Of a stretch of DNA of 64,000 nucleotides, positions 1 to 64,000 are shown in pieces. How positions within the stretch are numbered: the stretch's first letter is position 1; the number at the start of each line of letters is the position of its first letter. Where the stretch lies: sequence record PQ349265.1. The stretch is one strand, 5' to 3'. The stretch is from Escherichia phage CJY920. The notes beneath the pieces were generated by a model. The model did not search any database, was not told the origin of the DNA, and saw only the letters and a program-made list of their open reading frames with translations. Position numbers and translations under genes: made by a program.

Positions 1-1
1 T

Positions 2-970
2 GGATTAACAATGGTGTCATCTTACATGCGTCAATATCCTGATGCAGTATGTTTGTTTTATGATAGTGAATTTGGTATTACTCCTGCTTATTTGCGGTCT
101 ATGGGAGTCGATCCAGAACGAGTAATTCATACTCCGGTTCAATCACTTGAGCAATTACGTATTGACATGGTTAATCAATTGGATGCAATTGAACGCGGCG
201 AAAAGGTAGTCGTTTTTATCGATTCACTTGGTAACTTAGCTTCTAAGAAAGAAACTGAAGATGCTTTAAATGAAAAAGTTGTTAGTGATATGACTAGAGC
301 TAAAACAATGAAAAGCTTATTTCGTATCGTAACTCCCTATTTTAGTACTAAAAATATTCCATGTATTGCTATTAACCATACATACGAAACACAAGAAATG
401 TTTAGTAAAACCGTTATGGGAGGCGGGACTGGACCGATGTATTCGGCTGATACGGTATTCATTATCGGTAAGCGCCAGATTAAAGATGGTTCTGATCTTC
501 AGGGGTATCAATTTGTTCTAAATGTAGAAAAATCTCGTACCGTCAAAGAAAAAAGTAAATTCTTTATTGATGTTAAATTTGACGGTGGCATCGATCCTTA
601 TTCTGGATTGTTAGATATGGCTCTTGAATTAGGATTTGTAGTAAAACCTAAAAACGGTTGGTATGCTCGTGAATTTCTTGACGAAGAAACCGGCGAGATG
701 ATTCGCGAAGAAAAATCTTGGCGTGCAAAAGATACCAATTGCACTACATTCTGGGGTCCTTTATTTAAGCATCAACCATTCCGAGATGCTATTAAACGTG
801 CTTATCAGTTAGGTGCTATTGATAGTAATGAAATTGTTGAAGCTGAAGTTGATGAATTGATTAACTCAAAGGTTGAAAAATTTAAATCTCCAGAAAGTAA
901 AAGTAAATCAGCAGCTGATTTAGAAACTGACCTAGATCAGTTAAGTGATATGGAAGAATTTAATGAATAA
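2..970 (+). CDS. uvsX: UvsX recombinase (RecA-like), C-terminal ~322 aa; 5' end lies upstream of the window
   Basis: Open frame runs to window edge; translation matches T4 UvsX C-terminal region from memory; followed by genes 40 and 41 as in T4. Confidence 0.9.
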   Translation, partial: GLTMVSSYMRQYPDAVCLFYDSEFGITPAYLRSMGVDPERVIHTPVQSLEQLRIDMVNQLDAIERGEKVVVFIDSLGNLASKKETEDALNEKVVSDMTRAKTMKSLFRIVTPYFSTKNIPCIAINHTYETQEMFSKTVMGGGTGPMYSADTVFIIGKRQIKDGSDLQGYQFVLNVEKSRTVKEKSKFFIDVKFDGGIDPYSGLLDMALELGFVVKPKNGWYAREFLDEETGEMIREEKSWRAKDTNCTTFWGPLFKHQPFRDAIKRAYQLGAIDSNEIVEAEVDELINSKVEKFKSPESKSKSAADLETDLDQLSDMEEFNE

Positions 971-1307
971 AGATGATTTAGATTTAGATCTAGAAATTAT
1001 CGATGAATCCCCCTCTTCGGAGGGGGAAGAAGAAAGAAAAGAACGTCTTTTTAATGAATCTCTTAAGATAATTAAATCTGCCATGGAAAATGTTATCCAG
1101 GAGATTGTCATTAAACTAGAAGATGGTTCTACACATATAGTGTATGTAACTAAACTGGATTGGGTTGATGGAAAGGTTGTAATGGACTTTGCTGTTCTTG
1201 ACCAAGAAAGAAAAGCTGAGTTAGCTCCTCATGTAGAAAAATGTATTACAATGCAACTACAAGATGCATTTAATAAAAGGTCAAAGAAAAAATTTAAATT
1301 CTTTTAA
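963..1307 (+). CDS. 40: gp40 head/prohead assembly protein (114 aa)
   Basis: Position between uvsX and 41; length matches T4 gp40; ATG at 963 overlaps uvsX stop. Confidence 0.6.
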   Translation: MNKDDLDLDLEIIDESPSSEGEEERKERLFNESLKIIKSAMENVIQEIVIKLEDGSTHIVYVTKLDWVDGKVVMDFAVLDQERKAELAPHVEKCITMQLQDAFNKRSKKKFKFF

Positions 1308-1316
1308 GGAGTAAGT

Positions 1317-2744
1317 GTGGTAGAAATTATTCTTTCTCATCTCATATTTGATCAAGCTTATTTTTCAAAAGTTTGGCCATATATGGATTCAGAATATTTT
1401 GAAAGTGGTCCAGCTAAAAATACATTCAAATTAATTAAATCTCATGTTAATGAGTACCATAGCGTTCCATCTATTAATGCGTTAAATGTTGCATTAGAAA
1501 ATAGTTCATTTACTGAAACAGAATATTCTGGTGTAAAAACACTTATTTCAAAACTAACCGATTCTCCGGAAGACCACAGCTGGTTAGTAAAAGAAACAGA
1601 AAAATATGTTCAGCAAAGGGCGATGTTTAACGCCACATCTAAAATAATTGAAATTCAAACCAATGCTGAGCTTCCTCCAGAAAAACGAAATAAGAAAATG
1701 CCGGATGTAGGTGCTATTCCTGACATTATGCGCCAAGCATTATCAATTTCATTTGATAGCTACGTTGGCCATGATTGGATGGATGACTATGAAGCACGTT
1801 GGCTATCTTATATGAATAAAGCTCGTAAGGTTCCATTTAAACTCAAAATTCTAAATAAAATTACTAAAGGCGGAGCTGAAACTGGAACACTGAATGTTTT
1901 AATGGCTGGTGTTAACGTCGGTAAGTCATTAGGTCTGTGTTCATTGGCAGCAGATTATTTGCAGCTCGGACATAATGTTCTTTACATTTCCATGGAAATG
2001 GCAGAAGAAGTCTGTGCTAAACGTATTGATGCTAATATGCTTGACGTTTCTCTTGATGACATTGATGATGGGCATATTTCTTACGCTGAGTATAAAGGAA
2101 AAATGGAAAAATGGCGTGAGAAATCTACTCTTGGCCGTTTAATCGTTAAACAGTATCCTACTGGTGGAGCAGACGCTAATACATTTCGATCGCTTTTAAA
2201 CGAATTAAAGCTCAAGAAGAATTTTGTTCCAACAATCATTATTGTCGACTATCTAGGTATTTGTAAATCTTGTCGCATCAGAGTTTACTCAGAAAATAGT
2301 TACACAACTGTTAAAGCTATCGCAGAGGAATTGCGTGCTCTTGCTGTTGAAACCGAAACTGTTCTTTGGACTGCAGCACAGGTTGGTAAGCAAGCTTGGG
2401 ATTCTTCTGATGTTAACATGAGCGATATTGCAGAATCTGCCGGTCTTCCAGCAACAGCCGATTTTATGCTTGCGGTCATTGAAACTGAGGAGTTAGCAGC
2501 TGCTGAACAACAACTTATTAAGCAAATCAAATCACGATATGGTGATAAGAATAAATGGAATAAGTTTTTGATGGGTGTTCAAAAAGGAAATCAGAAATGG
2601 GTAGAAATTGAACAAGATTCTACTCCAACTGAAGTTAACGAAGTAGCAGGTTCGCAACAGATACAAGCTGAGCAGAATCGCTATCAAAGAAATGAATCTA
2701 CTCGAGCCCAGTTAGATGCTTTAGCAAATGAATTAAAATTTTAG
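1317..2744 (+). CDS. 41: gp41 replicative DNA helicase (DnaB family), 475 aa
   Basis: Walker A 'GVNVGKS', DnaB-like motifs, GTG start, length 475 aa as T4 gp41. Confidence 0.93.
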   Translation: MVEIILSHLIFDQAYFSKVWPYMDSEYFESGPAKNTFKLIKSHVNEYHSVPSINALNVALENSSFTETEYSGVKTLISKLTDSPEDHSWLVKETEKYVQQRAMFNATSKIIEIQTNAELPPEKRNKKMPDVGAIPDIMRQALSISFDSYVGHDWMDDYEARWLSYMNKARKVPFKLKILNKITKGGAETGTLNVLMAGVNVGKSLGLCSLAADYLQLGHNVLYISMEMAEEVCAKRIDANMLDVSLDDIDDGHISYAEYKGKMEKWREKSTLGRLIVKQYPTGGADANTFRSLLNELKLKKNFVPTIIIVDYLGICKSCRIRVYSENSYTTVKAIAEELRALAVETETVLWTAAQVGKQAWDSSDVNMSDIAESAGLPATADFMLAVIETEELAAAEQQLIKQIKSRYGDKNKWNKFLMGVQKGNQKWVEIEQDSTPTEVNEVAGSQQIQAEQNRYQRNESTRAQLDALANELKF

Positions 2745-2773
2745 TTTACAAGCTGACAGGACTATGGTATAGT
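2744..2773 (+). promoter_or_regulatory. early promoter (GTTTAC -35, TATAGT-like -10)
   Basis: gtttacaagctgacaggactatggtatagt; T4 early-promoter consensus. Confidence 0.5.
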
Positions 2774-2802
2774 AGTCTTGTTGGTTAAATGAGGAGATTG
2801 TT

Positions 2803-2985
2803 ATGGAATTGGTAAAGGTAGTTTTTATGGGGTGGTTTAAGAATGAAAGCATGTTTACTAAAGAAATCACAATGATGAAAGACGACGTTCAATGGGCTAC
2901 TACTCAATATGCTGAAGTTAATAAAGCATTAGTTAAAGCTTTCATTGATGACAAGAAAGTATGCGAAGTGGATTGCCGAGGATAA
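2803..2985 (+). CDS. dmd: 60-aa protein at the position of T4 gene 61.5 (Dmd-like)
   Basis: Synteny (immediately downstream of 41) and length 60 aa; sequence identity to Dmd not verifiable here. Confidence 0.4.
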   Translation: MELVKVVFMGWFKNESMFTKEITMMKDDVQWATTQYAEVNKALVKAFIDDKKVCEVDCRG

Positions 2986-2986
2986 T

Positions 2987-3229
2987 ATGCATATTGTTTT
3001 ATTTAAACCTACTCCGTATAATGTCAGGAAAAATACTCAATTCAAAGCACTTATTGCAGATACGTGGGAATTGGTGTTAGATATTCCAGCAGAAGAAAGT
3101 CCTCCATTTGGTCGAGTGGAATTTATTAAGTTTGCTGTGCGCCCTACGAAGCGACAGATTCGCCAATGCAAAAGATACTTTCGTAAAATAGTCAAGTTAG
3201 AGAAACAGTTATTGATGCTAGTAAAATAG
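2987..3229 (+). CDS. hypothetical protein (61.4 position)
   Basis: ORF with ATG directly after previous stop; basic C-terminus. Confidence 0.4.
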   Translation: MHIVLFKPTPYNVRKNTQFKALIADTWELVLDIPAEESPPFGRVEFIKFAVRPTKRQIRQCKRYFRKIVKLEKQLLMLVK

Positions 3230-3231
3230 TA

Positions 3232-3262
3232 GTTTACAAGCTGATAGAGTTGTGTTATAGTA
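3232..3262 (+). promoter_or_regulatory. early promoter
   Basis: gtttacaagctgatagagttgtgttatagt. Confidence 0.45.
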
Positions 3263-3292
3263 ATTCTATCAGCTAATCGCGGAGAAAAGAAA

Positions 3293-3547
3293 ATGATGCT
3301 AGTTAATAGAGAATATCAGTTTAAATCAGAAGAAGATTTGGAAAAATTCGCAAGTGGTTGTGAACTGAATAGACGCACAGCTAAAGTCATAGGATTAAAA
3401 CCCTTTACAGTTCTAGATTGTGAAGTTTCTAAATTCCGCAGAGGGTGTTCTATTAGCGGTCATGCTCTGGTTGATGGGAACACATTTTTCTTTGTTTTTA
3501 GCGTCAGAGAACTTTTATTGATTAACGAACTTGAGGAAATAAAATAG
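3293..3547 (+). CDS. hypothetical protein
   Basis: 84-aa ORF between promoter and next promoter. Confidence 0.4.
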   Translation: MMLVNREYQFKSEEDLEKFASGCELNRRTAKVIGLKPFTVLDCEVSKFRRGCSISGHALVDGNTFFFVFSVRELLLINELEEIK

Positions 3548-3578
3548 TTTACTTTTGTTAGAAATTGAGATACTATAT
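3547..3578 (+). promoter_or_regulatory. early promoter
   Basis: gtttacttttgttagaaattgagatactatataa. Confidence 0.45.
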
Positions 3579-3604
3579 AAACATAAACTACTGAGGAGAT
3601 TATC

Positions 3605-3898
3605 ATGAAAAAATTTGTTTTTGCTGCAATTTTTGCTTTAGCTTCTTGCGCTGCTCAGCCTGCTATGGCAGGTTATGATAAAGATTTGTGCGAATGGTCT
3701 ATGACTGCAGATCAGACTGAGGTTGAAACTCAGATTGAAGCAGATATTATGAATATCGTTGAGCGTGATCGCCCTGAAATGAAAGCTGAAGTACAAAAAC
3801 AGCTTAAGTCTGGTGGTGTAATGCAGTATAATTATGTTCTGTATTGCGATAAAAACTTCAATAATAAAAATATCATCGCTGAAGTGGTAGGTGAATAA
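3605..3898 (+). CDS. sp: Spackle-like periplasmic protein, 97 aa, with signal peptide
   Basis: N-terminal signal peptide MKKFVFAAIFALASCAAQPAMA; length and position as T4 sp (61.3). Confidence 0.55.
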   Translation: MKKFVFAAIFALASCAAQPAMAGYDKDLCEWSMTADQTEVETQIEADIMNIVERDRPEMKAEVQKQLKSGGVMQYNYVLYCDKNFNNKNIIAEVVGE

Positions 3899-4524
3899 TG
3901 CTTTATCAAATGCACAAGTGCAAAGACACGTACAAATATAAAGGTGCCCAGTGTTATATCATTAATCGTGAAAACGCAGGTCCAGGTCATTCGCATCAAT
4001 CAAGATTTGTATTTGTTAAAAATAATGAAATTATAGCAGTTGCTAATTACGTGCTTGTGACTAGTGATGTTAATCCGGTGCCTTTTACATATTATAATCT
4101 AATGGACTTGGCGTACGATTATAATTGGTTTAATCGTGACACTTTGGCTCATATCGAAGGCGTAGGATTTGACATCTCTTACTCTAGTTACTCGTTGTGT
4201 CCTATGAGCCGAGCTCATAAAGAGCCTGAATATTTTTCATTTCGGCGGCGCGTAGACTTTAAACGCAGCACAGAGTATATTGGTGGAATCTTTGTTAAAG
4301 ATAATCGAATTACTCGCATTATTTATCCTTTGGGTTGTGGTCAAAAAGATATTGATGTTGATTTAGACTTTACTGAAAACATCATTAATCATATTGCTTC
4401 TGTGTATTTTGATATTGATCACAAAATTGTAATATGCGGATATGAATTACCATCGGAAAAACAGTTTAAAGTAAAAGTTTCTATTGATGACCAAATTTTT
4501 AATGCTTTTATGAATAGAGGTTAA
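3898..4524 (+). CDS. hypothetical protein, 208 aa (61.2 position)
   Basis: ORF with overlapping stop/start to sp. Confidence 0.5.
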   Translation: MLYQMHKCKDTYKYKGAQCYIINRENAGPGHSHQSRFVFVKNNEIIAVANYVLVTSDVNPVPFTYYNLMDLAYDYNWFNRDTLAHIEGVGFDISYSSYSLCPMSRAHKEPEYFSFRRRVDFKRSTEYIGGIFVKDNRITRIIYPLGCGQKDIDVDLDFTENIINHIASVYFDIDHKIVICGYELPSEKQFKVKVSIDDQIFNAFMNRG

Positions 4525-4525
4525 T

Positions 4526-4690
4526 ATGAAAACATATAAAGAATTTATTAAAGAAGATATGGTAGCTGGAGATTCAGGTGGTAATCCTGAAAATATCTCT
4601 ACTGGAACAACGTCAGGCGCTGTAGTAAATAAAGGTCCTGAACAGATTCCTAAAAAGAAAAAAGAGGAATCTAAAGAAAAAGAAGAGTAA
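4526..4690 (+). CDS. small K/E-rich protein, 54 aa (61.1 position)
   Basis: ATG 2 nt after previous stop; not in supplied ORF table (<60 aa). Confidence 0.3.
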   Translation: MKTYKEFIKEDMVAGDSGGNPENISTGTTSGAVVNKGPEQIPKKKKEESKEKEE

Positions 4691-4692
4691 AA

Positions 4693-5721
4693 ATGTCATC
4701 AATACCTTGGATTGATAATGAGTTTGCATATCGTGCGCTAGCTCATTTACCTAAATTCGCACAAGTAAATAATAGTTCAACTTTTAAATTACGGTTTAGA
4801 TGTCCTGTTTGTGGAGATTCAAAAACCGACCAAAATAAAGCCCGTGGATGGTATTATGGTGATAATAATGAAGGAAATATTCATTGTTATAACTGTAACT
4901 ATCATGCACCAATCGGAATATATTTAAAGGAGTTTGAACCTGATTTATATCGTGAGTATATCTTTGAAATAAGAAAAGAAAAAGGTAAAAGTCGTCCAGT
5001 AGAAAAACCTAAAGAACTTCCTAAACAACCCGAGAAGAAAATAATTAAATCTCTTCCGTCATGCATTAGATTAGATAAACTGACGGAAGACCATCCAATT
5101 ATAAAATACGTAAAAGCTCGTTGTATTCCAAAGGATAAATGGAAATATCTTTGGTTTACAACCGAATGGCCTAAATTAGTTAATAGTATAGCACCAGGAA
5201 CATATAAAAAGGAAATACCTGAGCCTCGTCTTGTTATTCCAATTTATAATGCTAATGGAAAAGCTGAGTCTTTTCAAGGACGTGCATTAAAGAAAGATGC
5301 TCCTCAAAAATATATCACCATCAAAGCTTATCCTGAGGCAACAAAAATCTATGGAGTCGAACGGGTTAAAGATGGCGATGTATATGTTCTAGAAGGACCT
5401 ATAGATTCACTTTTTATTGAAAATGGTATAGCTATTACAGGTGGTCAATTAGACCTAGAAATTGTTCCATTTAAAGATAGACGCGTGTGGGTTTTAGATA
5501 ATGAACCTCGTCACCCTGACACTATTAAACGAATGACTAAATTAGTTGATGCAGGAGAAAGGGTTATGTTTTGGGACAAATCTCCCTGGAAATCAAAAGA
5601 TGTCAATGATATGATTAGAAAGGAAGGTGCAACCCCTGAACAAATTATGGAATATATGAAAAATAATATTGCCCAAGGGCTGATGGCTAAAATGCGGCTA
5701 TCTAAATATGCTAAGATTTAA
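4693..5721 (+). CDS. 61: gp61 DNA primase, 342 aa
   Basis: N-terminal Zn-ribbon CPVCGDS...CYNC, Toprim-like core; length as T4 gp61. Confidence 0.93.
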   Translation: MSSIPWIDNEFAYRALAHLPKFAQVNNSSTFKLRFRCPVCGDSKTDQNKARGWYYGDNNEGNIHCYNCNYHAPIGIYLKEFEPDLYREYIFEIRKEKGKSRPVEKPKELPKQPEKKIIKSLPSCIRLDKLTEDHPIIKYVKARCIPKDKWKYLWFTTEWPKLVNSIAPGTYKKEIPEPRLVIPIYNANGKAESFQGRALKKDAPQKYITIKAYPEATKIYGVERVKDGDVYVLEGPIDSLFIENGIAITGGQLDLEIVPFKDRRVWVLDNEPRHPDTIKRMTKLVDAGERVMFWDKSPWKSKDVNDMIRKEGATPEQIMEYMKNNIAQGLMAKMRLSKYAKI

Positions 5722-5918
5722 ATTAACCCAACCAAAGCAAATGTTAAATCTACGAATGTATCAAGAGTAATTACTGGAATACTAACGCCATGAGCAATAG
5801 CAACTGGCGATAAAACAAAATTCCAAAGTAAAATTCCTATCATAGCAGAAATAGTAAAAGCTATACGTTTTTTATTACCTTTGATGGCATTAACAAGTGC
5901 CATTAATTTTTGTACCAT
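5718..5918 (-). CDS. small hydrophobic (membrane) protein, 66 aa, on the opposite strand
   Basis: Strong SD (GGAGGA) 6-8 nt upstream of ATG on - strand; TM-like hydrophobic segments. Confidence 0.35.
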   Translation of the reverse strand: MVQKLMALVNAIKGNKKRIAFTISAMIGILLWNFVLSPVAIAHGVSIPVITLDTFVDLTFALVGLI

Positions 5919-5967
5919 GCGTCGTCCTCCTCTAAATTAAATATTTATCGCAAATTTTACAAAATTT

Positions 5968-5999
5968 GTTTACTTTCTCAGCTTGCTGTGGTATTATAA
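5968..5999 (+). promoter_or_regulatory. early promoter
   Basis: gtttactttctcagcttgctgtggtattataa. Confidence 0.5.
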
Positions 6000-6022
6000 A
6001 ATAAACTGCTGAGGATAATATA

Positions 6023-7362
<1,340 letters not shown>

Positions 7363-7423
7363 TTGCTTTATATTTAAATGATACAATTAATCTACTAATC
7401 CATGAATTGAAAGGAAAAATAAC

Positions 7424-7939
7424 ATGCCACATTTCAACGAATGTAGTCATCTGATCGAAGGCGCTGATAAAGCTCAAAATGAATACTGGGATATTCTCGG
7501 TGATGAAAAAGACCCGCTGCAGGTTATGCTTGATATGCAGAAATCTTTACAGGTTCGTTTAGCAAATGACCGCGAATACTGCTATCATCCAGATAAATTA
7601 GAAACTGCCGGTGATGTTGTTTCTTGGATGCGTGAACAAAAAGACTGCATTGACGATGAATTCCGCGAACTTCTGACTTCTCTTGGTGAAATGTCACGTG
7701 GTGAAAAAGATGCATCGGCAGTTTGGAAAAAATGGAAAGCACGTTATATTGAAGCGCAAGAAAAACGCATTGATGAAATGTCCCCAGAAGATCAGCTCGA
7801 AATTAAATTTGAGCTTGTGGATATATTTCATTTCGTATTAAATATGTTTGCTGGCCTTGGAATGAATGCGGAAGAAATCTTTAAACTTTATTATCTGAAA
7901 AACAAACATAATTTTGAACGTCAAGATAATGGATATTAA
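7424..7939 (+). CDS. 56: gp56 dCTPase/dUTPase (dCTP pyrophosphatase), 171 aa
   Basis: MazG-like NTP pyrophosphatase fold; matches T4 gp56 length/sequence from memory. Confidence 0.9.
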   Translation: MPHFNECSHLIEGADKAQNEYWDILGDEKDPLQVMLDMQKSLQVRLANDREYCYHPDKLETAGDVVSWMREQKDCIDDEFRELLTSLGEMSRGEKDASAVWKKWKARYIEAQEKRIDEMSPEDQLEIKFELVDIFHFVLNMFAGLGMNAEEIFKLYYLKNKHNFERQDNGY

Positions 7940-8765
7940 TTTCAAATCTGCTCTTAAAGAAAAGTTCCCGCAATGGGAACTTTTAGATGAGTACTTAAAA
8001 ATTATAGATAAGTATAAGTTAAACACTCACATTAAATCTAAAACAGAAGCCCATCATATACTTCCTAAATGCGCATTTCCTGAGTATAGTGATTTTAAAA
8101 TATATCCTTGGAATAGAGTATATCTCCCAATATATCAACACATATATGTTCACTATCTCTTATGTTCAACTGGAAGATTTGGATTGCTGAATGCATTCCA
8201 GAGAATGACCTCAGTAAATAGCTCGCAATTTAAGAAGCTTTCTGACTTAGAGAAAGACTTTACTATTAAGTTATGGGCTGATAAACGTGAGCAATGGATA
8301 AACCAAGATACTCTTCGCAAAAGAAAATCTTTCATGTATTCCAACTTTGATTTTTGGTATAATGACTGGATTTCAAGGGATATGCCTCGTTACCGAAGAT
8401 ATTGGGGAATTTTAGTTGAAGAAAATAATCCAGAAATTTTAGGTACTCACAAAAATTGCCTAATAGCTGTAGTAAAAGATTTTTGCATAAGGTATTCAAA
8501 GGAAAATAATTTATCTATAGAAGAAGTTTTAAATATTCAAAAATTAAAACAATCATCCGAAAAAGCTTTAAAAGCTAAAGGAAAAACTTTAAGCAAAACT
8601 GCACGCAGAAATCAACTTAAATGGAATTATGAAAAAGAGCTTAGAGAATTATGGATTAATAACAACAAACCTAAATATGTCAATTTTAGAAAGTTAGCAG
8701 TTAGTCTAGGTTATCCCGATGAAAACTATATAAATATGATAAAGAGGTTTGAAAATGGTTTATAA
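7929..8765 (+). CDS. freestanding HNH-type homing endonuclease (Mob-like)
   Basis: Motif EAHHILPK ... N ... HIYVHY; overlaps gene 56 stop; occupies the 56-soc intergenic hotspot. Confidence 0.65.
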   Translation: MDINFKSALKEKFPQWELLDEYLKIIDKYKLNTHIKSKTEAHHILPKCAFPEYSDFKIYPWNRVYLPIYQHIYVHYLLCSTGRFGLLNAFQRMTSVNSSQFKKLSDLEKDFTIKLWADKREQWINQDTLRKRKSFMYSNFDFWYNDWISRDMPRYRRYWGILVEENNPEILGTHKNCLIAVVKDFCIRYSKENNLSIEEVLNIQKLKQSSEKALKAKGKTLSKTARRNQLKWNYEKELRELWINNNKPKYVNFRKLAVSLGYPDENYINMIKRFENGL

Positions 8766-8768
8766 ATA
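8761..8768 (+). promoter_or_regulatory. late promoter TATAAATA (soc)
   Basis: Exact TATAAATA ~30 nt upstream of soc ATG. Confidence 0.5.
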
Positions 8769-8799
8769 CACTTGTAATTAAACAATAAAGGAGTTTATT

Positions 8800-9036
8800 A
8801 TGGGTGGTTTCGTTAACATCAAGACCTTTACTCATCCAGCGGGTGAAGGCAAAGAAGTTAAAGGTATGGAAGTTTCTGTTCCATTTGAAATCTATTCTAA
8901 CGAGCATCGTATTGCAGATTCTCATTATCAGACCTTTCCTTCTGAAAAGGCGGCATATTCTACTGTAGTTTCTGATGCAGCTGACTGGAAAACTAAGAAT
9001 GCTGCAATGTTTACGCCTACACAAATAGGTGGTTAA
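8800..9036 (+). CDS. soc: Soc small outer capsid protein
   Basis: Translation (VNIKTF...HYQTFPSEKAAYSTV) matches T4 Soc from memory. Confidence 0.85.
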   Translation: MGGFVNIKTFTHPAGEGKEVKGMEVSVPFEIYSNEHRIADSHYQTFPSEKAAYSTVVSDAADWKTKNAAMFTPTQIGG

Positions 9037-9043
9037 TAATTCA

Positions 9044-9068
9044 AGGACTCCCGAAGGAGTCCTTTTTT
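9044..9068 (+). terminator. rho-independent terminator
   Basis: aggactcccgaaggagtcct hairpin followed by TTTTTT. Confidence 0.7.
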
Positions 9069-9078
9069 CATTTTACTG

Positions 9079-9109
9079 GTTTACTTTCCAAAATGAGTAT
9101 GGTATAATA
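9079..9109 (+). promoter_or_regulatory. early promoter
   Basis: gtttactttccaaaatgagtatggtataat. Confidence 0.5.
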
Positions 9110-9134
9110 GAATTATCTTATAGAGGAGAGCGCT

Positions 9135-9341
9135 ATGTTAAATCGTTGGATTAAACCAAATGAAGATTTAGATATTATCATTTCACGACATGTAATGAAG
9201 AAATATGAACTACAGCCATGGTCTACAGAAGTTGTTGTGCATTCATTTATGATGTACGCAGATGGTTCTGTCGAATTTAACGCAGAGATTCGATATGATT
9301 ATGGTGAGAAGCAAGTTGAATTCAAGAGAGGCTTTTTGTAA
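9135..9341 (+). CDS. hypothetical protein
   Basis: 68-aa ORF downstream of early promoter. Confidence 0.4.
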   Translation: MLNRWIKPNEDLDIIISRHVMKKYELQPWSTEVVVHSFMMYADGSVEFNAEIRYDYGEKQVEFKRGFL

Positions 9342-9679
9342 TGTTTATCTTTAATTGGTTTAAAAATTTCTTTACGGATTTTTTCTCTACAACTCCTGGA
9401 GAAGGTGTAGTTCCTATTTCAAACGACTACCTTCCTTTAACTGTAGTTGAATATGTTTATATGGGAGATGGAACAGTAGAAGCAGTTACTATGACTTATG
9501 AAGAAGCCCAGGAATATTATAAAAATCCTTGGCGTTGGTCAACACCTACATCATCTAATGCGCAGAATACACAGTCTAGTTCTGATTCATATGACACTAA
9601 TGTTCCTGTTCATGTATGGGCGGGCGATTCATGTGGAAGTTCTTGTGATTCTAGTTGTTCATCTACATCTTGTGATTGA
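9341..9679 (+). CDS. hypothetical protein with Cys/Ser-rich C-terminal tail
   Basis: C-terminus [18 protein letters not shown]; stop/start overlap with neighbours. Confidence 0.45.
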
Positions 9680-9687
9680 GGAAAATT

Positions 9688-10173
9688 ATGGAAGCGATTT
9701 TGTTTGAAATGTATATTAGCAGTAATAGTATGTCGTTTGCTAAAGATGTTCCAATTACAGTAGCAGTAATGATTGATAAGGGTTATTGTGACCCAATGTA
9801 TCTCGTAGAAAATTTCGTTTCAATGCCAGTTCCAGAAGATGCTGAAATAAAACTTAAAAAGATTGGTATTATTGAAACTGTACCAAATATTCCGTTTAGA
9901 GCAATTGAAGCATTTACTAAATCCGAATACATTAATGTTAGCGCAGAACAATATAATGATAAGCCTTTATCTTTTTATTCGTACGATTCAGTATATAACT
10001 GGAAAATAGATAAAGGAAATAAATTTATAATTGCAAGTGAAGATGCTTTATCATACTTTATTTCTTCTGTATGGAATAGTTTACATCCAAATTTGCTAAA
10101 AATTCATGAATTTGATGATGCTCCTACTGTTGTTTTAGGTAAAACAAATGAAAGTTCTGAAGAAAATGCTTAA
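9688..10173 (+). CDS. hypothetical protein
   Basis: ATG with GAGGAAAA SD; 162 aa. Confidence 0.45.
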
Positions 10174-10351
10174 ATGGTTCAATAGACCAAACTCAATGTA
10201 CATTGATGACGGTTGGGTTGAACAGGCAAATAAAGAAATGCAGAACGAATCAGAAGAATGGATGAAATCAATGATTAGTGCTGAGAAAGAAAAGAAATTA
10301 GAACGCTCAGCGCTTAAATTGATGAGAGACATCTACGGGGATAAATCATGA
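10166..10351 (+). CDS. hypothetical protein
   Basis: ORF in table frame 10148..10351; start assigned to internal ATG. Confidence 0.3.
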
Positions 10352-10512
10352 ACAGAGATATGACGTTAGAAGAGGCCAAGGCTAAAGCAAATGAAGCATT
10401 GGATTTGCTTCTTAAAATTGGCAGTAAAATGATGGAAGAAAATGAGAAATATATCCAGGAAAACAAAATTCCTGACGGCCCATTAGTAGGCAAGAGGAAA
10501 TCGCATGATTGA
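10348..10512 (+). CDS. hypothetical protein, 54 aa
   Basis: ATG overlapping previous stop (ATGA); not in ORF table. Confidence 0.3.
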
Positions 10513-10974
10513 AGTAGCAAAACATTATTCAATAGAATTTATGTCTAAAGAAGGTAAATCAGTAAATACACTTGATAAAAAGTGCTCATTAATTATTCCT
10601 TTAGCAGAAAATCCGGTATTTTAATTAAAGATATAAAAGAAAGAAAATATCCAGAAAATGTTATTCTAATTATAAAGCATACTGAAGATATTTTGCAGAA
10701 TACTGATTCACCATTTTCTTCTTCTGAAGATTTAACTATTAAAGGCTATAAAAGAGCTCATGAATATGGTCTTTTTGACCTGTTTGAAGACGATAAAGTT
10801 AAATTAGCGAGTCAACCTTTTAAAAGTAAAACATTCATTATTGAAGATATTAAAGATATAAATGCATTCGTTAAGATGGTCTGGGCTCATTTTGATGTTG
10901 GACTACGCTGGAGAATGTCCGAAGAAGAAAGAAAGATTATTGAAGCTAATCGTCAATTTGGTTTTTATCGCTAG
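10505..10974 (+). CDS. hypothetical protein apparently interrupted by a -1 frameshift near 10577-10582
   Basis: 39-codon ATG-initiated ORF (10505..10624) overlaps a 130-codon ORF lacking ATG/SD (10582..10974). Confidence 0.35.
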
Positions 10975-10982
10975 GAATTAAT

Positions 10983-11165
10983 ATGGATTTATTTGAGATG
11001 TTAGAAGATAATCATTCTACGAATATCCAGAATGATTCTAGTGATTATAAGAAAGAGTACCGTATAGTATTACAGAATTATGGAATTGAAGCCCCAGATG
11101 CTCTTCTAGAAGAACTAGCTTCATACCATCTTGACCCTCCGCCCTGGGCTCCCTGGGCAAAATAA
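10983..11165 (+). CDS. hypothetical protein, 60 aa
   Basis: ORF from table. Confidence 0.4.
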   Translation: MDLFEMLEDNHSTNIQNDSSDYKKEYRIVLQNYGIEAPDALLEELASYHLDPPPWAPWAK

Positions 11166-11176
11166 TTCAAAAAGTT

Positions 11177-11208
11177 GTTTACTTTTTCCTTTCTAACGAT
11201 GATATGAT
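11177..11208 (+). promoter_or_regulatory. early promoter
   Basis: gtttactttttcctttctaacgatgatatgat. Confidence 0.45.
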
Positions 11209-11234
11209 AGCTTCTGAAGTATATGGAGGCTATC

Positions 11235-11859
11235 ATGATTATTAATCCTGCAGATGTTGAACAGTTATCTATAAAAGCTGAAAGTGTCGATTTTCAATAT
11301 GATATGTATAAAAAGGTCTGTGAAAAATTTACTGACTTTGAACAGTTCAGTTCTTTGGCAATGTATGGAAGCCAAAAAGAATGAAGCTCTTCATCGGCAG
11401 TTGAATAAAATCATTAAAAAGCATTTAACTGAATCACCTTATCAGTTATATCGTGGTATATCAAAATCGACAAAAGAGCTCATTAAAGATTTACAAGTTG
11501 GAGAAGTGTTTTCAACGAACAGGGTAGATTCATTTACTACTAGTTTGCACACAGCGTGCGGTTTTTCTTATGTTGAGTATTTCACTGAAATAATATTTCG
11601 CTTAAAAACTGACAAAGCTTTTAATTATTCTGACCATATCAGCGATATTATACTTTCTTCTCCTAACACTGAGTTTAAGTATACATATGAAGATACTGAT
11701 GGATTAGATTCAGAACGTACTGATAACTTAATGATGATTGTGCGTGAACAAGAATGGATGATTCCAATTGGAAAGTATAAAATAACTTCTATTTCAAAAG
11801 AAAAATTACACGATTCATTTGGAACATTTAAAGTGTATGATATTGAGGTAGTTGAATGA
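11235..11859 (+). CDS. modB: ModB ADP-ribosyltransferase, reading frame interrupted by +1 frameshift near 11350-11357
   Basis: R (LYRG), S-x-S and E-x-E (EQEWMIP) ART motifs; N-terminal 41 codons are in a different frame and resemble ModA N-terminus. Confidence 0.6.
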
Positions 11860-12458
11860 AATATTCAGCAATGCAATTAAAAGATTTTAAAATCAAATCA
11901 ATGGATGCATCGGTGCGTGCTTCTATTCGTGAAGAATTACTTTCTGAAGGATTTAATTTATCCGAAATTGAACTTTTAATTCATTGTATTACTAATAAGC
12001 CAGACGATCATTCTTGGTTAAATGAAATAATCAAATCTCGTTTGGTTCCAAACGATAAACCTCTTTGGAGAGGTGTTCCAGTTGAGACTAAGCAAGTGTT
12101 AAATCAAGGAATTGATATTATTACATTTGATAAAGTAGTATCAGCTTCATATGATAAAAATATAGCTCTACATTTTGCTTCTGGATTAGAATACAATACA
12201 CAAGTTATTTTTGAATTCAAAGCTCCTATGGTATTTAATTTTCAGGAGTATGCTATAAAAGCTCTACGTTGTAAAGAATACAGTCCGAGTTTTAAGTTTC
12301 CAGATAGTCATCGCTATCGTAATATGGAATTAGTTTCAGATGAACAAGAAGTAATGATACCAGCTGGAAGTGTATTTAGAATTGCAGATAGATATGAGTA
12401 TAAAAAGTATTCAACATACACTATCTATACTCTTGATTTTGAAGGATTTAATCTATAA
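11856..12458 (+). CDS. modA: ModA ADP-ribosyltransferase, 200 aa
   Basis: ART motifs LWRG, SAS, EQEVMIP; paralog of adjacent modB; length as T4 ModA. Confidence 0.75.
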   Translation: MKYSAMQLKDFKIKSMDASVRASIREELLSEGFNLSEIELLIHCITNKPDDHSWLNEIIKSRLVPNDKPLWRGVPVETKQVLNQGIDIITFDKVVSASYDKNIALHFASGLEYNTQVIFEFKAPMVFNFQEYAIKALRCKEYSPSFKFPDSHRYRNMELVSDEQEVMIPAGSVFRIADRYEYKKYSTYTIYTLDFEGFNL

Positions 12459-12514
12459 TGGAAGGACTTAGATTCATTATACCATGAAAGTTTTAAAGCA
12501 TTTTTCATAAAGTT

Positions 12515-12546
12515 GTTTACAAGCTGAAGTAAAAATGTTATAGTAT
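12515..12546 (+). promoter_or_regulatory. early promoter
   Basis: gtttacaagctgaagtaaaaatgttatagtat. Confidence 0.45.
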
Positions 12547-12573
12547 AAGTAGTTAACCGTCCGTGAGAAAAAT

Positions 12574-13320
12574 ATGAAACTGTCTAAAAATCAAATTCGT
12601 AAAATTACACGTCGTCTAGAGCATACTCAGGCATCTGCCAAAAGACGTTCTAAAGATTTTAACTTAGACTTCAATTACATTAAGAACATTTTAGATCAGA
12701 AAGTTTGCGCTTACTCAGGAGAACCTTTTGATAATCGTATTGAAGGAGAGAAATTATCGTTAGAACGTTTTGATAATAACGTTGGATATATTAAAGGGAA
12801 TGTTATTGCAGTAAAGAAAAAGTATAATACATTTCGTTCTGATTATACTTTAGAAGAGTTGATTGAAAAGCGTGATTTATTTGCTTTGCGTATTGGTCGT
12901 TCATCTGCGAAAAAAGTTCATAAACTAAATTTAGATGAAAAGAAATGGGCTAAAATCAAAAAGACTTATAATCAAATTAAAGCTATACAGAAAAAACGTG
13001 AAAACCGAATTGAGCACATTTCTCAGCTTTCTAAGTCAAAACAAACATCTGACATTAAGCTAACGATTATAGCGCTTAAAGCTCGTATCGATGGTTCTCG
13101 TATAGCAGAAGGCGCTGAAGTTGTTAAATTGAACGTTCTTCTTAAAGGCTCGGATTGGAAAACTGTGAAAAAGTTGTCAGAAGCAGAAATGCAATATGAT
13201 ATGTGTGATAAAATTATTCAAGGTGTAGAGCGGTATCAAAACTTGTCTTTTATTGATAAACTTAAACTGAAAAGAGGATACCCGCTAAATTGTTCAATTT
13301 TTAAACTTATCCGAGGATAA
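12574..13320 (+). CDS. hypothetical basic protein, 248 aa (position of T4 srd)
   Basis: Synteny between modA and dda.1/dda; identity to Srd not verifiable. Confidence 0.45.
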   Translation: MKLSKNQIRKITRRLEHTQASAKRRSKDFNLDFNYIKNILDQKVCAYSGEPFDNRIEGEKLSLERFDNNVGYIKGNVIAVKKKYNTFRSDYTLEELIEKRDLFALRIGRSSAKKVHKLNLDEKKWAKIKKTYNQIKAIQKKRENRIEHISQLSKSKQTSDIKLTIIALKARIDGSRIAEGAEVVKLNVLLKGSDWKTVKKLSEAEMQYDMCDKIIQGVERYQNLSFIDKLKLKRGYPLNCSIFKLIRG

Positions 13321-13321
13321 T

Positions 13322-13633
13322 ATGTTTTATGTATATGCGATAGTGTATAGAGATAAAGATGGATTTGCGGTGCCTGTTCCTCTTGATGAACATCGCCCTG
13401 CTGTATTTTTTGAAAGGGAGATTGCTGATAAAGTATTTACTGCTCTTAAAGAGCAATATCAACTAGCTTTAGGTATGGGAATTCCGAGATTAGTTGAGAC
13501 TCCACGCAAGTTTTGGTTTAATAAAATAGAAGTTAAACATGTTAAGCCTGATGTAGACACACAAAGATTATATCGGCGAATTTTAGATACTGGGCGTATT
13601 GTTAGTATACCAATTGCAGGGAATTTACGATGA
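13322..13633 (+). CDS. hypothetical protein (dda.1 position)
   Basis: 103-aa ORF, stop overlaps dda start. Confidence 0.45.
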   Translation: MFYVYAIVYRDKDGFAVPVPLDEHRPAVFFEREIADKVFTALKEQYQLALGMGIPRLVETPRKFWFNKIEVKHVKPDVDTQRLYRRILDTGRIVSIPIAGNLR

Positions 13634-14949
13634 CATTTGATGATTTGACCGAAGGCCAGAAAAATGCCTTTAACATTGTTATGAGGGCTATTAAAGAAAA
13701 GAAACATCATGTAACTATTAATGGACCTGCCGGTACCGGTAAGACTACTCTTACTAAGTTCATCATTGAAGCCTTAATATCTACGGGCGAAACTGGCATT
13801 ATTTTAGCAGCTCCTACACATGCAGCTAAAAAGATTCTTTCAAAACTGTCAGGGAAAGAAGCGAGTACTATTCACAGTATTCTTAAAATTAACCCAGTAA
13901 CATACGAAGAAAACGTTCTTTTTGAGCAAAAAGAAGTACCGGATTTGGCTAAATGCAGAGTATTAATCTGCGACGAAGTGTCAATGTATGATAGAAAGCT
14001 ATTCAAAATTCTGCTTTCAACTATCCCGCCGTGGTGTACTATAATTGGAATAGGTGATAATAAGCAAATTAGACCCGTTGACCCAGGAGAAAACACTGCT
14101 TATATCAGTCCGTTCTTTACGCATAAAGATTTTTATCAGTGTGAACTCACTGAAGTTAAACGCAGTAATGCTCCTATTATTGATGTAGCTACTGATGTTC
14201 GTAACGGTAAGTGGATTTATGATAAAGTTGTTGACGGGCATGGAGTACGTGGATTTACTGGTGATACCGCTTTACGCGATTTTATGGTAAATTATTTTTC
14301 AATCGTCAAATCGCTAGATGATTTGTTTGAAAATCGTGTAATGGCATTTACGAATAAATCTGTTGATAAGTTAAATAGCATTATTCGTAAAAAGATTTTT
14401 GAAACTGATAAAGATTTTATCGTTGGTGAAATTATTGTAATGCAGGAACCATTAATTAAAACATATAAAATTGATGGAAAGCCTGTGTCAGAAATTATTT
14501 TTAATAACGGACAATTAGTTCGTATTATAGAAGCAGAGTATACATCAACATTTGTTAAAGCTCGTGGCGTTCCTGGAGAATATCTAATTCGTCATTGGAA
14601 TTTAACAGTAGAAACTTACGGCGATGATGAATATTATCGTGAAAAGATTAAAATAATTTCATCTGATGAAGAGCTGTATAAGTTTAACTTATTTTTAGGT
14701 AAAACTGCAGAAACTTATAAAAATTGGAATAAAGGCGGAAAAGCTCCATGGAGTGATTTTTGGGATGCTAAATCACAATTTAGTAAAGTGAAAGCACTTC
14801 CTGCATCAACATTCCATAAAGCTCAGGGCATGTCTGTAGATCGTGCTTTCATTTATACACCTTGCATTCATTATGCAGATGCTGAACTAGCTCAGCAGCT
14901 TCTTTATGTTGGTGTAACACGTGGTCGTTATGATGTGTTTTACGTATGA
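13630..14949 (+). CDS. dda: Dda SF1B DNA helicase, 439 aa
   Basis: Walker A GPAGTGKT, SF1 motifs, length as T4 Dda. Confidence 0.93.
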   Translation: MTFDDLTEGQKNAFNIVMRAIKEKKHHVTINGPAGTGKTTLTKFIIEALISTGETGIILAAPTHAAKKILSKLSGKEASTIHSILKINPVTYEENVLFEQKEVPDLAKCRVLICDEVSMYDRKLFKILLSTIPPWCTIIGIGDNKQIRPVDPGENTAYISPFFTHKDFYQCELTEVKRSNAPIIDVATDVRNGKWIYDKVVDGHGVRGFTGDTALRDFMVNYFSIVKSLDDLFENRVMAFTNKSVDKLNSIIRKKIFETDKDFIVGEIIVMQEPLIKTYKIDGKPVSEIIFNNGQLVRIIEAEYTSTFVKARGVPGEYLIRHWNLTVETYGDDEYYREKIKIISSDEELYKFNLFLGKTAETYKNWNKGGKAPWSDFWDAKSQFSKVKALPASTFHKAQGMSVDRAFIYTPCIHYADAELAQQLLYVGVTRGRYDVFYV

Positions 14950-14970
14950 TTAAATTCGAGGAAGCTATTC

Positions 14971-15216
14971 GTGGAAATAACTAAAGATCAGTTTTATCTG
15001 CTCCAAGATAAAGTGAGCGAAATTTATGAAATAGCTTATAGTAAAAATCGCAAAAACGTGAAAATTGAATCGGGAAAGTTAATGCTTCAATTGGAAGAAA
15101 TTGAACGAGATTTGATTGCGTTAGAATTCTTTTGCGGTGAAGTGAAAACTGTTACAATCAGTGATTATGTTTTAGGTGAAATTAGCCATCTTTATAAGGC
15201 GGTTATTAATGATTGA
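14971..15216 (+). CDS. hypothetical protein
   Basis: 81-aa ORF; paralogous to next ORF. Confidence 0.4.
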   Translation: MEITKDQFYLLQDKVSEIYEIAYSKNRKNVKIESGKLMLQLEEIERDLIALEFFCGEVKTVTISDYVLGEISHLYKAVIND

Positions 15217-15451
15217 ATTAAGTTTGCACCAGTTTAAATCTCTTATGGCAAGTGTTAAAGCTGTCATTCAAGAAAATCCAGGACCTGATAATGTTACTAT
15301 TCGCGAAAAAGCTTTAAAGATAGTATACAGTCTTGAAGAGATACAAAAAGATATTGAATCTATGGCAAAATTTATTGATGAGCCCATTAATAAAGTTTAT
15401 ATCCAAGATTATACTGTAGGTCAAATTCGCGATTTAGCGAGGAAAATTTAA
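15209..15451 (+). CDS. hypothetical protein (paralog of 14971..15216)
   Basis: Shared motif LEEI(E/Q)(R/K)D...DY(V/T)(L/V)G(E/Q)I. Confidence 0.4.
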   Translation: MIELSLHQFKSLMASVKAVIQENPGPDNVTIREKALKIVYSLEEIQKDIESMAKFIDEPINKVYIQDYTVGQIRDLARKI

Positions 15452-16134
15452 TGTTTGATTTTATTATAGATTTTGAAACAATGGGAAGCGGTGAAAAGGC
15501 AGCTGTTATTGATTTGGCTGTTATTGCCTTTGACCCTAATCCAGAAGTAGTTGAAACATTTGATGAATTAGTTTCGCGCGGCATTAAAATCAAATTTGAT
15601 TTAAAAAGCCAAAAAGGACACCGTCTTTTTACTAAAAGCACTATCGAATGGTGGAAAAATCAGTCTCCTGAAGCTCGAAAAAATATTGCACCATCAGATG
15701 AAGATGTAAGCACCATCGATGGTATTGCAAAATTTAATGATTACATCAATGCGCATAATATCGATCCTTGGAAATCTCAGGGCTGGTGCCGTGGAATGTC
15801 GTTTGATTTTCCAATTTTAGTCGATCTCATTCGCGATATTCAACGTCTTAATGGCGTTTCTGAGAATGAACTTGACACGTTTAAGTTAGAACCATGTAAA
15901 TTCTGGAATCAGCGTGATATTCGTACCAGAATTGAAGCACTTCTGCTTGTTCGTGATATGACCACATGTCCTCTTCCAAAGGGAACTTTAGATGGGTTCG
16001 TTGCACATGATTCTATTCATGACTGTGCGAAAGACATCCTGATGATGAAGTATGCTTTGCGATATGCTATGGGTCTTGAAGATGCTCCGTCAGAGGAAGA
16101 GTGCGATCCTCTGTCTCTTCCAACAAAACGATAA
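15451..16134 (+). CDS. dexA: DexA exonuclease A (DnaQ/DEDD-like), 227 aa
   Basis: N-terminal DFET exonuclease motif; length as T4 DexA. Confidence 0.85.
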   Translation: MFDFIIDFETMGSGEKAAVIDLAVIAFDPNPEVVETFDELVSRGIKIKFDLKSQKGHRLFTKSTIEWWKNQSPEARKNIAPSDEDVSTIDGIAKFNDYINAHNIDPWKSQGWCRGMSFDFPILVDLIRDIQRLNGVSENELDTFKLEPCKFWNQRDIRTRIEALLLVRDMTTCPLPKGTLDGFVAHDSIHDCAKDILMMKYALRYAMGLEDAPSEEECDPLSLPTKR

Positions 16135-16140
16135 AAAGTT

Positions 16141-16172
16141 GTTTACTTCCTCGGTTAGTTGTGGTATTATAA
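16141..16172 (+). promoter_or_regulatory. early promoter
   Basis: gtttacttcctcggttagttgtggtattataa. Confidence 0.5.
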
Positions 16173-16197
16173 CACCATAGCTACTGAGGATAATAAA

Positions 16198-16698
16198 ATG
16201 AAAATTTATCGTGTTGAATCATCTTTTAGTATTCTTAATTATGAAGATGCTATAACAATACGTCGAAATCTTTGTGTTCAAATAACGCCGTACAGGAGTA
16301 TAATAGATTCATGGAGCGAAGAGTGGCTATTACACGTAGGTTATGACAGACCTAATTTTATGCATCATAGCGATAATAATAAAAGAATTCCTTTACCACA
16401 CGAAGATAAACTATTAGTTAAAAACGCTAATATAGTAATTAATACTAAGTTCAAGAAAGATTATGTTGGAGTAGAATATCATATTCCAGGATGGTTTATA
16501 GCTCTTTATCATTTTGCTTTCGCTAGTGAATATGATATGATGAGATGGTTCACACGAGAAGAGCGGGAAGAATTATCTTCCAAAGGATTTTATCTCGCTG
16601 TATACGAAGTTCCTGAAGATGAAGTTATCATTGGCGGGCACCAAGTAATGTTCCGCAAATCGCATGCTGAACTCATAAATTTTATTGAAATGAGATAA
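16198..16698 (+). CDS. hypothetical protein, 166 aa
   Basis: ATG with SD GAGGA downstream of promoter. Confidence 0.5.
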   Translation: MKIYRVESSFSILNYEDAITIRRNLCVQITPYRSIIDSWSEEWLLHVGYDRPNFMHHSDNNKRIPLPHEDKLLVKNANIVINTKFKKDYVGVEYHIPGWFIALYHFAFASEYDMMRWFTREEREELSSKGFYLAVYEVPEDEVIIGGHQVMFRKSHAELINFIEMR

Positions 16699-16700
16699 TT

Positions 16701-17243
16701 ATGAAATTTAATTATAATCCTGAATACACACCAAATCCGGTAGCTAAACTGATTGATTTTGATGTTGTAAGCACTTATGTATGCCCTGTTAAACCACTGG
16801 AAATTAAGGAACCTACTATGACTACCGCTATTGAAATCGGCAAAACCTACAAACTGGTTGAACCTGAAATTAAAACTAATGCCTTGATTTCCGGCCATAA
16901 AACTCTGACTGTTGTTTTTGGCGAAGGCGAATTTACTGTTGAAGACTTTGAAAAAAGTAAATGGTTTACTAAATCTTATATTGTGCACGGTCGTCGTTTA
17001 GACAATAACAAAATAGAGAAAATCCTGGTTTATGAAGCAGAGTTCATCCTGTTCCAAGAAGTTGAAGAACAAGACCCTACAGACCTTCTAACTCGTGCGG
17101 TAGCTATCAAGACTCCATTTATTTCAGTCTGTGGTTGGGTAACAGACCAGTGGATTGAAGATGGTGTTGAACTTCTGAACGTTGTTCATGCAGGTGATTT
17201 TAGTGTAGTACCTCGTAGTGCGGTGGTAGCTATTTTGAATTAA
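16701..17243 (+). CDS. hypothetical protein, paralog of MotB C-terminal domain
   Basis: C-terminal CGWVTDQWIEDGVELLNVV shared with next gene. Confidence 0.5.
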   Translation: MKFNYNPEYTPNPVAKLIDFDVVSTYVCPVKPLEIKEPTMTTAIEIGKTYKLVEPEIKTNALISGHKTLTVVFGEGEFTVEDFEKSKWFTKSYIVHGRRLDNNKIEKILVYEAEFILFQEVEEQDPTDLLTRAVAIKTPFISVCGWVTDQWIEDGVELLNVVHAGDFSVVPRSAVVAILN

Positions 17244-17245
17244 TA

Positions 17246-17275
17246 GTTTACAAACTCTTGGGACCAGAGTATAAT
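17246..17275 (+). promoter_or_regulatory. early promoter
   Basis: gtttacaaactcttgggaccagagtataat. Confidence 0.5.
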
Positions 17276-17319
17276 GGTCCTGTGGAGTATAAAATCTTTT
17301 TAACAAGTGAGAGATAACT

Positions 17320-17808
17320 ATGATTATTAATATTGGTGAAATTGCTCGTGTATCTGATAAATCCCGTTCTAAAGCAGCAGGAAAATTGGTTGAAATTGTA
17401 AGCATTCAGCTTAAACATGGCGTTAAAGATGAAGATTCTGAAGTAAAAGTGCGTATCATTCCTAAAGATGGAAAGTCTAAACCTCAGTTTGGCTATGTTC
17501 GTGCGAAATTTCTTGAATCTGCGTTTTTGAAAGCTGTTCCTGCTAAAGGAATTGAGACGATTGATACTTCGCATGTAGGTGTAGACTTTAAGTGGAAACT
17601 CGGTCAATCTATTAAGTTCATTGCTCCTTGCGAATTTAAATTCATTCCAGATGATGGAAAGGCTGTTTATACTCGTGCTATGTGTGGATACATTACCGAT
17701 CAATGGGTAGAAGATGGTGTTAAGTTGTACAACGTGGTATTTTTAGGAACATACAAAGTCATTCCTGAAAGTTGGATTAAACACTATAGAAATGCGCTCT
17801 ATGCATAA
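17320..17808 (+). CDS. motB: MotB-like protein, 162 aa
   Basis: Length and position as T4 MotB; sequence not verifiable. Confidence 0.5.
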   Translation: MIINIGEIARVSDKSRSKAAGKLVEIVSIQLKHGVKDEDSEVKVRIIPKDGKSKPQFGYVRAKFLESAFLKAVPAKGIETIDTSHVGVDFKWKLGQSIKFIAPCEFKFIPDDGKAVYTRAMCGYITDQWVEDGVKLYNVVFLGTYKVIPESWIKHYRNALYA

Positions 17809-17906
17809 AGTTTAAAATTTTTTTCATAAAACTATATACATCAGTAGTTGATTATGGTACTATATCAATATCAACTACTGATACAGAAAACAATTTGGAG
17901 AATAAA

Positions 17907-18176
17907 ATGGAAAACTTAATTATCATCGAACAATCTTTCAACGATTATGGTATGGCTTACGGTTATCGTGCGATAATGGAAGATTCTCGTGGATGTGTTA
18001 TCGATATTGCTGAATGTAAAGATTTACTGCAGCTTTTGAAGATTGTTCGTAAAAATTGGGATTGTGAAAACATTAAAGTTCGTGTTGTAACGGAAGAAGA
18101 AACTGTTTTTCATGATGTAAAATTTGCCAAAGGTGCTGCTACTCTTCTGAAACGCATCGCTCCACTGTTCAATTAA
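17907..18176 (+). CDS. hypothetical protein
   Basis: ATG with GGAGAA SD. Confidence 0.4.
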   Translation: MENLIIIEQSFNDYGMAYGYRAIMEDSRGCVIDIAECKDLLQLLKIVRKNWDCENIKVRVVTEEETVFHDVKFAKGAATLLKRIAPLFN

Positions 18177-18189
18177 TGAGGAAATTGTA

Positions 18190-18405
18190 ATGAAACGTAA
18201 AACTGTTCAGAAATGCACTAATGACGAATTTGAAGATGTATTATTCGATCCAGATTTGGTAGTGGTTCAAAAGGAACACACCATTAAGTTTACTCACTTG
18301 ACTTCGGTTTATGTTTATGAAAAGGTTGGTGATAAACAGCCAATTTACGGCGTATTTCGTGAAATTACTGAAGATGGCACAACTTACTGGAAGGAAATTT
18401 ATTAA
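18190..18405 (+). CDS. hypothetical protein, 71 aa
   Basis: ORF from table. Confidence 0.4.
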
Positions 18406-18824
18406 TGGCTATTAGATTTGAAGTTAATAAATGGTATCAATTTAAAAATAAACAAGCTCAAGAAAATTTTATTAAAGACCATATTAATAACGGAATTTAT
18501 GCGCGCCGTTTAGGTATGTATCCTTTTAAAATTTTAGATGTGGACGCTCTTGGGCGTCCTATTAAAATTTTGTCATCTACTGGAAATTTAGTACTATCTC
18601 CTGATAAAGATGTTTTGGATGAAGACTTTATTTGGCTTTCAAAAAGTGAAGCTGGGTTCTTTGATGAAGTTGAAAATCCATACCAGGCAGCTGAAGAACA
18701 AGAGCAGGAAGAGCAAGAACAAATAGAAGATTTCACAGAATTCCCGGTAATGAAAGTTACTATTGAAAATAATGAACAGGCATGGTCCTTGTATCAGATG
18801 TTGAAAGCACACTTTAAGGAATAA
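18405..18824 (+). CDS. hypothetical protein with acidic [10 protein letters not shown]-terminal stretch
   Basis: 139-aa ORF. Confidence 0.45.
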
Positions 18825-18826
18825 TT

Positions 18827-19003
18827 ATGCCAATGTATGATTATAAATGCCAATCCGAAGATTGCGGGCATGAATATGAAAAAATTAAAAAGATTTCTGA
18901 ACGAGAAAATGATGTTTGCCCTAAATGTCATCGTTTGTCTACTCGTCGGCCTTCTGCTCCTAAGCATGTGAATGGTGGATTTTACGACTTACTTAAAGAG
19001 TGA
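18827..19003 (+). CDS. small zinc-ribbon protein (CxxC...CxxC, FmdB-like), 58 aa
   Basis: YKCQSEDCGHEYE...CPKCH motif; not in ORF table (<60 aa). Confidence 0.45.
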   Translation: MPMYDYKCQSEDCGHEYEKIKKISERENDVCPKCHRLSTRRPSAPKHVNGGFYDLLKE

Positions 19004-19377
19004 TTATGTTTAAAATCGGTAAGAAATATCGTGTTCGCGAAGGTGAAGAAAAGAAATATCTACTTTCTTCTATTTATAGGAATGGTTCTATTAATGCCGT
19101 AATATCTACAAGTGAATTTATCGTTGAAGATATGAAAGGTAATAATGTTACAATGATTAGTACATCATCTGGAAATGATGGAAAAATTCTTCACAGTTTT
19201 CAGAGTAATGTTCTAATTTATGATGAAGAATTTGACTTCTTCGAAGAAGTTACAGAAGATTTTGATTTTGAATGCACTATCACTATGAAATCTGGTGACC
19301 CTCTTTCTTTTACAGTTAAAGATGAAAGAAGTCGCTTGAGAATTATTAGTCTCCTTCAAGCCATTAAATTTGAGTGA
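19000..19377 (+). CDS. hypothetical protein, 125 aa
   Basis: ORF from table. Confidence 0.45.
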   Translation: MIMFKIGKKYRVREGEEKKYLLSSIYRNGSINAVISTSEFIVEDMKGNNVTMISTSSGNDGKILHSFQSNVLIYDEEFDFFEEVTEDFDFECTITMKSGDPLSFTVKDERSRLRIISLLQAIKFE

Positions 19378-19381
19378 AATT

Positions 19382-19644
19382 ATGAAATATGTTAATCGTT
19401 CTATCGCGGCATTAGTATTAGCAGTATATCTTTAGTAGGATGTACTGATGCTGATAATGCAACCAAAGTTTTGTCTTCAAGCGGGTTTACTAATATTGAA
19501 ATCACTGGATACAATTGGTTTGGTTGCTCTGAAAATGATTTCCAACACACTGGATTTCGTGCTATTGGACCTACCGGGCAGAAAGTAGAAGGAACAGTAT
19601 GTTCTGGGCTGTTCTTTAAGGATTCAACTATTCGTTTTAAATAA
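19382..19644 (+). pseudogene. lipoprotein gene interrupted by a frameshift (signal peptide in one frame, lipobox and mature part in -1 frame)
   Basis: MKYVNRSIAALVLAVYL* (19382..19435) then -1 frame ...ISLVGCTDADNATKV... to 19644. Confidence 0.5.
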
Positions 19645-19668
19645 AAGGCCTTCGGGCCTTTAGCTTTA
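19645..19668 (+). terminator. rho-independent terminator-like hairpin
   Basis: aaggccttcgggcctt (UUCG loop) followed by T-rich tract. Confidence 0.5.
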
Positions 19669-19710
19669 TGATTACCGGAGTATAATATTCCCGAAACCAA
19701 ACGAGGATAA

Positions 19711-21264
19711 GTGATGATTAAGAATGAAATTAAAATTCTGAGCGATATTGAACATATCAAAAAGCGTAGCGGCATGTATATTGGCTCTTCTGCTAATGAA
19801 ATGCATGAGCGCTTTCTGTTTGGTAAATGGGAAAGTGTTCAGTATGTACCTGGTCTTGTTAAGCTTATTGATGAAATTATCGATAACTCAGTAGATGAAG
19901 GTATTCGTACTAAGTTTAAATTCGCAAATAAAATTAGTGTTACTATTAAAAACAATCAAGTAACAGTTGAAGATAACGGTCGCGGTATTCCACAGGCGAT
20001 GGTTAAAACACCTACTGGTGAAGAAATTCCTGGTCCTGTTGCTGCATGGACTATTCCAAAAGCAGGTGGTAACTTTGGTGATGATAAAGAACGCGTCACT
20101 GGCGGTATGAATGGTGTTGGTTCTAGTTTGACAAACATTTTTTCTGTGATGTTTGTCGGTGAAACTGGTGATGGTCAAAATAATATTGTAGTTCGTTGTT
20201 CAAATGGCATGGAAAATAAATCATGGGAAACTATTCCAGGAAAATGGAAAGGAACTCGTGTTACTTTCATTCCTGATTTTATGTCATTTGAAACTAATGA
20301 GCTGTCCCAAGTTTATCTTGACATTACACTAGATCGTCTCCAGACACTTGCAGTAGTTTATCCTGATATTCAATTTACCTTTAATGGTAAAAAGGTTCAG
20401 GGCAATTTTAAGAAATATGCACGCCAATATGATGAGCATGCTATCGTTCAAGAACAAGAAAATTGCTCTATTGCGGTTGGTCGTTCACCGGATGGTTTTC
20501 GTCAATTAACTTATGTGAATAACATTCACACTAAGAATGGTGGCCATCACATTGACTGTGTTATGGATGATATTTGTGAAGACCTTATTCCACAAATCAA
20601 ACGTAAGTTCAAAATTGATGTGACTAAAGCACGCGTTAAAGAATGTTTGACTATCGTTATGTTTGTCCGTGATATGAAAAACATGCGATTTGATTCTCAA
20701 ACTAAAGAGCGTTTGACTTCTCCATTTGGTGAAATCCGTAGTCATATTCAACTTGATGCTAAAAAGATTTCACGTGCTATTCTAAATAATGAAGCAATTC
20801 TAATGCCGATTATTGAAGCTGCTTTGGCTCGTAAATTGGCGGCAGAAAAAGCAGCAGAAACTAAAGCAGCTAAAAAGGCTTCTAAAGCTAAGGTTCATAA
20901 ACATATTAAAGCGAATCTTTGTGGTAAAGATGCTGATACTACTCTTTTCTTGACTGAGGGTGATTCGGCTATCGGATATCTTATTGATGTTCGTGATAAA
21001 GAACTTCACGGTGGTTATCCATTACGTGGTAAAGTTCTCAACAGTTGGGGTATGTCATATGCTGACATACTTAAAAACAAAGAACTGTTTGATATTTGCG
21101 CAATCACTGGATTAGTTCTCGGTGAAAAGGCGTTTGAAGAAAAAGAAGATGGCGAGTGGTTTACTTTCGAACTAAATGGCGATACAATTATCGTAAATGA
21201 AAATGATGAAGTACAGATTAATGGTAAATGGATAACAGTAGGTGAATTACGAAAAAATCTATAA
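19711..21264 (+). CDS. 39: gp39 DNA topoisomerase II large subunit (GyrB-like ATPase)
   Basis: GHKL ATPase motifs (EIIDNSVDE, GLHG-like), Toprim; ends without the C-terminal part encoded by gene 60. Confidence 0.93.
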   Translation: MMIKNEIKILSDIEHIKKRSGMYIGSSANEMHERFLFGKWESVQYVPGLVKLIDEIIDNSVDEGIRTKFKFANKISVTIKNNQVTVEDNGRGIPQAMVKTPTGEEIPGPVAAWTIPKAGGNFGDDKERVTGGMNGVGSSLTNIFSVMFVGETGDGQNNIVVRCSNGMENKSWETIPGKWKGTRVTFIPDFMSFETNELSQVYLDITLDRLQTLAVVYPDIQFTFNGKKVQGNFKKYARQYDEHAIVQEQENCSIAVGRSPDGFRQLTYVNNIHTKNGGHHIDCVMDDICEDLIPQIKRKFKIDVTKARVKECLTIVMFVRDMKNMRFDSQTKERLTSPFGEIRSHIQLDAKKISRAILNNEAILMPIIEAALARKLAAEKAAETKAAKKASKAKVHKHIKANLCGKDADTTLFLTEGDSAIGYLIDVRDKELHGGYPLRGKVLNSWGMSYADILKNKELFDICAITGLVLGEKAFEEKEDGEWFTFELNGDTIIVNENDEVQINGKWITVGELRKNL

Positions 21265-22060
21265 TGACTTAATAGTGCGGGGTAAAACCCGCGTTTCTAA
21301 ATTTAAGGGTGAAATTCATCATATCCTTCCAAGATCAATGGGAGGTTCTGATGATAAAGAAAATTTGGTGAAACTGACTTTTCGTGAACATTTTTTAGCA
21401 CATTTTCTACTATATAAAATTCATCGTAATCGTGAAATGGCATATGCGATGAATAGAATGTTAAACACTGAAAAATATTTACGTTCTAGTAAATTATATG
21501 AAATTGCTAGAATTTACCATCAAAGAGCAGTATCTGAATGGTCAAAAAACTTTATGAAAGATAAAGTTTTAATGAGAAGTATTAAATCGGGTAAATGCGC
21601 CTTATTAATTAAAGGATCATTTAACCCAAAGGAATGGTGCGGTGTTAATAAAGGTGTTAAGCTTCCTGGAATTAAAGGCATGACATGCTTTAAAAATGAA
21701 AAAGGCGAAGTTTTTCGTCTTCATGTTAATGATCCACGCATTAAAGCTGAAAAATTAGTTGGTATTGGAAATACTGTTGCTGCTACTGCAAAAGCAGCTG
21801 AACTTGAAAAAGCGAAACCATGGTATAATAAATCAGCGACAAATCCAGAGGCTGTAAAATTAATACCAAATTTATATGAATGGTACGTCACGAAATATGA
21901 CCCCGATCATTATAAACGAACGGGAGTTGCTAAATGGAAATCAGTTAATAATATAACTGTGAATTCAAAATTATTCGGCCGAGCATTTAATGAATTTAAA
22001 CGCGGTTGGATTCCTGATGAAAAGTTCTATGAGGTGTATAATGAAATTTGTAAAAATTGA
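21242..22060 (+). CDS. mobA: HNH homing endonuclease (MobA-like) inserted between genes 39 and 60
   Basis: HNH motif EIHHILPRSMGGSDDKENLVKLTFREHFLAH; overlaps 39 stop and 60 start. Confidence 0.7.
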   Translation: MNYEKIYNDLIVRGKTRVSKFKGEIHHILPRSMGGSDDKENLVKLTFREHFLAHFLLYKIHRNREMAYAMNRMLNTEKYLRSSKLYEIARIYHQRAVSEWSKNFMKDKVLMRSIKSGKCALLIKGSFNPKEWCGVNKGVKLPGIKGMTCFKNEKGEVFRLHVNDPRIKAEKLVGIGNTVAATAKAAELEKAKPWYNKSATNPEAVKLIPNLYEWYVTKYDPDHYKRTGVAKWKSVNNITVNSKLFGRAFNEFKRGWIPDEKFYEVYNEICKN

Positions 22061-22573
22061 TTCTTCTAGCGTTGATATGAAAAAATATAAATTGCAGAAC
22101 AATGTTCGTCGTTCTATTAAATCCTCTTCAATGAACTATGCGAATGTCGCTATTATGACAGACGCAGATCACGATGGATAGCCTTCGGGCTATCTATAGA
22201 AATACCTCATAATTAAGAGATTATTGGATTAGGTTCTATTTATCCTTCTCTGCTTGGATTTTTTAGTAATTGGCCAGAACTGTTTGAGCAAGGACGAATT
22301 CGCTTTGTCAAAACTCCTGTAATCATCGCTCAGGTTGGTAAAAAACAAGAATGGTTTTATACAGTCGCTGAATATGAGAGTGCTAAAGATGCTCTACCTA
22401 AACATAGTATTCGATACATCAAGGGATTGGGCTCACTTCAGCGGGATGAATATAAAGAAATGATTCAAAACCCTGTGTACGACGTAGTTAAACTTCCTGA
22501 AAATTGGAAAGAACTATTTGAAATGCTCATGGGTAACGACCCTGAACTCCGTAAAGATTGGATGCTAGGATAA
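22041..22573 (+). CDS. 60: gp60 topoisomerase II subunit, translated across a 50-nt bypass (codons 1-46 = 22041..22178, resumes 22229..22573; 160 aa)
   Basis: ANVAIMTDADHDG then UAG; downstream frame LGSIYPSLLGFFSNWPELF... continues the protein; identical layout to T4 gene 60. Confidence 0.9.
22179..22228 (+). other. gene 60 translational bypass (hop) coding gap, 50 nt
   Basis: Take-off GGA 22176-22178, UAG stop, hairpin ggatagccttcgggctatc, landing GGA 22226-22228. Confidence 0.9.
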
Positions 22574-23370
22574 TGAATTATCGTAAAATTTATGATAAAC
22601 TTATCGCTGCGGCTAAAAACCGCAGCACTATTCCTAATTATACTGAAACTCACCATATTTTGCCTAAATCTATGGGCGGGAGTAATGCTAAATCAAATCT
22701 AGTTAAAATGACCCCTAGAGAGCATTTTATCGCCCATTTATTGCTTTATAAAATTCATAAGAACCGTTCTATGCTTATGGCTATTAGAGCTTTTTACATG
22801 GGAGCTAGAAATTCTAGAGATTATGATTGGCTTAAACAAGAATTCTCTAAAGAGCACTCTAGATTTATGAAAGAATGGATTGCTAAAAATGGCAACCCAT
22901 TTAAAGGTAAAAAACATACTAAAGCAACAAGAGAATTAATGTCACATATTGCTTCACAACGTATAGGCGAATTAAATCCATTTTATGGTAAAACTCATAC
23001 GCAAGAAGCAATAGATAAAATAATACAGGCTAACAAGTTATCTTGGGAGAATGGGCGAAAAGCACCTGTAAAAACAAAAGAACACCAGGATAAAATAACT
23101 AAATCAAGAATGGAAACATTTAAAACAAAAGGATTTAAACCATACACTCCTAGGTCAGAAGAAACTAAAGCTAAGACTAGAGAGTTGTATAAATCTAAAT
23201 ATGAAAGAAGGCCTATAAGAATCACAAGTGTAAAAACAGGCGAAACTATTGATTTTAACTATCTTTATGAATTAAGGGAGTATTTAGATATAGGGTCTTC
23301 TAATATATTGAAAGCATTAAATAATCCTAACAGAACCTGCAAAGGTTATAAAATGTGTTGGATGTCCTAA
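22573..23370 (+). CDS. second HNH homing endonuclease with NUMOD3-like repeats, 265 aa
   Basis: ETHHILPKSMGGSNAKSNLVKMTPREHFIAH; repeats NPFKGKKHTKATRELMS / NPFYGKTHTQEAIDKI; ATG overlaps gene 60 stop. Confidence 0.7.
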   Translation: MNYRKIYDKLIAAAKNRSTIPNYTETHHILPKSMGGSNAKSNLVKMTPREHFIAHLLLYKIHKNRSMLMAIRAFYMGARNSRDYDWLKQEFSKEHSRFMKEWIAKNGNPFKGKKHTKATRELMSHIASQRIGELNPFYGKTHTQEAIDKIIQANKLSWENGRKAPVKTKEHQDKITKSRMETFKTKGFKPYTPRSEETKAKTRELYKSKYERRPIRITSVKTGETIDFNYLYELREYLDIGSSNILKALNNPNRTCKGYKMCWMS

Positions 23371-23397
23371 GCTCCTTCGGGAGCTTCATTTTAATTT
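23370..23397 (+). terminator. rho-independent terminator-like hairpin
   Basis: agctccttcgggagctt + cattttaatttt. Confidence 0.5.
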
Positions 23398-23486
23398 TAA
23401 TAAGGCTTAATTATGAAAGTTATGTTTATCCCATCTCGTGCAGTCCCATTTAATCCTGACCTTCGCAAAGAATGGATGAGCCAATA

Positions 23487-23516
23487 GTTTACTTTACCAC
23501 AAGGATGTGGTATAAT
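23487..23516 (+). promoter_or_regulatory. early promoter
   Basis: gtttactttaccacaaggatgtggtataat. Confidence 0.55.
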
Positions 23517-23541
23517 TAATTGGGCAAATGAGGATATTGAA

Positions 23542-23745
23542 ATGAAATCATATAAAGTAAATTTAGAACTTTTTGATAAAGCAGTTCATCGAGAATATAG
23601 AATCATTCAACGCTTTTTCGATATGGGAGAAGCCGAAGAATTTAAAAACCGCTTTAAAGATATTAGAGATAAAATTCAATCCGACACCGCAACTAAAGAC
23701 GAACTACTAGAAGTTGCTGAAGTTATTAAGCGTAATATGAATTAA
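23542..23745 (+). CDS. hypothetical protein (rIIA.1 position), 67 aa
   Basis: ORF directly upstream of rIIA. Confidence 0.5.
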
Positions 23746-23755
23746 TGAGGAAATT

Positions 23756-25933
23756 ATGATTATCACCACTGAAAAAGAAACAATTCTTGGTAATGGTTCT
23801 AAATCAAAAGCATTTAGCATCACAGCATCTCCTAAAGTATTTAAAATTCTGTCATCTGATTTGTATACAAACAAGATTCGCGCAGTAGTTCGTGAATTGA
23901 TTACCAACATGATTGATGCCCATGCTCTTAATGGAAATCCTGAAAAATTTATCATTCAAGTTCCTGGACGTTTAGATCCACGATTTGTTTGCCGAGATTT
24001 TGGTCCGGGTATGAGCGATTTTGATATTCAAGGTGATGATAATTCTCCTGGGTTGTATAATTCATACTTTAGTTCATCTAAGGCTGAATCTAACGATTTC
24101 ATTGGTGGATTTGGTTTAGGTTCTAAATCTCCGTTTAGTTATACTGATACATTTAGTATTACTTCATATCATAAAGGCGAAATTCGTGGTTATGTAGCTT
24201 ACATGGATGGTGATGGTCCACAGATTAAACCTACATTCGTAAAAGAAATGGGTCCAAATGATAAAACTGGTATTGAAATCGTAGTTCCAGTTGAAGAAAA
24301 AGATTTTAGAAACTTTGCTTATGAAGTTTCTTATATCATGCGACCATTCAAAGATTTGGCTATCATTAATGGTCTTGACCGTGAAATTGATTATTTTCCG
24401 GATTTTGATGACTACTACGGCGTAAATCCAGAAAGATACTGGCCAGATCGTGGTGGATTGTATGCTATCTATGGTGGTATTGTTTATCCTATTGATGGTG
24501 TTATTAGAGACCGTAACTGGTTAAGCATTCGCAATGAAGTGAATTACATTAAGTTTCCAATGGGTTCACTTGATATTGCTCCATCACGTGAGGCTCTTTC
24601 ACTAGATGATCGTACTCGTAAAAATATTATTGAGCGTGTTAAAGAGCTTAGTGAGAAAGCATTTAATGAAGATGTAAAACGATTTAAAGAATCTACATCT
24701 CCTCGTCATACATACCGTGAATTGATGAAGATGGGATATTCTGCTCGAGATTATATGATTAGTAATTCGGTCAAATTCACGACTAAAAATCTGTCATATA
24801 AGAAGATGCAAAGCATGTTTGAACCTGACAGTAAGTTATGCAATGCAGGGGTTGTGTATGAAGTAAATCTTGACCCTCGACTGAAGCGCATTAAGCAAAG
24901 CCATGAAACTTCAGCCGTTGCGTCAAGCTATCGTCTGTTTGGTATTAATACGACAAAAATTAATATTGTTATTGATAATACTAAAAATCGTGTTAATATT
25001 GTCCGTGGATTAGCACGTGCATTAGATGATAGCGAATTTAATAACACCTTAAATATTCATCACAATGAGCGTCTTCTGTTTATTAATCCGGAAGTAGAAT
25101 CACAGATTGATTTACTCCCTGATATTATGGCAATGTTTGAAAGTGATGAAGTTAACATTCATTATTTGTCAGAAATTGAAGCTTTAGTTAAAAGTTATAT
25201 TCCAAAGGCAGTAAAAAGTACAGCTCCTCGTCCTAAAACTGCCACTGCATTTAAGTTTGAAATTAAAGACGGGCGTTGGGAAAAAGAGGAATTGTTTACG
25301 CTCACATCAGAAGCAGATGAAATTACTGGTTATGTAGCATACATGCATCGTTCTGATATTTTCTCTATAGATGGTACTACATCGCTTTGTCATCCATCTA
25401 CGAATATTTTGATTCGTATGGCTAATCTTATTGGCATTAATGAATTTTATGTTATTCGTCCGCTTTTGCAGAAAAAGGTAAAAGAACTTGGTCAGTGCCA
25501 ATGTATTTTTGAAACTTTGCGTGATTTATATGTAGATGCTTTTGATGATGTAGATTATGATAAGTATGTAGGTTATTCAAGTTCAGCTAAACGATATATT
25601 GATAAAATTATCAAGTATCCTGAGTTAGATTTTATGATGAAGTACTTCAGTGTAGATGAAGTTTCTGAAGAATATACACGACTCGCTAATATGGTTAGTT
25701 CATTACAGGGTGTATATTTCAACGGTGGAAAAGATACCATCGGTCATGACATCTGGACAGTAACTAATCTTTTTGATGTATTATCAAATAATGCTTCAAA
25801 AAACAGTGATAAAATGGTTGCTGAGTTTACCAAGAAATTCCGTATTGTTTCCGACTTCATCGGTTATCGCAATTCTTTAAGTGATGATGAAGTTTCCCAA
25901 ATCGCTAAAACTATGAAGGCCCTTGCGGCCTAA
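23756..25933 (+). CDS. rIIA: RIIA protein, 725 aa
   Basis: Length 725 aa, N-terminal GHKL-like region; followed by rIIB. Confidence 0.9.
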
Positions 25934-25944
25934 TAAGGAAAATT

Positions 25945-26883
25945 ATGTACAATATTAAATGCCTGACCAAAAACGAACAAGCTGAAATTGTCAAACTGTA
26001 TTCAAGTGGTAATTACACTCAGCAGGAATTAGCTTATTGGAAGGATGTATCGGTTGACACAATCCGTCGTGTTTTGAAAAATGCTGAAGAAGCTAAACGC
26101 CCTAAAGTTACTATTAGCGGTGATATTACAGTTAAAGTTAATAGCGATGCAGTTATTGCTCCAGCTGCTAAATCTGACATTATTTGGAATGCATCTAAAA
26201 AATTCATTTCAATTACTGTTGACGGTGTAACTTATAACGCAACTCCTAATACTCATTCAAACTTCCAGGAAATTCTTAATCTGCTTGTAGCGGATAAGTT
26301 GGAAGAAGCGGCACAAAAAATTAATGTTCGTCGCGCTGTTGAAAAATATATTTCCGGTGATGTTCGAATTGAAGGTGGAAGCTTGTTCTATCAAAACATT
26401 GAATTGCGGTCTGGTTTAGTTGATCGTATTCTCGATTCGATGGAAAAAGGCGAAAACTTTGAATTTTATTTTCCGTTCCTGGAAAATCTGTTGGAAAACC
26501 CAAGCCAAAAAGCAGTATCTCGACTCTTTGATTTCTTGGTAGCAAACGATATTGAAATTACAGAAGACGGCTACTTCTATGCTTGGAAAGTAGTTCGTAG
26601 CAATTACTTTGACTGTCATTCAAATACTTTTGATAACAGCCCTGGTAAAGTAGTTAAAATGCCACGTACTCGTGTGAATGACGATGATACACAAACTTGT
26701 TCTCGTGGTCTGCATGTGTGTTCTAAATCTTATATTCGTCACTTTGGCAGTTCAACCAGTCGAGTTGTAAAAGTTAAAGTGCATCCGCGTGATGTAGTAT
26801 CAATTCCGATTGATTACAACGATGCTAAAATGCGTACCTGCCAATACGAAGTAGTTGAAGACGTTACTGAACAATTTAAATAA
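25945..26883 (+). CDS. rIIB: RIIB protein, 312 aa
   Basis: Length 312 aa and position after rIIA. Confidence 0.9.
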   Translation: MYNIKCLTKNEQAEIVKLYSSGNYTQQELAYWKDVSVDTIRRVLKNAEEAKRPKVTISGDITVKVNSDAVIAPAAKSDIIWNASKKFISITVDGVTYNATPNTHSNFQEILNLLVADKLEEAAQKINVRRAVEKYISGDVRIEGGSLFYQNIELRSGLVDRILDSMEKGENFEFYFPFLENLLENPSQKAVSRLFDFLVANDIEITEDGYFYAWKVVRSNYFDCHSNTFDNSPGKVVKMPRTRVNDDDTQTCSRGLHVCSKSYIRHFGSSTSRVVKVKVHPRDVVSIPIDYNDAKMRTCQYEVVEDVTEQFK

Positions 26884-26912
26884 GGGCTTCGGCCCCTTAA
26901 CTAAGGAAAATT

Positions 26913-27107
26913 ATGTTAGGTTATCAAGCACGAGTAAAAGAAGAATACGATCAATTAATGCTCAAAATTAATGCATTGAGCAAATTTTTAGAAAGTGAAA
27001 AGTTTTCAACGGTTAATGCAGTTGAGCAAGAACTGTTGCTTTCGCAGTTTATTTCAATGAAATCTTATGCAGATTGTTTAGAGAAAAGAATTGCACAATT
27101 CAAATAA
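26913..27107 (+). CDS. hypothetical protein, 64 aa
   Basis: ORF from table. Confidence 0.4.
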   Translation: MLGYQARVKEEYDQLMLKINALSKFLESEKFSTVNAVEQELLLSQFISMKSYADCLEKRIAQFK

Positions 27108-27112
27108 AATAA

Positions 27113-27134
27113 AGGGCTTCGGCCCTTTTGTTTT
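27113..27134 (+). terminator. rho-independent terminator
   Basis: agggcttcggccct + tttgtttt. Confidence 0.6.
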
Positions 27135-27193
27135 AAGGGAAGTTATGATTTATTATATGAATATCAGTAATTCCGACGTGAAAGGAAAGTTTA

Positions 27194-27751
27194 ATGCAGA
27201 AAACAAATCCGGGTTTACAGAGACTATTTCAGATTCCAACATTTATCCTATCGAACGGTGACTTGACTAGTGAAATGAAGGTCAAAATTGCTGATACAGC
27301 AAGATACTCTTTAAAACAAAATCCTAATCAGGATAAAGCAGAAGTCATCGAAAGATGCCGTATCGCTGTGTATGCAGAGTTTTTTGTAGCAGATTGGCTG
27401 AGCGGGTATGTTAACAAAGGCCAAGAGGATGTTAATGACCCGTATACATACGCATGGGATGTATTGGCGCATCCAAGATATTGCGGGCTTCGTGTAGAAG
27501 TTAAGACACATCAAACTGACTCACGTTGGATTTCGGTAACAACCGGATGCAGCGGAGAGTATCCATATGGTTCTGGAATAAATCTAGGGCCCATTCTAAA
27601 TCATCAAGTCGCTGACTGTATAATTATATTCAACACTAAAGAAATTCATCCAGGTGTCATCCAGTACACTCCGAAGTTCATCGGTGACAGAGAAGACCTT
27701 CGTAAGGTTGTAAGAAAAAGCAACTACAACGGATGGTATCTTTCCATTTAA
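27194..27751 (+). CDS. denB: DenB endonuclease IV, 185 aa
   Basis: Length and position (after rIIB) as T4 denB. Confidence 0.7.
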   Translation: MQKTNPGLQRLFQIPTFILSNGDLTSEMKVKIADTARYSLKQNPNQDKAEVIERCRIAVYAEFFVADWLSGYVNKGQEDVNDPYTYAWDVLAHPRYCGLRVEVKTHQTDSRWISVTTGCSGEYPYGSGINLGPILNHQVADCIIIFNTKEIHPGVIQYTPKFIGDREDLRKVVRKSNYNGWYLSI

Positions 27752-27767
27752 AAATTTTCACAAAACG

Positions 27768-27800
27768 GTTTACATACCACAAGGACTGTGGTACTATACA
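27768..27800 (+). promoter_or_regulatory. early promoter
   Basis: gtttacataccacaaggactgtggtactatac. Confidence 0.55.
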
Positions 27801-27824
27801 ACTATCAGCTACGGAGGAGTAAAA

Positions 27825-28013
27825 ATGAAATTTAAATTTTATTACGCTAAACATAAAATTACCGGTGAATTTATTGCATTTACGACTTCAACTACAGGTG
27901 AAGGAGATATTTTTACTGCAGTATTTTTATCAAAATGGGAATCAGATCAACCTTACTTATCATCGCGTGAAGATCTCCAACGATTAGTTAATGGAGAATA
28001 TAATGATTCATGA
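27825..28013 (+). CDS. hypothetical protein, 62 aa
   Basis: SD GGAGGAG upstream. Confidence 0.45.
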   Translation: MKFKFYYAKHKITGEFIAFTTSTTGEGDIFTAVFLSKWESDQPYLSSREDLQRLVNGEYNDS

Positions 28014-28273
28014 TCATATTTAGTCCATGATTGTGTTAAAAAGGCAATAAAACAAAAACACCTGGAAATCGTTGAGATTGAACTATGAGTTCACTGTGGT
28101 GGTGTTTCGTTTGGTTAATTAGTATTCCAGTAATTTGTTTAACATTTACTTTTGTGATGAGGTTATTATGAAAATTTTGAATTCTGTACTTATTGCTTGT
28201 GCGTGGTGGGTTGTGCAAGTTTCAGCGGTAGTAGTTGGTATTCACATTTATTACGAATATTTTTAAAAAAGTT

Positions 28274-28305
28274 GTTTACAAGACTGTTCCTCTGTGGTAT
28301 TATTA
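28274..28305 (+). promoter_or_regulatory. early promoter
   Basis: gtttacaagactgttcctctgtggtattatta. Confidence 0.5.
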
Positions 28306-28331
28306 CCCTATCAACTACGGAGGAACAGAAA

Positions 28332-28445
28332 ATGAAAAAGATTGTTAAAGCTATATGGAATGTAGTTATAATACTAGTAGTTTTGAGTATATTCCCAATC
28401 GTTTTAATGATTGATGTATTAAACGCTTACTTTGGATTTATGTGA
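28332..28445 (+). CDS. small membrane peptide, 37 aa
   Basis: SD GGAGG; single TM helix. Confidence 0.4.
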   Translation: MKKIVKAIWNVVIILVVLSIFPIVLMIDVLNAYFGFM

Positions 28446-28452
28446 GGAAAAT

Positions 28453-28650
28453 ATGAAGCGTAAACGCAGTGCTTTTACATTTATGGAATGGTTTTTCGAT
28501 AATATTTTTCCAGCTTTATTCATTTTCATGCTGATTTTCGCCTTGGGTTCAGTTGTGGTTGGAATCTATTTGATGGCGGTTGTCGGAATGGACATTCATC
28601 AAAATGGCTTAAAATCCGTAGTTGAAACAATTTGGAATGGTGTAAAATGA
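28453..28650 (+). CDS. small membrane protein, 65 aa
   Basis: SD GAGG; hydrophobic TM segment. Confidence 0.45.
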   Translation: MKRKRSAFTFMEWFFDNIFPALFIFMLIFALGSVVVGIYLMAVVGMDIHQNGLKSVVETIWNGVK

Positions 28651-28765
28651 TGAATTTACTAAACATTTGGTTTTATATTCTTATGTTTTACATTGGTGCA
28701 AATTTCCCATATTGGATGGGATGGTCAACAACTGCATTTGGATTTTATACTCCCTGAGGTGAATT

Positions 28766-28981
28766 ATGAAAATTTTTAAAGATGTAAAAGTTGGTGAAAT
28801 TTTCTGTTTAGATAATGGTGATCAGTTAATTCGTATTTCACCTCTTAAGAGCACTAGCGAGAAAATGACAGTTAACGCTACTTTAGCAAATAACAGTAAT
28901 GAACGTTTCTGTATTGAAAATGATACTGAAACTTATACCGTAGAAGAGTTCTGGGAATTGAGCGTCGACTGCGACGATTAA
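28766..28981 (+). CDS. hypothetical protein, 71 aa
   Basis: SD GAGGTG upstream. Confidence 0.45.
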
Positions 28982-29042
28982 TTTAACAGGCCGTGTGTAT
29001 TCATGCGGCCTTGGAGTAGAAAATAATTTAGAGGAAATCAAT

Positions 29043-29486
29043 ATGAAATACATGACTGTTACTGATCTGAATAATGCAGGCGCTACTGTTATTGGTACAA
29101 TCAAGGGCGGTGAATGGGTTTTTGGAACTCCGCATAAAGATATTTTATCTAAACCTGGATTTTACTTTTTAGTAAGTGAATTCGATGGTTCATGCGTATC
29201 TGCACGATTTTATGTAGGTAATCAGCGTTCTAAGCAAGGGTTCAGTGCAGTTCTAAGTCATATTCGCCAGCGTCGATCTCAGCTTGCGCGTACTATTGCA
29301 AATAACAATGTTCCATACACGGTATTTTATCTACCTGCTTCTAAGATGAAACCTCTGACGACGGGATTTGGAAAAGGACAGTTAGCTTTAGCGTTTACTC
29401 GTAATCATCATTCTGAGTATCAAACACTTGAAGAAATGAACCGTATGTTGGCTGATAATTTTAAATTCGTTTTGCAGGCATATTAA
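29043..29486 (+). CDS. ndd: Ndd nucleoid disruption protein
   Basis: Translation [18 protein letters not shown]... matches T4 Ndd from memory; followed by stp. Confidence 0.7.
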
Positions 29487-29566
29487 TGAGTAATTTCCAC
29501 AACGAACACGTGATGCAGTTCTATCGTAATAATCTTAAAACTAAAGGCGTCTTCGGACGCCAGTGA
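29486..29566 (+). CDS. stp: Stp peptide, 26 aa
   Basis: [26 protein letters not shown] matches T4 Stp from memory. Confidence 0.8.
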
Positions 29567-29573
29567 GGAAAAT

Positions 29574-29729
29574 ATGAATATCGCAAAATTATTAGGAGTT
29601 ATTTCATTTATTTGTTGGATAGTAGCATGTGTTTTAACTATCTGTATTGATGTTAGCAATGTGTTTTCGCAAGCTTTAGCTCAGGGTATGTGTGCATATT
29701 TAACATTTGTGTTGTTATCTAATGATTAA
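29574..29729 (+). CDS. ac: Ac membrane peptide, 51 aa (acriflavine-resistance locus)
   Basis: Hydrophobic 51-aa ORF between stp and 52. Confidence 0.55.
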   Translation: MNIAKLLGVISFICWIVACVLTICIDVSNVFSQALAQGMCAYLTFVLLSND

Positions 29730-29862
29730 GAAAATCTTGGGCTATTCATTAGCCCTTGCTATTTTATTGATAGCATTATATTACGGAATAATGTTCGGAT
29801 TAATTCAAGTCGTGCTTTTCATTTCTGATGTTATTATGGCACTACATTCACTAGTATGGTAA
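29722..29862 (+). CDS. small membrane protein, 47 aa (52.1 position)
   Basis: Hydrophobic ORF overlapping ac stop. Confidence 0.4.
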   Translation: MIKKILGYSLALAILLIALYYGIMFGLIQVVLFISDVIMALHSLVW

Positions 29863-29866
29863 ATTT

Positions 29867-31195
29867 ATGCAACTGAATAATCGTGATTTAAAAAGTATCA
29901 TTGATAATGAAGCATTGGCTTATGCTATGTACACGGTTGAAAATCGTGCCATTCCAAATATGATTGACGGATTTAAGCCAGTTCAACGATTTGTTATTGC
30001 TCGAGCTCTTGATTTGGCACGAGGAAATAAAGATAAGTTTCACAAACTAGCTTCTATCGCAGGTGGTGTAGCGGACCTTGGATATCATCATGGTGAAAAC
30101 TCTGCGCAAGACGCAGGTGCTTTGATGGCTAACACTTGGAATAATAACTTTCCTCTGTTAGACGGTCAAGGAAACTTTGGTTCTCGTACTGTCCAAAAGG
30201 CAGCAGCAAGTCGTTATATTTTTGCTCGTGTAAGTAAAAATTTCTATAGCGTATATAAAGATACTGAATATGCTCCGGTACATCAAGATAAAGAACACAT
30301 TCCGCCTGCTTTCTATTTGCCTATTATTCCTACTGTTCTTCTTAATGGCGTTTCCGGTATTGCAACTGGTTATGCAACTTACATTCTTCCTCATAGTGTT
30401 TCTTCTGTTAAGAAAGCTGTATTACAAGCTCTTCAAGGAAAGAAAGTAACTAAACCGAAGGTAGAATTCCCAGAATTTCGCGGTGAAGTCGTTGAAATTG
30501 ACGGTCAATATGAAATTCGTGGAACGTACAAGTTTACTTCACGAACTCAAATGAATATCACTGAGATTCCGTATAAGTATGATCGTGAAACTTACGTGAG
30601 TAAAATCTTAGACCCGCTTGAAGATAAAGGCTTCATTACATGGGATGATGCTTGCGGTGAGCATGGTTTTGGCTTTAAAGTTAAATTCCGCAAAGAATAT
30701 TCTTTGAGCGATAACGAAGAAGAACGCCATGCAAAAATCATGAAAGACTTCGGGTTGATTGAGCGTCGTTCCCAAAATATTACAGTCATCAACGAGAAAG
30801 GAAAGTTACAAGTTTACGATAACGTAGTTGATTTAATCAAAGACTTCGTTGAAGTTCGTAAAACTTATGTCCAAAAGCGAATTGATAACAAAATCAAAGA
30901 AACTGAATCAGCATTTCGTTTAGCCTTTGCCAAGGCACATTTCATTAAGAAAGTAATTTCAGGTGAAATTGTTGTGCAGGGTAAAACTCGCAAAGAACTG
31001 ACCGAAGAACTTTCTAAAATTGAGATGTATTCTTCTTATGTTGATAAACTAGTCGGAATGAATATTTTTCATATGACTTCTGATGAAGCAAAGAAACTTG
31101 CTGAAGAAGCTAAAGCTAAGAAAGAAGAAAACGAATATTGGAAAACTACTGATGTAGTTACAGAATACACCAAAGATTTAGAGGAAATCAAATGA
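29867..31195 (+). CDS. 52: gp52 DNA topoisomerase II medium subunit (GyrA-like), 442 aa
   Basis: GyrA-like breakage-reunion domain; length as T4 gp52. Confidence 0.93.
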   Translation: MQLNNRDLKSIIDNEALAYAMYTVENRAIPNMIDGFKPVQRFVIARALDLARGNKDKFHKLASIAGGVADLGYHHGENSAQDAGALMANTWNNNFPLLDGQGNFGSRTVQKAAASRYIFARVSKNFYSVYKDTEYAPVHQDKEHIPPAFYLPIIPTVLLNGVSGIATGYATYILPHSVSSVKKAVLQALQGKKVTKPKVEFPEFRGEVVEIDGQYEIRGTYKFTSRTQMNITEIPYKYDRETYVSKILDPLEDKGFITWDDACGEHGFGFKVKFRKEYSLSDNEEERHAKIMKDFGLIERRSQNITVINEKGKLQVYDNVVDLIKDFVEVRKTYVQKRIDNKIKETESAFRLAFAKAHFIKKVISGEIVVQGKTRKELTEELSKIEMYSSYVDKLVGMNIFHMTSDEAKKLAEEAKAKKEENEYWKTTDVVTEYTKDLEEIK

Positions 31196-31341
31196 GTCCA
31201 TTCATTGGTATTACAAGTGCGGCGTTAGTATCTGGTAGCATTTTACTGGCGGGTTTAGGCGTTGTTCCAGCCGTAGCAGGAGGTCTTCTTGCGTTCGGCA
31301 TTCAACGTGTTATCATGACAGTTATCACAGTCATGCAGTAA
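31192..31341 (+). CDS. small membrane protein, 49 aa
   Basis: Hydrophobic ORF overlapping gene 52 stop. Confidence 0.4.
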   Translation: MSPFIGITSAALVSGSILLAGLGVVPAVAGGLLAFGIQRVIMTVITVMQ

Positions 31342-31346
31342 TTTTA

Positions 31347-31376
31347 GGGAGAGCCGAGGCTCTCCCTTTTTTATTT
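31347..31376 (+). terminator. rho-independent terminator
   Basis: gggagagccgaggctctccc + ttttttattt. Confidence 0.75.
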
Positions 31377-31397
31377 CAAAAATTTTTTCACAAAACG

Positions 31398-31440
31398 GTT
31401 TACAACCAAAGCATACTGTGGTACTATACAACTATCAAAT
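31398..31440 (+). promoter_or_regulatory. early promoter (motA)
   Basis: gtttacaaccaaagcatactgtggtactatac. Confidence 0.55.
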
Positions 31441-31468
31441 ACTGATACAGAATTACGGAGATTAGAAA

Positions 31469-32104
31469 ATGTCTAAAGTAACTTACATCATCAAAGCTTC
31501 TAACGATGTTCTGAATGAAAAAACTGCTGCGATTTTAATTACCATTGCTAAGAAAGATTTCATTACAGCTGCAGAAGTTCGTGAGGTGCATCCAGATTTA
31601 GGTAATGCAGTAGTTAATAGTAATATTGGGGTATTGATTAAAAAAGGCCTAGTGGAGAAATCCGGTGATGGATTAATCATTACAGGTGAAGCTCAGGATA
31701 TTATTTCAAATGCGGCAACTTTATACGCACAGGAAAACGCTCCTGAACTGCTGAAAAAACGAGCAACTCGTAAAGCTCGCGAAATTACTTCTGATATGGA
31801 AGAAGATAAAGACTTCATGTTAAAACTTTTAGATGAAAATGGATTTGTTCTTAAAAAGGTTGAAACTTATCGTAGTAACTATCTCGCTATTTTAGAAAAA
31901 CGCACTCACGGAATTCGCAATTTTGAAATTAACAACAATGGAAATATGCGAATTTTTGGATACAAAATGATGGAACATCATATTCAGAAATTTACTGATA
32001 TCGGAATGTCATGTAAAATCGCTAAAAACGGTAATGTGTATCTTGACATTAAACGCTCAGCAGAAAACATTGAAGCTGTAATTACTATAGCATCTGAACT
32101 GTGA
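31469..32104 (+). CDS. motA: MotA middle-transcription activator, 211 aa
   Basis: Translation matches T4 MotA from memory; length 211 aa. Confidence 0.9.
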   Translation: MSKVTYIIKASNDVLNEKTAAILITIAKKDFITAAEVREVHPDLGNAVVNSNIGVLIKKGLVEKSGDGLIITGEAQDIISNAATLYAQENAPELLKKRATRKAREITSDMEEDKDFMLKLLDENGFVLKKVETYRSNYLAILEKRTHGIRNFEINNNGNMRIFGYKMMEHHIQKFTDIGMSCKIAKNGNVYLDIKRSAENIEAVITIASEL

Positions 32105-32113
32105 GGAATAATA

Positions 32114-32443
32114 ATGAACAAGTTAGAAATTGTTAATGAACTTCGTCGTTGTGCAGAACCTACTCAAGAGGGATGGGACATCTGGTACCATGGGGCTTAT
32201 CTTGGAACTATCGTAAAGATTAAGACCGGTAAATACATGATTATTCGTGAAAGTAAAGATGCTCCAGTAGGTATTCGCAATAATTTTATGGCAGCGATAA
32301 GTTCATTTACGGATGCAGCTTACGAAATTTACCTTGCTGATTATAAAGAATTCCAGGAATCTCAACCAGTTATTCGCTCAATTGGTGTTAACAAAGCTCA
32401 ACAGAAAACTTTGTGGCAGCGTATTAAAGGATGGTTTAAATGA
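32114..32443 (+). CDS. hypothetical protein
   Basis: 109-aa ORF. Confidence 0.45.
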
Positions 32444-32901
32444 ATCCATTTATTAATCGTTTAAAAATGCTGAATGTTCCTTTATCTCGTGAAACTCCAG
32501 AAAGTCTTGTTCAAAAATTTAAAGCACATGGTTATAAATGCACAGAAGAAGATATTCTTGCAGAAGTTCCGGAAATTTGTTGGCAAACCGCATACTGGGA
32601 TGAAAACCAAAAGTACCAACGACGGATTGTTTGCGCAGCCAACCGTTTTAAATTAAAAGATGGACGAACTCTTGTTATTCCAGGTGCTCGTCATTATTCT
32701 AAAGATATGGCAGCAGTTTTAGATGTAGTTAAACCCCAATTAGTTACTCAGCAAGTTTGTGATGATGACCAAGGGTTTATTGACCAATATAGTAATTATT
32801 GGACACGTGAAGAAGCAATGATTATTGCAACTTACGCTGGACAAGTACGTATTGAACGCGGTGGTAGTGAAAAAGAACTTTACTCTGAGGACCTTTACTA
32901 A
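32440..32901 (+). CDS. hypothetical protein
   Basis: 153-aa ORF. Confidence 0.45.
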
Positions 32902-33197
32902 TGAATATTAAAAAGTTTCAAATTGATGGAATTATGAATCAAATCCAGGCATTGGAATATGCCAATAAAATGATGTCAACCAATTGGGGAATTTATACCA
33001 ATGAACCGGCATTTCAGTTCTGTAATATGGAATTCACTAAAAAGCTCGTAGGAAAAGATTATGTATGTCCATTTAGTTCCCCAATAAATGGAATGCTAAA
33101 GCCTGCTTTACGCGATCTTTATATTGCGATGAACGAAGAAATGATAAAAGAACTAAAACGTCAACTGAAGGTGATTCAATTTGGCCAGGGAAATTAA
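32901..33197 (+). CDS. hypothetical protein
   Basis: 98-aa ORF. Confidence 0.45.
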   Translation: MNIKKFQIDGIMNQIQALEYANKMMSTNWGIYTNEPAFQFCNMEFTKKLVGKDYVCPFSSPINGMLKPALRDLYIAMNEEMIKELKRQLKVIQFGQGN

Positions 33198-33399
33198 TTC
33201 AAAATCCGATTATTTTAATTCTCTCAATGATAAAAATAAAAATCTAATACGGCACTTTATCGTTGAGATGGGATATACTGATACACGTGATTTAAGAGAA
33301 CATATATTTGAATGTGGTGTAGCTAAAAAGTTTTCATTCACATGCAAATGTTTAAGAGAGGTAATTCAGCACTATGAACAATTTAGTCGCAAAACATAA
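33181..33399 (+). CDS. hypothetical protein
   Basis: 72-aa ORF. Confidence 0.4.
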   Translation: MAREINSKSDYFNSLNDKNKNLIRHFIVEMGYTDTRDLREHIFECGVAKKFSFTCKCLREVIQHYEQFSRKT

Positions 33400-33482
33400 T
33401 TTTAATAAAGCTTCTGTTCATAAAGATAAGAAGAAAGCGTTTAAAGAATCTAATCGCAAACAGAAACATAAGGGGAAGGTCT

Positions 33483-33761
33483 ATGATTATTGATTCTCAA
33501 TCTGTGGTTCAATACACAATCAAAATTGATATTCTAGAAAAGCTATATAAGTTTCTACCAAATTTATACCACTCAATTGTTAATGAATTAGTTGAAGAAC
33601 TACATCTCGAGAATAATGATTTCTTGGTTGGAACTTATAAAGACCTCTCAAAAGCAGGATATTTTTACGTAATTCCAGCTCCAGGAAAAAGTATTGATGA
33701 TGTATTAAAAACTATAATGATTTACGTCCATGATTACGAAATTGAAGATTATTTCGAATGA
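33483..33761 (+). CDS. arn: Arn anti-restriction protein, 92 aa
   Basis: Length/position (upstream of asiA) as T4 Arn; acidic protein. Confidence 0.6.
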   Translation: MIIDSQSVVQYTIKIDILEKLYKFLPNLYHSIVNELVEELHLENNDFLVGTYKDLSKAGYFYVIPAPGKSIDDVLKTIMIYVHDYEIEDYFE

Positions 33762-33910
33762 GTCATAATCTTGAAAAGGTAATCGAGCATAATGTAGCTC
33801 AGGAACGCGAGTCGTTCAAGGAATTCGTAGAAAAAATTTTTGAAGAAAATAACACAGACCAGTTTACAAATCAAGTGTCTGATGATATTATAATAAAGTC
33901 AACTAATTGA
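33758..33910 (+). CDS. hypothetical small protein, 50 aa
   Basis: ATG overlapping arn stop. Confidence 0.3.
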   Translation: MSHNLEKVIEHNVAQERESFKEFVEKIFEENNTDQFTNQVSDDIIIKSTN

Positions 33911-33922
33911 GTGGTATAGTTA

Positions 33923-34195
33923 ATGAATAAAAACATTGATACAGTTCGTGAAATTATTACTGTTGCGTCTATTTTGATTAAATTTTCCAGAGAAGATATT
34001 GTTGAAAATCGTGCTAATTTTATTGCATTTCTGAATGAGATTGGAGTAACGCATGAAGGTAGAAAGTTAAATCAGAATTCATTCCGTAAAATTGTTTCTG
34101 AATTAACCCAAGAAGATAAGAAAACCCTCATCGACGAATTCAACGAGGGTTTTGAGGGTGTATATCGATATCTAGAGATGTATACAAACAAATAA
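33923..34195 (+). CDS. asiA: AsiA anti-sigma70 factor, 90 aa
   Basis: Translation MNKNIDTVREIITVASILIKF... matches T4 AsiA from memory. Confidence 0.9.
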   Translation: MNKNIDTVREIITVASILIKFSREDIVENRANFIAFLNEIGVTHEGRKLNQNSFRKIVSELTQEDKKTLIDEFNEGFEGVYRYLEMYTNK

Positions 34196-34852
34196 TTATT
34201 TAGCCCTTCCTAATATTCTGGCCGCCTGAGAACATATTGATTCAAGGCGGTCATTACTTATATGATCATTTCTATACCAGTACATGGTTATTGTTCCAGC
34301 ATAGATATTATCCAAATTGAAATATGGACAACTGTACATGTAATTTATTTCGGGAGTAGGCTTTTTAGTTGGTAAAAAAGCAAATTTTGAGTCGGAATAA
34401 TAATGACGTCCATTTAAATGAACTGTATATTCATCCATAGTTTTATCAACAGGATATCCTCCAAGTGATTTTTCGCTTATTGTTGAAGGTAATTTTCCTT
34501 CATATGCTATAATATCAACAAAATAGTTTAAGTTTTTAGGGCGGAAAGAATACACCGCACTAAAGTCTGCCTCAGATGATATATGAACTATCTGGAGTTG
34601 TTCCAGGGCGACAGATTCAAAGCGTGCATTTCTTTCCTTTTCAATAATTTCACTGTATGTTTCATACTTTGATTGCTTATAGTACTCAAAGAAACTATCT
34701 CCCCTATACCAAACAATCGCCATTATAAACAAAAGAATTACGACAGCTACCCGGGAAGCAAGAACTTTCCCGGTAGCGTTATCTTTGAACAAGCGATCTA
34801 GAACACCAAACAGAATATCAGAGGGCGAAAATGATATTCTAGGTGCTGCCAT
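34196..34852 (-). CDS. t: holin T, 218 aa
   Basis: Translation matches T4 holin T from memory; N-terminal TM segment. Confidence 0.93.
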   Translation of the reverse strand: MAAPRISFSPSDILFGVLDRLFKDNATGKVLASRVAVVILLFIMAIVWYRGDSFFEYYKQSKYETYSEIIEKERNARFESVALEQLQIVHISSEADFSAVYSFRPKNLNYFVDIIAYEGKLPSTISEKSLGGYPVDKTMDEYTVHLNGRHYYSDSKFAFLPTKKPTPEINYMYSCPYFNLDNIYAGTITMYWYRNDHISNDRLESICSQAARILGRAK

Positions 34853-34869
34853 AGACCCTCCTTTTAAGA

Positions 34870-34877
34870 TATTTATA
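34870..34877 (-). promoter_or_regulatory. late promoter TATAAATA (holin t)
   Basis: + strand tatttata = TATAAATA on - strand, ~20 nt upstream of t start. Confidence 0.45.
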
Positions 34878-35424
34878 CGTAATGCTTGAATAAACGCTTA
34901 TACCAAGGCTTCTGTTCTTTTTCAGGCCATGAAGGGAATTCACCACCTAAATGCTCATGCTTTTCTAAAAGAGCAAAGAACCGCTTAAGGTTTTTATAAT
35001 AAAATTTTTCCTTTTTATTGGCGACAGAAGCTTCAATCATATTATTTAAAACTTGGAACTCTTTATATAATTCTTCAATTTTTCTATTACGAATTAAAAC
35101 TCGCTTATATGTTTCGTCTTCTTTCCAACCGTCATCAGTCCATATATCAAATTCGCCGGGCTCATCAAAAGTTATACCAACCGGGCTTCCAATGTCACTT
35201 ATAAAAATTTCTTCTTTATTAAAAGTCCATGCCCGTTTGCCGCGATGGTCTTCTTCATAAATCCAATCTTGAGTACGTTCATCAAATACAACCGCGTATC
35301 CTTCTTTAGGTTCTAAAGGTTTTTTAATTGTTGAATGAGCAGGAAGACCGAGGCCTTTAATCGGTTTGTAATTTTCTTCTTTGTAAAATTCTTTAGTGTC
35401 AAAATAATAATGATATATTTTCAT
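34873..35424 (-). CDS. 38: gp38 tail-fibre assembly/adhesin protein, 183 aa
   Basis: Position downstream of gene 37; length as T4 gp38. Confidence 0.7.
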   Translation of the reverse strand: MKIYHYYFDTKEFYKEENYKPIKGLGLPAHSTIKKPLEPKEGYAVVFDERTQDWIYEEDHRGKRAWTFNKEEIFISDIGSPVGITFDEPGEFDIWTDDGWKEDETYKRVLIRNRKIEELYKEFQVLNNMIEASVANKKEKFYYKNLKRFFALLEKHEHLGGEFPSWPEKEQKPWYKRLFKHYV

Positions 35425-35451
35425 ATTTAGAAGGGGCCGAAGCCCCTCTCC

Positions 35452-38400
35452 TTATGCTAAACGAACGATATAGTTAAAAGCAATGTTTTTAACCGTGTTT
35501 TCTGTATTACCTGTACTATTTACAGTGATAGTATGACCGTGCGAACCAATTGCTACCGTGTGGGTATGGGCACCGATACCTACAGTATGGGTATGAGCAC
35601 CTATACCTACAGTATGAGCATGGTTACCGGTGGTGTTAGTTACACCTGTCCAAGTTCTTGATGCGTGGAAATCAACGGGAGCGCCATAAGTGAAGTTGGA
35701 ACCTGTGAAGCCGTGTGAAGCCTGACTACTACCCATCACGAACGCTCCACTCGCGGTGTAGAATGAACTATTATCACTTCTGAACCAACCAAACACACCA
35801 GAGATTTCCATGTTACCTCTATCGTGAGCGTGGTTTCCAGTAGTATTGGTCGCTTTAGTACCATAATCAAATGATGAAGAGGTTTTAGTACCATAATCAA
35901 AACTTGATGTGGTTTTAGTACCCAAATCAGTATTAGATGCAGAAGCACTATGATTATGAGACTTAATACCATCAGCTTCAGCACTCAACACTGCGCGACC
36001 GCTCGGTTTACCTTTGATAGTTTGCCCACGCATATCTGGAATAACACCACTAGGATATGCAACAGCTAACTTAGGATATGCAGACTTATCAAAGGTTTGG
36101 CCTTCCATTAAAGCAAACCCGTCAGGAACTGAATCGCTCGGCCACGGAATTGGAGCACCTACCGGATAAGGTATCTGAGCATCGGAATACATCTTATACA
36201 CTTGTCCAAGTACATGGTCTGCAGGTAATTCTTCTACCGGTGATTGAGATGCACCATTAAGACCGATTACCGAAATATTGCTAGTATTTTCTGTAGCATC
36301 ATATTCAACCAATAAAGATTGGGCAAAAGAGCCCATGTATATGTATACATCATAATCATTACCAGATGTATTCACTGTAGCAATGTTTGACGGGCTGGTA
36401 CTAGTGCTAGACCACAGCGCCGCATTAATAGATTTAGGATTATTGTTACCAGTTCTAAGAACAATTTCACTTATGGATGCTTGTTCAGGAGAATTAGCAT
36501 TATAACCATTCCCGCCGATAATTTTGAAACGCGCGGTAGATGTAGATTGTGGCATTGTTACAGTAGCAAATTTGTACCAGTACCAGCCTACTACTTTATC
36601 AACACCTGACCATGTGCCAACATTAACTTTGCGGTTTAATGTGGTATTCAAGTTAGCAAAGTTTCCTGAACCACCAGTGATATTACCGTCAGTTCCTAGT
36701 TTGGTATTTCCAACTTTAAGAGGCTTAGTAATATCGACAGTATCAGAGTTTAATGCAATGCCATGGGCGTAGGTGTAATTATGCATACGAACAATGTTTC
36801 CACCATCACCAATACCTACATACCATTTTGTAACATCTGCTTTGCGTCCTTGGATGAAGTTAGAAGACTCTTGTGTTGGAGCATTTATTCTAATAGCATC
36901 GGCGGCAGTATTAACTGTTATACGCTGAGATGCTGTAGTACCTGATGTATCTACTTTAAACTTGCCCACGCCAATATCAACAACGTGTTCCATAGAAACT
37001 GCGCCGGTGCCTAACTCAATACTAAACGGGCGAAGTGGACCGATATCGCCATGTTTACCTTCACCGTAAGCAGTTGGAATAATATGAAGACTGCCTTCTG
37101 AACGTCTAAAAATGGCTCCATAATCTGCGTTCCAAATGCGAAGACCATTTACAGCATTTGTCGCGATTTCACCGGCTGCGCTGATTGTACCGTCAAATGT
37201 AGCATTTTTTACTACTGTAAAGTTTTCATTAACAATCTGGGTGCCATTTATAACCGATTCGACTTTACCCGCAGTTGTTCGTTGAATATAGCTCATCCAA
37301 CTAGTTGCGTCAGAAATTTCCATGACATTTTTACGGGTGCCTTCACTAGGATTAGTAAAGGTATTACCCCAAACTTTGATTTCCACATTATCAACTGAAC
37401 TATAACCGCTTGTATTTCCTTTGAACAACAGCGTAGAAGCATTATTACGACCATCAATATTAACCGAACCACCAATAACGTCAATATTGCCTGGAGTAAC
37501 TAACAAACCGCCATGAGTATTAATGTTTGTGGTACCTTTACCACGGAAATAGTGATGATAATTACCGCCTTGATAATATCCTAAAAGAGTCTGACCGTCA
37601 CCATACGCGTTATTATCATGATAAGTGACAACCGTCGCCAAAGCATAGTTTTCCGACGGAGGAGTGGTTAAATCGGTACCGTTTACAGAATAACCCATAA
37701 CCATTTTTCTAAGACTGGTGGTTTCTGCCGGGCCACTCAGGAAAGTTCTTGTGCCGTTGTTTACACTAAAGAAATAACCATCTTGGTGCCATTGTAAGCC
37801 GGTATCATTATCGCCAAGAGCAATTGAAGCTGTTCCTAATTCAGAATATCCTTTAGGGCCGTGTGGAAGACCTACAGAAACAGAATGACCTGCTTTCAAT
37901 CCACCAGACCAAGTAAATGACCAAAGATAGGCGTCTAATCCATCGCCGGCATACCAGGTTATTCCATCATTATCTTTAACTTCATGGAATATACCCGCAC
38001 CTACGGCATTACGCATAACACGAAGATGATTAATAGCGGTTTCGCTTTCTGCCAATGGGGTGTTATTTGCTAATGAATAGATATCATAATCGCCTGTCTT
38101 CTTCCCATTTGTAATAACTTTATCGGTCAGAATTTGTGGAGACGAAATAGATTTCCATGCTGATACTTCAGGTGAAGTAAATAGGCCACTGCCTGAAAAT
38201 GCATAAGTGCTTTCGTTACCAGCGGCGTAGTCTTGAACGCGGATATTAACTACTTGTGTAGTTAATCCATCATTAGCCGGGGCATAAATGATTCCACGTT
38301 CGCGACTATTGCCATCGAAAAAACGAACATGCGCTGTACCTGAACTTTTTGTAATAAGTTCTCCGCCTTCGGTCATAATCTGCCCGGCGGCAATAATATC

Positions 38401-38688
38401 GCGAGTTACTCGAGCAATACCAGTTAAATTAAAATTACCTGTCTGAGTGAAGGTGCCATTTAAACTATAATCACCAGTTTGATTATAGTTTCCTATATGA
38501 ATAACATTCCCGTCAATACTACCGCCCTTAGCAAAACCAAGATCAATGATATTTCCTTGGTCGTCTTTAGTAAAAAGTACGCGGTCTTTTAAGTTTATAG
38601 CCAATTCACCTTCGGCTAATACTGAAGCGGCAGGACGTGCTCCTGCAGTTTTGCTTCTTTTAAATTGTATTTGTTTTAAAGTAGCCAT
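35452..38688 (-). CDS. 37: gp37 long tail fibre distal subunit, 1078 aa
   Basis: N-terminus [21 protein letters not shown]; C-terminal His boxes [23 protein letters not shown]. Confidence 0.9.
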
Positions 38689-38696
38689 AAGTCCTC

Positions 38697-39353
38697 TTAA
38701 TAATAGCCGAAATCTTGAACAGAATCCTTAATAACAATTTGATCAAATCGTGGAACATGTGAGGGTTGAGATGCAGGATTCTGTGAAAAAAGGTTTGGCG
38801 CAGTTAAATTTCCTGTCATAGTATCTCCAGAGCGTAATACCCTAGAGTTTGCGTTTGCTGTAACAATATTTATTGCTCCATCAACATAATCTTTCCGTGT
38901 AAGGTCATAATTATTTACTGGAGATAATGAAGCTGCGCGTATTTGTGATGCTTCAATTACACCCTTTGAGCTAATATCTCCATTTCGCGTGTTAATTACT
39001 ACAGTTCTACCTGCTGTTCCTTGTGATGATTTAAAACCAATACCATGCCACGAAACAATATCCATATTTGTAGTATCATACGTGGCATTATCACCAGGAC
39101 CAGCAAAAATACCATTGTCACCTGACCCTGCACCAGGAACAGTCATTCCTTTATTAAAAATTACTTTATTTAAATACGTACCACCATTAGCTTTAGAAAC
39201 GAAATCGTTATCAGTAGCTTGTGGTTTATTATATTCTGAATATATTTTAAATGATTTATAGAGTACATCGTCACCGGCTGGATTCAATGGAAAATTTCCT
39301 TGATGCCAAATGACAGAGCCTCCAGTTGTTGAACCTACTTTTAAATCAGCCAT
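38697..39353 (-). CDS. 36: gp36 tail fibre small distal subunit
   Basis: Synteny 34-35-36-37; 218 aa. Confidence 0.85.
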
Positions 39354-39376
39354 TGTATGCCCCTTTATTTTAATAG

Positions 39377-39384
39377 TATTTATA
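39377..39384 (-). promoter_or_regulatory. late promoter TATAAATA (gene 36)
   Basis: + strand tatttata upstream of gene 36 start. Confidence 0.45.
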
Positions 39385-39390
39385 AAGAAA

Positions 39391-39412
39391 AAGGGAACCC
39401 GAAGGCTCCCTC
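39391..39412 (-). terminator. rho-independent terminator after gene 35
   Basis: - strand gggagccttcgggttccc + TTTTT. Confidence 0.6.
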
Positions 39413-39415
39413 AAT

Positions 39416-40531
39416 TTAAACTTCTCTAAATTCTTGCCCAAACACTTTACCAGTTTTAGACGATGCTTGCGTAGGAAGTACCATTATATCCGGAGGTGAA
39501 GCAGATTCACAGACATAATTAACTCGAATACCATTGACGCCAAATTCAGCAGGTTTTGAAATTCCGCCATTTCTTGATACTTCAGAAAAGCTTAAATTTC
39601 TCATGCCGCCTTGACCAGCTTGAGCAGTTCTTTGTGCATATATTGTAAATCCTACTGCGTTTTCTGGAATAACTACATAATCTTCCTTTAATTCCCATGA
39701 CCCAGCTTGTCCAGTAAACTCAGCATGTGTTGAAGAAATATATCCATTCGATTCATCATAAAAACGGATAGATATATTTGTAGTTCCAAGCGCAAGTAAA
39801 TCGGCATCAGCATATAACTGTGCTTTAAGATAAAGAACATCGCCAGGAATTAAATTATAATCAGATAATTTACTTATCGCGGATGAAGTTGGTAAACGTG
39901 CAATTTCGTTATTAGTTCCACCAACCGCTGACATAAATTGCTCAACGCTTTCATATGTTCTTTTAGGAAATCCTGTAGCTCCAACGTCTTCTAAACTATC
40001 AAATACAACATCTAAAATAGTTTGATAATCATCTGTGCTTTTTCTATTGCTTAATTTAACATGTTCTAATGCAATAGCTCTTTTAGAAGAAGTGTAAAAA
40101 GCAGCATATGATACGTCAAATCTTGACAATATAAAATCAGATGGAAAAGCAGACGTTCCTGTGGCTCTTAGCCAAGATACTACCTCAGGAGGAAAATTAA
40201 CCTTTCCACTAGTTAATATAGCAACAAGTCTATTATTCGTCAAAGAGTTCATGAAACCAACAAAAGCAGCTGATGTAGTATCATTTGAAGTCGAAAAAGC
40301 ATATGACTTACTATCAACTAATGCTCCTGTAGAAGGGTCAAAAACTCTTAAATGAAGACCTGTATTAAATGTTTGGCTTCCGATAGGATTATCCTGAAAT
40401 TTGACATATGGTCCTGCTGTAGAAAGCGGGCAAGAACCCGCTATACTTATTTTGTATCTTACTGAATTACTTTCCGATAAAAATGGCGTTTGGACATATC
40501 CTTGTCCAAACTCTGCCATAAATTTTTCCAT
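39416..40531 (-). CDS. 35: gp35 tail fibre hinge protein
   Basis: Synteny; 371 aa. Confidence 0.85.
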   Translation of the reverse strand: MEKFMAEFGQGYVQTPFLSESNSVRYKISIAGSCPLSTAGPYVKFQDNPIGSQTFNTGLHLRVFDPSTGALVDSKSYAFSTSNDTTSAAFVGFMNSLTNNRLVAILTSGKVNFPPEVVSWLRATGTSAFPSDFILSRFDVSYAAFYTSSKRAIALEHVKLSNRKSTDDYQTILDVVFDSLEDVGATGFPKRTYESVEQFMSAVGGTNNEIARLPTSSAISKLSDYNLIPGDVLYLKAQLYADADLLALGTTNISIRFYDESNGYISSTHAEFTGQAGSWELKEDYVVIPENAVGFTIYAQRTAQAGQGGMRNLSFSEVSRNGGISKPAEFGVNGIRVNYVCESASPPDIMVLPTQASSKTGKVFGQEFREV

Positions 40532-40539
40532 AATACCTC

Positions 40540-43500
40540 TTATTCAACCCATTCAAATTTAACCGTTTTATTCACTGGGTCAGGAATAATGCGAACATTA
40601 CCAATTCGTAAGAAATCACGAATAGTAAGATTCCCCATTGTAGCATTATCAGATGGTAAAGCACCAATATCAGATGGTTGAGGAGGGTTACCTCCATCAA
40701 ATACCTGAACAAAACTTGACCAGGAGTTTTTGGTTTTCTGCCATGTGCGTGTCCAGCGAGTGGTGCGCGCTTCTGGAGTCGTTGGATAAGTAATCCAATC
40801 TTGGTAAAGCGAATCAAGTGTGTTACCAAACTGAGTTAATGTACCAGGAGATTTAACTTCTTCGCCACGTTCTAAGTATGGAAGTCCAGTCACTTCATTA
40901 GTTTTTTCAACCATTTTAAAATAACCCGGGAACTGGTTATAAGTAGCTGAATCATTAATGTCAATTGACCAGAATCCTACAGTATCAGATGTTGGCGCAC
41001 GGGTGTATAGGTCAGATGTTTTAGTACCTTGAGAACGAATTCTCGAGTTAACAGTTAAACCACCTGAATTTATAGTAGCACCTTTGGCAATGATTAAGCT
41101 TTCACCAATCGTTACTTGACCAGATGCATTATTAATAGCTAAAGGACGTAATCCATTAAATCCGCCAGTCTGATCGCCCGATGCAGTAAGCATAAAATAT
41201 GTGCTTCCGCCATCATTCCTGATAAAGAATCCATAATTACCATTTATTGCTCTGAAAGCATTTGCAGACTTGCTAATGAATCCACCATTGGCTGTAACTG
41301 AACTACCGAATGTTGCAACACCATTCACATTCATCAAACCGGAAGCGTTAACATTTATTGGCATTACAGTACCATTAATGCTAAACGCTATATTACCATC
41401 TTTATTACGTTGAGAATAAAAGTGATGAGATGTTTCATCGCCAACTTCAAACACGGTAGAACGAGTCGTATCCGAGCCGCCGTAAAACTGATTTCCCCAT
41501 ACTCTGATAGTCATCGTCTGTGCTGGGTTAGTTCCAGTTTGAGGTCCTTTTTCAAAAATCAGATGAGTTTCTGTACGAGTTTCTGTTCCAGAGTTAGAAA
41601 TAGTTAATGTACTATTTGCCGAAACTGAACCACCAAACGTAGCAGTACTAGATGATACAAGAGGGGCACTCAGATTCGTTTGTTGGGTTAAGGTTAGTGA
41701 ACCATTAACCGTCTGTGCAATATCCCTACGAATGAACTGAGATGAATCTAGACCATCCAGTAAATTTGTATCAGCAGCTTTTGCTTTTAACGGCAAATAA
41801 TTTGCTAATACACGGTTTAATTCATATGGTGATACCGCATAGCTATTTTTCTCATATGATTCTAATGGCTGTGTTGAACCTACCGTATCATTACCAACGA
41901 ATGTAATTGAACCAGATGAAGTTTTAACAAAACCTCTTATCGCAGTAGTAGCTGCCCAGGTAGGTTCACTCTGCACAATCCACTTTAAATTTTTTGGAGA
42001 TACAGCAGTATTTGCTGATGTTCCAGTCACAGTTTCAGACTGAGTCGCAACTTTAATAACACCTTCTTGCGATTCGGTAGATTTAGTACCTAAAAGCTTT
42101 TTAGGAGTTATCAAAACATTATCCAATGTTCCTGCAGCAGCTTCAACTTGTGTAGCTACACGAAGTGTACCACGCTGTGTCTCATTTGCTTCAAGAATAT
42201 TAAGGGTATAATGGTCCCAGAGAGTTCCTGATTCAACTAATCCAGATAGAGCAACAACAGAAGTACGATCAGTACTATTAAATCTAGTTTTAATTTTTAA
42301 TGGTGTAGAGATACGAGTATCGTCGACGCCTGCGTCGAATTCAACTTGAGTAGCAATTTCAGCTATACCACTTAAACTTTCAGTTGCTCTACGGTCATTT
42401 AAAGTTTTAGGAGTGACTGCACGAGTATAATCAGTCCCAGCATTAGTTTCTGCTTGCGTAGCAATTTCAATTAAACCAATTCTTCCATCAGTTGATGTCT
42501 TTTTATGTAACGTTTCTGGCGTTACAACCGCATTTGCCCATCCTTCTTGACTTTTTCCAGCAATTACTTCACTTTCAACTGCTAAAATTACTGCACCTTG
42601 TTGTGTTGGAGTAGCTTTATACTGATCCAAAGCTTTAGGCGAAACAACTAAATTATTAGTGTTTTTATTATAAACATTCGTACCATTTAATTCACGGCTA
42701 GAAGCTGGAGTAGCACCTGCAGTAGATACAAAAGTTACAATACCAGATAATGATTCAGAACCTTGACGAGCTTGAAGCTTTTTAGGAGTAATGATTGTAG
42801 TATCATCAGTACCTGCATTAGTTTCCTGTTGCGTAGCAATTTCAGCAACACCTCTGCGAGTTTCTGTAGCAGTTCTTTCATTTAGCTTTTTAGGAGTGAT
42901 GATAATATCATCAGCAAAAGAGAATGTGGTGTTCTGGTTCACTTGAGCGGTAGTTGCTATTCTTGCGATACCTCTGCGAGTTTCTGTAGCAGTACGGTTA
43001 GCTAATGTTTCTGGTGTAATTGCTAATTCTTTTTGCGGAGAATTTTCTAAATCGACGTTAGCTTGAGCTTGTGTAGCTAAAGCAATTACGCCTAATCTTG
43101 CTCTAGTAGAATCATTTAAAGAATCAACTCTTTCAACTGTTGGAACGTTTTGCTGTACTACCCAGTATTTTCCGTCAGAATCTTCTATATAAGCAAGTTG
43201 TAAAACTGGAACATAATTAGTTTCACCGTTAAAAACTAATTCTTGAACAGTCACCCATTCAGCTTCAGGCGGATATTCTGAACGTTTTGGGAATTGCAGC
43301 AATTGAACTGAAGAAGCAATTTTATCTTCATCAGCAGCTTTGATTTTAACTGTTTGTCCTTTTCTCATGTAATTCATGGAAATTTTAACAGTATCACCAA
43401 CAGAAATATCAGTCGGAAGCTGAAGTTCAATTGTCTGAGCTGTTCCGTTATTCGCACCAAATACCATAACTTCTTCATTTGGACGAATATTAGAATTAGT

Positions 43501-44421
43501 TGTTATAATACGTAAACGTGCTTTACTATCCCCGTCAAACAATCTCCACAATTTCTCATTATCATCAAACATCAAGAAACCGTCAATCGTTGTACGGCCT
43601 TCAATGGAATGAGTTCCAACTTCTTGTATTGAAGTTGTTTCATCGTATGTAGTAACAATTGTATGATAAAGCGGATTTAGTTTATCTAAATCGACGAAAT
43701 TAATAATATCGCCATGATTAGCAAATCTTGGAAGTTTAACATTAATTGGTGCAGCAGAAGTAAATCTACGTACGATAAAATCGTTGGATTGTGCTTGATA
43801 AGTATTCGCTGGTGTTACAACTACAGCTTCTCTACTATAATCAGCAACATACATTTGCCACAGACGATTACTAAAAATTAAAACTATCTGTGATTTTGGA
43901 TGAGTCATTAGTACTGAACGTACCTGTTCACCTCTAAAGTTTACAATACTTTGCACTGGAGCTACAATTAAAACTTGGTTAACTCCAGGTTTTCCTCCAA
44001 TATCTTGGAGAACGATAGTATCACCATCAATTGGAGAAGACGGTAAAGTAAACGTAATGTCATTTCCAGCTGCAGTGTTAACCGAAATTGCTTCACCCGA
44101 TTTTAATTGATATGAACCAGATGAAACCGTAATCCAGTTTGCATCGGTACGTAATGCTCTCCAGCGTCCGCTATTAAAAGCTCCTGCTGGTTTTGGAATA
44201 TCATTTATAGCAGCCCAAAAGCGATTATCATAAATGATTACAAAATCTTTTAAATATCCACGAGTTGGATCATATTGTTGAACTGTGTTTTCTTGAATTA
44301 AGTAATCAACGTTAACACCGTCAGTTCCTACGGTACGATCAGCTAAAGCTACGTTGATTATTTTATCACCACCTGCGTCCAGACCATCTTCTGCTCTGAA
44401 CTTTCTTTTAATCTCGGCCAT
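40540..44421 (-). CDS. 34: gp34 long tail fibre proximal subunit, 1293 aa
   Basis: Repeat-rich 1293-aa protein; N-terminus MAEIKRKFRAEDGLDAGGDKIINV. Confidence 0.9.
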   Translation of the reverse strand: MAEIKRKFRAEDGLDAGGDKIINVALADRTVGTDGVNVDYLIQENTVQQYDPTRGYLKDFVIIYDNRFWAAINDIPKPAGAFNSGRWRALRTDANWITVSSGSYQLKSGEAISVNTAAGNDITFTLPSSPIDGDTIVLQDIGGKPGVNQVLIVAPVQSIVNFRGEQVRSVLMTHPKSQIVLIFSNRLWQMYVADYSREAVVVTPANTYQAQSNDFIVRRFTSAAPINVKLPRFANHGDIINFVDLDKLNPLYHTIVTTYDETTSIQEVGTHSIEGRTTIDGFLMFDDNEKLWRLFDGDSKARLRIITTNSNIRPNEEVMVFGANNGTAQTIELQLPTDISVGDTVKISMNYMRKGQTVKIKAADEDKIASSVQLLQFPKRSEYPPEAEWVTVQELVFNGETNYVPVLQLAYIEDSDGKYWVVQQNVPTVERVDSLNDSTRARLGVIALATQAQANVDLENSPQKELAITPETLANRTATETRRGIARIATTAQVNQNTTFSFADDIIITPKKLNERTATETRRGVAEIATQQETNAGTDDTTIITPKKLQARQGSESLSGIVTFVSTAGATPASSRELNGTNVYNKNTNNLVVSPKALDQYKATPTQQGAVILAVESEVIAGKSQEGWANAVVTPETLHKKTSTDGRIGLIEIATQAETNAGTDYTRAVTPKTLNDRRATESLSGIAEIATQVEFDAGVDDTRISTPLKIKTRFNSTDRTSVVALSGLVESGTLWDHYTLNILEANETQRGTLRVATQVEAAAGTLDNVLITPKKLLGTKSTESQEGVIKVATQSETVTGTSANTAVSPKNLKWIVQSEPTWAATTAIRGFVKTSSGSITFVGNDTVGSTQPLESYEKNSYAVSPYELNRVLANYLPLKAKAADTNLLDGLDSSQFIRRDIAQTVNGSLTLTQQTNLSAPLVSSSTATFGGSVSANSTLTISNSGTETRTETHLIFEKGPQTGTNPAQTMTIRVWGNQFYGGSDTTRSTVFEVGDETSHHFYSQRNKDGNIAFSINGTVMPINVNASGLMNVNGVATFGSSVTANGGFISKSANAFRAINGNYGFFIRNDGGSTYFMLTASGDQTGGFNGLRPLAINNASGQVTIGESLIIAKGATINSGGLTVNSRIRSQGTKTSDLYTRAPTSDTVGFWSIDINDSATYNQFPGYFKMVEKTNEVTGLPYLERGEEVKSPGTLTQFGNTLDSLYQDWITYPTTPEARTTRWTRTWQKTKNSWSSFVQVFDGGNPPQPSDIGALPSDNATMGNLTIRDFLRIGNVRIIPDPVNKTVKFEWVE

Positions 44422-44455
44422 TCTCCCGGGCTCCTATTGTGTTTTCAATAATAAG

Positions 44456-44463
44456 TATTTATA
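44456..44463 (-). promoter_or_regulatory. late promoter TATAAATA (gene 34)
   Basis: + strand tatttata ~35 nt upstream of gene 34 start. Confidence 0.5.
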
Positions 44464-44466
44464 CTT

Positions 44467-44496
44467 GTTTACTTTAAGATTTGGATGGTATATAAT
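44467..44496 (+). promoter_or_regulatory. early promoter (rnh)
   Basis: gtttactttaagatttggatggtatataat. Confidence 0.5.
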
Positions 44497-44525
44497 AGAA
44501 ATCTCACTAATTGAACGAGGTTCAT

Positions 44526-45443
44526 ATGGATTTAGAAATGATGTTGGATGAAGATTACAAAGAAGGAATTTGCTTAATTGACTTTAGTCAAATTGCGCTT
44601 TCAACTGCTTTGGTAAACTTCTCAGATAAAGAAAAAATTAATTTATCAATGGTTCGTCATTTGATATTGAACTCAATTAAGTTTAATGTCAAAAAAGCAA
44701 AAACGCTTGGATACACTAAAATTGTACTGTGTATTGATAACGCGAAATCTGGATATTGGCGTCGTGATTTTGCTTACTATTACAAGAAAAACCGTGGAAA
44801 AGCACGAGAAGAATCTACTTGGGACTGGGAAGGTTATTTTGAATCCAGCCATAAAGTTATAGATGAATTGAAAGCTTATATGCCATACATTGTTATGGAT
44901 ATTGATAAGTATGAAGCAGATGACCACATTGCTGTTCTTGTTAAAAAGTTCTCTTTAGAAGGACATAAGATTTTAATCATTTCGTCGGATGGTGACTTTA
45001 CTCAACTTCACAAATACCCAAATGTTAAGCAATGGTCACCGATGCACAAGAAATGGGTTAAAATTAAAAGCGGTTCTGCTGAAATTGACTGTATGACTAA
45101 AATCCTTAAAGGCGACAAAAAGGATAACGTTGCTTCAGTTAAAGTACGATCTGACTTTTGGTTTACCAAAGTTGAAGGTGAACGAACTCCTTCAATGAAA
45201 ACTTCAATCGTTGAAGCTATTGCTAATGACCGTGAGCAAGCTAAGGTGCTTCTCACAGAATCTGAATATAATCGTTATAAAGAAAATTTAGTTCTAATTG
45301 ATTTTGATTATATTCCTGATAATATTGCTTCAAACATTGTGAATTACTATAATTCATATAAATTACCACCGCGTGGCAAAATTTATTCATATTTTGTAAA
45401 AGCGGGTCTTTCTAAATTAACTAATAGCATTAATGAATTTTGA
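44526..45443 (+). CDS. rnh: RNase H (5'-3' exonuclease / flap endonuclease), 305 aa
   Basis: Translation MDLEMMLDEDYKEGICLIDF... matches T4 RNase H from memory. Confidence 0.9.
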   Translation: MDLEMMLDEDYKEGICLIDFSQIALSTALVNFSDKEKINLSMVRHLILNSIKFNVKKAKTLGYTKIVLCIDNAKSGYWRRDFAYYYKKNRGKAREESTWDWEGYFESSHKVIDELKAYMPYIVMDIDKYEADDHIAVLVKKFSLEGHKILIISSDGDFTQLHKYPNVKQWSPMHKKWVKIKSGSAEIDCMTKILKGDKKDNVASVKVRSDFWFTKVEGERTPSMKTSIVEAIANDREQAKVLLTESEYNRYKENLVLIDFDYIPDNIASNIVNYYNSYKLPPRGKIYSYFVKAGLSKLTNSINEF

Positions 45444-45451
45444 GGTGAATA

Positions 45452-45721
45452 ATGGCTAAAAAAGAAATGGTTGAATTTGATGAAGCTATCCATGGCGAAG
45501 ACTTGGCTAAATTTATTAAAGAAGCATCTGATCATAAACTGAAAATTTCCGGTTATAATGAACTGATTAAAGATATTCGAATTCGTGCTAAAGATGAACT
45601 TGGTGTTGATGGTAAGATGTTTAATCGTCTGTTAGCTTTGTATCATAAAGATAACCGTGATGTGTTTGAAGCTGAAACTGAAGAGGTAGTTGAACTTTAT
45701 GACACAGTTTTCTCTAAATGA
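45452..45721 (+). CDS. dsbA: DsbA dsDNA-binding late-transcription protein, 89 aa
   Basis: Position between rnh and 33; length 89 aa. Confidence 0.7.
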   Translation: MAKKEMVEFDEAIHGEDLAKFIKEASDHKLKISGYNELIKDIRIRAKDELGVDGKMFNRLLALYHKDNRDVFEAETEEVVELYDTVFSK

Positions 45722-46037
45722 TATTCGTCCGGTCGATGAGACCGGTCTTTCAGAAAAAGAACTTTCAATTAAGAAAGAAAAGGATGAAATAGCAAAGCTT
45801 CTTGACCGTCAAGAAAATGGATTTATTATTGAAAAAATGGTAGAAGAGTTTGGAATGAGTTATCTTGAAGCTACAACAGCATTCTTAGAAGAAAATTCTA
45901 TTCCTGAAACTCAATTTGCTAAATTTATTCCTTCGGGTATAATTGAAAAAATTCAGTCAGAAGCTATTGACGAAAATCTTTTACGTCCTTCTGTTGTTCG
46001 TTGTGAAAAAACTAATACATTAGATTTTCTACTATGA
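45699..46037 (+). CDS. 33: gp33 late-transcription co-activator, 112 aa
   Basis: Position upstream of 59/32; length 112 aa. Confidence 0.7.
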   Translation: MTQFSLNDIRPVDETGLSEKELSIKKEKDEIAKLLDRQENGFIIEKMVEEFGMSYLEATTAFLEENSIPETQFAKFIPSGIIEKIQSEAIDENLLRPSVVRCEKTNTLDFLL

Positions 46038-46687
46038 TTAAACTCCGCATGCCTGCTGGTGGTGAAAGATATATTGATGGTAAATCAGTTTATAAATTAT
46101 ACTTAATGATAAAACAACATATGAATGGAAAGTATGATGTAATTAAGTATAATTGGTGCATGCGGGTGTCTGATGCCGCTTATCAAAAGCGAAGGGATAA
46201 GTATTTTTTCCAGAAGTTATCAGAAAAATATAAATTAAAGGAACTTGCTTTAATTTTTATAAGTAATTTGGTTGCTAACCAGGATGCTTGGATTGGTGAC
46301 ATCTCTGACGCTGATGCACTTGTGTTTTATCGTGAATATATCGGACGCTTAAAGCAAATTAAATTTAAGTTTGAAGAAGATATTCGCAACATTTATTATT
46401 TTAGTAAAAAAGTTGAAGTTTCTGCTTTTAAAGAAATCTTTGAATATAATCCAAAAGTTCAATCAAGTTATATTTTTAAACTGCTTCAGTCGAACATAAT
46501 TTCGTTTGAGACGTTTATCTTGCTTGATTCATTTTTAAATATAATTGATAAACATGATGAACAGACTGATAATTTAGTCTGGAATAATTATTCTATAAAG
46601 TTAAAGGCTTATAGAAAAATTTTAAATATTGATTCACAGAAAGCTAAAAATGTTTTCATTGAAACTGTGAAATCTTGCAAGTATTAA
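46034..46687 (+). CDS. 59: gp59 helicase loader, 217 aa
   Basis: Position immediately upstream of gene 32; length 217 aa. Confidence 0.8.
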   Translation: MIKLRMPAGGERYIDGKSVYKLYLMIKQHMNGKYDVIKYNWCMRVSDAAYQKRRDKYFFQKLSEKYKLKELALIFISNLVANQDAWIGDISDADALVFYREYIGRLKQIKFKFEEDIRNIYYFSKKVEVSAFKEIFEYNPKVQSSYIFKLLQSNIISFETFILLDSFLNIIDKHDEQTDNLVWNNYSIKLKAYRKILNIDSQKAKNVFIETVKSCKY

Positions 46688-46712
46688 TTGCTTATTATAA
46701 ATAGATTATAAT
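46688..46712 (+). promoter_or_regulatory. candidate MotA-dependent middle promoter (TTGCTTA box + TATAAT)
   Basis: ttgctta at 46688-46694, tataat at 46707-46712. Confidence 0.4.
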
Positions 46713-46720
46713 TATCTCAC

Positions 46721-46786
46721 TGACCAGCTATGAGGTCATACATCGTCATAGCACCAACTGTTAATTAAATTAAAAAGGAAATAAAA
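46721..46786 (+). promoter_or_regulatory. gene 32 5' leader / autoregulatory translational operator
   Basis: Structured element tgaccagctatgaggtca... then A/U-rich unstructured tract before ATG. Confidence 0.5.
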
Positions 46787-47695
46787 ATGTTTAAACGTAA
46801 ATCTACTGCTGAACTCGCTGCGCAAATGGCTAAACTGGCTGGAAATAAAGGTGGTTTTTCTTCTGAAGATAAAGGCGAGTGGAAACTGAAACTCGATAAT
46901 GCGGGTAACGGTCAAGCAGTAATTCGTTTTCTTCCGTCTAAAAATGATGAACAAGCACCATTCGCACTTCTTGTAAATCACGGTTTCAAGAAAAATGGTA
47001 AATGGTATATCGAAACATGCTCATCTACCTATGGTGATTACGATTCTTGTCCAGTATGTCAGTACATCAGTAAAAATGATTTGTATAATACTGACAATAA
47101 AGAGTACGGTCTTGTTAAACGTAAAATTTCTTACTGGGCTAACATTCTTGTAGTAAAAGACCCAGCTGCTCCAGAAAATGAAGGTAAAGTATTTAAATAT
47201 CGTTTCGGTAAGAAAATCTGGGATAAAATCAATGCAATGATTGCAGTTGATGTTGAAATGGGTGAAACTCCGGTTGATGTAACTTGTCCGTGGGAAGGTG
47301 CTAACTTTGTACTGAAAGTTAAACAAGTTTCTGGTTTTAGTAACTACGACGAATCTAAATTCCTGAATCAATCTGCGATTCCAAACATTGATGATGAATC
47401 TTTCCAGAAAGAACTGTTCGAACAAATGGTTGACCTTTCTGAAATGACTTCTAAAGATAAATTCAAATCGTTTGAAGAACTGAGCACTAAGTTCAGTCAA
47501 GTTATGGGAACTGCTGCTATGGGTGGTGCCGCAGCAACTGCTGCTAAGAAAGCCGATAAAGTTGCTGATGATTTGGATGCATTCAATGTTGATGACTTCA
47601 AAACAAAAACTGAAGATGATTTTATGAGATCAAGCTCTGGCAGTTCATCTAGTGTTGATGACACGGACCTGGATGACCTTTTGAATGACCTTTAA
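46787..47695 (+). CDS. 32: gp32 single-stranded DNA-binding protein, 301 aa
   Basis: Translation matches T4 gp32 from memory incl. acidic C-terminus. Confidence 0.95.
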
Positions 47696-47717
47696 TAGAT
47701 TATATTACTAATTAATT

Positions 47718-47742
47718 GGGGACCCTAGAGGTCCCCTTTTTT
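47718..47742 (+). terminator. rho-independent terminator after gene 32
   Basis: ggggaccctagaggtcccc + tttttt. Confidence 0.75.
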
Positions 47743-47767
47743 ATTTCAAAAATTTTTTCACATAACA

Positions 47768-47800
47768 GTTTACATACAACAAGGACTATGGTACTATACA
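47768..47800 (+). promoter_or_regulatory. early promoter
   Basis: gtttacatacaacaaggactatggtactatac. Confidence 0.55.
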
Positions 47801-47840
47801 ACTATCGGCAATACTGCTGATGATTAAAGAGGAAAATAAC

Positions 47841-48068
47841 ATGGCTAAAATTGATATTGATGTTGTTGATTTTGAATATATTGAAGAAATTATTCGTAAT
47901 CGTTATCCTGAACTCCGTATTACAAGCGCACTAAATGATCCTAACTGCAATGTTTCAGTTGTTATTGAAGGTCCTTTAAATCGTCTTAAACAATTTATGG
48001 TTAATGAATATTGTGACGGTATGGATGCTGAAGATGTAGAATTTTACACTGGATTTATTGAGCAGTAA
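47841..48068 (+). CDS. hypothetical protein
   Basis: ATG with AAAGAGGAAA SD. Confidence 0.45.
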
Positions 48069-48112
48069 TTATCAAGGGGCTATCAAGCCCCTATTAAAAT
48101 GAGGAAAACGCA

Positions 48113-48490
48113 ATGTATACTGGTAGAAAGTATGAACTTGTTCCAAGACTTATTGATACATTTATTAATTATAGTCCACGTTCTAATTCATCAATAGTTA
48201 AAGCTATTCGAGATAATGGCGGATGGTTTGAAGTTAAAGAAGTTTCCGTCGCCAATGGATACAAAGCAGTAAAACACATTGAATGTGCAAATGGAAAGCA
48301 TTTTTATCTCAAAGATAGACTTTTAGAAATTTGCGAAGATGAATTTCATTGTTTTCGTGAGTATAAAGAACCGACTTCTGAAGATGAAGTCGAAGACAAG
48401 GTTTCTGGCGTAACAAAAATTCACTGCATTGTTGACGAAAACAATGTAGACGAAATCATTGAACTTTTGCGAAAAACTTTCAAAAAGTAG
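48113..48490 (+). CDS. hypothetical protein
   Basis: 125-aa ORF. Confidence 0.45.
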   Translation: MYTGRKYELVPRLIDTFINYSPRSNSSIVKAIRDNGGWFEVKEVSVANGYKAVKHIECANGKHFYLKDRLLEICEDEFHCFREYKEPTSEDEVEDKVSGVTKIHCIVDENNVDEIIELLRKTFKK

Positions 48491-48544
48491 TTTACAGAAG
48501 GGTAGTAGTGTGATACTATTACCCTATCAACTAAGGATAATAAA

Positions 48545-48787
48545 ATGAGATTACAACGTCAGAGCATTAAAGATTCAGAAGTTAGAGGTAAATGGTATTT
48601 TAATATCATCGGTAAAGACGCTGAACTTGTTGAAAAAGCTGAACATCTTTTACGTGATATGGGATGGGAAGATGAATGTGATGGATGCCCTCTTTATGAG
48701 GATGGAGAAAGCGCAGGATTCTGGATTTACCATTCTGACGTTGAACAGTTTAAAGCTGATTGGAAAATTGTGAAAAAGTCTGTTTAA
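48545..48787 (+). CDS. hypothetical protein
   Basis: 80-aa ORF. Confidence 0.45.
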   Translation: MRLQRQSIKDSEVRGKWYFNIIGKDAELVEKAEHLLRDMGWEDECDGCPLYEDGESAGFWIYHSDVEQFKADWKIVKKSV

Positions 48788-48797
48788 GGAAAATAAT

Positions 48798-50738
<1,941 letters not shown>

Positions 50739-50761
50739 TTAATTATTAATTGTGAGGATAT

Positions 50762-51007
50762 ATGATTTTACGATTTAAAGATACTTCTGGTGTCGTTCTT
50801 TTTACACTTCCTAATCCAAGTGAGTTAGAAGTTCCAGGACCAAATCAGCCTATTATCATTTATGGCAAAAAATATTATACTCATAAAATGACTCGTGAGT
50901 ATTTTGATAATAAAATTTCTACGGTTAAAACTTCTTCAGATTGTTATTATGATATTACTGTTTTAACGGAAAAACAATATGACGAATGCAGAACTTTAGC
51001 AGTATAA
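50762..51007 (+). CDS. hypothetical protein, 81 aa
   Basis: ORF from table. Confidence 0.45.
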
Positions 51008-51727
51008 ATATGATTCCCAGCAATCTAGAGCGCATCTTTTAGATATAAGTTTTCTGCTTATTCCGGTTTGACGCACAGCTTCTGCTATTGTTGGATATTC
51101 TACCCCATCTATACTTACTCTTAGATGGGGTTTCTTTTTACCTCTTTGTGAGTCAGAAATTCGTTTTCTAACTTCATTGGTATGTGTCTGTCCATAATAT
51201 GGATTATTGATGCCTTTCATATTAAGTGCAGCGTTTCTTTCTTGGAACTTTTTGCTTATTTCTATAGCACGATCTAACCCATAGTGTTCTTCTATAGTTT
51301 TACCTTTGATATCTCTAGGTCTACCATGTTTTTGCTTAAGTTCTTCTGGTGATAATTTTGAATTATTATTTTTAATTGCATTTGAAATTTTATTAAGGAT
51401 TTCTTGCTTTCTTGGGTGATGAGATAAGGTATCCCCAAATGATGCGTCTGCTATATTATACCCATTTTCCTTTGAGTCATATTCATGCATCCAATAATTT
51501 TCACGTTCAATAATGATAGATTTTTCGTATGGAAGTTCTTCTATGATTTTACATACGAAAGCATCTTTCCCATGCTTATTATAAGAACGCTGCAGCTTTA
51601 TTGAATGATGATTTCCATTATCTAAATCTTTAAAGTGTCGTTTCCATCGTTCTTCAAAATTAATTGCACTTCCTATATAGTGCTTATTAGTTTTAGTGTT
51701 TATAATAGCATATATTCCAGATTTCAT
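50996..51727 (-). CDS. freestanding GIY-YIG homing endonuclease, I-TevI-like, 243 aa, opposite strand
   Basis: N-terminus [21 protein letters not shown]...RWKRHFKDL; NUMOD3-like [17 protein letters not shown]; C-terminal HTH-like region. Confidence 0.8.
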
Positions 51728-51749
51728 TATATTCTCCTATATAAAATTA

Positions 51750-51757
51750 TATTTATA
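51750..51757 (-). promoter_or_regulatory. late promoter TATAAATA for the GIY-YIG gene
   Basis: + strand tatttata ~25 nt upstream of the - strand ATG. Confidence 0.45.
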
Positions 51758-51782
51758 TGGGGTAACTTACGACAGAGGACTT

Positions 51783-54047
51783 ATGCAATTAATTAATGTT
51801 ATCAAAAGTAGTGGTGTTTCTCAGAGCTTTGACCCGCAAAAAATTATTAAAGTTTTATCTTGGGCAGCTGAAGGAACATCTGTAGATCCTTATGAATTAT
51901 ATGAAAATATTAAATCATATCTCCGTGATGGAATGACAACTGATGACATTCAAACCATTGTAATTAAGGCTGCTGCGAATTCTATTTCAGTTGAAGAGCC
52001 TGATTATCAATACGTAGCTGCACGCTGTTTAATGTTTGCTCTTCGTAAACACGTGTACGGACAGTATGAGCCCCGTTCATTTATTGACCATATTTCTTAC
52101 TGTGTAAATGAAGGTAAATACGACCCTGAACTGTTGTCAAAATATTCAGCAGAAGAAATTACATTTTTAGAATCAAAAATTAAGCACGAACGGGATATGG
52201 AATTTACTTATTCCGGGGCGATGCAATTAAAAGAAAAATATCTCGTTAAAGATAAAACCACTGGTCAAATTTATGAAACTCCACAGTTTGCATTTATGAC
52301 TATTGGAATGGCATTGCATCAAGATGAACCTGTTGACAGATTAAAACATGTTATTCGTTTTTATGAAGCAGTATCTACTCGACAGATTTCATTGCCAACT
52401 CCTATTATGGCTGGTTGTCGTACTCCGACTCGGCAATTTAGTTCATGCGTTGTTATTGAGGCAGGTGATTCGCTGAAGTCTATCAACAAAGCTTCTGCTT
52501 CAATTGTTGAGTATATTTCTAAACGAGCCGGAATCGGCATTAACGTTGGTATGATTCGTGCCGAAGGTTCTAAGATTGGCACAGGTGAAGTACGCCATAC
52601 TGGTGTTATTCCTTTTTGGAAACATTTTCAGACTGCTGTTAAATCATGCTCACAGGGTGGAATTCGTGGCGGCGCTGCTACTGCTTATTATCCTATTTGG
52701 CATTTGGAAGTTGAAAATCTTCTCGTTTTGAAAAATAACAAAGGCGTAGAAGAAAACCGTATCCGTCATATGGATTATGGTGTCCAGCTGAATGATTTGA
52801 TGATGGAACGTTTTGGAAAGAACGATTACATTACTTTGTTTAGTCCACATGAAATGGGTGGCGAACTTTATTATTCTTATTTTAAAGACCAAGACCGTTT
52901 CCGTGAATTATACGAAGCTGCAGAAAAAGACCCTAATATTCGTAAAAAGCGCATTAAAGCCCGTGAACTGTTTGAATTGCTCATGACTGAACGCTCAGGA
53001 ACAGCAAGGATTTATGTACAGTTCATTGATAATACGAATAACTATACTCCATTTATTCGTGAAAAGGCACCTATTCGTCAGAGTAACTTGTGCTGTGAAA
53101 TTGCTATTCCAACAAATGATGTGAATGGACCTGACGCTGAAGTGGGCCTCTGCACTCTTTCTGCCTTTGTTCTTGATAACTTCGATTGGCAAGACCAAGA
53201 TAAAATTAATGAATTAGCAGAAGTCCAAGTTCGCGCTCTTGATAATCTTTTGGATTACCAAGGATATCCAGTTCCTGAAGCAGAAAAAGCTAAAAAGCGT
53301 CGAAATCTTGGTGTAGGTGTTACTAACTATGCAGCTTGGCTGGCAAGTAACTTTGCTTCTTATGAAGATGCTAACGATTTAACACATGAACTATTTGAGA
53401 GATTACAGTATGGGCTCATTAAAGCATCCATTAAGCTCGCCAAAGAAAAAGGACCTTGCGAATATTATTCAGACACTCGTTGGTCTCGAGACGAATTACC
53501 TATCGACTGGTACAATAAAAAGATTGACCAAATCGCAGCTCCAAAATACGTTTGTGACTGGTCGTCGCTGCGGGAAGACCTTAAGCTCTTTGGCATCCGT
53601 AATAGCACATTATCAGCACTTATGCCATGTGAGTCATCTTCCCAAGTTTCTAACAGTACAAACGGTATCGAGCCTCCACGTGGACCAGTCTCGGTTAAAG
53701 AATCAAAAGAGGGTTCCTTTAATCAAGTCGTGCCCAATATTGAACATAACATAGACCTCTATGATTATACATGGAAATTAGCTAAGAAAGGTAATAAACC
53801 TTATCTTACGCAGGTAGCTATTATGCTTAAATGGGTATGTCAATCAGCTTCAGCGAATACATATTATGACCCGCAGATTTTTCCAAAAGGAAAGGTTCCA
53901 ATGTCTGTAATGATTGATGACATGCTATACGGATGGTATTATGGCATTAAAAACTTCTATTATCATAATACTCGTGATGGTTCCGGTACTGATGATTACG
54001 AAATAGAAACTCCAAAAGCTGAAGATTGTTCATCCTGTAAATTATGA
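51783..54047 (+). CDS. nrdA: NrdA ribonucleotide reductase large subunit, 754 aa
   Basis: ATP-cone N-terminus, class I RNR catalytic motifs; SD GAGGA before ATG at 51783. Confidence 0.93.
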   Translation: MQLINVIKSSGVSQSFDPQKIIKVLSWAAEGTSVDPYELYENIKSYLRDGMTTDDIQTIVIKAAANSISVEEPDYQYVAARCLMFALRKHVYGQYEPRSFIDHISYCVNEGKYDPELLSKYSAEEITFLESKIKHERDMEFTYSGAMQLKEKYLVKDKTTGQIYETPQFAFMTIGMALHQDEPVDRLKHVIRFYEAVSTRQISLPTPIMAGCRTPTRQFSSCVVIEAGDSLKSINKASASIVEYISKRAGIGINVGMIRAEGSKIGTGEVRHTGVIPFWKHFQTAVKSCSQGGIRGGAATAYYPIWHLEVENLLVLKNNKGVEENRIRHMDYGVQLNDLMMERFGKNDYITLFSPHEMGGELYYSYFKDQDRFRELYEAAEKDPNIRKKRIKARELFELLMTERSGTARIYVQFIDNTNNYTPFIREKAPIRQSNLCCEIAIPTNDVNGPDAEVGLCTLSAFVLDNFDWQDQDKINELAEVQVRALDNLLDYQGYPVPEAEKAKKRRNLGVGVTNYAAWLASNFASYEDANDLTHELFERLQYGLIKASIKLAKEKGPCEYYSDTRWSRDELPIDWYNKKIDQIAAPKYVCDWSSLREDLKLFGIRNSTLSALMPCESSSQVSNSTNGIEPPRGPVSVKESKEGSFNQVVPNIEHNIDLYDYTWKLAKKGNKPYLTQVAIMLKWVCQSASANTYYDPQIFPKGKVPMSVMIDDMLYGWYYGIKNFYYHNTRDGSGTDDYEIETPKAEDCSSCKL

Positions 54048-54087
54048 TATAATTACCACAAGGATGTGGTTAACTAAGAATAACGCT

Positions 54088-55656
54088 ATGTTTGATAATA
54101 TATACAAAAACGGAAAGTTTCTTCCATTTGGAGAAGAAAAACTTAAATCTAGACTAACAGAAGAAGATAAAGCTCTTCTAACTGATGGAATAGATTTTAA
54201 GCTCAATGTGTTCCAAATTATGGAAGGCATTGACATTAACGATCTAAAATGTGCAGTTTGTGGAAATTTCATTTCTCTGAAAACAGCAAAGAAACGTGTA
54301 TTTCCAGCAACATGTAGTAAATCCTGCTCAGGGATATTTTTCGCGGATAAGAGAATTCAAAGCCGTGATACAAATTTTGGCGGAAAAGAAAAATATAAAA
54401 AATATTTGTCTGAACTTCAACACAAAAATTCTTTAGAAAAATATGGAACAACTCATCAAAAAATTTCAAGAAATAAAAATAGAAAAACTTTAATTGAACG
54501 ATATGGGGTAACGCATAATTCACAATTAGAAAGTGTGAAAGAAGCGAGAAAAGTTATAGAAAACGGTAAATCAGTTGATATTCTGAATTCTAAAAAATCT
54601 CGCGAAAAATCTAAGAAGACTAAATTAAATTGGACTGAAGAATATAAGGCATCGTTATATTCATCTATAGGAAAATCTATTAAAAATAACGGTCATATTA
54701 ATCATGATATACTAGATAAAATCAATTACAAAATTTCTATAGAAGAACTACAACAATTAGCAAATTGTTCTCGGATGACGGCTTATAGAGCTCTTTCATC
54801 CAAAGGACTAATTGACGTTCATTATACTCAAAGTTCTATAGAGCAATTCATTTTAGATCTAGGATTTGATTGCGTAGAAACTAGAAAAATTATTCCTCCG
54901 TATGAATTAGATATTTACATTCCTGAGAAAAAATTGGCTATAGAATACGATGGAATTTATTGGCATTCTAGCGGGTCAAAGGAAACAGATAAAATTAAAG
55001 AAACTTATCATTTGATGAAGACAGAGATGTGTGAAGCACAAGGAATTCAATTACTTCACATCTTCGAAAATGAATGGATTGATGATACAAAAAGAGAGAT
55101 CTGGAAATCCATTATAAAGCATAAATTAGGATTATCAGAAAGAATACCAGCCCGAAAATGCAAAGCACGGTTTGTTAATAAGGATGAGGCAAAAGAATTT
55201 ATTAATAAGAATCATCTTCAAGGATTTTGCTCAGGAGCTCATACGTATAAAGGACTTTATTACAATAATGAGTTAGTTCAAATTATTTCTATCGGTAAAT
55301 CTAGATATAGCTCAGGTGATGAACTTTTAAGGATGTGTTCAAAATTAGGGGTTTGTGTTGTAGGAGGAGCCTCAAAATTATTAAAAGGAATTAATTGTCT
55401 ATCTTATGGCAATCGAAGATGGTGCAGTACATTATCAAATGTTTATGACTCTGTCATGGAATTTAGTCATATCTCTGAGCCATGTTATTGGTACGTCGAT
55501 AAAGGAGAGGTATTTCACCGCTCAAGCTATATGAAACATAAGCTTAAAAACAAGCTTAAAAATTATGATGATACAATAACTGAAGTAGAAAATTGTTATG
55601 CAAATGGTCTTAGAAGAATCTGGGACTGTGGAAATTTAGTTTACAGGACAAAATAA
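54088..55656 (+). CDS. putative freestanding homing-type endonuclease (Zn finger + HTH + Vsr/PD-(D/E)xK-like motif), about 522-530 aa
   Basis: CAVCGN...CSKSC; HTH-like SIEELQQLANCSRMTAYRAL; KLAIEYDGIYWHS motif; start may be 54064. Confidence 0.55.
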   Translation: MFDNIYKNGKFLPFGEEKLKSRLTEEDKALLTDGIDFKLNVFQIMEGIDINDLKCAVCGNFISLKTAKKRVFPATCSKSCSGIFFADKRIQSRDTNFGGKEKYKKYLSELQHKNSLEKYGTTHQKISRNKNRKTLIERYGVTHNSQLESVKEARKVIENGKSVDILNSKKSREKSKKTKLNWTEEYKASLYSSIGKSIKNNGHINHDILDKINYKISIEELQQLANCSRMTAYRALSSKGLIDVHYTQSSIEQFILDLGFDCVETRKIIPPYELDIYIPEKKLAIEYDGIYWHSSGSKETDKIKETYHLMKTEMCEAQGIQLLHIFENEWIDDTKREIWKSIIKHKLGLSERIPARKCKARFVNKDEAKEFINKNHLQGFCSGAHTYKGLYYNNELVQIISIGKSRYSSGDELLRMCSKLGVCVVGGASKLLKGINCLSYGNRRWCSTLSNVYDSVMEFSHISEPCYWYVDKGEVFHRSSYMKHKLKNKLKNYDDTITEVENCYANGLRRIWDCGNLVYRTK

Positions 55657-57143
55657 TGAGTACAGTTTTTAATACTAAACAGGTCGATGTTTTAAAAGAA
55701 CCTATGTTTTTTGGTTCAGGTCTTGGTATTGCGCGTTATGATATTCAACGGCATCGAGTATTTGAAGAACTTATTGAACGTTCGCTCTCGTTTTTCTGGC
55801 GTCCGGAAGAAGTAAACTTGATGATGGATGCTGCACAGTTTAATAAGCTTCCTCAGTATCAACAAAATATTTTTACTAATAATCTGAAGTATCAATCATT
55901 ACTTGATAGTATTCAAGGTCGTGCGCCGTCTGCTGTACTTATGCCATTGCTTTCAGACCCAAGCCTTGATACATGGGTTGCTACATGGACTTTTAGTGAA
56001 ACTATTCACAGTCGTTCATATACTCATATCATGCGAAATCTTTATACTGATCCATCGAAGGTATTTGATGAGATTGTACTAGATGAAGCTATCATGAAAC
56101 GTGCTGAATCTATCGGTCGCTATTATGATGATGTTCTGACTAAAACCCGTGAATGGGAAAATGCTAAAGAATTTACAGAACTAGCTAAAGAATCTCCTGA
56201 TGCTGTTTTTCGTTTAAATCGAGCTATTAAACAAGAAGCCGAAGCTAAACGTGCTTTAATGAAATCTCTTTACCTCTGTTTGCATGTTATCAACGCATTG
56301 GAAGCTATTCGTTTTTATGTATCTTTCGCGTAAAATGCGCCTTTAAGCAGTAATGCTTATCGAAAACTCCTTTAATTGCTGGAAAATCCAGAAATGGAAA
56401 ACTAGCAGCCAAGGTTTTGCTTGCACCTTTAATTAGTATCATATTATAAATATGATTATACTTTTAAGAGGATGCACAATTGCAAAGCAAGGTTCAACGA
56501 CTAGTCTTCGGACGTAGGGTCAAGCGACTCGAAATGGGGAGAATCCCTCTGGGATTGTGATATAGTCTGGTCTGCATAGTAATATGTAGCAGTTCATAAG
56601 AGAACGGGTTGAGAATTAGCGAGCTCAATCGAACATAACGGTACCTTTAACTTCCATAAGAACATGGAAATCATGGAAGGTAATGCCAAGATTATGAAGT
56701 TCATTGCTCGTGATGAACAGCTTCACCTTAAGGGTACCCAATATATTATTCGTCAACTTCAATCCGGTACTGATGGTGATGAATGGGTTAAAATTGCTCA
56801 AGAGTGTGAACAAGAAGCAGTTGATATTTTCATGGAAGTTAACCGTCAAGAAAAAGACTGGGCAGTTCATTTATTTAAAGATGGTGATGTTCCTGGATTA
56901 AATACAAATAGCATGTGGAGCTTTATTGATTACTTAACTGTATCTCGTATGAAACAGTGTGGTCTTCCATGCCCAATTACCGATGCTCCGGTTAAACATC
57001 CATATCCTTGGATTCGTGAATACCTTAATTCTGATAATGTTCAATCCGCGCCACAAGAAGTAGAACTATCATCTTACCTTGTAGCACAGATTGATAATGA
57101 TGTTGATGATAAAGTTATGATGAGTTTTAAAAAATATTTTTAA
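55656..57143 (+). CDS. nrdB: NrdB ribonucleotide reductase small subunit, split: exon1 55656..56331, intron 56332..56640, exon2 56641..57143
   Basis: Junction ...FYVSFA-C-TFNFHKNMEIMEGNAK restores frame (U + GU = Cys codon). Confidence 0.9.
56332..56640 (+). ncRNA. group I self-splicing intron in nrdB, 309 nt, no internal ORF
   Basis: Core gtagggtcaagcgactcgaaa and 3' end aacataacg shared with the td intron. Confidence 0.8.
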
Positions 57144-57147
57144 GGAG

Positions 57148-57170
57148 TGGGCCGCAAGGCCCATTTTATT
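57148..57170 (+). terminator. hairpin + U-tract between nrdB stop and denA start
   Basis: tgggccgcaaggccca (GNRA loop) + ttttatt; lies between SD AAGGAG and denA ATG. Confidence 0.5.
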
Positions 57171-58758
<1,588 letters not shown>

Positions 58759-58761
58759 GCT

Positions 58762-58792
58762 GTTTACAAGTTCCTCATGTTGTGTTATAGTA
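58762..58792 (+). promoter_or_regulatory. early promoter
   Basis: gtttacaagttcctcatgttgtgttatagta. Confidence 0.45.
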
Positions 58793-58819
58793 GTCTTACT
58801 GACATAACATGAGGACTTT

Positions 58820-59326
58820 ATGATGGATTTGCAGCTTATTACTACTGAGATGGTCGTTGAAGCATACGGTGATACTACAGATGGGATTTCTGTGTTTAAA
58901 GGAAATCGTCGAGTTGGATATATCACCGATCTTAAGAAAGATTTAGCTAAGCAAGTCAAGCGGAAAACGACCATTAAAGAATATCGAAATCGTCGTCTTG
59001 AGCAAGCCCGTGATATGCTTCCTGATGCAGTTGAGGAGATGAAAGTCTTTTTAGAAAATCAGCTTGCGAAATATGATTGTGATGTGTTCATTAATCAGAC
59101 TCAACCTAATGTTCACATTAATAGTTGTAAATGTTACATCATCGTTAATCCTTTGACGGGAAAACATCGTCTTGGAATTAGTAATCCAAATCGTAGTGCA
59201 TCAGATATGGCAGAAGATGTTGAGGCATGCTTTAAAATTTCTAAATCTCCGGCTGAACATCACATTTTAATTAACGGTCTTTCTCAAGACGATATTGTAG
59301 AGGTTATTAAAACTTTATGCATGTAA
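58820..59326 (+). CDS. alc: Alc-like protein, 167-168 aa
   Basis: Position between rnlA and pseT; length as T4 Alc. Confidence 0.55.
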   Translation: MMDLQLITTEMVVEAYGDTTDGISVFKGNRRVGYITDLKKDLAKQVKRKTTIKEYRNRRLEQARDMLPDAVEEMKVFLENQLAKYDCDVFINQTQPNVHINSCKCYIIVNPLTGKHRLGISNPNRSASDMAEDVEACFKISKSPAEHHILINGLSQDDIVEVIKTLCM

Positions 59327-59670
59327 GTAATTTTACAGCTGGATTGCTATTACTTGTAATAGCATTTGGCGGAACATCTATTATTTTAAAAAATAAGGTA
59401 GAAAGATTAGAAACATCGGTTACTGAAATTACAAAAACGGCCAATGAAAACGCTTTAGCATTAAATAATTTGCGAATTCAGTATAATTATATTGATGCGA
59501 TGAATAATAAAAATCGTGAGGCAATTGCTGCTATTGAGCGTGAAAATGAAAAACTGCGCAAAGACGCAAAGAAGGCGGATGTGGTGGCTCATAAGCCAGG
59601 ATTGGTTGAAAAACAAATCAACAACTCCTTCAACAAGTTCGCAGAAGACATCCAGGACCTTTCTAAATGA
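59317..59670 (+). CDS. hypothetical membrane-anchored coiled-coil protein
   Basis: N-terminal TM segment; 117 aa. Confidence 0.45.
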   Translation: MHVSNFTAGLLLLVIAFGGTSIILKNKVERLETSVTEITKTANENALALNNLRIQYNYIDAMNNKNREAIAAIERENEKLRKDAKKADVVAHKPGLVEKQINNSFNKFAEDIQDLSK

Positions 59671-59966
59671 TTAAACTATCGGCAGTAATATTATCTATTG
59701 GTCTTCTAGTTGGTTGTTCGACAAAGCCTCTAGAAGTAAAGAAAGAAACAGTTCATCCTAATTGGCCTGTGCAAATAAAGTCATATGACGAAGCTAAACT
59801 ATCTTGGCAAGTTAAAGTTATTGATGGTAAAGCTTGGGTCGGTATGCCATTCGAAGATTCTCAGGAATTTCGTATTTGGCTTAATGATGTAAAACGATAT
59901 GTACATGACCAAAAAACTATGATATGTTATTATCGTCAAGAGCTAAAAGAGGATAAATGTAAATGA
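59667..59966 (+). CDS. putative lipoprotein, 99 aa
   Basis: Signal peptide with lipobox LLVGCS. Confidence 0.5.
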   Translation: MIKLSAVILSIGLLVGCSTKPLEVKKETVHPNWPVQIKSYDEAKLSWQVKVIDGKAWVGMPFEDSQEFRIWLNDVKRYVHDQKTMICYYRQELKEDKCK

Positions 59967-60187
59967 TTTCATGGCATCAATTTGAACATCTCAAAGGATT
60001 GATTTATGAATCTGAGATGGCTGCAATGATTTATGGACGCCAGATTCAACGATTAGAATCTTTACCTCCAACTAATGATGTTTTATTAGCTCAATCACGT
60101 GCTAATCTCAAAAATGAATATCAAAATAAGTGGGGTAAAGCATCTAAAGACCTGCATGATTATATTCAATCATTGGTTGAGAAATAA
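59963..60187 (+). CDS. hypothetical protein
   Basis: 74-aa ORF. Confidence 0.4.
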   Translation: MISWHQFEHLKGLIYESEMAAMIYGRQIQRLESLPPTNDVLLAQSRANLKNEYQNKWGKASKDLHDYIQSLVEK

Positions 60188-60190
60188 TAA

Positions 60191-61605
<1,415 letters not shown>

Positions 61606-61613
<8 letters not shown>

Positions 61614-61806
61614 CATAGAAAAGATTTATCAACTTTGCGATAAAATTGAAAAAGAAAAGAAATATCTATTTTGTTTATGGCCTATTGTTGATGGAAGAAT
61701 AGACTTAGATATTCTTGATTATGAAACAGAAGACATAGTAGATGGTTCAACTTTTGATAATGCGTTGGATGTTATTAATTGGCTTGAAGAAAATTATGTG
61801 GGGTGA
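61606..61806 (+). CDS. hypothetical protein
   Basis: 66-aa ORF. Confidence 0.4.
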
Positions 61807-62084
61807 ATATGTTTCCGACTTATTCTAAAATCGTAGAAGTAGTGTTTAGCCAAATTATCGCTAATAACATGTTTGAAAAGCTTGATAACGCAGCTGAGCT
61901 TCGAATTCATGCTCAAGTGACTCATGTATTGAACACTTTGCTTCCAGACCAGGTGGATTCTATTGCAATTACGCTGTATCCAGGTTCCGCGCATATCATT
62001 GTCGTATTCGGTCTTGATGCTGAGCTAGTCATCAAAGGCGATATTCGCTTTGAATCACAGACATCAGAATTCAAAGCAATTTAA
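61803..62084 (+). CDS. hypothetical protein
   Basis: 93-aa ORF. Confidence 0.4.
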   Translation: MNMFPTYSKIVEVVFSQIIANNMFEKLDNAAELRIHAQVTHVLNTLLPDQVDSIAITLYPGSAHIIVVFGLDAELVIKGDIRFESQTSEFKAI

Positions 62085-62086
62085 TG

Positions 62087-62118
62087 GTTTACTTTATGGT
62101 AGAGTTGTGATATTATAG
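62087..62118 (+). promoter_or_regulatory. early promoter
   Basis: gtttactttatggtagagttgtgatattatag. Confidence 0.45.
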
Positions 62119-62132
62119 CTCTACCAAAACAA

Positions 62133-62402
62133 ATGAGGAAAAACAAAATGCTAAGTGAAAAACCAATTACTGTTAAAGAATTCCAAGAAAAAGTTAAACT
62201 ATTTGCTCAGGAATTGGTAAATAAGGTTTCTGAACGATTTCCTGAAACATCGGTTCGTGTTATTACCGAGACTCCTCGTTCAGTATTAGTAATTGTGAAT
62301 CCAGGTGATGGTGACCAAATAACACATCTCAAATTGGATTTTGATGGATTAGTTGAAGCACAAAGGGTGTATGGCGACTATGATGAATTTAACTTGATAT
62401 AA
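62133..62402 (+). CDS. hypothetical protein
   Basis: 89-aa ORF (start may be 62148). Confidence 0.4.
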   Translation: MRKNKMLSEKPITVKEFQEKVKLFAQELVNKVSERFPETSVRVITETPRSVLVIVNPGDGDQITHLKLDFDGLVEAQRVYGDYDEFNLI

Positions 62403-62482
62403 TTGATAATTGTCTTGAAAATGATACTGGCGATCATAGAGCGCTTGATTCTGAAACAGCGCAGTTCATTAGAATAACTTTA

Positions 62483-62719
62483 ATGAACGATACTCTAGTG
62501 AACAGTATTCATCCTTCTGTGTATGATGCTATTATTGTGACGAAGTATCCAGTTGAGCTTCACAAAAAGATGGCTGGTGCAATTTTTATTGATAAGAAAA
62601 ACCGCTTTAAAGACGGGCAGAATATAATTAGTTCTGTTATTAAAAGTATAACTAAACTTCGTCACGAAATTTATCGTGTTGAAACTGCTAAATCTGCTTA
62701 TCTGGTGATTATGAAATGA
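62483..62719 (+). CDS. hypothetical protein
   Basis: 78-aa ORF. Confidence 0.4.
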   Translation: MNDTLVNSIHPSVYDAIIVTKYPVELHKKMAGAIFIDKKNRFKDGQNIISSVIKSITKLRHEIYRVETAKSAYLVIMK

Positions 62720-63297
62720 AAGCGAGTACAGTACTTCAAATTGCATATTTAGTATCACAAGAATCAAAATGTTGCTCCTGGAAGGTAGGAGCAGTAATTG
62801 AAAAGAATGGACGTATTATTTCTACTGGATATAACGGTTCTCCGGCAGGTGGTGTGAATTGCTGTGATTATGCTGCCGAGCAAGGTTGGTTGCTGAATAA
62901 GCCTAAACATACTATCATTCAAGGTCATAAGCCCGAATGTGTATCGTTTGGTTCAACTGATCGTTTTGTCTTGGCGAAAGAACACCGTAGCGCTCACTCT
63001 GAATGGTCGTCTAAAAATGAAATTCATGCTGAACTAAATGCGATTTTGTTTGCTGCACGAAATGGTTCTTCAATTGAAGGTGCTACTATGTATGTAACAC
63101 TTTCTCCTTGCCCAGATTGCGCAAAAGCGATAGCTCAATCTGGTATTAAAAAGCTGGTTTATTGCGAAACATACGATAAAAATAAACCTGGCTGGGATGA
63201 TATTCTGCGAAATGCAGGTATTGAAGTGTTCAATGTTCCTAAGAAAAACTTGAATAAGTTAAACTGGGAAAATATCAACGAATTCTGTGGTGAATAA
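62716..63297 (+). CDS. cd: dCMP deaminase, 193 aa
   Basis: Zinc motifs HAELNA ... PCPDCA; length as T4 Cd. Confidence 0.9.
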   Translation: MKASTVLQIAYLVSQESKCCSWKVGAVIEKNGRIISTGYNGSPAGGVNCCDYAAEQGWLLNKPKHTIIQGHKPECVSFGSTDRFVLAKEHRSAHSEWSSKNEIHAELNAILFAARNGSSIEGATMYVTLSPCPDCAKAIAQSGIKKLVYCETYDKNKPGWDDILRNAGIEVFNVPKKNLNKLNWENINEFCGE

Positions 63298-63533
63298 TGA
63301 AATTTCGTTTGGTAAAGCTCACAGCAATTAGTTCTTATTCTAACGAGAACATCTCATTTGCTGTAGAGTATAAGAAATATTTTTTCTCTAAATGGAAGCA
63401 GTATTATAAGTCAGAATGGGTTTGTATTGATAGACCATATAGTTGGAAATCTGATTTAGAAAAATGCCAAAAACTGCTTTCCACACTTAAAGAACGTGGA
63501 ACAACCCATATTAAAACCGTGATAGGTAAATAA
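63297..63533 (+). CDS. hypothetical protein
   Basis: 78-aa ORF. Confidence 0.4.
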   Translation: MKFRLVKLTAISSYSNENISFAVEYKKYFFSKWKQYYKSEWVCIDRPYSWKSDLEKCQKLLSTLKERGTTHIKTVIGK

Positions 63534-63842
63534 ATGAAACTGACAACTAAGCAGAAGCAAGCAATTCGTGAAATTTTGAAAACTAAATTGTCCATGGGTA
63601 TTTCAAACGTGGTTTTTGAAAAGTCTGATGGTACTATTCGTACTATGAAAGGCACTCGTGATGCTGACTTTATGCCAACCATGCAAACCGGTAAATTGAC
63701 TGAATCTACTCGGAAAGAATCTATTGATATGATTCCAGTATTTGATGTTGAGCTTGGTGCATGGCGAGGCTTTTCTATTGACAAATTGATTTCCGTTAAT
63801 GGTATGAAAGTTGAGCATTTGCTTCAATTTATTGGTAAATAA
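63534..63842 (+). CDS. hypothetical protein
   Basis: 102-aa ORF. Confidence 0.4.
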   Translation: MKLTTKQKQAIREILKTKLSMGISNVVFEKSDGTIRTMKGTRDADFMPTMQTGKLTESTRKESIDMIPVFDVELGAWRGFSIDKLISVNGMKVEHLLQFIGK

Positions 63843-63899
63843 ATGCTTTAAGAATTATTTGTTATTATTAACTCATCTGTTAACAAAAAGGAAAAACGA

Positions 63900-64000
63900 T
63901 GTCTGAAGTACAACAGCTACCAATTCGTGCTGTCGGTGAATATGTTATTTTAGTTTCTGAACCTGCACAAGCCGGTGATGAAGAAGTTACAGAATCAGGA
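63900..64000 (+). CDS. 31: gp31 co-chaperonin (GroES-like), N-terminal part; 3' end beyond window
   Basis: [30 protein letters not shown] matches T4 gp31 N-terminus from memory. Confidence 0.85.

Follow-up and report, generated by a model that had tools for sequence, protein, structure and literature searches.

Organization of the gene 56-soc locus

What kind of gene stands between gene 56 and soc in Escherichia phage CJY920, and does it form part of a mobile element comparable to the one that T4 carries at the same place? The question was addressed in a window of 64,000 nucleotides (sequence record PQ349265.1), which is the whole stretch of DNA analyzed and to which all coordinates refer. 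The window belongs to a T4-like phage (Tequatrovirus). No record in the phage collection is identical to it; the closest ones reach about 95-96% identity over 25 kb. The following features surround the locus:

4693-5721, primase gene 61 (gene order around the locus)
6023-6583, ORF of 186 aa between primase gene 61 and dam
6583-7362, dam, the 5' neighbor of gene 56
7424-7939, + strand, gene 56 (dCTPase), left host gene, from the ORF list; T4/PD112-type allele to about 7903
7929-8765, + strand, ORF of 278 aa for a predicted free-standing Mob-type HNH endonuclease, from PHROG 655 and annotated identical copies
8761-8768, + strand, soc late promoter TATAAATA and right cassette boundary, from the box scan and the point where identity to HNH-free genomes resumes
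8800-9036, + strand, soc (small outer capsid protein), right host gene, from the ORF list and comparison
9043-9064, terminator 3' of soc (terminator scan)
9080-9108, early-type promoter 3' of soc

The original prediction had placed an ORF at 7929-8765, overlapping the gene 56 stop and preceding soc, and both the coordinates and the 11-nt overlap were confirmed. The ORF is intact, starts with ATG at 7929, and ends with TAA at 8763-8765 (278 aa plus the stop, 279 codons); the gene 56 stop TAA occupies 7937-7939. The stop codon of the ORF sits within the late promoter box TATAAATA of soc, whose start lies 34 nt past it. A chance reading frame is excluded because an identical protein is encoded at the same site in several phages and because the copies differ almost only synonymously. 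The T4 layout given there for comparison agrees with the annotation of NC_000866, in which segF, a GIY-YIG homing endonuclease gene, lies between gene 56 and soc and likewise overlaps gene 56 by 11 nt.

Family assignment and predicted fold of the endonuclease

The HNH assignment was built on the motif, topology, and transitive homology, because curated models and fold searches recover no HNH. Pfam (including PF01844, PF13395, and PF14279) and NCBIfam scans of the protein gave no match. Searches of PDB sequences, by phmmer and with two profiles, returned no relatives but only low-complexity noise, and no HNH was recovered when the fold was compared with solved structures. The protein matched PHROG 655 'homing endonuclease' (5e-33) and PHROG 12434 'HNH endonuclease' (5e-10); the MobA-like ORFs of the same window also belong to PHROG 655, at 1e-56 to 1e-57. 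In tblastn searches of phage genomes, the identical protein was found in Yersinia phages fPS-2 and PYPS2T and in Escherichia phage Pu-Krd-SF5, where it is annotated as 'HNH endonuclease' or 'homing endonuclease'. Copies at least 80% identical occur in about 30 phage records; where identity drops to about 30%, the relatives are Mob-like ORFs found at different loci. Among named proteins, MobC of phage PST comes closest, with 42% identity across residues 17-121 (E 7e-18). An exhaustive HMMER search of representative proteins collected 713 homologues at E <= 0.001, a word-indexed search of 5.8 billion proteins gave three matches only, and IMG/VR contained a single close copy of the ORF.

The alignment of 132 sequences located the following motif:

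8052-8153, + strand, HNH catalytic motif H42 H43 … N62 … H71 … H75 (HH-x18-N-x8-H-x3-H)

The invariant columns are exactly H42, H43, P46, N62, H71, and H75, and the spacing N-x8-H-x3-H (N-9-H-4-H) is held in 130 of the 132 sequences. The DNase motif of colicin E9 (N118, H127, H131) has the same N/H/H spacing. In the AF2 model, the motif falls on a strand at residues 39-43 (…EAHHI), a strand at 63-67 (RVYLP), and a helix at 68-81 (IYQHIYVHYLL…). This predicted strand-strand-helix arrangement matches the beta-beta-alpha-metal fold at the level of topology. In the predicted architecture, an N-terminal HNH nuclease domain (pLDDT 96.7) is connected by a helical linker to a C-terminal module, within which residues 231-278 are modeled with pLDDT above 91.

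The transitive link was provided by the canonical MobA-like ORF of the window (21242-22060), to which the family profile aligned with an hhalign probability of 98.6% (E 1.4e-15) and with all motif residues in register (HHILPRSMGG…N…EH…AH). That ORF scored 20.1 bits against PF01844, just under the cut-off of 21.4. Among 82 family members scanned with Pfam, four matched PF01844 (best E 7e-5), 16 contained NUMOD3, and five contained the I-HmuI NUMOD-like domain. It is extremely improbable that the HH…N…H…H pattern is coincidental and the domain all-helical and of some other kind: the profile alignment keeps the motif in register with ORFs lying just below the Pfam HNH threshold, family members match PF01844 with E values down to 7e-5, and the predicted topology fits the motif. 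In global fold searches, a beta-beta-alpha core of 35 residues within a mostly helical domain of 135 residues would be expected to be swamped.

That the nuclease has lost its activity and is kept for binding DNA or for regulation around oriA and gene 56 is also very unlikely, if somewhat less so. In favor of this, no curated HNH model or solved HNH structure matches the protein, and the loop between HH and N lacks the GG of canonical Mob enzymes and exceeds theirs in length. Yet all four catalytic or metal-binding positions are invariant in the 132 homologues with their spacing kept, which would not be expected of a dead enzyme, and the 'FPEY…WN' loop is a conserved feature of the subfamily, common to MobC, rather than a sign of local degeneration. 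Taken on motif, modeled topology, and transitive homology, membership of the protein in the T4 Mob group of free-standing HNH endonucleases is well supported. The HNH type named in the original prediction stands, with a motif that aligns in register with canonical Mob/HNH endonucleases. The gene at 56/soc is an uncharacterized further member of a well-described class and is already annotated in GenBank/RefSeq; literature searches found no paper describing, naming, or characterizing an HNH endonuclease at 56/soc.

Cassette boundaries and the gene 56 tail

The ends of the inserted segment were determined by comparing HNH-bearing genomes with their nearest HNH-free relatives. In three such pairs (Kp122/L039, KM16/L030, and fPS-2/L015-T2), the members are 99-100% identical in gene 56 through 7903 and diverge at 7904. 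On the right, identity to HNH-free relatives returns exactly at TATAAATA in four lineage pairs. Because both junctions recur, the mobile cassette, as delimited by these alignments, is about 857 bp long (7904-8760) and consists of the HNH ORF preceded by a recoded 36-nt end of gene 56:

7904-7939, + strand, recoded last 12 codons of gene 56 (KHNFERQDNGY plus stop), left cassette end, from the lineage-pair junctions

No co-conversion upstream of 7904 or to the right of TATAAATA was seen in the lineage pairs. Within the tail, codons N169-G170 of gene 56 (AAT GGA) make the ATG of the endonuclease. The tail KHNFERQDNGY plus stop is present in all 14 HNH-bearing loci, and 31 of 36 endonuclease-free loci have AENFARQ(D/E)(R/A/S)GY plus stop; about 12 of the 36 nucleotide positions differ between the cassette and naive versions. 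Recoded-type tails also occur without an endonuclease, in PD112 (KHNFERQDRGY) and in L010 and L017 (QHNFERQDNGY), so any link between the recoded tail and immunity is tentative. Junctions at short conserved blocks could also come from ordinary recombination between co-infecting phages. A supposed partial duplicate of gene 56 in KM16 was dropped, the extra 'NTP pyrophosphohydrolase' ORF being a different small protein.

Horizontal spread, mosaicism, and selection

Comparison of the locus across T-even genomes, which the original prediction had proposed as a check, revealed a slot holding this HNH gene, segF, small ORFs, other inserts, or nothing. Occupancy is patchy: among about 770 T-even records matching the region, segF was found in 63 and this HNH gene in about 30, the remainder having small ORFs, other inserts, or an empty slot. 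Two small ORFs fill the slot in T2 and PD112, and in several genomes gene 56 and soc are spaced by only 22-36 nt. The same ORF was found at 56/soc in Tequatrovirus, Jiaodavirus, Moonvirus (KM16), Gaprivervirus (DK-13), and vB_EcoM_005. Between the window and Klebsiella phage JIPh_Kp122 (Jiaodavirus), the nucleotide identity of 96.9% in the ORF falls to 66.6% in mid-gene 56 and to 67.5% in soc. The G+C content is 29.9% in the cassette, 37.6% in gene 56, and 40.1% in soc. Movement of the ORF across phage lineages and genera by horizontal transfer is demonstrated by these nucleotide comparisons.

The present genome is itself a mosaic at this place. Its gp56 is 99.4% identical to that of PD112 and 94.7% to that of T4, and nucleotides 7561-7865 are 100% identical to PD112 and about 70% identical to the remaining HNH-bearing Tequatroviruses of the collection, all of which have the T2/fPS-2-type gene 56 allele. 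As the alignments have it, a gene 56 of the T4/PD112 type is joined here to a cassette, soc, and downstream region of the fPS-2/Kha5h type, and because of this join no record exceeds 93.6% identity over 7300-9300. The same alignments put the allele crossover somewhere in the conserved block 7866-7940, and no finer placement follows because T4-type genomes share that block. The cassette at this locus accounts for the mosaic gene 56-soc region in therapeutic and environmental T4-like phages.

The dN/dS ratio of the ORF was 0-0.12, and the comparison with fPS-2 gave eight synonymous and no non-synonymous changes. This pattern of substitutions places the protein under strong purifying selection, with its function retained.

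The same data bear on whether the gene is an accessory nuclease that is moved by ordinary homologous recombination between co-infecting T-even phages only and serves some end other than its own homing, for example degrading or excluding competitor DNA or promoting local rearrangements for escape from host defence. Strong purifying selection is unusual for a purely selfish gene, which is expected to decay once fixed, and the two junctions fall at short stretches conserved throughout the T-evens (7866-7903 and TATAAATA), to which any crossover between heterologous inserts is confined. A role of this sort has a precedent in SegB, a T-even homing endonuclease that is reported to aid immune evasion by amplifying anti-defence loci (PMC13096335). 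We nevertheless regard the accessory reading as unlikely. Cassettes 97% identical in nucleotide sequence are found in genera whose flanks are only about 67% identical, which argues for active drive over rare passive crossovers in 8-38 nt of homology, and the closest characterized relatives, MobE and MobA, promote their own inheritance (PMC2790892, PMC2988022).

Expression signals and proposed mechanism of homing

The evidence favors, with a probability of about 0.7, a T4 Mob-type free-standing homing endonuclease gene carried on the mobile cassette of about 857 bp. Its expression signals were searched for upstream of and within the ORF. No late promoter box TATAAATA was found upstream of the HNH ORF. 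A hairpin was located shortly after its start:

7960-7984, + strand, terminator-like hairpin AAAAGTTCCC-GCAAT-GGGAACTTTT, putative attenuator, 32-56 nt into the ORF

As RNA, the structure (AAAAGUUCCC-GCAAU-GGGAACUUUU) has a folding energy of -17.9 kcal/mol (z = -4.2). It was not called by a simple terminator scan because its T-run has only four residues and is part of the stem; the fPS-2 record annotates it as a terminator. In T4 segF, a GC-rich hairpin (GGACGCC-GAAA-GGCGUCU) followed by U's lies at a similar distance into the gene. Both segF and mobE are promoterless and have internal 5' terminators (PMC2988022, PMC2790892), and the 11-bp overlap of segF implies re-initiation at low frequency (PMC2988022).

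On this pattern, the HNH gene would have no promoter of its own and would be read on transcripts from promoters upstream of gene 56. Low-level translation might be achieved by coupling or re-initiation at its ATG within the 3' end of gene 56, and the hairpin would further damp expression. In a mixed infection, the enzyme would bind and nick or cut the cassette-free rival at the naive 3' end of gene 56 or close beside it, and recombination-dependent repair would copy in the donor cassette, leading to 'intronless homing' and local exclusion of the rival allele. The recoded gene 56 tail within the cassette may protect the carrier from cleaving itself.

The choice of target is the weakest step. 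The AENFARQDRGY-type tail sequence is proposed because no host sequence other than the 36-nt tail moves together with the cassette and because about one third of the tail is changed, with no co-conversion beyond the junctions. The mapped ends of the cassette turn this into a concrete prediction, namely that the naive gene 56 tail is the target. A cleavage site deep in gene 56 was considered and is unlikely, HNH-bearing genomes being 99-100% identical to HNH-free relatives through 7903. SegF cleaves about 200 bp upstream, deep in gene 56. The proposed target would lie within about 75 bp of the endonuclease gene, whereas characterized free-standing endonucleases usually cut hundreds of bp away from theirs (PMC2988022).

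Read in this way, the locus is a cleanly delimited further example of T-even 'intronless homing'. It leaves current concepts unchanged and represents an ordinary case of a known type of phage mobile element. What makes it useful is that the cassette ends are resolved to a few nucleotides in several lineages and that SegF has the same start and tail. It offers a natural system for studying how nicking HNH enzymes drive gene conversion, a question listed as open in a 2010 review (PMC2988022), and whether SegF and the HNH enzyme exclude each other.

Comparison with Mob enzymes and Bacillus phage nickases

Like the Mob enzymes (MobA-E, especially MobC and MobE), the predicted protein is encoded by a free-standing gene between conserved genes and combines an N-terminal HNH domain with a distinct C-terminal region. 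The resemblance to mobE extends to the apparent absence of a promoter, to a start codon inside the preceding gene, and to a 5' coding region with a hairpin or terminator (PMC2790892). It differs from the Mob enzymes in its own mix of domains, a MobC-like nuclease with a MobE/g030-like C-terminus, and in its location at 56/soc instead of nrdG/nrdD or nrdA/nrdB, so its target is presumably different. Unlike them, the enzyme has no name, and its nicking activity is assumed by analogy: MobE nicks one specific strand of T2 nrdB in an HNH-dependent way and is inherited at high frequency (PMC2790892), and Mob enzymes nick rather than cut (PMC2988022).

The Bacillus phage HNH nickases I-HmuI and I-HmuII also have a modular design, and NUMOD-type DNA-binding modules like theirs accompany the HNH domain in relatives of the ORF. 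They home by initiation from a nick, as would be the case here. They are intron-encoded and represent a different HNH subclass, and no match between them and the ORF was detected in sequence or fold.

C-terminal module and relation to SegF

The C-terminal part of the protein was defined from identities to other C-termini, pLDDT, and hhalign:

8604-8762, + strand, C-terminal module of about 50 aa, putatively DNA-binding (…ELRELWINNNKPKYVNFRKLAVSLGYP…)

Its C-terminus is 47-51% identical to those of fPS-2 g030, the MobE-annotated ORF of IME08, and the 46.x endonuclease of ECML-134, which is located between genes 46 and 47. MobE-annotated C-termini are about 50% identical over residues 226-274 of the HNH ORF. 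A SegF-family profile (SegF residues 168-200) aligned with residues 225-256 over 31 columns (hhalign 85%, E 6e-6), and this C-terminal motif is probably common to the two proteins. The match is in keeping with the review of Edgell, Gibb and Belfort, which describes SegF as a 'hybrid' endonuclease (PMC2988022). Outside the 31 columns, no similarity between the HNH ORF and SegF was detected and the catalytic halves are unrelated; the ORF is therefore not a Seg enzyme, and the family is a different one from that of T4 SegF, as the original prediction had supposed. GIY-YIG (Seg) membership was ruled out, since the N-terminal GIY-YIG domain is not matched.

The two genes are alike in much else. T4 SegF (gene 69) occupies the same slot, starts from the same ATG within ATGGATATTAA with the 11-nt overlap, and has a 5' hairpin; both proteins begin with MDI, and the T4 gp56 tail is also KHNFERQDNGY, as in HNH-bearing loci. 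They differ in the catalytic domain (GIY-YIG versus HNH) and in the reported chemistry, SegF making double-strand breaks and the Mob enzymes nicks. Gene 56 is the target of SegF (PMC2988022), and SegF drives the exclusion of T2 gene 56 (Belle et al. 2002, as cited in PMC2330249).

An HNH gene at the segF slot is less unusual than it may seem because hotspots with two endonuclease families, mobE/hef and mobC/segH, have already been described in T-even phages (PMC2988022). Different classes of endonuclease often target the same gene, as with mobE/hef and with seg and mob genes at nrdD-nrdG (PMC2988022). The closest parallel is the replacement of mobC and mobE by SegH and Hef (Sandegren et al. 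2005, as cited in PMC2988022), in which different families likewise use the same slot or gene. Those cases concern nrd loci, whereas at 56/soc both cassettes also have in common their first 11 nt and a recoded end of the host gene. Two unrelated nuclease families at one oriA/gene 56 slot are found here with the same start codon and the same recoded host-gene end.

A bolder reading, which we regard as doubtful, is that 56/soc is a site of cassette exchange where SegF and the HNH enzyme act as interchangeable catalytic heads on a related C-terminal module, with a common start and tail, the naive gene 56 3' end as their target, and cross-immunity. If true, the catalytic domain would have been swapped naturally on a single homing target, whose site could be predicted to within about 40 bp from the sequence alone.

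Mob-type HNH Genes in the Window and Upstream of Gene 56

Besides the 56/soc endonuclease, the Mob-type HNH ORF located between gene 56 (dCTPase) and soc, two further ORFs of this type were found in the window directly 3' of the N-terminal part of topoisomerase gene 39 (19711-21264):

21242-22060, + strand, free-standing Mob-type HNH endonuclease ORF, PHROG 655
22558-23370, + strand, free-standing Mob-type HNH endonuclease ORF, PHROG 655

Both contain the canonical motif HHILP..MGG…N…EH…AH and matched PHROG 655, the homing endonuclease family that also holds the 56/soc endonuclease, at 1e-56 to 1e-57; NUMOD3 was detected in one of them. This brings the number of Mob-like genes in the window to at least three.

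A different Mob-like gene, designated g030, was identified on the other side of gene 56 in the related phage fPS-2 (L002) and in the compared genomes L025 and L043:

fPS-2 1560-2210, second Mob-like HNH endonuclease (g030), 216 aa, immediately upstream of gene 56

The C-terminal ~50 aa of g030 share 47% identity with the C-terminus of the 56/soc endonuclease. Thus, with g030 upstream and carrying a related C-terminal module, two HNH genes flank gene 56 in the fPS-2-type arrangement. The phages with this arrangement (L002, L025, and L043) lack dam.

Variants of the Gene 56-soc Locus

In two IMG/VR T4-like contigs (L010 and L017), gp56 ends in the cassette-type tail QHNFERQDNGY, including the AAT GG that creates the endonuclease start codon. 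No endonuclease is present between gene 56 and soc in these contigs, the end of gene 56 being separated from soc by only 32-36 nt. Such tails are possibly footprints of precise endonuclease loss or, as another possibility, represent a resistant allele.

The terminator-like hairpin inside the endonuclease ORF (window 7960-7984) has a counterpart at 1463-1487 in vB_EcoM_ACG-C40, where the 10-bp stem is retained and the 5-nt loop is exactly inverted (GCAAT to ATTGC), changing PQW to PLL in the protein. This pattern is characteristic of template switching at inverted repeats.

A scrambled gene 56/HNH locus was observed in vB_EcoM_005 (L008/L043) at 2007-3842, with the following elements in order:

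First, gene 56 fragment, 45 aa
Second, T4-type copy of gene 56 that lacks ~32 aa internally
Third, in-frame fusion of HNH ORF codons 1-19 with the other allele of gene 56 (residues ~46-171)
Fourth, HNH copy whose 5' end is damaged

The fusion point lies directly after the hairpin-encoded KFPQWELL. Repeated invasion may have left this locus as a scar; alternatively, it may reflect an assembly error.

Neighboring Features

A second late-promoter-type box precedes the conserved late promoter of soc by 32 nt:

8729-8736, + strand, second exact TATAAATA box, within the 3' end of the 56/soc endonuclease ORF

Conservation of this box does not extend to fPS-2 or Kp122, where the seventh position is C.

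Another ORF adjoins dam:

6023-6583, + strand, 186-aa ORF, stop overlapping the dam start codon, PHROG 8706 (unknown function)

This ORF was also found in T2 and L015, and is reduced to ~21-28 C-terminal residues in T4 and PD112. It contains a PD-(D/E)XK-like motif (FDIVI…IEIK) and gave a sub-threshold match to the Pfam DpnII restriction endonuclease (E 0.0025, 17.6 bits, cut-off 23). Since GATC is the target of DpnII as well as of Dam, the ORF may encode a nuclease partner of the adjoining phage Dam methylase, or a remnant of one.

Follow-up and report, generated by a model that had tools for sequence, protein, structure and literature searches.

Are the two overlapping open reading frames (ORFs) at one locus of the window (the whole 64,000-nucleotide stretch of DNA analysed) joined by programmed frameshifting, or are they the pieces of a gene broken by a single-base indel? 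An earlier note had proposed a -1 frameshift joining them at an AAA-AAG site, and had left programmed frameshifting and a 1-nt indel open as alternatives. Its reading of the layout is accurate. A 39-codon ORF with a good SD runs from ATG 10505 to TAA 10622-10624 (AAGAGGA upstream, with 7 nt between GAGG and ATG) and overlaps a 130-codon ORF (10582-10974, ending in TAG 10972-10974) that has neither ATG nor SD, its GTG start at 10582 being a mechanical one. The -1 frame does open at 10579 (AAA 10579-10581), after TGA 10573-10575 and TAA 10576-10578. The zero-frame codons there are GAT (10574-10576), AAA (10577-10579) and AAG (10580-10582), and a -1 slip on AAA-AAG would join the frames, giving a product that we computed as 156 aa. 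We nevertheless conclude that the split is almost certainly due to an indel and not to programmed frameshifting. The indel half of the alternative holds up, as relatives carry one 471-nt ORF and the window has that ORF minus one A. The proposed frameshift at AAA-AAG does not: the split is not conserved, homology switches frame downstream of the motif, the motif occurs in intact relatives, and no stimulator is found. The features of the locus are listed in Table 1.

Table 1. Features of the split modA.3 locus, in window coordinates.
Feature	Position	Strand	Basis
SD-like AGAGGA ahead of the modA.3 start	10493..10498	+	Read from the sequence; relatives are annotated with the same start
modA.3 5' fragment, 39-codon ORF	10505..10624	+	Alignment to C2-3, PP01 and ESh36; phrog_1234 match
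Off-frame TGA-TAA stops in the -1 frame	10573..10578	+	Translation of the -1 frame; identical CTTGATAAAAAG in the intact PP01 and ESh36 genes
AAA-AAG, codons Lys25-Lys26 of ModA.3, the proposed slip site	10577..10582	+	Found in intact relatives
1-nt deletion, true frame junction	10616..10617	+	Alignments to relatives; junction k-mer searches
modA.3 3' fragment, authentic codons 39-156 and stop, now in the -1 frame	10617..10974	+	PF24070, phrog_1234 and alignment

Megablast of positions 10300-11200 matched 537 phage records, nearly all of them Tequatrovirus (T4-like) and 499 at 95-99% identity; the source of the window is evidently a T4-like phage of this genus. On the plus strand the genes run soc, mrh.2, mrh.1, mrh, srh, modA.4, modA.3, modA.2, modB, modA and srd, the same order as in annotated PP01, C2-3 and ESh36. 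The position of modA.3, with modA.4 and modA.2 on either side and modB and modA downstream, is kept in PP01, C2-3, ESh36, G28 and LYE-01, where the gene is annotated as a single 471-nt CDS encoding 156 aa. Among the relatives examined modA.3 is one 471-nt ORF, with the exception of two independently broken records (UAB_60 and e11/2). A tblastn search with the repaired ModA.3 returned 587 records, 545 of which matched at a coverage of at least 80%, and in an evenly spread sample of these matches a single-piece ModA.3 was found in 33 of 34 close records. Against its best relatives the repaired protein shows 98.7% identity.

The protein families tell the same story from both sides of the break. 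Intact PP01 ModA.3 matches Pfam PF24070 (T4_MRH) at 131 bits over profile positions 1-143, and the 130-codon ORF matches it at 104 bits (cut-off 24.4), with ORF residues 10-121 covering profile positions 35-143. Both modA.3 fragments, as well as the intact protein, match phrog_1234 ('Mrh transcription modulator under heat shock'). Both ORFs are halves of modA.3, an Mrh-like early accessory gene of T4-type phages that belongs to family PF24070. The locus has the family profile match and the genomic position of a T4 ModA.3 orthologue and lacks the uninterrupted ORF of about 156 codons; it is a disrupted modA.3 orthologue, whether as a pseudogene or through an error in the sequence. The paralogue Mrh (9676-10173) is intact in the window and resembles ModA.3 only remotely, at 22% identity in a pairwise comparison (E = 0.03). 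A literature search for 'modA.3' found irrelevant papers only and no functional work, and ModA.3 is without a biochemically defined function.

Nucleotide alignment traces the break to one missing base. Where relatives read CCGGATATT, the window reads CCGG-TATT, with one A absent at 10616/10617, and the resulting allele at the junction is CCGGTATT. In the wider alignment, relatives have AATCCGGATATTTTAATT and the window has AATCCGG-TATTTTAATT, which is the sole length difference shown in modA.3. The missing base is the A of codon 38 (GAT, Asp), outside any homopolymer and 36 nt downstream of AAA-AAG. Codons 1-37 of the 5' fragment (10505-10615) are the authentic N-terminus, and codons 38-39 (GTA TTT) together with the TAA are out-of-frame triplets made by the deletion.

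The family profiles also place the frame switch well past the proposed slip site. Residues 3-33 of the 39-aa product align with phrog_1234 profile positions 4-35, so frame-0 homology extends to about 10603. Homology in the -1 frame starts at residue 10-11 of the second ORF (about 10609-10612) by both PF24070 and phrog_1234, with residues 11-130 covering positions 42-165 of the phrog_1234 profile. Together, these two limits put the switch at about 10603-10615, that is, 25-35 nt downstream of AAA-AAG. Because the second ORF matches the profiles only from residue 10-11, its first 11 or so codons (10582-10614) are spurious. The TGA-TAA pair makes the -1 frame seem to open at 10579, and would be irrelevant in an intact gene.

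We searched for the deletion allele in other sequences. A 40-nt query centred on the deletion junction, which seeds only across the junction itself, had no match in 50,697 phage records, and an intact 41-mer used as a control matched 218 of them. Similarly, exact matching did not find the deletion 27-mer in IMG/VR, GTDB genomes or JGI metagenomes, and its intact counterpart occurs in IMG/VR. Megablast with 121 nt across the site returned 501 records, none at 100% identity (best 99.2%), and the extra base was carried by all 30 of the best matches listed. An exact-protein look-up found neither the 39-aa nor the 130-aa product among the called proteins of the gene-position collection. Among the sequences searched, the two-ORF layout therefore appears to be private to the window.

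If the A of codon 38 is missing from the phage, ribosomes starting at ATG 10505 would read the first 37 codons correctly, add Val-Phe and terminate at TAA 10622. For the last 118 codons, now in the -1 frame, there would be neither a usable start codon nor an RBS, and their translation would not be expected. With a stop after 37 authentic codons and an untranslatable remainder, the locus would be a modA.3 frameshift (null) allele and not a recoded gene. We observed directly that the base is deleted, where it is deleted, and that no other sequence searched shares the deletion; from this we infer that the deletion is present in the phage itself. We put the chance that this would be a genuine loss-of-function mutation in a dispensable gene a little above even. 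This slight lean reflects the facts that the missing base is not in a homopolymer, that no essential gene is hit, and that an 8-nt modA.3 deletion in another phage provides a precedent.

A sequencing or assembly artefact, with modA.3 intact in the phage and the A missing only from the deposited or assembled sequence, is a serious possibility, though we judge it somewhat short of probable. An artefact would be consistent with an allele that is unique among all sequences searched, in an ORF that is otherwise 98.7% identical at the protein level to intact relatives. Furthermore, two more private frame-breaking indels (in modB and gp39.1) and five other private indels occur in about 22 kb, which fits an imperfectly polished consensus. 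Glucosyl-hydroxymethyl-cytosine DNA of T4-type phages degrades nanopore base calling. However, homopolymers are the usual context of indel-type read errors, and the missing base is not in one. Around the locus, private substitutions occur at a normal density of about 3 per 500 nt, so modA.3 does not lie in a generally low-quality stretch. It should also be noted that no essential gene carries a frameshift over the 51 kb aligned to PP01. This last point discriminates only weakly: if some two thirds of the coding sequence is non-essential (a rough estimate from T4 genes), the chance that three random errors spare every essential gene is about 30%.

Independent disruption of modA.3 in two other genomes also speaks against an artefact. 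In Salmonella phage UAB_60 (OL656107.1; 301-770 of the piece compared), modA.3 is 1 nt short at codon 26, where the G of AAAAAG is lost, and in Escherichia phage e11/2 (KJ668714.2, 10345-10815) it has an 8-nt deletion near codon 105. An 8-nt deletion is unlikely to be a read error, so real loss of modA.3 does happen. Since these lesions and the one in the window differ in position and size, they are independent events and not a shared recoding site. Counting the window, at least three deposited T4-like genomes have independent lesions in modA.3, which argues that these phages do not need the gene under the conditions used to propagate them. Stated with the artefact in mind, modA.3 is either dispensable and lost time and again, or a gene that has been mis-sequenced more than once. 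In e11/2, the annotation also gives mrh in two pieces.

We also compared the window with its relatives for indels elsewhere. Across the 51 kb that align to PP01 at 90% identity or above, the only uncompensated frame-breaking indels in conserved genes are those in modA.3, modB and gp39.1. Comparison of the first 25 kb with a four-genome panel revealed 8 private indels, of which 3 are frame-breaking, 1 is in-frame and 4 are intergenic. The modB gene (ADP-ribosyltransferase, 11235-11859) has a 1-nt insertion, an extra T at 11346/11347 that changes CAGTCAG to CAGTTCAG and splits the gene into 11235-11384 and a remainder ending at 11859. In a 121-nt search at this site the best identity of any phage record was 99.2%, and the extra T was absent from all 15 records listed. 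In gp39.1, a small lipoprotein-like ORF (19382-19644), an extra TA at 19425-19428 creates a premature TAG (19433-19435) inside the signal peptide; here the 121-nt search gave a best identity of 97.5% for any phage record, and the 10 records listed all lacked 2 nt there. Between modA.2 and modB, a promoter-like stretch (GTTTAC...TATGAT) contains a private insertion of 2 nt (TT) at 11186-11187. Three of the 8 private indels (modA.3, 11186 and modB) fall within 730 nt, a cluster that is not significant by a rough hand scan statistic (P ~0.17), and around modA.3 and modB private substitutions occur at an unremarkable density.

A length difference was also seen in gp33 (window 45690-46037), which has a long C-terminus (...CEKTNTLDFLL). 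The PP01 protein (22261-22584 of the piece compared) ends in ...CEKLIH, owing to a 1-nt difference at window 46007. This difference is a peculiarity of PP01, and it is PP01, not the window, that looks truncated.

Two variants of a real deletion are together improbable. In the first, background slippage into the -1 frame, on A_AAG (10579-10582) or at some other point of the 46-nt overlap, would make small amounts of a nearly complete ModA.3 in which a stretch of 12 residues is substituted, and the allele would be leaky and not null. In the second, selection acting in the lineage of this phage would have shut an early-gene block, with lesions in modA.3, in the modA.2-modB stretch and in modB, the last of which we take to encode an ADP-ribosyl/RNAylation enzyme. 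The overlap (10579-10624) was inspected for other slip sites. Only U_UUA (10600-10603) and A_AAU (10609-10612) were seen, both weak tetramers and neither canonical. A +1 slip on UUUU (10619-10622) leads to the wrong frame, and transcriptional slippage was rejected because the A-run is only 5 nt, which is too short for it.

Programmed -1 ribosomal frameshifting at U_AAA_AAG (10576-10582), making a functional 156-aa protein from both ORFs, is very improbable. The frame arrangement would permit a -1 slip from AAG to AAA with a 156-aa product, and, given a strong stimulator, no tetramer shifts more readily in E. coli than A_AAG, at up to 5.6% with the IS3 pseudoknot (PMC4066793). However, that value is reached only with the pseudoknot; for Z_ZZN tetramers that lack a stimulator, shifting was measured at about 0.15%, compared with a background of 0.11% (Sharma et al. 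2014, PMC4066793). Rescue of modA.3 by slippage here would be at background level. Instead of the canonical heptamer X_XXZ_ZZN the window has U_AAA_AAG, in which only the A-site tetramer A_AAG is slippery; as a U precedes AAA-AAG, the P-site tRNA-Lys would have to re-pair to UAA. The effective spacing of an SD-like element upstream of a slip site is about 10-14 nt (dnaX). No such element was found at an effective distance from the motif, the nearest AAGG (10551-10554) being 22 nt upstream. Downstream structure was not found either: the 78 nt at 10583-10660 reach an MFE of only -3.6 kcal/mol (z = +1.25), which 181 of 200 shuffled sequences equal or surpass.

Conservation argues against recoding in the same way. 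The two-ORF arrangement is private to this sequence, homologues have a single 471-nt ORF, and the other broken alleles are broken at different positions. AAA-AAG is unchanged in intact relatives (including PP01 and ESh36) and is the synonymous AAA-AAA in e11/2. By profiles and alignment alike, homology does not switch at the slippery site. Because the change of frame relative to the family lies 36 nt past the motif, a slip at AAA-AAG would replace 12 conserved ModA.3 residues with 12 others. The AAA-AAG site thus fails on every testable defining feature of programmed frameshifting, namely heptamer, stimulator, conservation and homology switch. Nor is the motif rare. In this genome of 35% G+C, AAAAAG is common (135 in the window compared to 120 +/- 10 in shuffles). 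The 17,031 codons of long ORFs contain in-frame A_AAG 118 times and AAA_AAG 37 times, and the chance that any 15-codon overlap holds one of these in frame is about 10% for A_AAG and about 3% for AAA_AAG.

It is just as hard to credit that both pieces work on their own, the first as a 39-aa peptide and the second as a 130-aa protein made from GTG 10582 or by re-initiation after TAA 10622. The mechanical ORF list does place a GTG start at 10582 and the 3' fragment keeps most of the T4_MRH domain (profile positions 35-143), but no SD-like sequence precedes this GTG, the -1 frame near the TAA stop has no ATG, GTG or TTG, neither exact protein is on record in the gene-position collection, and members of the family always consist of one polypeptide, which here would be without the N-terminal 35 profile positions.

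These results remove a false candidate for programmed frameshifting, the split being an ordinary 1-nt deletion in a known accessory gene. They also illustrate that a slippery-looking AAA-AAG beside a frame break can be coincidence: here the motif is older than the break and 36 nt distant. For genome annotation, modA.3, modB and gp39.1 should be entered as disrupted genes, or else re-checked against reads.

Bona fide recoding sites look different. The -1 sites of E. coli dnaX and of IS3/IS911-type elements (A_AAA_AAG with an upstream SD and, downstream, a hairpin or pseudoknot) share with the window a zero-frame AAA-AAG and a -1 frame that is open at the slip position. Unlike them, the window motif has U and not A in first place, no SD at the right distance, no downstream structure and no conserved layout. 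A second comparison is available within the window itself, where T4 gene 60 is likewise seen as an ORF interrupted by a stop. Its translational bypass, which we take to be a known, conserved and experimentally established recoding signal, is intact at 22176-22228: take-off GGA (22176-22178), UAG (22179-22181), a CUUCGG hairpin, a 50-nt gap and landing GGA (22226-22228). The modA.3 split shows no such signatures of conservation, whereas gene 60 has its defining pair of GGA codons (take-off and landing, with 50 nt between), its UAG and its hairpin.

Gene 60 has an endonuclease-like ORF on either side. The first (21242-22060) is of the HNH type, is annotated as MobE in e11/2 and has a weak Pfam HNH match. 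The second, a 270-aa ORF (22558-23370) between gene 60 and rIIA.1, has a NUMOD3 motif and no counterpart there in PP01. Upstream of soc, a 283-aa ORF (7914-8765) has a TTG start, an HHILPK motif and no Pfam match. The stretch holding this last ORF does not align with PP01 at 90% identity or above, and the ORF may be a homing-endonuclease-like insertion.

Close parallels to the window allele are the modA.3 genes of UAB_60 and e11/2. As in the window, a small deletion breaks the gene, and in these phages only a short remnant CDS is annotated; the positions and sizes differ, as UAB_60 has lost 1 nt at codon 26, e11/2 has lost 8 nt near codon 105 and the window lacks 1 nt at codon 38. With the intact T4 ModA.3/Mrh-like proteins (PF24070; PHROG 1234), the window copy shares its position, 98.7% identity when repaired and strong profile matches. 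It differs from them in that their 156-aa ORF is uninterrupted, whereas the window copy is broken at codon 38 by the deletion of a single nucleotide.

Follow-up and report, generated by a model that had tools for sequence, protein, structure and literature searches.

In the sequence record of Escherichia phage CJY920, a single extra T splits the ADP-ribosyltransferase gene modB between two reading frames

The gene encoding the ADP-ribosyltransferase ModB is broken in the sequence record of Escherichia phage CJY920 (PQ349265.1) by the insertion of one T after codon 37. The stretch of this record that was analyzed here, 64,000 nucleotides long and referred to below as the window, covers the early region of a T4-like phage (Tequatrovirus), in which the disrupted modB (11235-11859, + strand) is written as a 49-codon ORF and an ORF in the +1 frame containing the entire catalytic part. 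We put at about evens the chance that modB is a freshly inactivated gene, in effect a pseudogene at birth. An artefact of the record is a serious rival, to which we give somewhat under an even chance.

A single extra T divides modB between two frames

The genes of the early region lie on the + strand in the order mrh, srh, modA.4, modA.3, modA.2, modB, modA, srd, dda.1 and dda. An earlier note on this DNA had described two ORFs at 11235..11384 and 11284..11859, in frames differing by +1, and both are present as claimed. In a tblastn search, the ModB ORF of a reference genome (G28) matched 11223-11345 in frame 3 (E 1.8e-20) and 11311-11856 in frame 1 (E 3.3e-114). This division of the ModB match over two frames indicates one gene written in two frames and excludes a chance overlap. 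Alignment with phages IME537, ESh16 and T4_ev240, and later with 19 relatives, identified the lesion as one extra T at 11346/11347, GAACAG[T]TCAGTTC. At this point the window reads GAACAGTTCAGTTC and every aligned relative reads GAACAGTCAGTTC, so that the alignments place TT at 11346..11347 (+ strand) against a single T in every relative, one of the two Ts breaking the frame. Removal of base 11346 restored a 624-nt ORF of 207 codons, and the extra T is thus the sole frame defect. The earlier note had placed the frameshift in a T-rich run at 11350-11357 (gttctttgg); the frameshift itself is borne out, with its position corrected to 4-10 nt further upstream, in CAG-T-TCA. The modB insertion is a change from T to TT and not a change in the length of a long homopolymer. 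It turns the quasi-repeat CAGT-CAGTT into a perfect tandem CAGTT-CAGTT and breaks a small palindrome or hairpin of the relatives, ACTGAC-N8-GTCAGT (detected in the relative L017).

Codons 1-37 of modB remain in the native frame (11235..11345, + strand) and match the ModB N-terminus of relatives, and codons 38-207 follow in the +1 frame (11347..11859, + strand), matching PHROG 832 and ending at a TGA at 11857-11859. Read from its ATG, the truncated frame (11235..11384, + strand) encodes 49 aa, consisting of 37 ModB residues followed by FSSLAMYGSQKE, and stops at TGA 11382-11384. This short ORF had previously been described as resembling the N-terminus of ModA, a label that does not hold, since it is the N-terminus of ModB itself, with 37 native and 12 out-of-frame residues. 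The longer, 191-aa ORF (11284..11859, + strand, +1 with respect to 11235..11384) has a GTG start that is purely mechanical. The suggestion that 11284 might be the genuine start in related phages found no support, the position being a start codon in no relative; relatives use the ATG corresponding to 11235, with one annotation at the upstream ATG corresponding to 11223. The downstream modA (11856..12458, + strand; 200 aa, PHROG 832) is intact, with a GAGG of its own 7 nt upstream, and a protein identical to the window ModA was present in 322 blocks of the protein collection. The modA ATG overlaps the modB stop codon (ATGA, 11856-11859), which suggests translational coupling.

The repaired protein resembles Mod ADP-ribosyltransferases in sequence and, judged from a homologue model, in fold

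The repaired ModB matched PHROG 832, "RNA polymerase ADP-ribosylase", with an E value of 4.8e-42 (2.2e-37 for the 191-aa ORF), and shared 95% identity with a PF26816 (Mod_ADP_RT) protein, P0002. The local Pfam-A and NCBIfam profile libraries gave no match for ModA or ModB; the PF26816 assignment was taken from precomputed tables, and PHROGs were used for the profile search. As the earlier note had proposed, joining the two frames gives a 207-aa protein with the catalytic arginine in place. Specifically, the residues of the R-S-ExE catalytic signature were all present in the +1-frame ORF and did not vary across the aligned ModB and ModA homologues, with R73/G74 at 11452-11457, S111 at 11566-11568, E171 at 11746-11748 and E173 at 11752-11754 (all on the + strand). 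R73 is the residue that was mutated for the inactivation of T4 ModB (PMC10468400).

A PDB sequence search with ModB found no relative, and the fold was addressed via AF2 and Foldseek. The AF2 model of the 95%-identical homologue (pLDDT 88.7, pTM 0.83) retrieved Plx2A, iota Ia, Certhrax, C3 and Vis from the PDB with E values of 6e-7 to 1e-5. The C3/iota-toxin-like ART fold, including an N-terminal helical lobe, is found in this homologue model and not in the broken window product. Four N-terminal helices (residues 5-14, 18-31, 34-45 and 50-62) precede the beta core of the model, and the position of the frameshift corresponds to helix 3, within the nearly invariant EQS.LWQCME motif. All homologues found were 204-207 aa long. 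By sequence, catalytic residues and modeled fold, the window modB is a predicted member of the Mod ADP-ribosyltransferase family; what it lacks is a continuous ORF of about 200-207 codons for the whole domain. The lesion has the form of a frameshift pseudogene, with +1 T after codon 37 and truncation before R73, S111 and the ExE motif.

Two further indels lie close to the modB insertion

A second lesion was evident in modA.3 (10505..10974, + strand), an Mrh-family (PF24070-type) paralogue whose frame is broken by the loss of one base, an A, at about 10616, where the window reads CCGG-TAT in the alignment and the relatives CCGGATAT. The tblastn match of modA.3 was split over frames 2 and 1, and its fragments, ORFs of 39 aa and 130 aa, covered positions 4-35 and 42-165 of the phrog_1234 profile. 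A 30-mer of the window carrying the deletion had 0 matches in the phage collection. Two non-synonymous substitutions in modA.3 (10730 and 10956) were also seen, each found in 0/18 aligned relatives.

The third indel lies in a promoter-like site of early type upstream of modB (11178..11208, + strand), comprising a -35 element TTTACT (11178-11183), a spacer (11184-11202) and TGn with a -10 element TATGAT (11203-11208). In relatives this site reads TTTACT-17 nt-TG-n-TATGAT, which has the architecture of T4 early promoters (PMC2988021). In the window, two extra Ts in the intergenic T-run at 11183-11187 (T3 to T5) give a spacer of 19 nt versus 17. In a promoter scan, the relative L017 scored TTTACT-17-TATGAT with TG, and the window, with its 19-nt spacer, gave no call at the modB proximal site. 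The extra TT was absent from 19/19 aligned relatives, and the best of 582 phage matches to the 91-nt promoter stretch were identical at 89/91 positions, differing only by the two Ts.

Spanning the -10 element and the modB start codon, an RNA hairpin (11198..11243, + strand; MFE -18.2 kcal/mol, z = -4.4 versus shuffles) pairs the Shine-Dalgarno sequence GGAGG (11225-11229) and the AUG (11235-11237) with a 5' arm reaching into the -10 hexamer. It was flagged by a terminator scan in both the window and L017, and the aligned relatives have the same sequence. The hairpin probably gates translation of modB. Judged from its anatomy, the overlap of the 5' arm with the -10 hexamer would leave transcripts from the proximal promoter without the arm and with a free ribosome-binding site, unlike read-through transcripts, so that a weaker proximal promoter would lower ModB translation further.

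Taken together, the three window-specific indels (about 10616, 11183-84 and 11346) fall within 731 bp. Under a uniform model, our calculation gave P about 4e-4 for three events clustered this tightly, so that the cluster calls for a local cause. The insertion in modB and the deletion in modA.3 both lie outside homopolymer runs and are therefore not typical platform errors.

The remainder of the window is intact in comparison with the reference genome, 151 of whose ORFs matched full length in a single frame. No frameshift or internal stop was found in the other real genes of the 64-kb window compared with the G28 ORFs, and the internal stops that were listed in this comparison all fell within short antisense or alternative-frame ORFs of the reference. 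A generally poor sequence quality was considered and rejected on these grounds and because the 64 kb contain no ambiguous bases.

The sole other multi-frame match to G28 was the T4-type arrangement of gene 39, a mobA-like gene and gene 60. In this split topoisomerase region (19711-22564), gene 39 (517 aa, 19711-21264) is followed by an ORF for an HNH mobA-like homing endonuclease (21242-22060) and by gene 60 with its 50-nt translational bypass (take-off GGA at 22176-78, UAG, gap 22179-22228, landing GGA at 22226-28); in most relatives, G28 among them, the gene is fused (605 aa). Gene 60 is directly followed by a second ORF that resembles HNH-type endonucleases (270 aa, TTG start, 22558-23370) and shares about 30-35% identity with homing endonucleases of G28. 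Two group I introns (Rfam RF00028) were also detected, at 50163-50378 (75.7 bits) and 56313-56589 (71.7 bits). The latter is placed where the nrdB match to G28 stops, like the T4 nrdB intron, and the former is, from its position, probably the td intron.

The insertion is found in none of the relatives

An 801-nt query around the modB lesion matched 502 phage records at 90-98.4% identity, with 100% identity in 0. A comparison with modB of related phages had been proposed as a check in the earlier note, and when it was run the insertion was found in 0 of about 500 phage records. Specifically, a 30-mer with the extra T had 0 matches in 50,697 phage records, and the same 30-mer without the T had 69 exact matches. 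The extra-T pattern was found 0 times in IMG/VR, a weak negative because the wild-type modB site occurs in only 3 IMG/VR contigs, and the patterns of the modA.3 and promoter indels were not found there either. The weight of the uniqueness is carried by the phage collection and by exact-protein look-ups. Among 10 contigs encoding exactly the ModA of the window, the insertion was present in 0, and all 10 had an intact 207-aa modB and a 156-aa modA.3. In an exact look-up, the truncated products, including the 49-aa peptide, were absent from a collection of about 15 billion proteins, and the exact Srh, Mrh.1 and repaired ModA.3 of the window had no match in the protein collections searched. The literature searched contained no mention of a modB frameshift.

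The repaired 207-aa ModB was letter-for-letter identical to a protein (P0001) encoded in the Logan assemblies SRR33881021 and SRR33880972. These contigs share only about 97% DNA identity with the window and thus belong to a different phage. Their modB codons showed 11 synonymous and 0 non-synonymous differences from the window, and the synonymous to non-synonymous ratios against other relatives (for example 6:2 and 9:2) were typical of purifying selection. These codon differences show that modB was fully constrained until the insertion, which is therefore either very recent or not real.

Discussion

The earlier note had offered three causes for the split frame, namely a sequencing error, a recent inactivating mutation or recoding; the first two are both still standing and the third is not. 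If modB has been freshly inactivated, replication slippage at the quasi-repeat could have inserted the one T after codon 37, and the phage would stay viable since modB is non-essential. In T4, a mutant whose ModB is catalytically dead remains viable, and its burst is smaller (PMC10468400). As the loss of ModB activity lowers the burst of T4, selection on standard hosts should act mildly against a knock-out. With two of the indels affecting modB, one in its promoter and one in its coding region, and the third located two ORFs upstream, the pattern looks like selection or decay of a unit. The insertion is a singleton, and the collections searched yielded no independent assembly of this phage. 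On the reading of a fresh inactivation, it and its two companions would belong to the phage itself and not to this one record alone.

The main rival to a fresh inactivation is an artefact of sequencing, assembly or finishing, the phage itself having an intact modB, modA.3 and promoter and the record one low-quality or low-coverage stretch. Such a stretch could stem from a single gap-closing read or from the cloning or PCR amplification of DNA that is toxic in E. coli. Expression of ModB and ModA in E. coli is lethal or toxic (PMC3014915; PMC2988021), which makes the region prone to mutated clones and to poor coverage in clone-based sequencing, and also in PCR-based finishing. An artefact would agree with the restriction of all three indels to the window among about 500 relatives, and with their span of about 730 bp, roughly one Sanger read or low-coverage patch, next to about 150 other ORFs without a frame error. 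The perfect conservation of the repaired modB, with 0 non-synonymous differences from L017, fits a pure record error equally well. However, two of the three indels are outside homopolymers, the window has 0 ambiguous bases and nothing else in it points to poor quality, and real natural modB frameshifts are known, as in T2. The promoter and coding region of one toxic gene have both been hit, which resembles selection more than noise, although selection among clones would have the same effect.

Should the indels be present in the phage, ribosomes starting at the AUG at 11235 would make 37 ModB and 12 wrong residues and stop at 11382. The ART core in the +1 frame (R73, S111 and E171-x-E173) has no ribosome-binding site of its own and would not be made, or would be made in traces only. 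Trace amounts of a core product might arise via re-initiation at M44 or spontaneous slippage on A-runs. Expression of modB is probably hit again by the 19-nt spacer and by the folding of read-through transcripts into the hairpin over the Shine-Dalgarno sequence and AUG. The upstream modA.3 is frameshifted as well. The modA gene, which keeps its own Shine-Dalgarno sequence (GAGG), would follow a stretch of about 470 nt left untranslated and may be exposed to Rho-dependent polarity, the principle of which is taken from PMC2988021.

A second alternative is that the phage makes a shortened but active ADP-ribosyltransferase from an internal start, either M44 at 11365 or the GTG at 11284, which we regard as very unlikely. 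R73, S111 and E171-x-E173 are all retained in the downstream ORF, and M44 (11365-11367), the first in-frame ATG of modB codons 38-207, is followed 17 nt downstream by the stop of frame 0 (11382). T4 genes are known in which translation re-initiates close to a stop codon. Against this, no Shine-Dalgarno sequence precedes the GTG at 11284, the ATG at 11299 or the ATG at 11365; the homologues are all 204-207 aa in length; and no such protein is on record in the 15-billion-protein collection. On the P0002 model, a product starting at M44 would have neither helices 1-3 nor the nearly invariant E36, L40 and C43 of the EQS.LWQCME motif, and would probably be inactive.

Recoding, by programmed +1 ribosomal frameshifting or transcriptional slippage yielding a regulated, low level of full-length ModB that tunes the dose of a toxic enzyme, is scarcely credible and was rejected, as the junction has no efficient +1 shift site, the RNA around it folds no better than shuffles and the arrangement is not shared by relatives. 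The frames do overlap from 11284 to 11384, low-level expression of a toxic product is conceivable, and A-runs that might permit +1 re-pairing of tRNA-Lys are present in TAT AAA AAG (11304-11312) and in CAA AAA GAA immediately ahead of the stop. However, no relative searched carries the insertion, and the two-frame arrangement is not conserved, every relative examined having a single-frame gene and the lesions of T2 and HY01 being elsewhere. At CAG TTC AGT, where a shift would give back the native sequence, +1 re-pairing is impossible for any P-site tRNA. The A-runs have neither a hungry, slow or stop codon in the A site nor an upstream Shine-Dalgarno-like stimulator of the prfB type (each frame-0 codon within 11284-11384 inspected). 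A shift at the A-runs would replace about 11 residues, and one at the downstream run would destroy the EQS.LWQCME motif. Runs of A5 are too short for efficient transcriptional slippage. The fold of the 81-nt segment 11320-11400 was not significant (z = -1.75), and an Rfam scan at the modB junction gave no family match. The likeness to the +1 frameshifting of prfB (RF2) is one of geometry only, a short frame-0 ORF ending in UGA that overlaps a long +1 ORF; unlike prfB, modB has no shift codon of the CUU-UGA type, no upstream Shine-Dalgarno stimulator and no conservation in homologues. The same window contains the T4 gene 60 bypass 11 kb away, with its GGA take-off, UAG, stem-loop and GGA landing (22176-22228), and none of these signals is found in modB.

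Returning to a modB that is either freshly inactivated or misrecorded, the practical consequence for annotation is that the gene needs either a flag as disrupted or pseudo or a corrected record, and that it should be annotated neither as a 191-aa GTG-initiated protein nor as a case of recoding.

Comparison with modB of T4, T2/SV76 and HY01

ModB of T4 (207 aa) is an NAD-dependent arginine ADP-ribosyltransferase that also "RNAylates" rS1 and rL2, two proteins of the ribosome. The window resembles T4 in its modA.3-modA.2-modB-modA-srd locus, in the overlap of the modB stop with the modA start and, after repair, in about 96% ModB identity, with R73/G74, S and E-x-E at the same positions as in T4 ModB (PMC10468400). 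Unlike in T4, codon 37 is followed by a frame break and the promoter spacer has 2 additional nt, and the gene as written cannot yield the 207-aa enzyme.

Frame-broken modB alleles were found in 2 phages, T2 and HY01, among about 39 Tequatrovirus rows in a spread sample of the tblastn matches. In T2/SV76, a 2-nt deletion (CATAT--GCG) at about codon 135, upstream of E-x-E, was present in 7/7 records. These include PV648364, PV958097, LC348380 (T2) and OM339528 (SV76) and were deposited separately; as to origin, two are without a country, one is from K-12 and three are from a USA study with BW25113. Given seven separately deposited records, the deletion is certainly real and fixed. It splits modB into ORFs of 142 aa and 42 aa, annotated in LC348380 as a 142-aa "ModB" and a 42-aa hypothetical protein, and from its sequence T2 appears to be a natural ModB-null phage. 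No paper remarking on the T2 deletion was found. The idea that a T2 "escape mutant" record reflects escape from a defence by loss of modB was dropped because the deletion is in every T2 record; the PinQ paper, possibly the source of that record, lists other mutations. In HY01 (KF925357.1, locus 1301-1922), a 1-nt deletion near codon 185 (ACTTC-ATTTC) alters the C-terminus of ModB, and this could be real or an error.

A broader reading of these lesions is that modB has been knocked out repeatedly and independently in T-even phages because ModB is a liability on some hosts, for instance by triggering an NAD-linked or ribosome-surveillance defence or by serving as its substrate; the three lesions clustered here would then be a footprint of positive selection that silenced a modA.3-modB unit. 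We consider this unlikely. The recurrent independent lesions do hint that the gene is conditionally dispensable or costly, and they imply no new mechanism.

The finding is an ordinary one, an accessory, non-essential gene that is either a pseudogene at birth or misrecorded, and its closest case is modB of T2. If the inactivation is true, the phage would, like T2, be a T-even phage naturally null for ModB and would offer a ready-made control for ModB-dependent ADP-ribosylation and RNAylation of ribosomal proteins. In both the window and T2/SV76, modB is split by a small indel and modA is intact; the window has a 1-nt insertion at codon 38, seen once, whereas T2 has a 2-nt deletion and an intact modA.3.

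Follow-up and report, generated by a model that had tools for sequence, protein, structure and literature searches.

Gene 39.1, a putative lipoprotein gene directly upstream of gene 39, is broken by a two-base insertion in the deposited sequence of a T4-like Escherichia phage

A broken copy of gene 39.1 was found in the window, by which we mean the whole 64,000-nucleotide stretch of Escherichia phage CJY920 that was analysed (sequence record PQ349265.1). From its sequence and its neighbours, window 19382-19644 was identified as the orthologue of T4 gene 39.1, lying directly 5' of gene 39 (topoisomerase II large subunit). In the relatives this place is occupied by an intact 86-codon prolipoprotein gene (MKYVNRSIAALVLAVSLVGC, followed by TDAD...). 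In the window a TA duplication (GTATC to GTATATC, 19426-19429) was observed, and the frame was lost after codon 15. Judged from the sequence, this member of the gp39.1 family has either become a pseudogene or been recorded with an error in the window. We lean, if only slightly, to the view that it is a gene with a genuine, very recent and non-programmed loss-of-function mutation, which would be dispensable in the growth conditions of the isolate or of the stock. The features discussed below are collected in Table 1.

Table 1. Features of the 39.1 locus, of its neighbourhood and of the two other frameshifted genes in the window
Feature	Position	Strand	Description	Support
Homologue of a 156-codon early ORF	10505-10974		Corresponds to LH2 CDS 15503-15973; one A lost near 10617, GGATAT to GGTAT	
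modB	11235-11859		ADP-ribosyltransferase (207 residues in LH2); extra T near 11347, CAGTCAG to CAGTTCAG	
Upstream ORF	19000..19377	+	123-125 codons, intact; precedes 39.1 in the early gene string	98% identical to LH2 CDS 23796-24167
39.1, 5' fragment	19382..19438	+	ATG, signal-peptide n- and h-regions (MKYVNRSIAALVLAV), out-of-frame YL, tandem UAG UAG	
Lesion	19426..19429	+	TATA, against TA in the relatives; the extra TA dinucleotide shifts the downstream sequence to the -1 frame	Alignments
39.1, 3' part	19429..19644	+	-1 frame: Ser16, lipobox L-V-G-C (19432-19443), 66-residue mature domain with two conserved Cys	
Hairpin	19644..19661	+	AAAGGCC-UUCG-GGCCUUU; overlaps the 39.1 stop codon	7-bp stem, UUCG loop, -10.7 kcal/mol, z = -2.3
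Gene 39	19711..21264	+	Topoisomerase II large subunit; intact, unaffected by the 39.1 frameshift	99.6% identical to LH2
HNH homing-endonuclease ORF	21242-22060		272 codons	
Gene 60-like segment	22250-22564			
Second HNH endonuclease ORF	22558-23370		270 codons; absent from LH2	

Inspection of the window showed that it is a Tequatrovirus (T4-like) genome, and many T4-like coliphages were 95-98.6% identical to it. Its nearest sequenced relatives diverge by 1.4-4%, and no sequence identical to the window was found in the collections searched. As in T4-like phages, 39.1 is located between the string of goF, 39.2 and the 123-codon ORF and gene 39; it comes after goF/39.2 and immediately before gene 39, with the UUCG hairpin next. 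The TGA stop of the upstream ORF lies 4 nt 5' of the 39.1 ATG, and the protein encoded by this ORF has an exact copy in phage N2 and belongs to a cluster (90% identity) with 413 members. The same place, from the goF/39.2 string to gene 39, is held by gp39.1 of resequenced T4 (HM137666 T4T, KJ477684 and MT984581), gp39.1 of JS98, the 'lipoprotein' of Klebsiella phage KP185 and PHROG 902. The flanks and the hairpin are shared by the window and the T4-like gp39.1 loci, and the protein obtained after removal of the extra TA was 98-100% identical to theirs. In contrast to 39.1 of T4, the window copy carries the 2-bp insertion after codon 15, with which the protein cannot be made. A further difference is that the window, like Shfl2, NBG2 and LH2, has the 123-codon ORF between 39.2 and 39.1, whereas T4 does not.

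The initial annotation had described a lipoprotein gene directly 5' of gene 39 that is split by a frameshift, and the intact 86-codon orthologues present in hundreds of T4-like phages bear this out. When the frames were re-read, the signal peptide beginning at 19382 was again seen to meet a stop, and the -1 frame to carry the lipobox and the mature part to 19644. The ATG at 19382 opens MKYVNRSIAALVLAVYL, which is followed by TAG at 19433-35 and TAG at 19436-38, so that translation from this ATG yields 17 residues. The -1 frame reads ...SISLVGCTDADNATKVLSSSGFTNIEITGYNWFGCSENDFQHTGFRAIGPTGQKVEGTVCSGLFFKDSTIRFK and ends at the TAA stop at 19642-44. Alignment to Shfl2, NBG2, T4_ev240 and Shinka showed GCAGTATCTTTAG in the relatives and GCAGTATATCTTTAG in the window at the lesion site. 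A break at about 19426 had been proposed; the position was correct, but the cause is the two-base TA insertion at 19426-19429 and not a lost base. Within the window, no in-frame ATG or GTG was found for the lipobox and the mature domain. The uninterrupted ORF of about 82-90 codons that characterizes the gp39.1 family is thus missing from this copy. Ribosomes starting at the 39.1 ATG would release a 17-residue peptide at UAG UAG, and the lipobox and the mature domain would be cut off from the start codon and the signal peptide, so that the lipoprotein would not be made.

The coding potential that had been ascribed to the locus was confirmed. The repaired 39.1, in which the extra TA is removed, matched PHROG 902 (function unknown) over residues 1-86 with E = 9.5e-37; 49 gp39.1 homologues were obtained at E <=1e-14, two of which are named lipoprotein by UniRef or NCBI. 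The 84-codon open stretch of 39.1 has a chance probability of ~0.001 at the base composition of the window (35% G+C). No significant match of the repaired protein was found in Pfam or NCBIfam. When gp39.1 of LH2 was used in tblastn, it matched the window in two frames with 94% identity.

A terminator hairpin had also been placed after 39.1. The hairpin itself was recovered, with its annotation as a terminator in NBG2, and its sequence was identical among the window, T4, Shfl2 and a contig from SRR9866674; a strict consensus terminator scan did not call it, because its T-run is short. In our view it probably terminates the early transcription unit, in which 39.1 comes last. A TATAAT hexamer was observed at 19682-19687, 5' of gene 39. 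Gene 39 is intact and lies behind the hairpin and this hexamer, from which we infer a separate promoter for it; a polar effect of the break in 39.1 would not be expected.

Comparison with orthologues, which the initial annotation had called for, turned up intact lipoproteins with a signal peptide and an L-V/I-G-C lipobox in the relatives. In Shfl2, NBG2, Shinka, LH2 and T4_ev240, 39.1 is one 86-codon ORF, MKY(V/I)NRSIAALVLAVSLVGCTDAD...RFK, and the resequenced T4T, 'T4 wild' and MT984581 also have an 86-codon ORF, with the lipobox LIGC. After deletion of the extra TA, the protein of the window was identical to those of NBG2, Shinka, LH2 and T4_ev240, and the DNA differed from theirs at 6-10 synonymous and 0 non-synonymous sites. 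Because only synonymous differences were left once the TA was removed, 39.1 is judged from these alignments to have been under purifying selection up to the insertion.

The allele with the insertion was found only in the window. A 40-mer spanning the insertion junction, which cannot seed a megablast match where the insertion is missing, gave 0 matches in 50,697 phage records. The intact 38-mer, used as positive control, was found in 187 phage records, 157 of them at 100% identity. The 40-mer had no match in complete E. coli genomes either, and an exact junction 28-mer had none in IMG/VR, metagenome contigs or GTDB genome contigs. Since the broken gene shows no further decay and the allele was matched in none of these collections, the lesion would be either very recent or an artefact. 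Other disruptions of 39.1 were observed in contigs of other assemblies. In a 23-kb contig from SRR10816070 (1501-1671), a nonsense change GGA to TGA was found at position 57, and the same 56-residue product was found at the end of a contig in SRR20814907, where the stop is unverifiable. In the contig from SRR9866674 (1125-1328), 1 nt was deleted in an A-run. The independent disruptions in the SRR10816070 and SRR9866674 contigs suggest that 39.1 may be easily lost. Like T4, the SRR9866674 contig was without the 123-codon ORF between 39.2 and 39.1.

It was considered whether programmed recoding, by ribosomal frameshifting (-1 or +2), hopping or slippage during transcription, could join the two frames, so that some full-length lipoprotein would be made. 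The circumstantial grounds for this reading are that T4-type phages use translational bypassing in gene 60, which is only a few kilobases away, and that the inserted bases give rise to UAU CUU UAG, a sequence similar to the prfB +1 shift site UAU CUU UGA. A +1 slip at CUU U in the window, however, would give SRMY and then a stop, which is the wrong frame for the lipoprotein. Between the last stop of the -1 frame (19393-95) and the stop of the 0 frame (19433-35), that is in 19396-19435, there was neither an X XXY YYZ heptamer nor a run longer than TTT. The 70 nt at 19436-19505 were calculated to fold with -6.9 kcal/mol, which is less stable than shuffled sequences (z = +1.47). A programmed event would moreover be conserved, but no relative has the two-frame arrangement: against 187 phage records with the single-frame version, the junction occurs in 0 of 50,697. 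Compared with the sites of prfB (+1), gene 60 (bypass) and dnaX (-1), 39.1 shares two frames for one protein and a prfB-like local sequence, but it lacks a slippery site, a stimulatory structure and conservation, and its +1 frame is the wrong one. Programmed recoding of 39.1 was rejected for want of a slippery heptamer, a homopolymer run, a workable prfB-like +1 site, downstream structure and conservation. Because slippery site, homopolymer and structure are all missing and the break is not shared by relatives, we consider this reading extremely unlikely. Equally improbable in our estimate is that the frames would be re-joined at GUA-UAU-CUU-UAG-UAG by a non-canonical event (-1 or +2), giving a low, regulated level of the lipoprotein; if this occurred, it would be a second recoding event within a few kilobases of the gene 60 bypass.

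The downstream part might instead be expressed alone, giving a 57-residue protein that stays in the cytoplasm and has a function of its own. TTG at 19471 is the first possible start for the 3' part and opens a 57-codon ORF (19471-19644), and the T4 reference annotates a gp39.1 of 65 residues that likewise has no signal. No Shine-Dalgarno sequence, however, was found in front of this TTG. Among 153 members of the family, the domain is nearly always joined to a membrane anchor, be it a lipoprotein signal or one of another kind, and the family keeps a Cys pair that is suited to the periplasm. The T4 annotation, for its part, rests on a sequence that was not reproduced in three resequenced T4 genomes. 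Separate expression was therefore considered very unlikely.

Inspection of the T4 reference (NC_000866 / AF158101, locus 3399-3660), in which gp39.1 is annotated with 65 residues and without the signal peptide, showed that its 39.1 is also broken, with the signal peptide (MKYISRSIAALVLAVSLINSTDAD and then a stop) apart from the mature domain. The lesion differs from that of the window, as it consists of the lipobox LINS and a 1-nt T insertion. This version was found only in four old records (NC_000866, AF158101 and the partial records X06220 and M89919). As three resequenced T4 genomes lack the break and it is confined to these four records, it probably goes back to an old error in the sequence and is still being carried along in annotation. 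Gene 39.2 also differs between the T4 reference and resequenced T4 (45 and 58 codons, respectively). Users of NC_000866 would miss gp39.1 as an envelope protein, while resequenced T4 encodes a predicted 86-residue lipoprotein.

The T4 case is a precedent at this very locus for a sequencing or assembly artefact in the window, in which case 39.1 of the phage would be intact, and the extra TA and two nearby frameshifts would be found only in the deposited sequence. Each annotated protein of LH2 was compared with the window, and only three genes were found to change frame. Besides 39.1, these were modB, whose first 37 residues are read in one frame and the remainder in another, and the homologue of the 156-codon early ORF; in a search of the 50,697 phage records made without a positive control, the frameshift alleles of both had no match. 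The three frameshifts (39.1, ~10617 and ~11347) thus lie within 9 kb and are all without match in the phage collection. The restriction of the TA allele to the window, among all collections searched, and the recovery of the relatives' protein on removal of TA, with synonymous differences only and no further decay of the broken gene, also point to an artefact. On the other hand, errors of pyrosequencing, Ion Torrent and nanopore sequencing usually occur in long homopolymers, whereas the three indels of the window (an added TA, a T that became TT and one lost A) are outside such runs. About 100 other genes, among them all the essential ones and the long gp34, rIIA, nrdA, gp41 and gp39, are free of frameshifts, and the independent disruptions of 39.1 in other contigs likewise speak for a real mutation. 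Unique alleles would be expected anyway, because the nearest sequenced relatives differ by 1.4-4%. We therefore give an artefact something short of an even chance, a serious contender to a genuine recent mutation.

All three frameshifts are in accessory early genes. The distribution over essential and accessory genes is a weak test of mutation against error, because ~30% of the coding sequence of the window is essential by a rough estimate, and three random errors would all miss it ~1/3 of the time. In the annotation of this genome, 39.1, modB and the 156-codon ORF near 10.6 kb should be marked as frameshifted. By itself the finding at 39.1 is minor: disabling indels without a match elsewhere are routine when the gene is accessory and dispensable, and this one may be missing from the phage itself. 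If the break is real, the phage would be a natural 39.1 knock-out, useful for finding the role of the protein.

The repaired gp39.1 has the sequence features of a lipoprotein precursor, namely a basic n-region with K2 and R6, a hydrophobic core IAALVLAVS and the lipobox LVGC, which fits the pattern [LVI][ASTVI][GAS]C; in the window, signal and lipobox are in different frames. Cys20, Cys 48 and Cys 73, together with the motifs TGY, TGF, GTVCSG and TIRF, were >=90% conserved among 45 homologues. A profile search against 1.84 billion representative proteins gave 2,217 clusters (50% identity) at E <=0.001, of which 1,105 were at E <=1e-10, and almost all of the 150 listed matches to the domain had 80-130 residues. 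By a simple rule of our own, applied to 153 members of the wider family, 114 were found to have a strict lipobox, and many of the others had a looser lipobox or were anchored in the membrane by other means; 128 had two or more Cys in the core. The residue at +2 after the lipobox Cys was Thr in 95 of these 114 members and Asp in 0; it is Thr in the window copy. In a few members the N-terminus is instead pilin-like or transmembrane, and P0105 has two copies of the domain. In the proteins with the gp39.1 domain that were scanned, no Pfam match to the domain was found. gp39.1 is a very large family that is known but unstudied; no paper on this gene was found in a literature search that covered gp39.1, T4 lipoproteins and superinfection exclusion.

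From these features, gp39.1 is probably produced early in infection as a periplasmic lipoprotein anchored in the outer membrane. By the standard lipoprotein pathway, it would be exported, lipidated and delivered by Lol to the inner face of the outer membrane. Sequence inspection showed no Asp at +2, as in Lol-sorted outer-membrane lipoproteins, and a disulfide between the two Cys of the mature domain would be expected in the periplasm. The place of 39.1 in the early gene string suggests that the protein would act on the envelope soon after infection begins. T5 Llp and Cor of phi80/N15 are of comparable size (mature ~60-70 residues), also lack Asp at +2 and are expressed early or in lysogeny. 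Neither homology nor a shared fold with T5 Llp or Cor was found for gp39.1, and a fold search gave generic matches only. By analogy, our best guess is that gp39.1 may serve in receptor masking, superinfection exclusion or another envelope-protective job; the narrower proposal of receptor masking or superinfection exclusion is perhaps correct, with a chance well below even. The biology of T5 Llp behind the analogy is taken from a preprint (bioRxiv 10.64898/2026.03.26.714494).

Several other differences from LH2 and T4-like features were observed in the window. As in T4, the gene for the large topoisomerase subunit is divided, with gene 39 (516 codons), then the HNH homing-endonuclease ORF and then the gene 60-like segment. 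In the region of the second HNH endonuclease, the window is ~890 bp longer than LH2. Exact copies of the window's gp39, of its second HNH endonuclease and of the frameshift fragments did not turn up in a collection of 15 billion proteins. The distal tail-fibre region (36175-38688 and beyond) is sharply unlike that of LH2, and gp37 is only ~36% identical; the 263-residue gp38-type adhesin of LH2 has no counterpart in the window. The divergence of gp37 and the adhesin without counterpart suggest that the tail-fibre region of the window may be a different receptor-binding module from that of LH2.

Follow-up and report, generated by a model that had tools for sequence, protein, structure and literature searches.

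Two probable selfish elements of the Mob endonuclease family flank topoisomerase gene 60 in Escherichia phage CJY920

The 39/60 locus of phage T4 is a textbook case of a selfish endonuclease that shapes both the structure of a gene and its translation, the latter through a ribosome 'hop'. The responsible MobA element, made up of mobA and the 50-nt gene 60 bypass, is reportedly the subject of a 2011 paper by Bonocora et al. (PNAS 108:16351). Its biology is treated by Manning and Atkins (2022; bioRxiv 10.1101/2022.08.31.505936), according to whom the element is 1097-1106 nt long and MobA is a nicking enzyme; the start codon of T4 mobA is GUG (PMC2988022). T4 endonucleases are known to cleave at a distance with co-conversion, and illegitimate repair through microhomology is likewise established for them; MobE has been proven to be a free-standing homing endonuclease, and it cuts away from its own gene (PMC2988022). 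Intronless homing, distal cleavage and co-conversion are attributed to SegG by Liu et al. (2003), as cited in PMC2988022.

We analysed 64,000 nucleotides of Escherichia phage CJY920 (PQ349265.1), hereafter the window. Gene 60 is probably flanked here by two independent selfish elements that carry members of one protein family, the 'Mob' HNH homing endonucleases of T4. The stacked layout is a rare pairing of two ordinary kinds of mobile element and not a new type of system.

The MobA element and the gene 60 bypass

The left-hand part of the locus comprises the following features:

19714..21264, + strand: gene 39, encoding the N-terminal portion of the topoisomerase II large subunit (open reading frame; stop at 21262-21264)
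from 21132, + strand: last ~43 codons of gene 39, the C-terminal extension that belongs to the MobA element (bioRxiv 10.1101/2022.08.31.505936)
21132..22237, + strand: MobA mobile element, ~1.1 kb (absent from unsplit alleles)
21242..22060, + strand: mobA, intact HNH homing endonuclease gene, GTG start, 272 aa (open reading frame; phrog_655)
22041..22181, + strand: gene 60 first segment, 46 codons, MKFVKIDSSS...DADHDG* (translation; same as T4)
22179..22228, + strand: 50-nt translational bypass gap with the landing GGA at its end (same as T4, where it is a misc_feature)
22229..22573, + strand: gene 60 second segment, chimeric (allele comparison)

Gene 39 is 96-97% identical to its T4 counterpart, and in related contigs is called as a 516-aa protein with HATPase_c/DNA_gyraseB matches. 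The ~1.1-kb insertion that follows lies within the large-subunit gene, in its Toprim region, agrees in size and layout with the published 1097-1106-nt element, and has all of its parts: the gp39 C-terminal extension, mobA (whose 5′ end overlaps the 3′ end of gene 39), the gp60 N-terminal extension, homR—a diverged replacement segment—and the 50-nt bypass. Neither 21132-22130 nor the bypass is present in unsplit alleles (RB14, BYEP01 and Mosigvirus), which align here only to the homR stretch (22131-22175), with 82% identity over 22133-22177. The MobA protein matches phrog_655 'homing endonuclease' with an E-value of 2.5e-57, the T4 39/mobA/60 region is 96-97% identical to the window around mobA, several T4-type phages are 100% identical over 21300-22230, and the exact protein was found in 100 blocks of the assembly collection. 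The left-hand gene is thus T4 mobA within the known MobA/bypass element, which bears out an earlier note on this DNA that had called the HNH gene between 39 and 60 MobA-like and had compared the split topoisomerase, bypass and endonuclease to a mobile cassette. The T4 reference record annotates mobA as defective; in the window its reading frame is intact and nuclease function is predicted.

The sequence from 22176 to 22228 matches T4 exactly, with the take-off GGA (22176-22178), the UAG (22179-22181), the hairpin and the landing GGA all in place, and the joined translation of the two gene 60 segments gives full-length gp60. The MobA element splits the large-subunit gene, and its bypass gives protection against MobA.

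A second endonuclease gene in the last codons of gene 60

The features downstream are as follows, HNH2 being our name for the second endonuclease gene:

22565..23364, + strand: HNH2 insertion, 800 nt (relative to empty Mosigvirus alleles)
22573..23370, + strand: HNH2, free-standing HNH + NUMOD3 homing endonuclease gene, 265 aa (open reading frame; Pfam; phrog_655)
23369..23396, + strand: intrinsic terminator (hairpin AAGCTCCTTCGGGAGCTT followed by a T-run), originally that of the Mosigvirus topoisomerase gene
23371..23461, + strand: Mosigvirus passenger DNA, no difference from phi25-307 and NHEP36 as far as 23461, divergent beyond
23462..23487, + strand: remnant of the recipient topoisomerase 3′ end, ...LRKEWMSQ* (alignment to L001)
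23488-23516, + strand: T4-type promoter-like site, in the native, unchanged right flank
23542-23745, + strand: rIIA.1, native right flank

HNH2 is a further free-standing homing endonuclease of the Mob family, previously uncharacterised. As the earlier note had proposed, NUMOD3 repeats are present: Pfam NUMOD3 (PF07460) matches two stretches at 36.5 bits against a cut-off of 20.4. The Pfam HNH models score 16-17 bits, under their curated cut-offs of 21-27, so that the HNH assignment rests on alignment, PHROG match and fold. Residues 1-71 are 61% identical to MobA while the remainder does not align, and both proteins match phrog_655. Across 32 homologues N42, H51 and H55 never vary and H27/H28 are almost constant; the AlphaFold2 model (mean pLDDT 89.5) has strands at 25-28 and 43-46 followed by a helix at 48-62, and its top fold match in the PDB is I-HmuI (1u3e; Foldseek probability 1.0, E 4e-3). 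This His...Asn...His motif in a beta-beta-alpha fold makes HNH2 a member of the HNH (beta-beta-alpha-metal) superfamily. Since I-HmuI is a nicking endonuclease, the model suggests that HNH2 may nick, as MobA reportedly does, rather than cut both strands.

Insertion boundaries were resolved to the nucleotide in filled, empty and scar alleles, all at the same site. HNH2 is inserted directly 3′ of TGGATG in the penultimate codons of the topoisomerase gene, and TTGGATG borders the insertion at both ends (22558-22564 and 23358-23364). With a slash marking the boundary, the empty alleles NHEP36 and LF82-1 read ...TGGATG/TCCTAAGCTCC, and the filled alleles of phi25-307 and the window read ...TGGATG/CTAGGATAATG...TGTTGGATG/TCCTAAGCTCC. 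The earlier note placed the gene directly after gene 60 with its start overlapping the stop; the overlap stands—the ATG lies in TAATG and shares one base with the gene 60 stop—but the insertion is really inside the last codons and rewrites the gp60 C-terminus to ...RKDWMLG*. Insertion gives the topoisomerase its new L-G-stop ending, and HNH2 has taken over the former last codon, stop and terminator, which are natively those of the Mosigvirus topoisomerase gene. Empty Mosigvirus alleles have the same terminator after their topoisomerase stop; it arrived with the HNH2 cassette, and the fPS-90 record annotates it as a terminator.

The passenger DNA holds the intergenic region and, from an ATG at 23413, 16 codons from the start of a Mosigvirus gene for a 366-aa protein, and its right end is a CTGACC microhomology at 23456-23461. 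The adjacent remnant duplicates the native gene end and forms the tail of a 24-codon chimeric open reading frame, 23413-23487; correspondingly, positions 3049-3076 of L001 (T4) align twice, to 22537-22564 and 23451-23478 of the window. The right flank beyond it (23488..23745) is 97.8% identical to T4.

HNH2 is present in 27 of ~685 matching T-even records, from two genera (Tequatrovirus and Mosigvirus), and is therefore not conserved across T4-like phages; it is an additional insertion, as the earlier note had surmised. The 27 copies are 99-100% identical, each lies behind an unsplit gene 39 topoisomerase gene, and all are already annotated as 'homing endonuclease'. The protein is 100% identical to the copies in AV115, phi25-307, FN and BYEP01, and an identical protein occurs in 47 contigs. 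Window positions 22565-23450 are missing from the T4 reference record NC_000866, and other T4-type records match 21000-23800 in two pieces as well, 68% of it in all, so T4 indeed has no endonuclease gene after gene 60, as the earlier note had suggested. None of the 40 catalogue records that bear mobA has HNH2, but with 40 mobA and 27 HNH2 records among ~685 only ~1.6 doubles would be expected by chance, which makes this absence uninformative. HNH2 itself is not new to the databases, and it is the pairing with mobA that catalogued records lack. An independent 169-kb NCBI contig, L013 (GCA_041350275.1), has the same layout of mobA, bypass and HNH2, with 96.9% identity to the window over the region and 236 differing sites over 7.8 kb.

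Decayed and related forms are also found at this position. A deletion scar is common to six further phage genomes, and split copies encode 143 + 116 aa in AV118 and fragments of 121 and 143 aa in Logan contigs. Full-length relatives with 45% identity are known only from metagenome contigs; P0002 and P0003, on other T4-like contigs, likewise lie where the topoisomerase large-subunit gene ends. In L044 a relative is inserted at the same TGGATG point, with a KEWMNQ* remnant.

Transfer between genera and the recoded patch

Three further features lie in the second segment of gene 60:

22403..22407, no strand: recombination (co-conversion) breakpoint between T4-type and donor-type sequence (informative sites; same interval in L013)
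22438..22456, + strand: cluster A, recoded patch LEKSEYRE to LQRDEYKE (substitution clustering; allele linkage)
22516..22558, + strand: cluster B, donor-type block GDNADLRKEW to GNDPELRKDW (allele comparison)

HNH2 has recently spread horizontally: Tequatrovirus and Mosigvirus copies of the cassette are 99-100% identical, far more similar than the adjoining topoisomerase gene at only 63-88%. All Tequatrovirus copies, that of the window included, have one right junction with Mosigvirus passenger DNA, and this shared illegitimate junction, together with the duplicated gene-end remnant, points to a single transfer from Mosigvirus. The left endpoints differ, lying at ~21131/22131 in BYEP01, fPS-90 and L021 versus 22403-22407 in the window and L013, and L013 has an internal T4-type block at 22471-22558. 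Three distinct left endpoints and this mosaic are the pattern of co-conversion, and plain recombination also fits them. The second segment of gene 60 in the window is T4-type through 22402 and of the HNH2-donor (Mosigvirus) type from 22408; the HNH2 copy came by recombination from a Mosigvirus-type donor. Recombination among T-even phages is so free that mosaics could arise without any nuclease.

We think it likely that the whole is best explained by two elements, a Mosigvirus origin of HNH2, one entry into Tequatrovirus, and recombination to give the window. With Mosigvirus as its home, HNH2 would have reached Tequatrovirus a single time, through break repair in which the left side invaded by homology and the right side was joined illegitimately at the CTGACC microhomology, an event that would have brought in 97 nt of Mosigvirus DNA and left the duplicated remnant of the recipient gene end. 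The cassette would then have recombined into a T4-type genome with mobA and bypass, the exchange falling at 22403-22407, between both elements. HNH2 is presumed to be active as a nuclease, nicking or cutting alleles without HNH2, and its candidate target is at the LEKSEYRE codons, ~110-130 nt upstream of the insertion; the LQRDEYKE patch would make carriers immune, in parallel with MobA homR and bypass.

Every HNH2-bearing allele that was retrieved has the cluster A patch, and 10 of the 52 differences between LF82-1 and phi25-307 fall in one 24-nt window there (permutation p<=2e-4). The smallest tract common to all carriers is 22408-22459. Patch-only mosaics that lack HNH2 exist in both genera (JM17 and SP21535, the tract of the latter, 22391-22486, being roughly centred on the patch), although the mosaic genomes were found using the tract itself as query and are subject to that ascertainment bias. 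Cluster B is separable from HNH2, since L013 has HNH2 with T4-type sequence there. NHEP36, which has both donor-type clusters and no HNH2, fits either precise loss of the gene or a plain ancestral host allele. From these allele patterns cluster A may mark the target or immunity site of HNH2. The GLGSL-xxxEYxx segment varies among distant T4-like topoisomerases, so the variant motifs of L044 and L047 add little weight.

Many intron-encoded enzymes have a target that spans their insertion point. It is conceivable, if doubtful, that HNH2 does likewise (TGGATG/TCCTAA in Mosigvirus), with immunity by splitting of the site and clusters A and B as co-converted donor polymorphisms. The exact insertion always falls on one and the same dinucleotide, the distant relative in L044 uses the same point, NHEP36 with its intact junction could be the ancestral host allele, and the patch region varies naturally in distant phages. 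Tequatrovirus carriers, however, keep an intact native junction CTGACCTTCGCAAAGAATGGATGAGCCAATAGTTTAC (23456-23493) downstream of HNH2, so that a junction-centred Tequatrovirus target would be cut in the carrier itself; the junctions of the two genera differ in their right half; and the patch-only alleles of JM17 and SP21535, with L013 (cluster A and HNH2 without cluster B), single out cluster A.

It is improbable that HNH2 is an inactive or domesticated passenger, its spread and the window mosaic having come solely from the very frequent general recombination between co-infecting T-even phages. The defective annotation of mobA in T4, the split and degenerate HNH2 copies, and mosaics where no endonuclease gene is near (SP21535 patch 1) would suit such a passenger, but the catalytic residues are intact, the protein is 100% identical across two genera whose flanks are at 63-88%, the repeated occurrence of filled, scarred and empty alleles at a single exact site is what the life cycle of a homing endonuclease leaves behind, and the illegitimate intergeneric junction implies break repair and not homologous exchange.

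Several T4 endonuclease genes are transcribed late, and the CGT to AAA change in the patch creates TATAAAGA (22451-22458, 115 nt upstream of the ATG), one mismatch from the T4 late-promoter box TATAAATA; that the patch is a late promoter for HNH2 and not a target change is nonetheless very improbable, for the mismatch affects a conserved base of the box, the remaining seven cluster substitutions (GAAAAGTCA to CAGCGGGAT) are left unexplained, and genomes that lack HNH2 still keep the patch. That two co-occurring phages were merged into a chimera during assembly is scarcely credible: the breakpoint is in a homologous region, where assemblers can switch templates, and the combination is in no catalogued phage genome, but L013 independently has the same layout and breakpoint with its 236 differences and its own extra T4-type block.

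Retaining the two-element explanation, we find the same host gene targeted by a second, related but distinct endonuclease lineage, with naive, invaded, frameshifted, deleted and patch-only (putatively resistant) alleles among sequenced phages. The cassette appears to have crossed a genus boundary via microhomology-mediated break repair, and both elements can stack around gene 60, a natural two-element system in which homing endonucleases may compete or cooperate where conversion tracts overlap. It makes a concrete prediction, an HNH2 cleavage site at the LEKSEYRE codons, and reveals no new kind of mechanism.

More tentatively, and with the odds against it, HNH2 may found a Mob-type lineage for the topoisomerase 3′ end, with immunity from the recoded 52-nt patch 22408-22459 (110-160 nt off) and with MobA and HNH2 forming a drive module, 21132-23461. 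If so, the patch would be the protein-coding counterpart of the MobA bypass, and gene 60 a doubly driven ~2.3-kb module copied whole into naive co-infecting T-even phages; in other crosses the conversion tract of either element could erase or import the other.

Comparison with known systems

The left-hand element is like the MobA element in site, ~1.1-kb layout, identical bypass and intact mobA. HNH2 resembles it as a Mob-type HNH gene in the same host gene that overlaps the host reading frame, rewrites the protein end, and is accompanied by a replacement copy, diverged in sequence, of the neighbouring host codons; it differs in lying ~500 bp further downstream, in the last codons, with no protein split and no bypass, and in a C-terminal DNA-binding part made of NUMOD3 repeats. 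Its closest paralogues in catalogued phages are the free-standing HNH endonucleases MobD and MobE of T4 (~44% identity over the N-terminal 126-130 residues), which are at other loci (beside uvsW; nrdA/nrdB) and have other C-terminal regions.

The mechanism proposed for HNH2 is like that of SegG—distal cleavage, gap repair from the carrier and co-conversion of the markers between—and in both there would be occasional conversion of the site without gain of the gene, as in the patch-only alleles; SegG, unlike HNH2, is a GIY-YIG enzyme acting on gene 32, and the HNH2 cleavage site is proposed from allele patterns. I-HmuI, the HNH nicking enzyme of SPO1, has the same extended arrangement of an N-terminal HNH domain followed by DNA-binding modules, but is intron-encoded whereas HNH2 is free-standing, and the two share 19% identity over 89 aligned columns with a low TM-score.

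The MobA element

The plus strand of this region is a T4-type early-gene block, and the phage is a Tequatrovirus whose closest catalogued relatives are approximately 94–96% identical to it across the window's first 19 kb. The complete 21000–23800 stretch is present in none of the 50,697 genomes of the phage collection. The features are as follows:

19714–21264, plus strand, gene 39
21242–22060, plus strand, mobA, the first HNH gene, with a GTG start
22041–22178 and 22229–22573, plus strand, gene 60, with a gap at 22179–22228
22573–23370, plus strand, HNH2, the second HNH gene
23542–23745, plus strand, rIIA.1
23756–25933, plus strand, rIIA
25945–26883, plus strand, rIIB

The segment 21300–22230 is matched at 99–100% identity by T4 and about 40 other records, and 100 blocks of the assembly collection contain the exact 272-aa MobA protein. 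Relative to unsplit alleles (RB14 '60plus39', BYEP01 and Mosigvirus), the element is a clean insertion of about 1.1 kb at 21132–22237. It gives gp39 an extra 43-codon tail, contains mobA with its GTG start overlapping gene 39, and provides gp60 with its N-terminal 46 codons—including homR, a diverged substitute for a deleted host segment that is 82% identical to BYEP01—before ending in the 50-nt gap, which is base-for-base the same as in T4. This is exactly the arrangement described by Manning and Atkins (bioRxiv 10.1101/2022.08.31.505936), who credit Bonocora et al. 2011 with MobA nicking and bypass-conferred immunity; that mobA starts with GUG is recorded by Edgell, Gibb and Belfort 2010 (PMC2988022). 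The earlier note had called the first HNH gene MobA-like, and had likened the split topoisomerase, bypass and endonuclease to a mobile cassette; both readings are borne out, the first by the T4-type match and element layout with its bypass and the second by the fit to the described element. Judged by its sequence, the gene on the left is the mobA of T4, sitting within the established MobA element, and is the already-known half of the finding.

The 'ELRK' that gp39 and gp60 both have at their ends was considered as meaningful and rejected, the gp39 tail being the 5′ end of mobA read in another frame. The mobA of the T4 reference record (NC_000866) differs from window 21374–21581 by about a dozen single-base insertions, and its annotation has only a 37-codon 'defective' mobA and ORF 60.1; an intact 272-aa mobA is present in T4T and many relatives.

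The HNH2 insertion, its carriers and its expression

The T4 reference record lacks window 22565–23450, so the second HNH gene is an extra insertion relative to T4, as had been suggested from the sequence alone; its reported start overlap with gene 60 is also confirmed, the TAA and the HNH2 ATG having one base in common. Empty Mosigvirus alleles (NHEP36 and LF82-1) read …GA(T/A)TGGATG TCC TAA, then a terminator hairpin, then a 366-aa gene; filled alleles read …GATTGGATG / CTAGGATAATGAAT…TGTGTTGGATG / TCCTAA (slashes at the borders). Comparison of the two defines an insertion of 800 nt (22565–23364) with TTGGATG at both borders. The topoisomerase acquires a new ending, L-G-stop, and HNH2 ends with the topoisomerase's former last codon, stop and terminator. 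On this comparison HNH2 is a genuine insertion, distinct from the MobA element.

HNH2 is carried by 27 catalogued phages at 98.4–99.8% DNA identity, including BYEP01, F1, FN, fPS-90 and FL12 in Tequatrovirus, and phi25-307, the AV1xx series, phiE142, phiC120, p000v and others in Mosigvirus. All 27 lack mobA and the bypass and have an unsplit upstream topoisomerase gene, as judged from a 605–606-aa gene in the three carriers inspected whole and from alignments that in all 27 lie only downstream of the bypass position. The cassette is 99–100% identical between the two genera; the adjoining topoisomerase sequence is 63–88% identical. The identical full-length protein is found on 47 contigs, and the 41-member HNH2 cluster includes short copies of 116–143 aa (a 143- and 116-aa pair in AV118; 121 and 143 aa in Logan contigs). 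Six Mosigvirus genomes (LF82-4, OLB35, TH12, phiEC1, TH58 and CCU7) have a common scar, …TGGATGCTTGGTTAATTGATAGATGTCCTAA, in which the HNH2 ORF is lost and the rewritten topoisomerase gene end is kept. The near-identity across genera, the short copies and the scar are evidence of a mobile element that passes through a life cycle.

Outside the 98–100% cluster, the only full-length relatives are 41–45% identical proteins from metagenome assemblies. In both of the relative contigs examined, the gene sits where an unsplit topoisomerase large-subunit gene ends; in one, L044, its GTG start spans the topoisomerase stop directly past TGGATG, and the gene is followed by a remnant, AGAGTGGATGAATCAATAG (KEWMNQ*). 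From these positions, the lineage appears tied to the topoisomerase 3′ locus across three or more divergent T4-like phage groups.

The second contig, L047, shows a third mode of attachment to the locus, its HNH2-like gene lying 34 nt past an unmodified topoisomerase stop (3467–3500) with a hairpin ahead of it, GGAGGATA-TTTC-TATCCTCC, that would mask the ribosome-binding site. Directly upstream of the unsplit topoisomerase gene there are further nuclease-type genes: in phages AV114 and AV115 (1502–2185) one for a 227-aa NUMOD3 protein, which overlaps the topoisomerase start, and in L044 (981–1688) one for an endonuclease VII-domain protein of 235 aa. Nuclease-type genes seem to gather at the start, middle and end of the topoisomerase large-subunit gene, making it a hot spot.

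The sole terminator-like site is the imported hairpin at 23369–23386. The HNH2 ribosome-binding site, UAGGA, is two bases from the AUG and is predicted to pair with 22630–22635; the predicted fold at the start exceeds all 200 shuffled sequences in stability (z = −3.8). The predicted pairing, together with the overlap of the AUG and the gene 60 stop, is suggestive of weak, coupled or structure-limited translation, and comparable limits are discussed for other T4 endonuclease genes (PMC2988022).

Mosaic origin of the window and transfer between genera

Site by site, the window is T4-type up to 22402, including mobA and the bypass, and from 22408 through HNH2 to 23461 is identical to the BYEP01/Mosigvirus type; in BYEP01, fPS-90 and L021 (an HNH2-bearing Tequatrovirus-type record) the change of type lies far to the left of this, close to the mobA insertion point. 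The 169-kb contig L013 (NCBI, GCA_041350275.1), an independent genome located by exact-protein look-up of HNH2 only, shares 96.9% identity with the window across 7.8 kb and has the same mobA, bypass and HNH2 layout and the same switch at 22403–22407, differing in a return to T4-type sequence at 22471–22558. With this matching layout in a second genome, the double arrangement is real, and not an assembly artefact, and it is rare. The two elements occur together in none of the 40 catalogued mobA-bearing and none of the 27 HNH2-bearing records; a megablast with the bypass–HNH2 junction found no second genome among 50,697 phage records, and the exact pattern (bypass, N360–372, HNH2 start) is absent from IMG/VR and JGI metagenome contigs. 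Only about 1.6 chance doubles are expected at these frequencies (40 mobA, 27 HNH2), so absence from the catalogue means little. The window genome would have arisen on co-infection by a mobA+ phage and an HNH2+ phage, with exchange between the two elements.

To the right of HNH2, all of the Tequatrovirus copies, the window included, carry Mosigvirus DNA (23371–23461) comprising the terminator, a spacer and the opening 16 codons of the 366-aa Mosigvirus gene. A CTGACC microhomology (23456–23461) joins this to the last 26 nt of the recipient topoisomerase gene (23462–23487, …LRKEWMSQ*), yielding an imperfect duplication of the gene end and a 24-codon chimeric ORF (23413–23487, MKVMFIPSRAVPFNPDLRKEWMSQ*) in which the Mosigvirus gene start is fused to the old Tequatrovirus topoisomerase end; this ORF almost certainly arose as a side effect of the illegitimate junction and is not a gene. 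One such junction common to all Tequatrovirus copies implies that HNH2 entered the genus in a single intergeneric event. A homologous left side with microhomology on the right is an outcome of illegitimate double-strand-break repair in T4 (PMC2988022), and the form of the junction suggests that the recipient would have been broken somewhere upstream of the topoisomerase's last 11 codons. The duplicated gene end was also considered as a target-site duplication and rejected; it is a remnant of illegitimate recombination, present in Tequatrovirus copies only.

At the equivalents of window 22160–22177, in the MobA nick region, the unsplit, mobA-less Tequatrovirus alleles of BYEP01 and L021 have the synonymous codons of T4 homR (GAC GCA GAT CAC GAT), mismatching RB14 and Mosigvirus. 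Such codons may be what remains of an earlier MobA 'hit and run', or may reflect the erasure of a MobA element, driven by HNH2.

A possible HNH2 target, and comparison with known endonucleases

LF82-1, the closest Mosigvirus allele without HNH2 (naive), differs from the HNH2-linked alleles at 52 of 1808 nt of the topoisomerase gene; ten of these differences are packed into a 24-nt window (22433–22456; permutation p<=2e-4), and 21 are within the gene's last 156 nt. The first cluster (A, 22438–22456) recodes LEKSEYRE to LQRDEYKE. Naive alleles in each genus encode LEKSEYRE (T4, RB14, LF82-1 and a further ten T4-type contigs), and the recoded form is in all of the HNH2-bearing alleles compared. 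L013 retains cluster A without the second block (B, 22516–22558). Among mosaic genomes from a biased search, JM17 (Mosigvirus, without HNH2) has cluster A alone, and Shigella phage SP21535 (Tequatrovirus, without HNH2) has a donor-type tract, 22391–22486, approximately centred on cluster A and native on both sides; cluster B by itself is in no genome among the best matches.

We tentatively propose, with somewhat less than even confidence, that the HNH2 target is at the LEKSEYRE codons and that the recoded patch protects carriers. HNH2 would nick or cut naive alleles at or near these codons, 110–130 nt from the insertion point, the patch would shield carriers, and patch-only alleles would have come from repair, or be resistant alleles, in either case without acquisition of the gene. 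Free recombination among T-even phages is a caveat to this proposal, as is NHEP36, which has both clusters without HNH2 and may simply be the ancestral host allele. A target centred on the insertion junction is a rival, against which, at least in Tequatrovirus, native junction sequence is intact downstream in carriers. A late-promoter box with one mismatch, TATAAAGA, arises within cluster A and is a weak explanation of it. Returning to the patch proposal, the motif variants of L044 and L047 are weak evidence for it: the nearest catalogued phages to L044 are at most 77% identical, and in a protein search with the L044 topoisomerase C-terminus, whose matches were mostly fragments, the motif region varies among distant phages.

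SP21535 has a second isolated Mosigvirus-type patch in its otherwise Tequatrovirus topoisomerase gene (equivalents of about 22171–22297), overlying the MobA target region, so that both foreign patches coincide with the two endonuclease-associated sites.

In the full-text literature search HNH2 is mentioned only in a single annotation line of the phiC120 genome paper (PMC8022965), and it is not mentioned in the MobA survey of Manning and Atkins (bioRxiv 10.1101/2022.08.31.505936). The NUMOD3-like repeats noted earlier hold up, the Pfam NUMOD3 match exceeding threshold. Residues 1–71 are 61% identical to MobA, with no similarity past that, and both proteins fall in one PHROG family, phrog_655 (HNH2 E 1e-55); HH27–28, N42, H51 and H55 are kept across 32 HNH2 homologues. 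HNH2 is a new, uncharacterised free-standing HNH homing endonuclease of the Mob type, a kind itself well known, and the combination of it and MobA stacked around gene 60 is rare but unsurprising. The mechanism is not new; the locus is a clean natural system, with a specific, testable prediction, for studying the interplay of a pair of homing endonucleases a few hundred bp apart at one essential gene. A sequence search of solved structures gives only a marginal match to McrA. The confident structure model (mean pLDDT 89.5) has as its top solved-structure match, and closest fold, the HNH homing endonuclease I-HmuI, and the nearest paralogues among catalogued phages are MobD and MobE, which are approximately 44% identical to HNH2 over the N-terminal half alone.

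Follow-up and report, generated by a model that had tools for sequence, protein, structure and literature searches.

Strand-specific hairpins within the opposing coding regions at the abutting asiA/t junction of Escherichia phage CJY920 and its T4-like relatives

The convergent genes asiA and t of Escherichia phage CJY920 (PQ349265.1) form an ordinary, annotated tail-to-tail boundary between an early and a late transcription unit, and we propose, with a probability of about 0.7, that the 3' signals of each unit are embedded in the opposing gene. Because the two stop codons abut, the predicted 3'-end signals of either unit lie within the 3' part of the opposing coding sequence, where they would be written in the synonymous positions of its codons. 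One hairpin, favored on the t-sense RNA, lies within asiA; another, favored on the asiA-sense RNA and recurrent among T4-like phages, lies within the end of t. We infer that these hairpins terminate or stabilize transcripts in vivo, and that a part of the early RNA reads through into t. Coordinates are those of the window, i.e., the whole 64,000-nucleotide stretch of DNA that was analyzed.

The asiA/t junction and its genomic context

The window belongs to Tequatrovirus (98.4% identity to Shigella phage SHBML-50-1 over 2.1 kb) and is oriented opposite to the T4 map; in the T4 annotation, the first 50 kb are all on one strand. The early gene asiA (33923..34195, + strand) codes for the 90-aa anti-sigma-70 factor, which is 100% identical to the T4-type AsiA protein and is a full-length member of the Pfam family PF09010 (144.6 bits, E = 1e-42, profile positions 1-85 of 85, against a curated cut-off of 25 bits). 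The late gene t (34196..34852, - strand), assigned from the ORF list, Pfam, and the T4 annotation, codes for the 218-aa holin T, a full-length member of the Phage_holin_T family PF11031 (392.7 bits, E = 6e-118, against a curated cut-off of 22.2 bits). The TAA stop codon of asiA (34193..34195, + strand) is followed directly by TTA, the complement of the TAA stop codon of t (34196..34198, - strand), such that the stop-to-stop junction at 34193..34198 has 0 nt of intergenic sequence. A direct read of 34184..34204 gives ACAAACAAATAA up to the asiA/t boundary and TTATTTAGC beyond it, with ...ACA AAC AAA TAA/TTA TTT AGC CCT... around position 34190.

The T4 reference (NC_000866) has the same 0-nt junction, with t annotated at 160221..160877 and asiA at complement 160878..161150; hence, the abutment reported in an earlier sequence-only reading is confirmed, and the standard annotation already contains it. 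Its gene names, its coordinates, and the absence of a spacer agree with the sequence, the ORF list, Pfam, and the T4 reference, and many relatives show the same layout. The abutment is thus known and ordinary, and that claim, as first written, adds nothing new. Its further claim, that there is no obvious terminator between the genes, holds trivially in that the stop codons touch, but terminator-like hairpins flank the junction inside both opposing coding sequences. The T4 junction has the same genes in the same order with the same 0-nt layout and both junction-proximal hairpins with identical stems at identical positions; it differs from the window by point differences only (e.g., S/A at codon -11 of the holin and one loop base of the asiA-sense hairpin).

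The early unit, on the + strand here, comprises arn, asiA.1, and asiA, and the late unit, on the - strand, comprises 37, 38, and t. A consensus scan recovered a sigma-70-like promoter with an extended -10 element (TTTACA, 17 nt, TG-TATTAT; 33863..33891, + strand) about 30 nt upstream of the asiA start codon, which is a consensus match alone (10/12). This site sits within the preceding small ORF, the asiA.1 homolog. On the - strand, a pattern search for the T4 late-promoter motif matched TATAAATA at 34870..34877, 18 nt ahead of the t start codon; this is a motif match alone, in a window with 10 such matches against 10.2 expected by chance. An Rfam search of 32000..37000 at E<=1 gave no match.

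A predicted terminator of the late t transcript within asiA

The consensus scan of the - strand returned one convincing site, a hairpin at 34153..34121 (AAAACCCTCGTTGAATTCGTCGATGAGGGTTTT followed by CTTATCTTCT), which together with its tail we predict to be the intrinsic terminator of the late t transcript (34111..34153, - strand). The element occupies asiA codons 67-77 (KTLIDEFNEGF), with its start 42-43 nt beyond the t stop codon. Its 14-bp stem (AAAACCCUCGUUGA/UCGAUGAGGGUUUU, with five G-C pairs) closes a 5-nt loop (AUUCG), folds at -18.6 kcal/mol (z -5.5), and ends in GGGUUUU, which is followed by the tail CUUAUCUUCU at 34120..34111 (the scan calls a U-tract at >=5 T in 8). The phage SP1 record MT682709 annotates a - strand terminator at exactly this position.

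The structure is strongly biased to one strand. The same DNA read as + strand RNA folds at only -12.4 kcal/mol (z -1.6), with two G.U pairs turning into A.C mismatches in the asiA mRNA, and the possibility that 34121..34153 is a feature of the asiA mRNA was rejected on these two grounds. When compared with synonymous recodings of asiA, in which dinucleotide and codon-pair bias are not modeled, the t-sense fold shows selection against recoding in all Tequatrovirus variants (z -5.8 to -8.2), as against z of about -2.3 for the asiA-sense fold of the same region. G.U pairs leave both junction-proximal hairpins stable only on the RNA that they serve and weak on the opposing mRNA, and this weakening on the mRNA of the host gene would avoid premature termination or ribosome blocks there.

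The hairpin at 34121..34153 is restricted to Tequatrovirus, with RB69 lacking it (z about 0 to -1). The Dhaka- and Gaprivervirus lineages, in which the two genes overlap by 4 nt, carry, at +6..+43 in asiA, another hairpin that is specific to the t-sense strand (-16 to -18 kcal/mol, z -3.4 to -5.4; z about 0 on the opposite strand). Separately, the last asiA codons of the window (V-Y-R-Y-L-E-M-Y-T), just before the stop codon, form a 9-bp hairpin on the asiA-sense RNA (GUGUAUAUC...GAUGUAUAC, 34158..34185, + strand), and the homologous position in Dhaka- and Gaprivervirus forms a strong t-sense-specific hairpin instead. Which strand these codons have been used to structure apparently differs between lineages.

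We propose that the late polymerase would start at the motif upstream of t (34877..34870), or further upstream, and that late t transcription most likely ends at the strong hairpin 43-85 nt past the t stop codon. The resulting t mRNA would have a 3' UTR of about 80 nt that is antisense to asiA. The sequence-only reading had early and late transcription converging with possible antisense read-through, and in the - direction extensive read-through is opposed by the strong predicted t-sense terminator.

A conserved asiA-sense hairpin within the 3' end of t

On the + strand, a candidate weak intrinsic terminator or 3'-end hairpin occupies 34219..34266. Its stem (UGGCCGCCU/AGGCGGUCA, 34219..34253) leads into the tail UUACUUAUAUGAU. 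The element begins 24 nt past the asiA stop codon and is antisense to the t codons for D-R-L-E-S-I-C-S-Q-A-A-R. The scan gives it a 9-bp G+C-rich stem at -16.1 kcal/mol. Across Tequatrovirus the asiA-sense fold has -16 to -17.5 kcal/mol, with z of about -3.5 to -3.8 relative to synonymous recoding; the corresponding z-scores are -3.2 to -4.9 in Mosigvirus, relative to a recoded holin C-terminus, and -3.5 to -5.9 in the loci L028/L029, L037, L044, and L053 and in the Lazarus type. In Mosigvirus, Lazarus-type, and other lineages the fold reaches -18 to -23 kcal/mol, and the t-sense fold of the same DNA is weaker, often only about -9 kcal/mol. About ten lineages have a hairpin at this codon-aligned position, antisense to R-A-A-Q ... 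L-R.

A single pairing register across all lineages failed, with Tequatro- and Mosigvirus being shifted by 1 nt relative to the rest; hence, covariation was analyzed solely on 12 sequences that share one register. Among these, with structures derived from the tested and mutually related sequences themselves, 86.8% of the cells are paired as against 32-49% in slid-partner controls, the covariation score is 0.301 versus 0.159, and double changes occur in 5/12 pairs, a level reached by 7/500 shuffles. Counted over the stems, G.U cells outnumber A.C cells by 24 to 2, a bias that, as read from the alignment, is a signature of selection on the asiA-sense RNA.

The tail of the element varies between lineages. 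U-runs follow the hairpin in L037 (GCCGCUUUUUUUCU), in the Lazarus type and L044 (UUUUUGG), in L033 (UCUUCUUUUAU), in RB69 (UUCUUCAUUU), and also in L053, and relatives carry UUUUUUUCU, UUUUUGG, or UCUUCUUUU at this position. The tail of the window element (UUACUUAUAU) has 5 U in its first 8 positions with no run; the loop measures 17 nt, and the element was not among the calls of the strict scan. Given this poor U-tail (UCAUUACUUAUAU) and the long loop, a leaky element is expected in T4 and in the window.

Under the proposed organization, the early polymerase would enter from a promoter upstream of asiA (the sigma-70-like match at 33863..33891) or from further upstream, and the early transcript would meet the conserved hairpin 24-58 nt past the asiA stop codon. 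With its poor U-tail, the T4-type version probably terminates or stabilizes only a part of the transcripts. It is unlikely, in our view, that both junction-proximal hairpins chiefly block 3' exonucleases or mark processing end-points, thereby stabilizing the two mRNAs, with transcription stopping further on through Rho or decay. The weak U-tail in T4 would agree with such a role, as would the t signal that persists at about 40% of that of asiA in published data (see below), but the t-sense element has a textbook stem and U-run, and several lineages have U5-U7 directly after the asiA-sense hairpin, a feature that stability alone would not require. The roles in stability and termination are in any case not mutually exclusive.

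A second hairpin in t and published expression data over t and 38

Further inside t, a second asiA-sense terminator-like hairpin spans t codons 24-35 (NATGKVLASRVA; 34745..34790, + strand), with the stem GCUACC.GGGAAG/CUUUCC.GGUAGC at 34745..34778 and the tail UUAUCUUUGAAC. The scan energies are about -17.5 to -19 kcal/mol, and the hairpin recurs across lineages, with z of -3.3 on the asiA-sense and -3.1 on the t-sense RNA relative to synonymous recoding; since it is equally stable on the t-sense RNA, the strand that it serves is uncertain. Its covariation is moderate, with 73.8% of cells paired versus 37-53% in slid controls and 27 double-change cells versus 13.1 +/- 3.0 expected. It uses GGG and CGG codons, and the asiA-sense RNA continues with UUAUCUUUGAA, the antisense of conserved FKDN codons. 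This hairpin could either provide another stop for early read-through or belong to the structure of the t mRNA itself.

The literature searched gave no direct data on the asiA/t junction, whether from 3'-end mapping or Term-seq, as anti-late RNA, or as a described terminator. RNA-seq tables covering t and 38 (34196..35424 in the window) do bear on read-through in the + direction. At 5 min after infection with motA-am, RNA of the late genes t and 38 is increased, a finding that its authors called unexpected and ascribed to 'an unusual expression mechanism' (PMC6024815). The motA-am/wt fold changes in Table S1 of that study are 3.17 for t and 3.11 for 38, alongside 3.20 for asiA, 2.95 for asiA.1, and 3.20 for arn; those of the other genes are 0.58 (37), 0.117 (36), 0.076 (35), and 0.065 (34). 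From the same table, the read density of t relative to asiA is 0.403 in wt and 0.405 in motA-am, that of 38 is 0.093 and 0.092, and that of 34 is 0.337 and 0.007. A second dataset lists the t and 38 transcripts as 'early' and the gp38 protein as 'late' (PMC9697503, Table S2).

The strand of these reads matters for their interpretation. In the first study a stranded library kit was used, but the strandedness option of featureCounts is not stated, and RT-qPCR was done with a general cDNA kit (PMC6024815); in the second, featureCounts was run at default settings (PMC9697503). Strand was probably not used in the counting for either table. Assuming such unstranded counts, the early RNA over t and 38 suggests partial antisense read-through from asiA, and the early-type t/38 signal, which scales with asiA, renders plausible the + direction of the antisense read-through raised by the sequence-only reading. 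The simplest reading of the densities is a read-through of about 40% of the asiA level across t and about 9% across 38. Strand-specific counts would instead make the early t/38 signal a sense RNA that needs another explanation. The drop in density from t to 38 is consistent with the second hairpin: the early RNA that passes the first hairpin would run antisense through t, with most of it stopping before or within 38, and the hairpin at 34745..34778 is a candidate for such a stop.

As a side observation, the t/asiA density computed from the mean reads in Table S1 of PMC6024815 is 0.40 in the wild-type host, about 0.77 in a dksA deletion, about 1.07 in a dksA deletion with motA-am, and 0.55/0.76 in ppGpp0. 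Alongside these shifts the late genes 34-36 do not rise, with 34 and 35 being about unchanged and 36 roughly halved. DksA/ppGpp may influence read-through or RNA stability at the asiA/t junction.

A more speculative version, which we hold to be decidedly doubtful, is that the early read-through is programmed, with the weak first hairpin and the conserved second one setting the length of an antisense RNA over t and part of 38. If true, this RNA would, within minutes of the start of infection, protect against untimely early holin production or contribute to lysis timing, which would be antisense regulation of the excludon-like kind, and the programmed read-through would explain both the rise of t and 38 in motA-am (PMC6024815) and their 'early' class (PMC9697503).

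Junction spacing and the location of hairpins across relatives

To place the junction among relatives, 70 asiA/t loci were retrieved from IMG/VR by means of an alignment of the holin. Four loci with spurious gaps (L064, L083, L085, and L086) were excluded from the gap counts: their holin regions are frameshifted or internally duplicated, and L085, where blocks of t recur, appears to reflect mis-assembly and not biology. The gap is -4 nt in 18 and 0 nt in 17 of the 70 IMG/VR loci, and the other gaps between adjacent genes are -8, +3, +8 (three loci), +11, +12, +17, and +26. Annotated genomes from 12 genera match this picture, with 0 nt in RB69, P545, JD18, Lazarus, and SP1, +1 nt in STP4-a, +8 nt in Ent31, +12 nt in phiR1-RT, +17 nt in LC53, and a 4-nt overlap in Bp7 and P479. 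Among T4-like phages, a tight junction (-4 to +3 nt) is the usual state.

Bigger distances in the IMG/VR loci occur only with an extra ORF inserted, and such loci have a canonical G+C hairpin with a T-run directly after the t stop codon (e.g., AACAAAGGGAACCGTAAGGTTCCCTTTTTTCA). An extra small ORF between t and asiA is seen in L062, L063, L065, L066, L070, L072, L014 (Muldoon), and L015 (avDM2). These relatives are of the Aeromonas- and Serratia-type, with the G+C hairpin and T-run after the t stop codon where sequence is shown; in Muldoon it is annotated. The 17- and 26-nt gaps contain a single palindromic GGGAGACTTCGGTCTCCC hairpin (also given as GGGAGACUUCGGUCUCCC) that could serve both directions. 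In the lineages with intergenic room, a canonical hairpin is placed in the gap or right past the t stop codon, and the in-CDS hairpin is absent. The survey indicates that tail-to-tail tightness is the conserved state and that lineages with space use it for a terminator. Marfavirus and Jiaodavirus have tight junctions yet only weak hairpins.

This distribution bears on whether the in-CDS hairpins could be functionless by-products of conserved amino-acid motifs or codon bias, with timing and the action of Rho on untranslated antisense RNA being sufficient to end the transcripts. We regard this as quite improbable: the motifs R-L...Q-A of holin T and E-F-N-E-G-F of AsiA are indeed conserved and partly self-complementary at the DNA level, but the folding goes far beyond that of synonymous recodings of the same proteins (z down to -8), and Ent31 and LC53, which encode the same amino acids and have an intergenic hairpin, nevertheless lack the in-CDS asiA-sense hairpin. 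The asymmetry between G.U and A.C cells and the compensatory changes are likewise unexpected from coding constraint alone. On the other side of the balance, P545 and JD18 have 0-nt junctions and no strong hairpins, and the + strand RNA downstream of asiA is in places moderately C-rich over G (C/G up to 2.0).

Comparison with known terminators and convergent genes

Like E. coli-type Rho-independent terminators, the t-sense element of the window and the asiA-sense element of several relatives combine a G+C-containing stem-loop with a following U-rich tract, downstream of a stop codon, and agree with the consensus; the T4 asiA-sense element has a degenerate U-tail. Unlike typical intrinsic terminators, both elements lie within the coding sequence of the converging gene and are built from its synonymous and conserved codons.

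Ju and colleagues reportedly described, in 2019, overlapping bidirectional terminators between convergent E. coli genes. At convergent E. coli gene pairs, the two transcripts share a 3'-terminal stretch that contains hairpins (bioRxiv 10.1101/2022.10.23.513370). The asiA/t case resembles these in its convergent genes and in having hairpins where the transcripts would overlap; unlike the E. coli bidirectional terminator, it has no shared hairpin but two elements 65 nt apart, each favored on a single strand. It also differs in that the asiA and t units are separated in time, making collisions unlikely as the main mechanism. In T4, early and late transcription are temporally separated, and it is mainly this separation that would limit head-on conflict between the two units. 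Termination by head-on collision of converging polymerases at an overlapping bidirectional terminator is thus very improbable here: the convergent geometry, the position of the hairpins in the expected overlap, the general collision model for E. coli (bioRxiv 10.1101/2022.10.23.513370), and the single palindromic hairpin in relatives with 17-26 nt gaps would suit it, but T4-type phages carry a distinct hairpin for each strand instead of a common element, and simultaneous dense convergent transcription of an early and a late gene is unlikely.

As to the early signal over t and 38, it would most simply correspond to the T4 'anti-late' RNA. Such RNAs, i.e., early-strand transcripts complementary to late genes, go back to the T4 literature of the 1970s.

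Biological implications

The strand-specific, conserved 3' hairpins embedded in the opposing genes are a small addition of a known kind to the picture of an ordinary early/late boundary. They suggest that these densely packed phages can write terminators into the synonymous positions of an opposing gene and render them strand-specific through G.U pairs. The early-type signal of t and 38 in two RNA-seq datasets is probably antisense read-through that was counted without strand information, and is worth a note for users of those tables. For those who recode or engineer T4-like phage genomes, synonymous substitutions within the final 30 codons of asiA or t may change where transcripts end.
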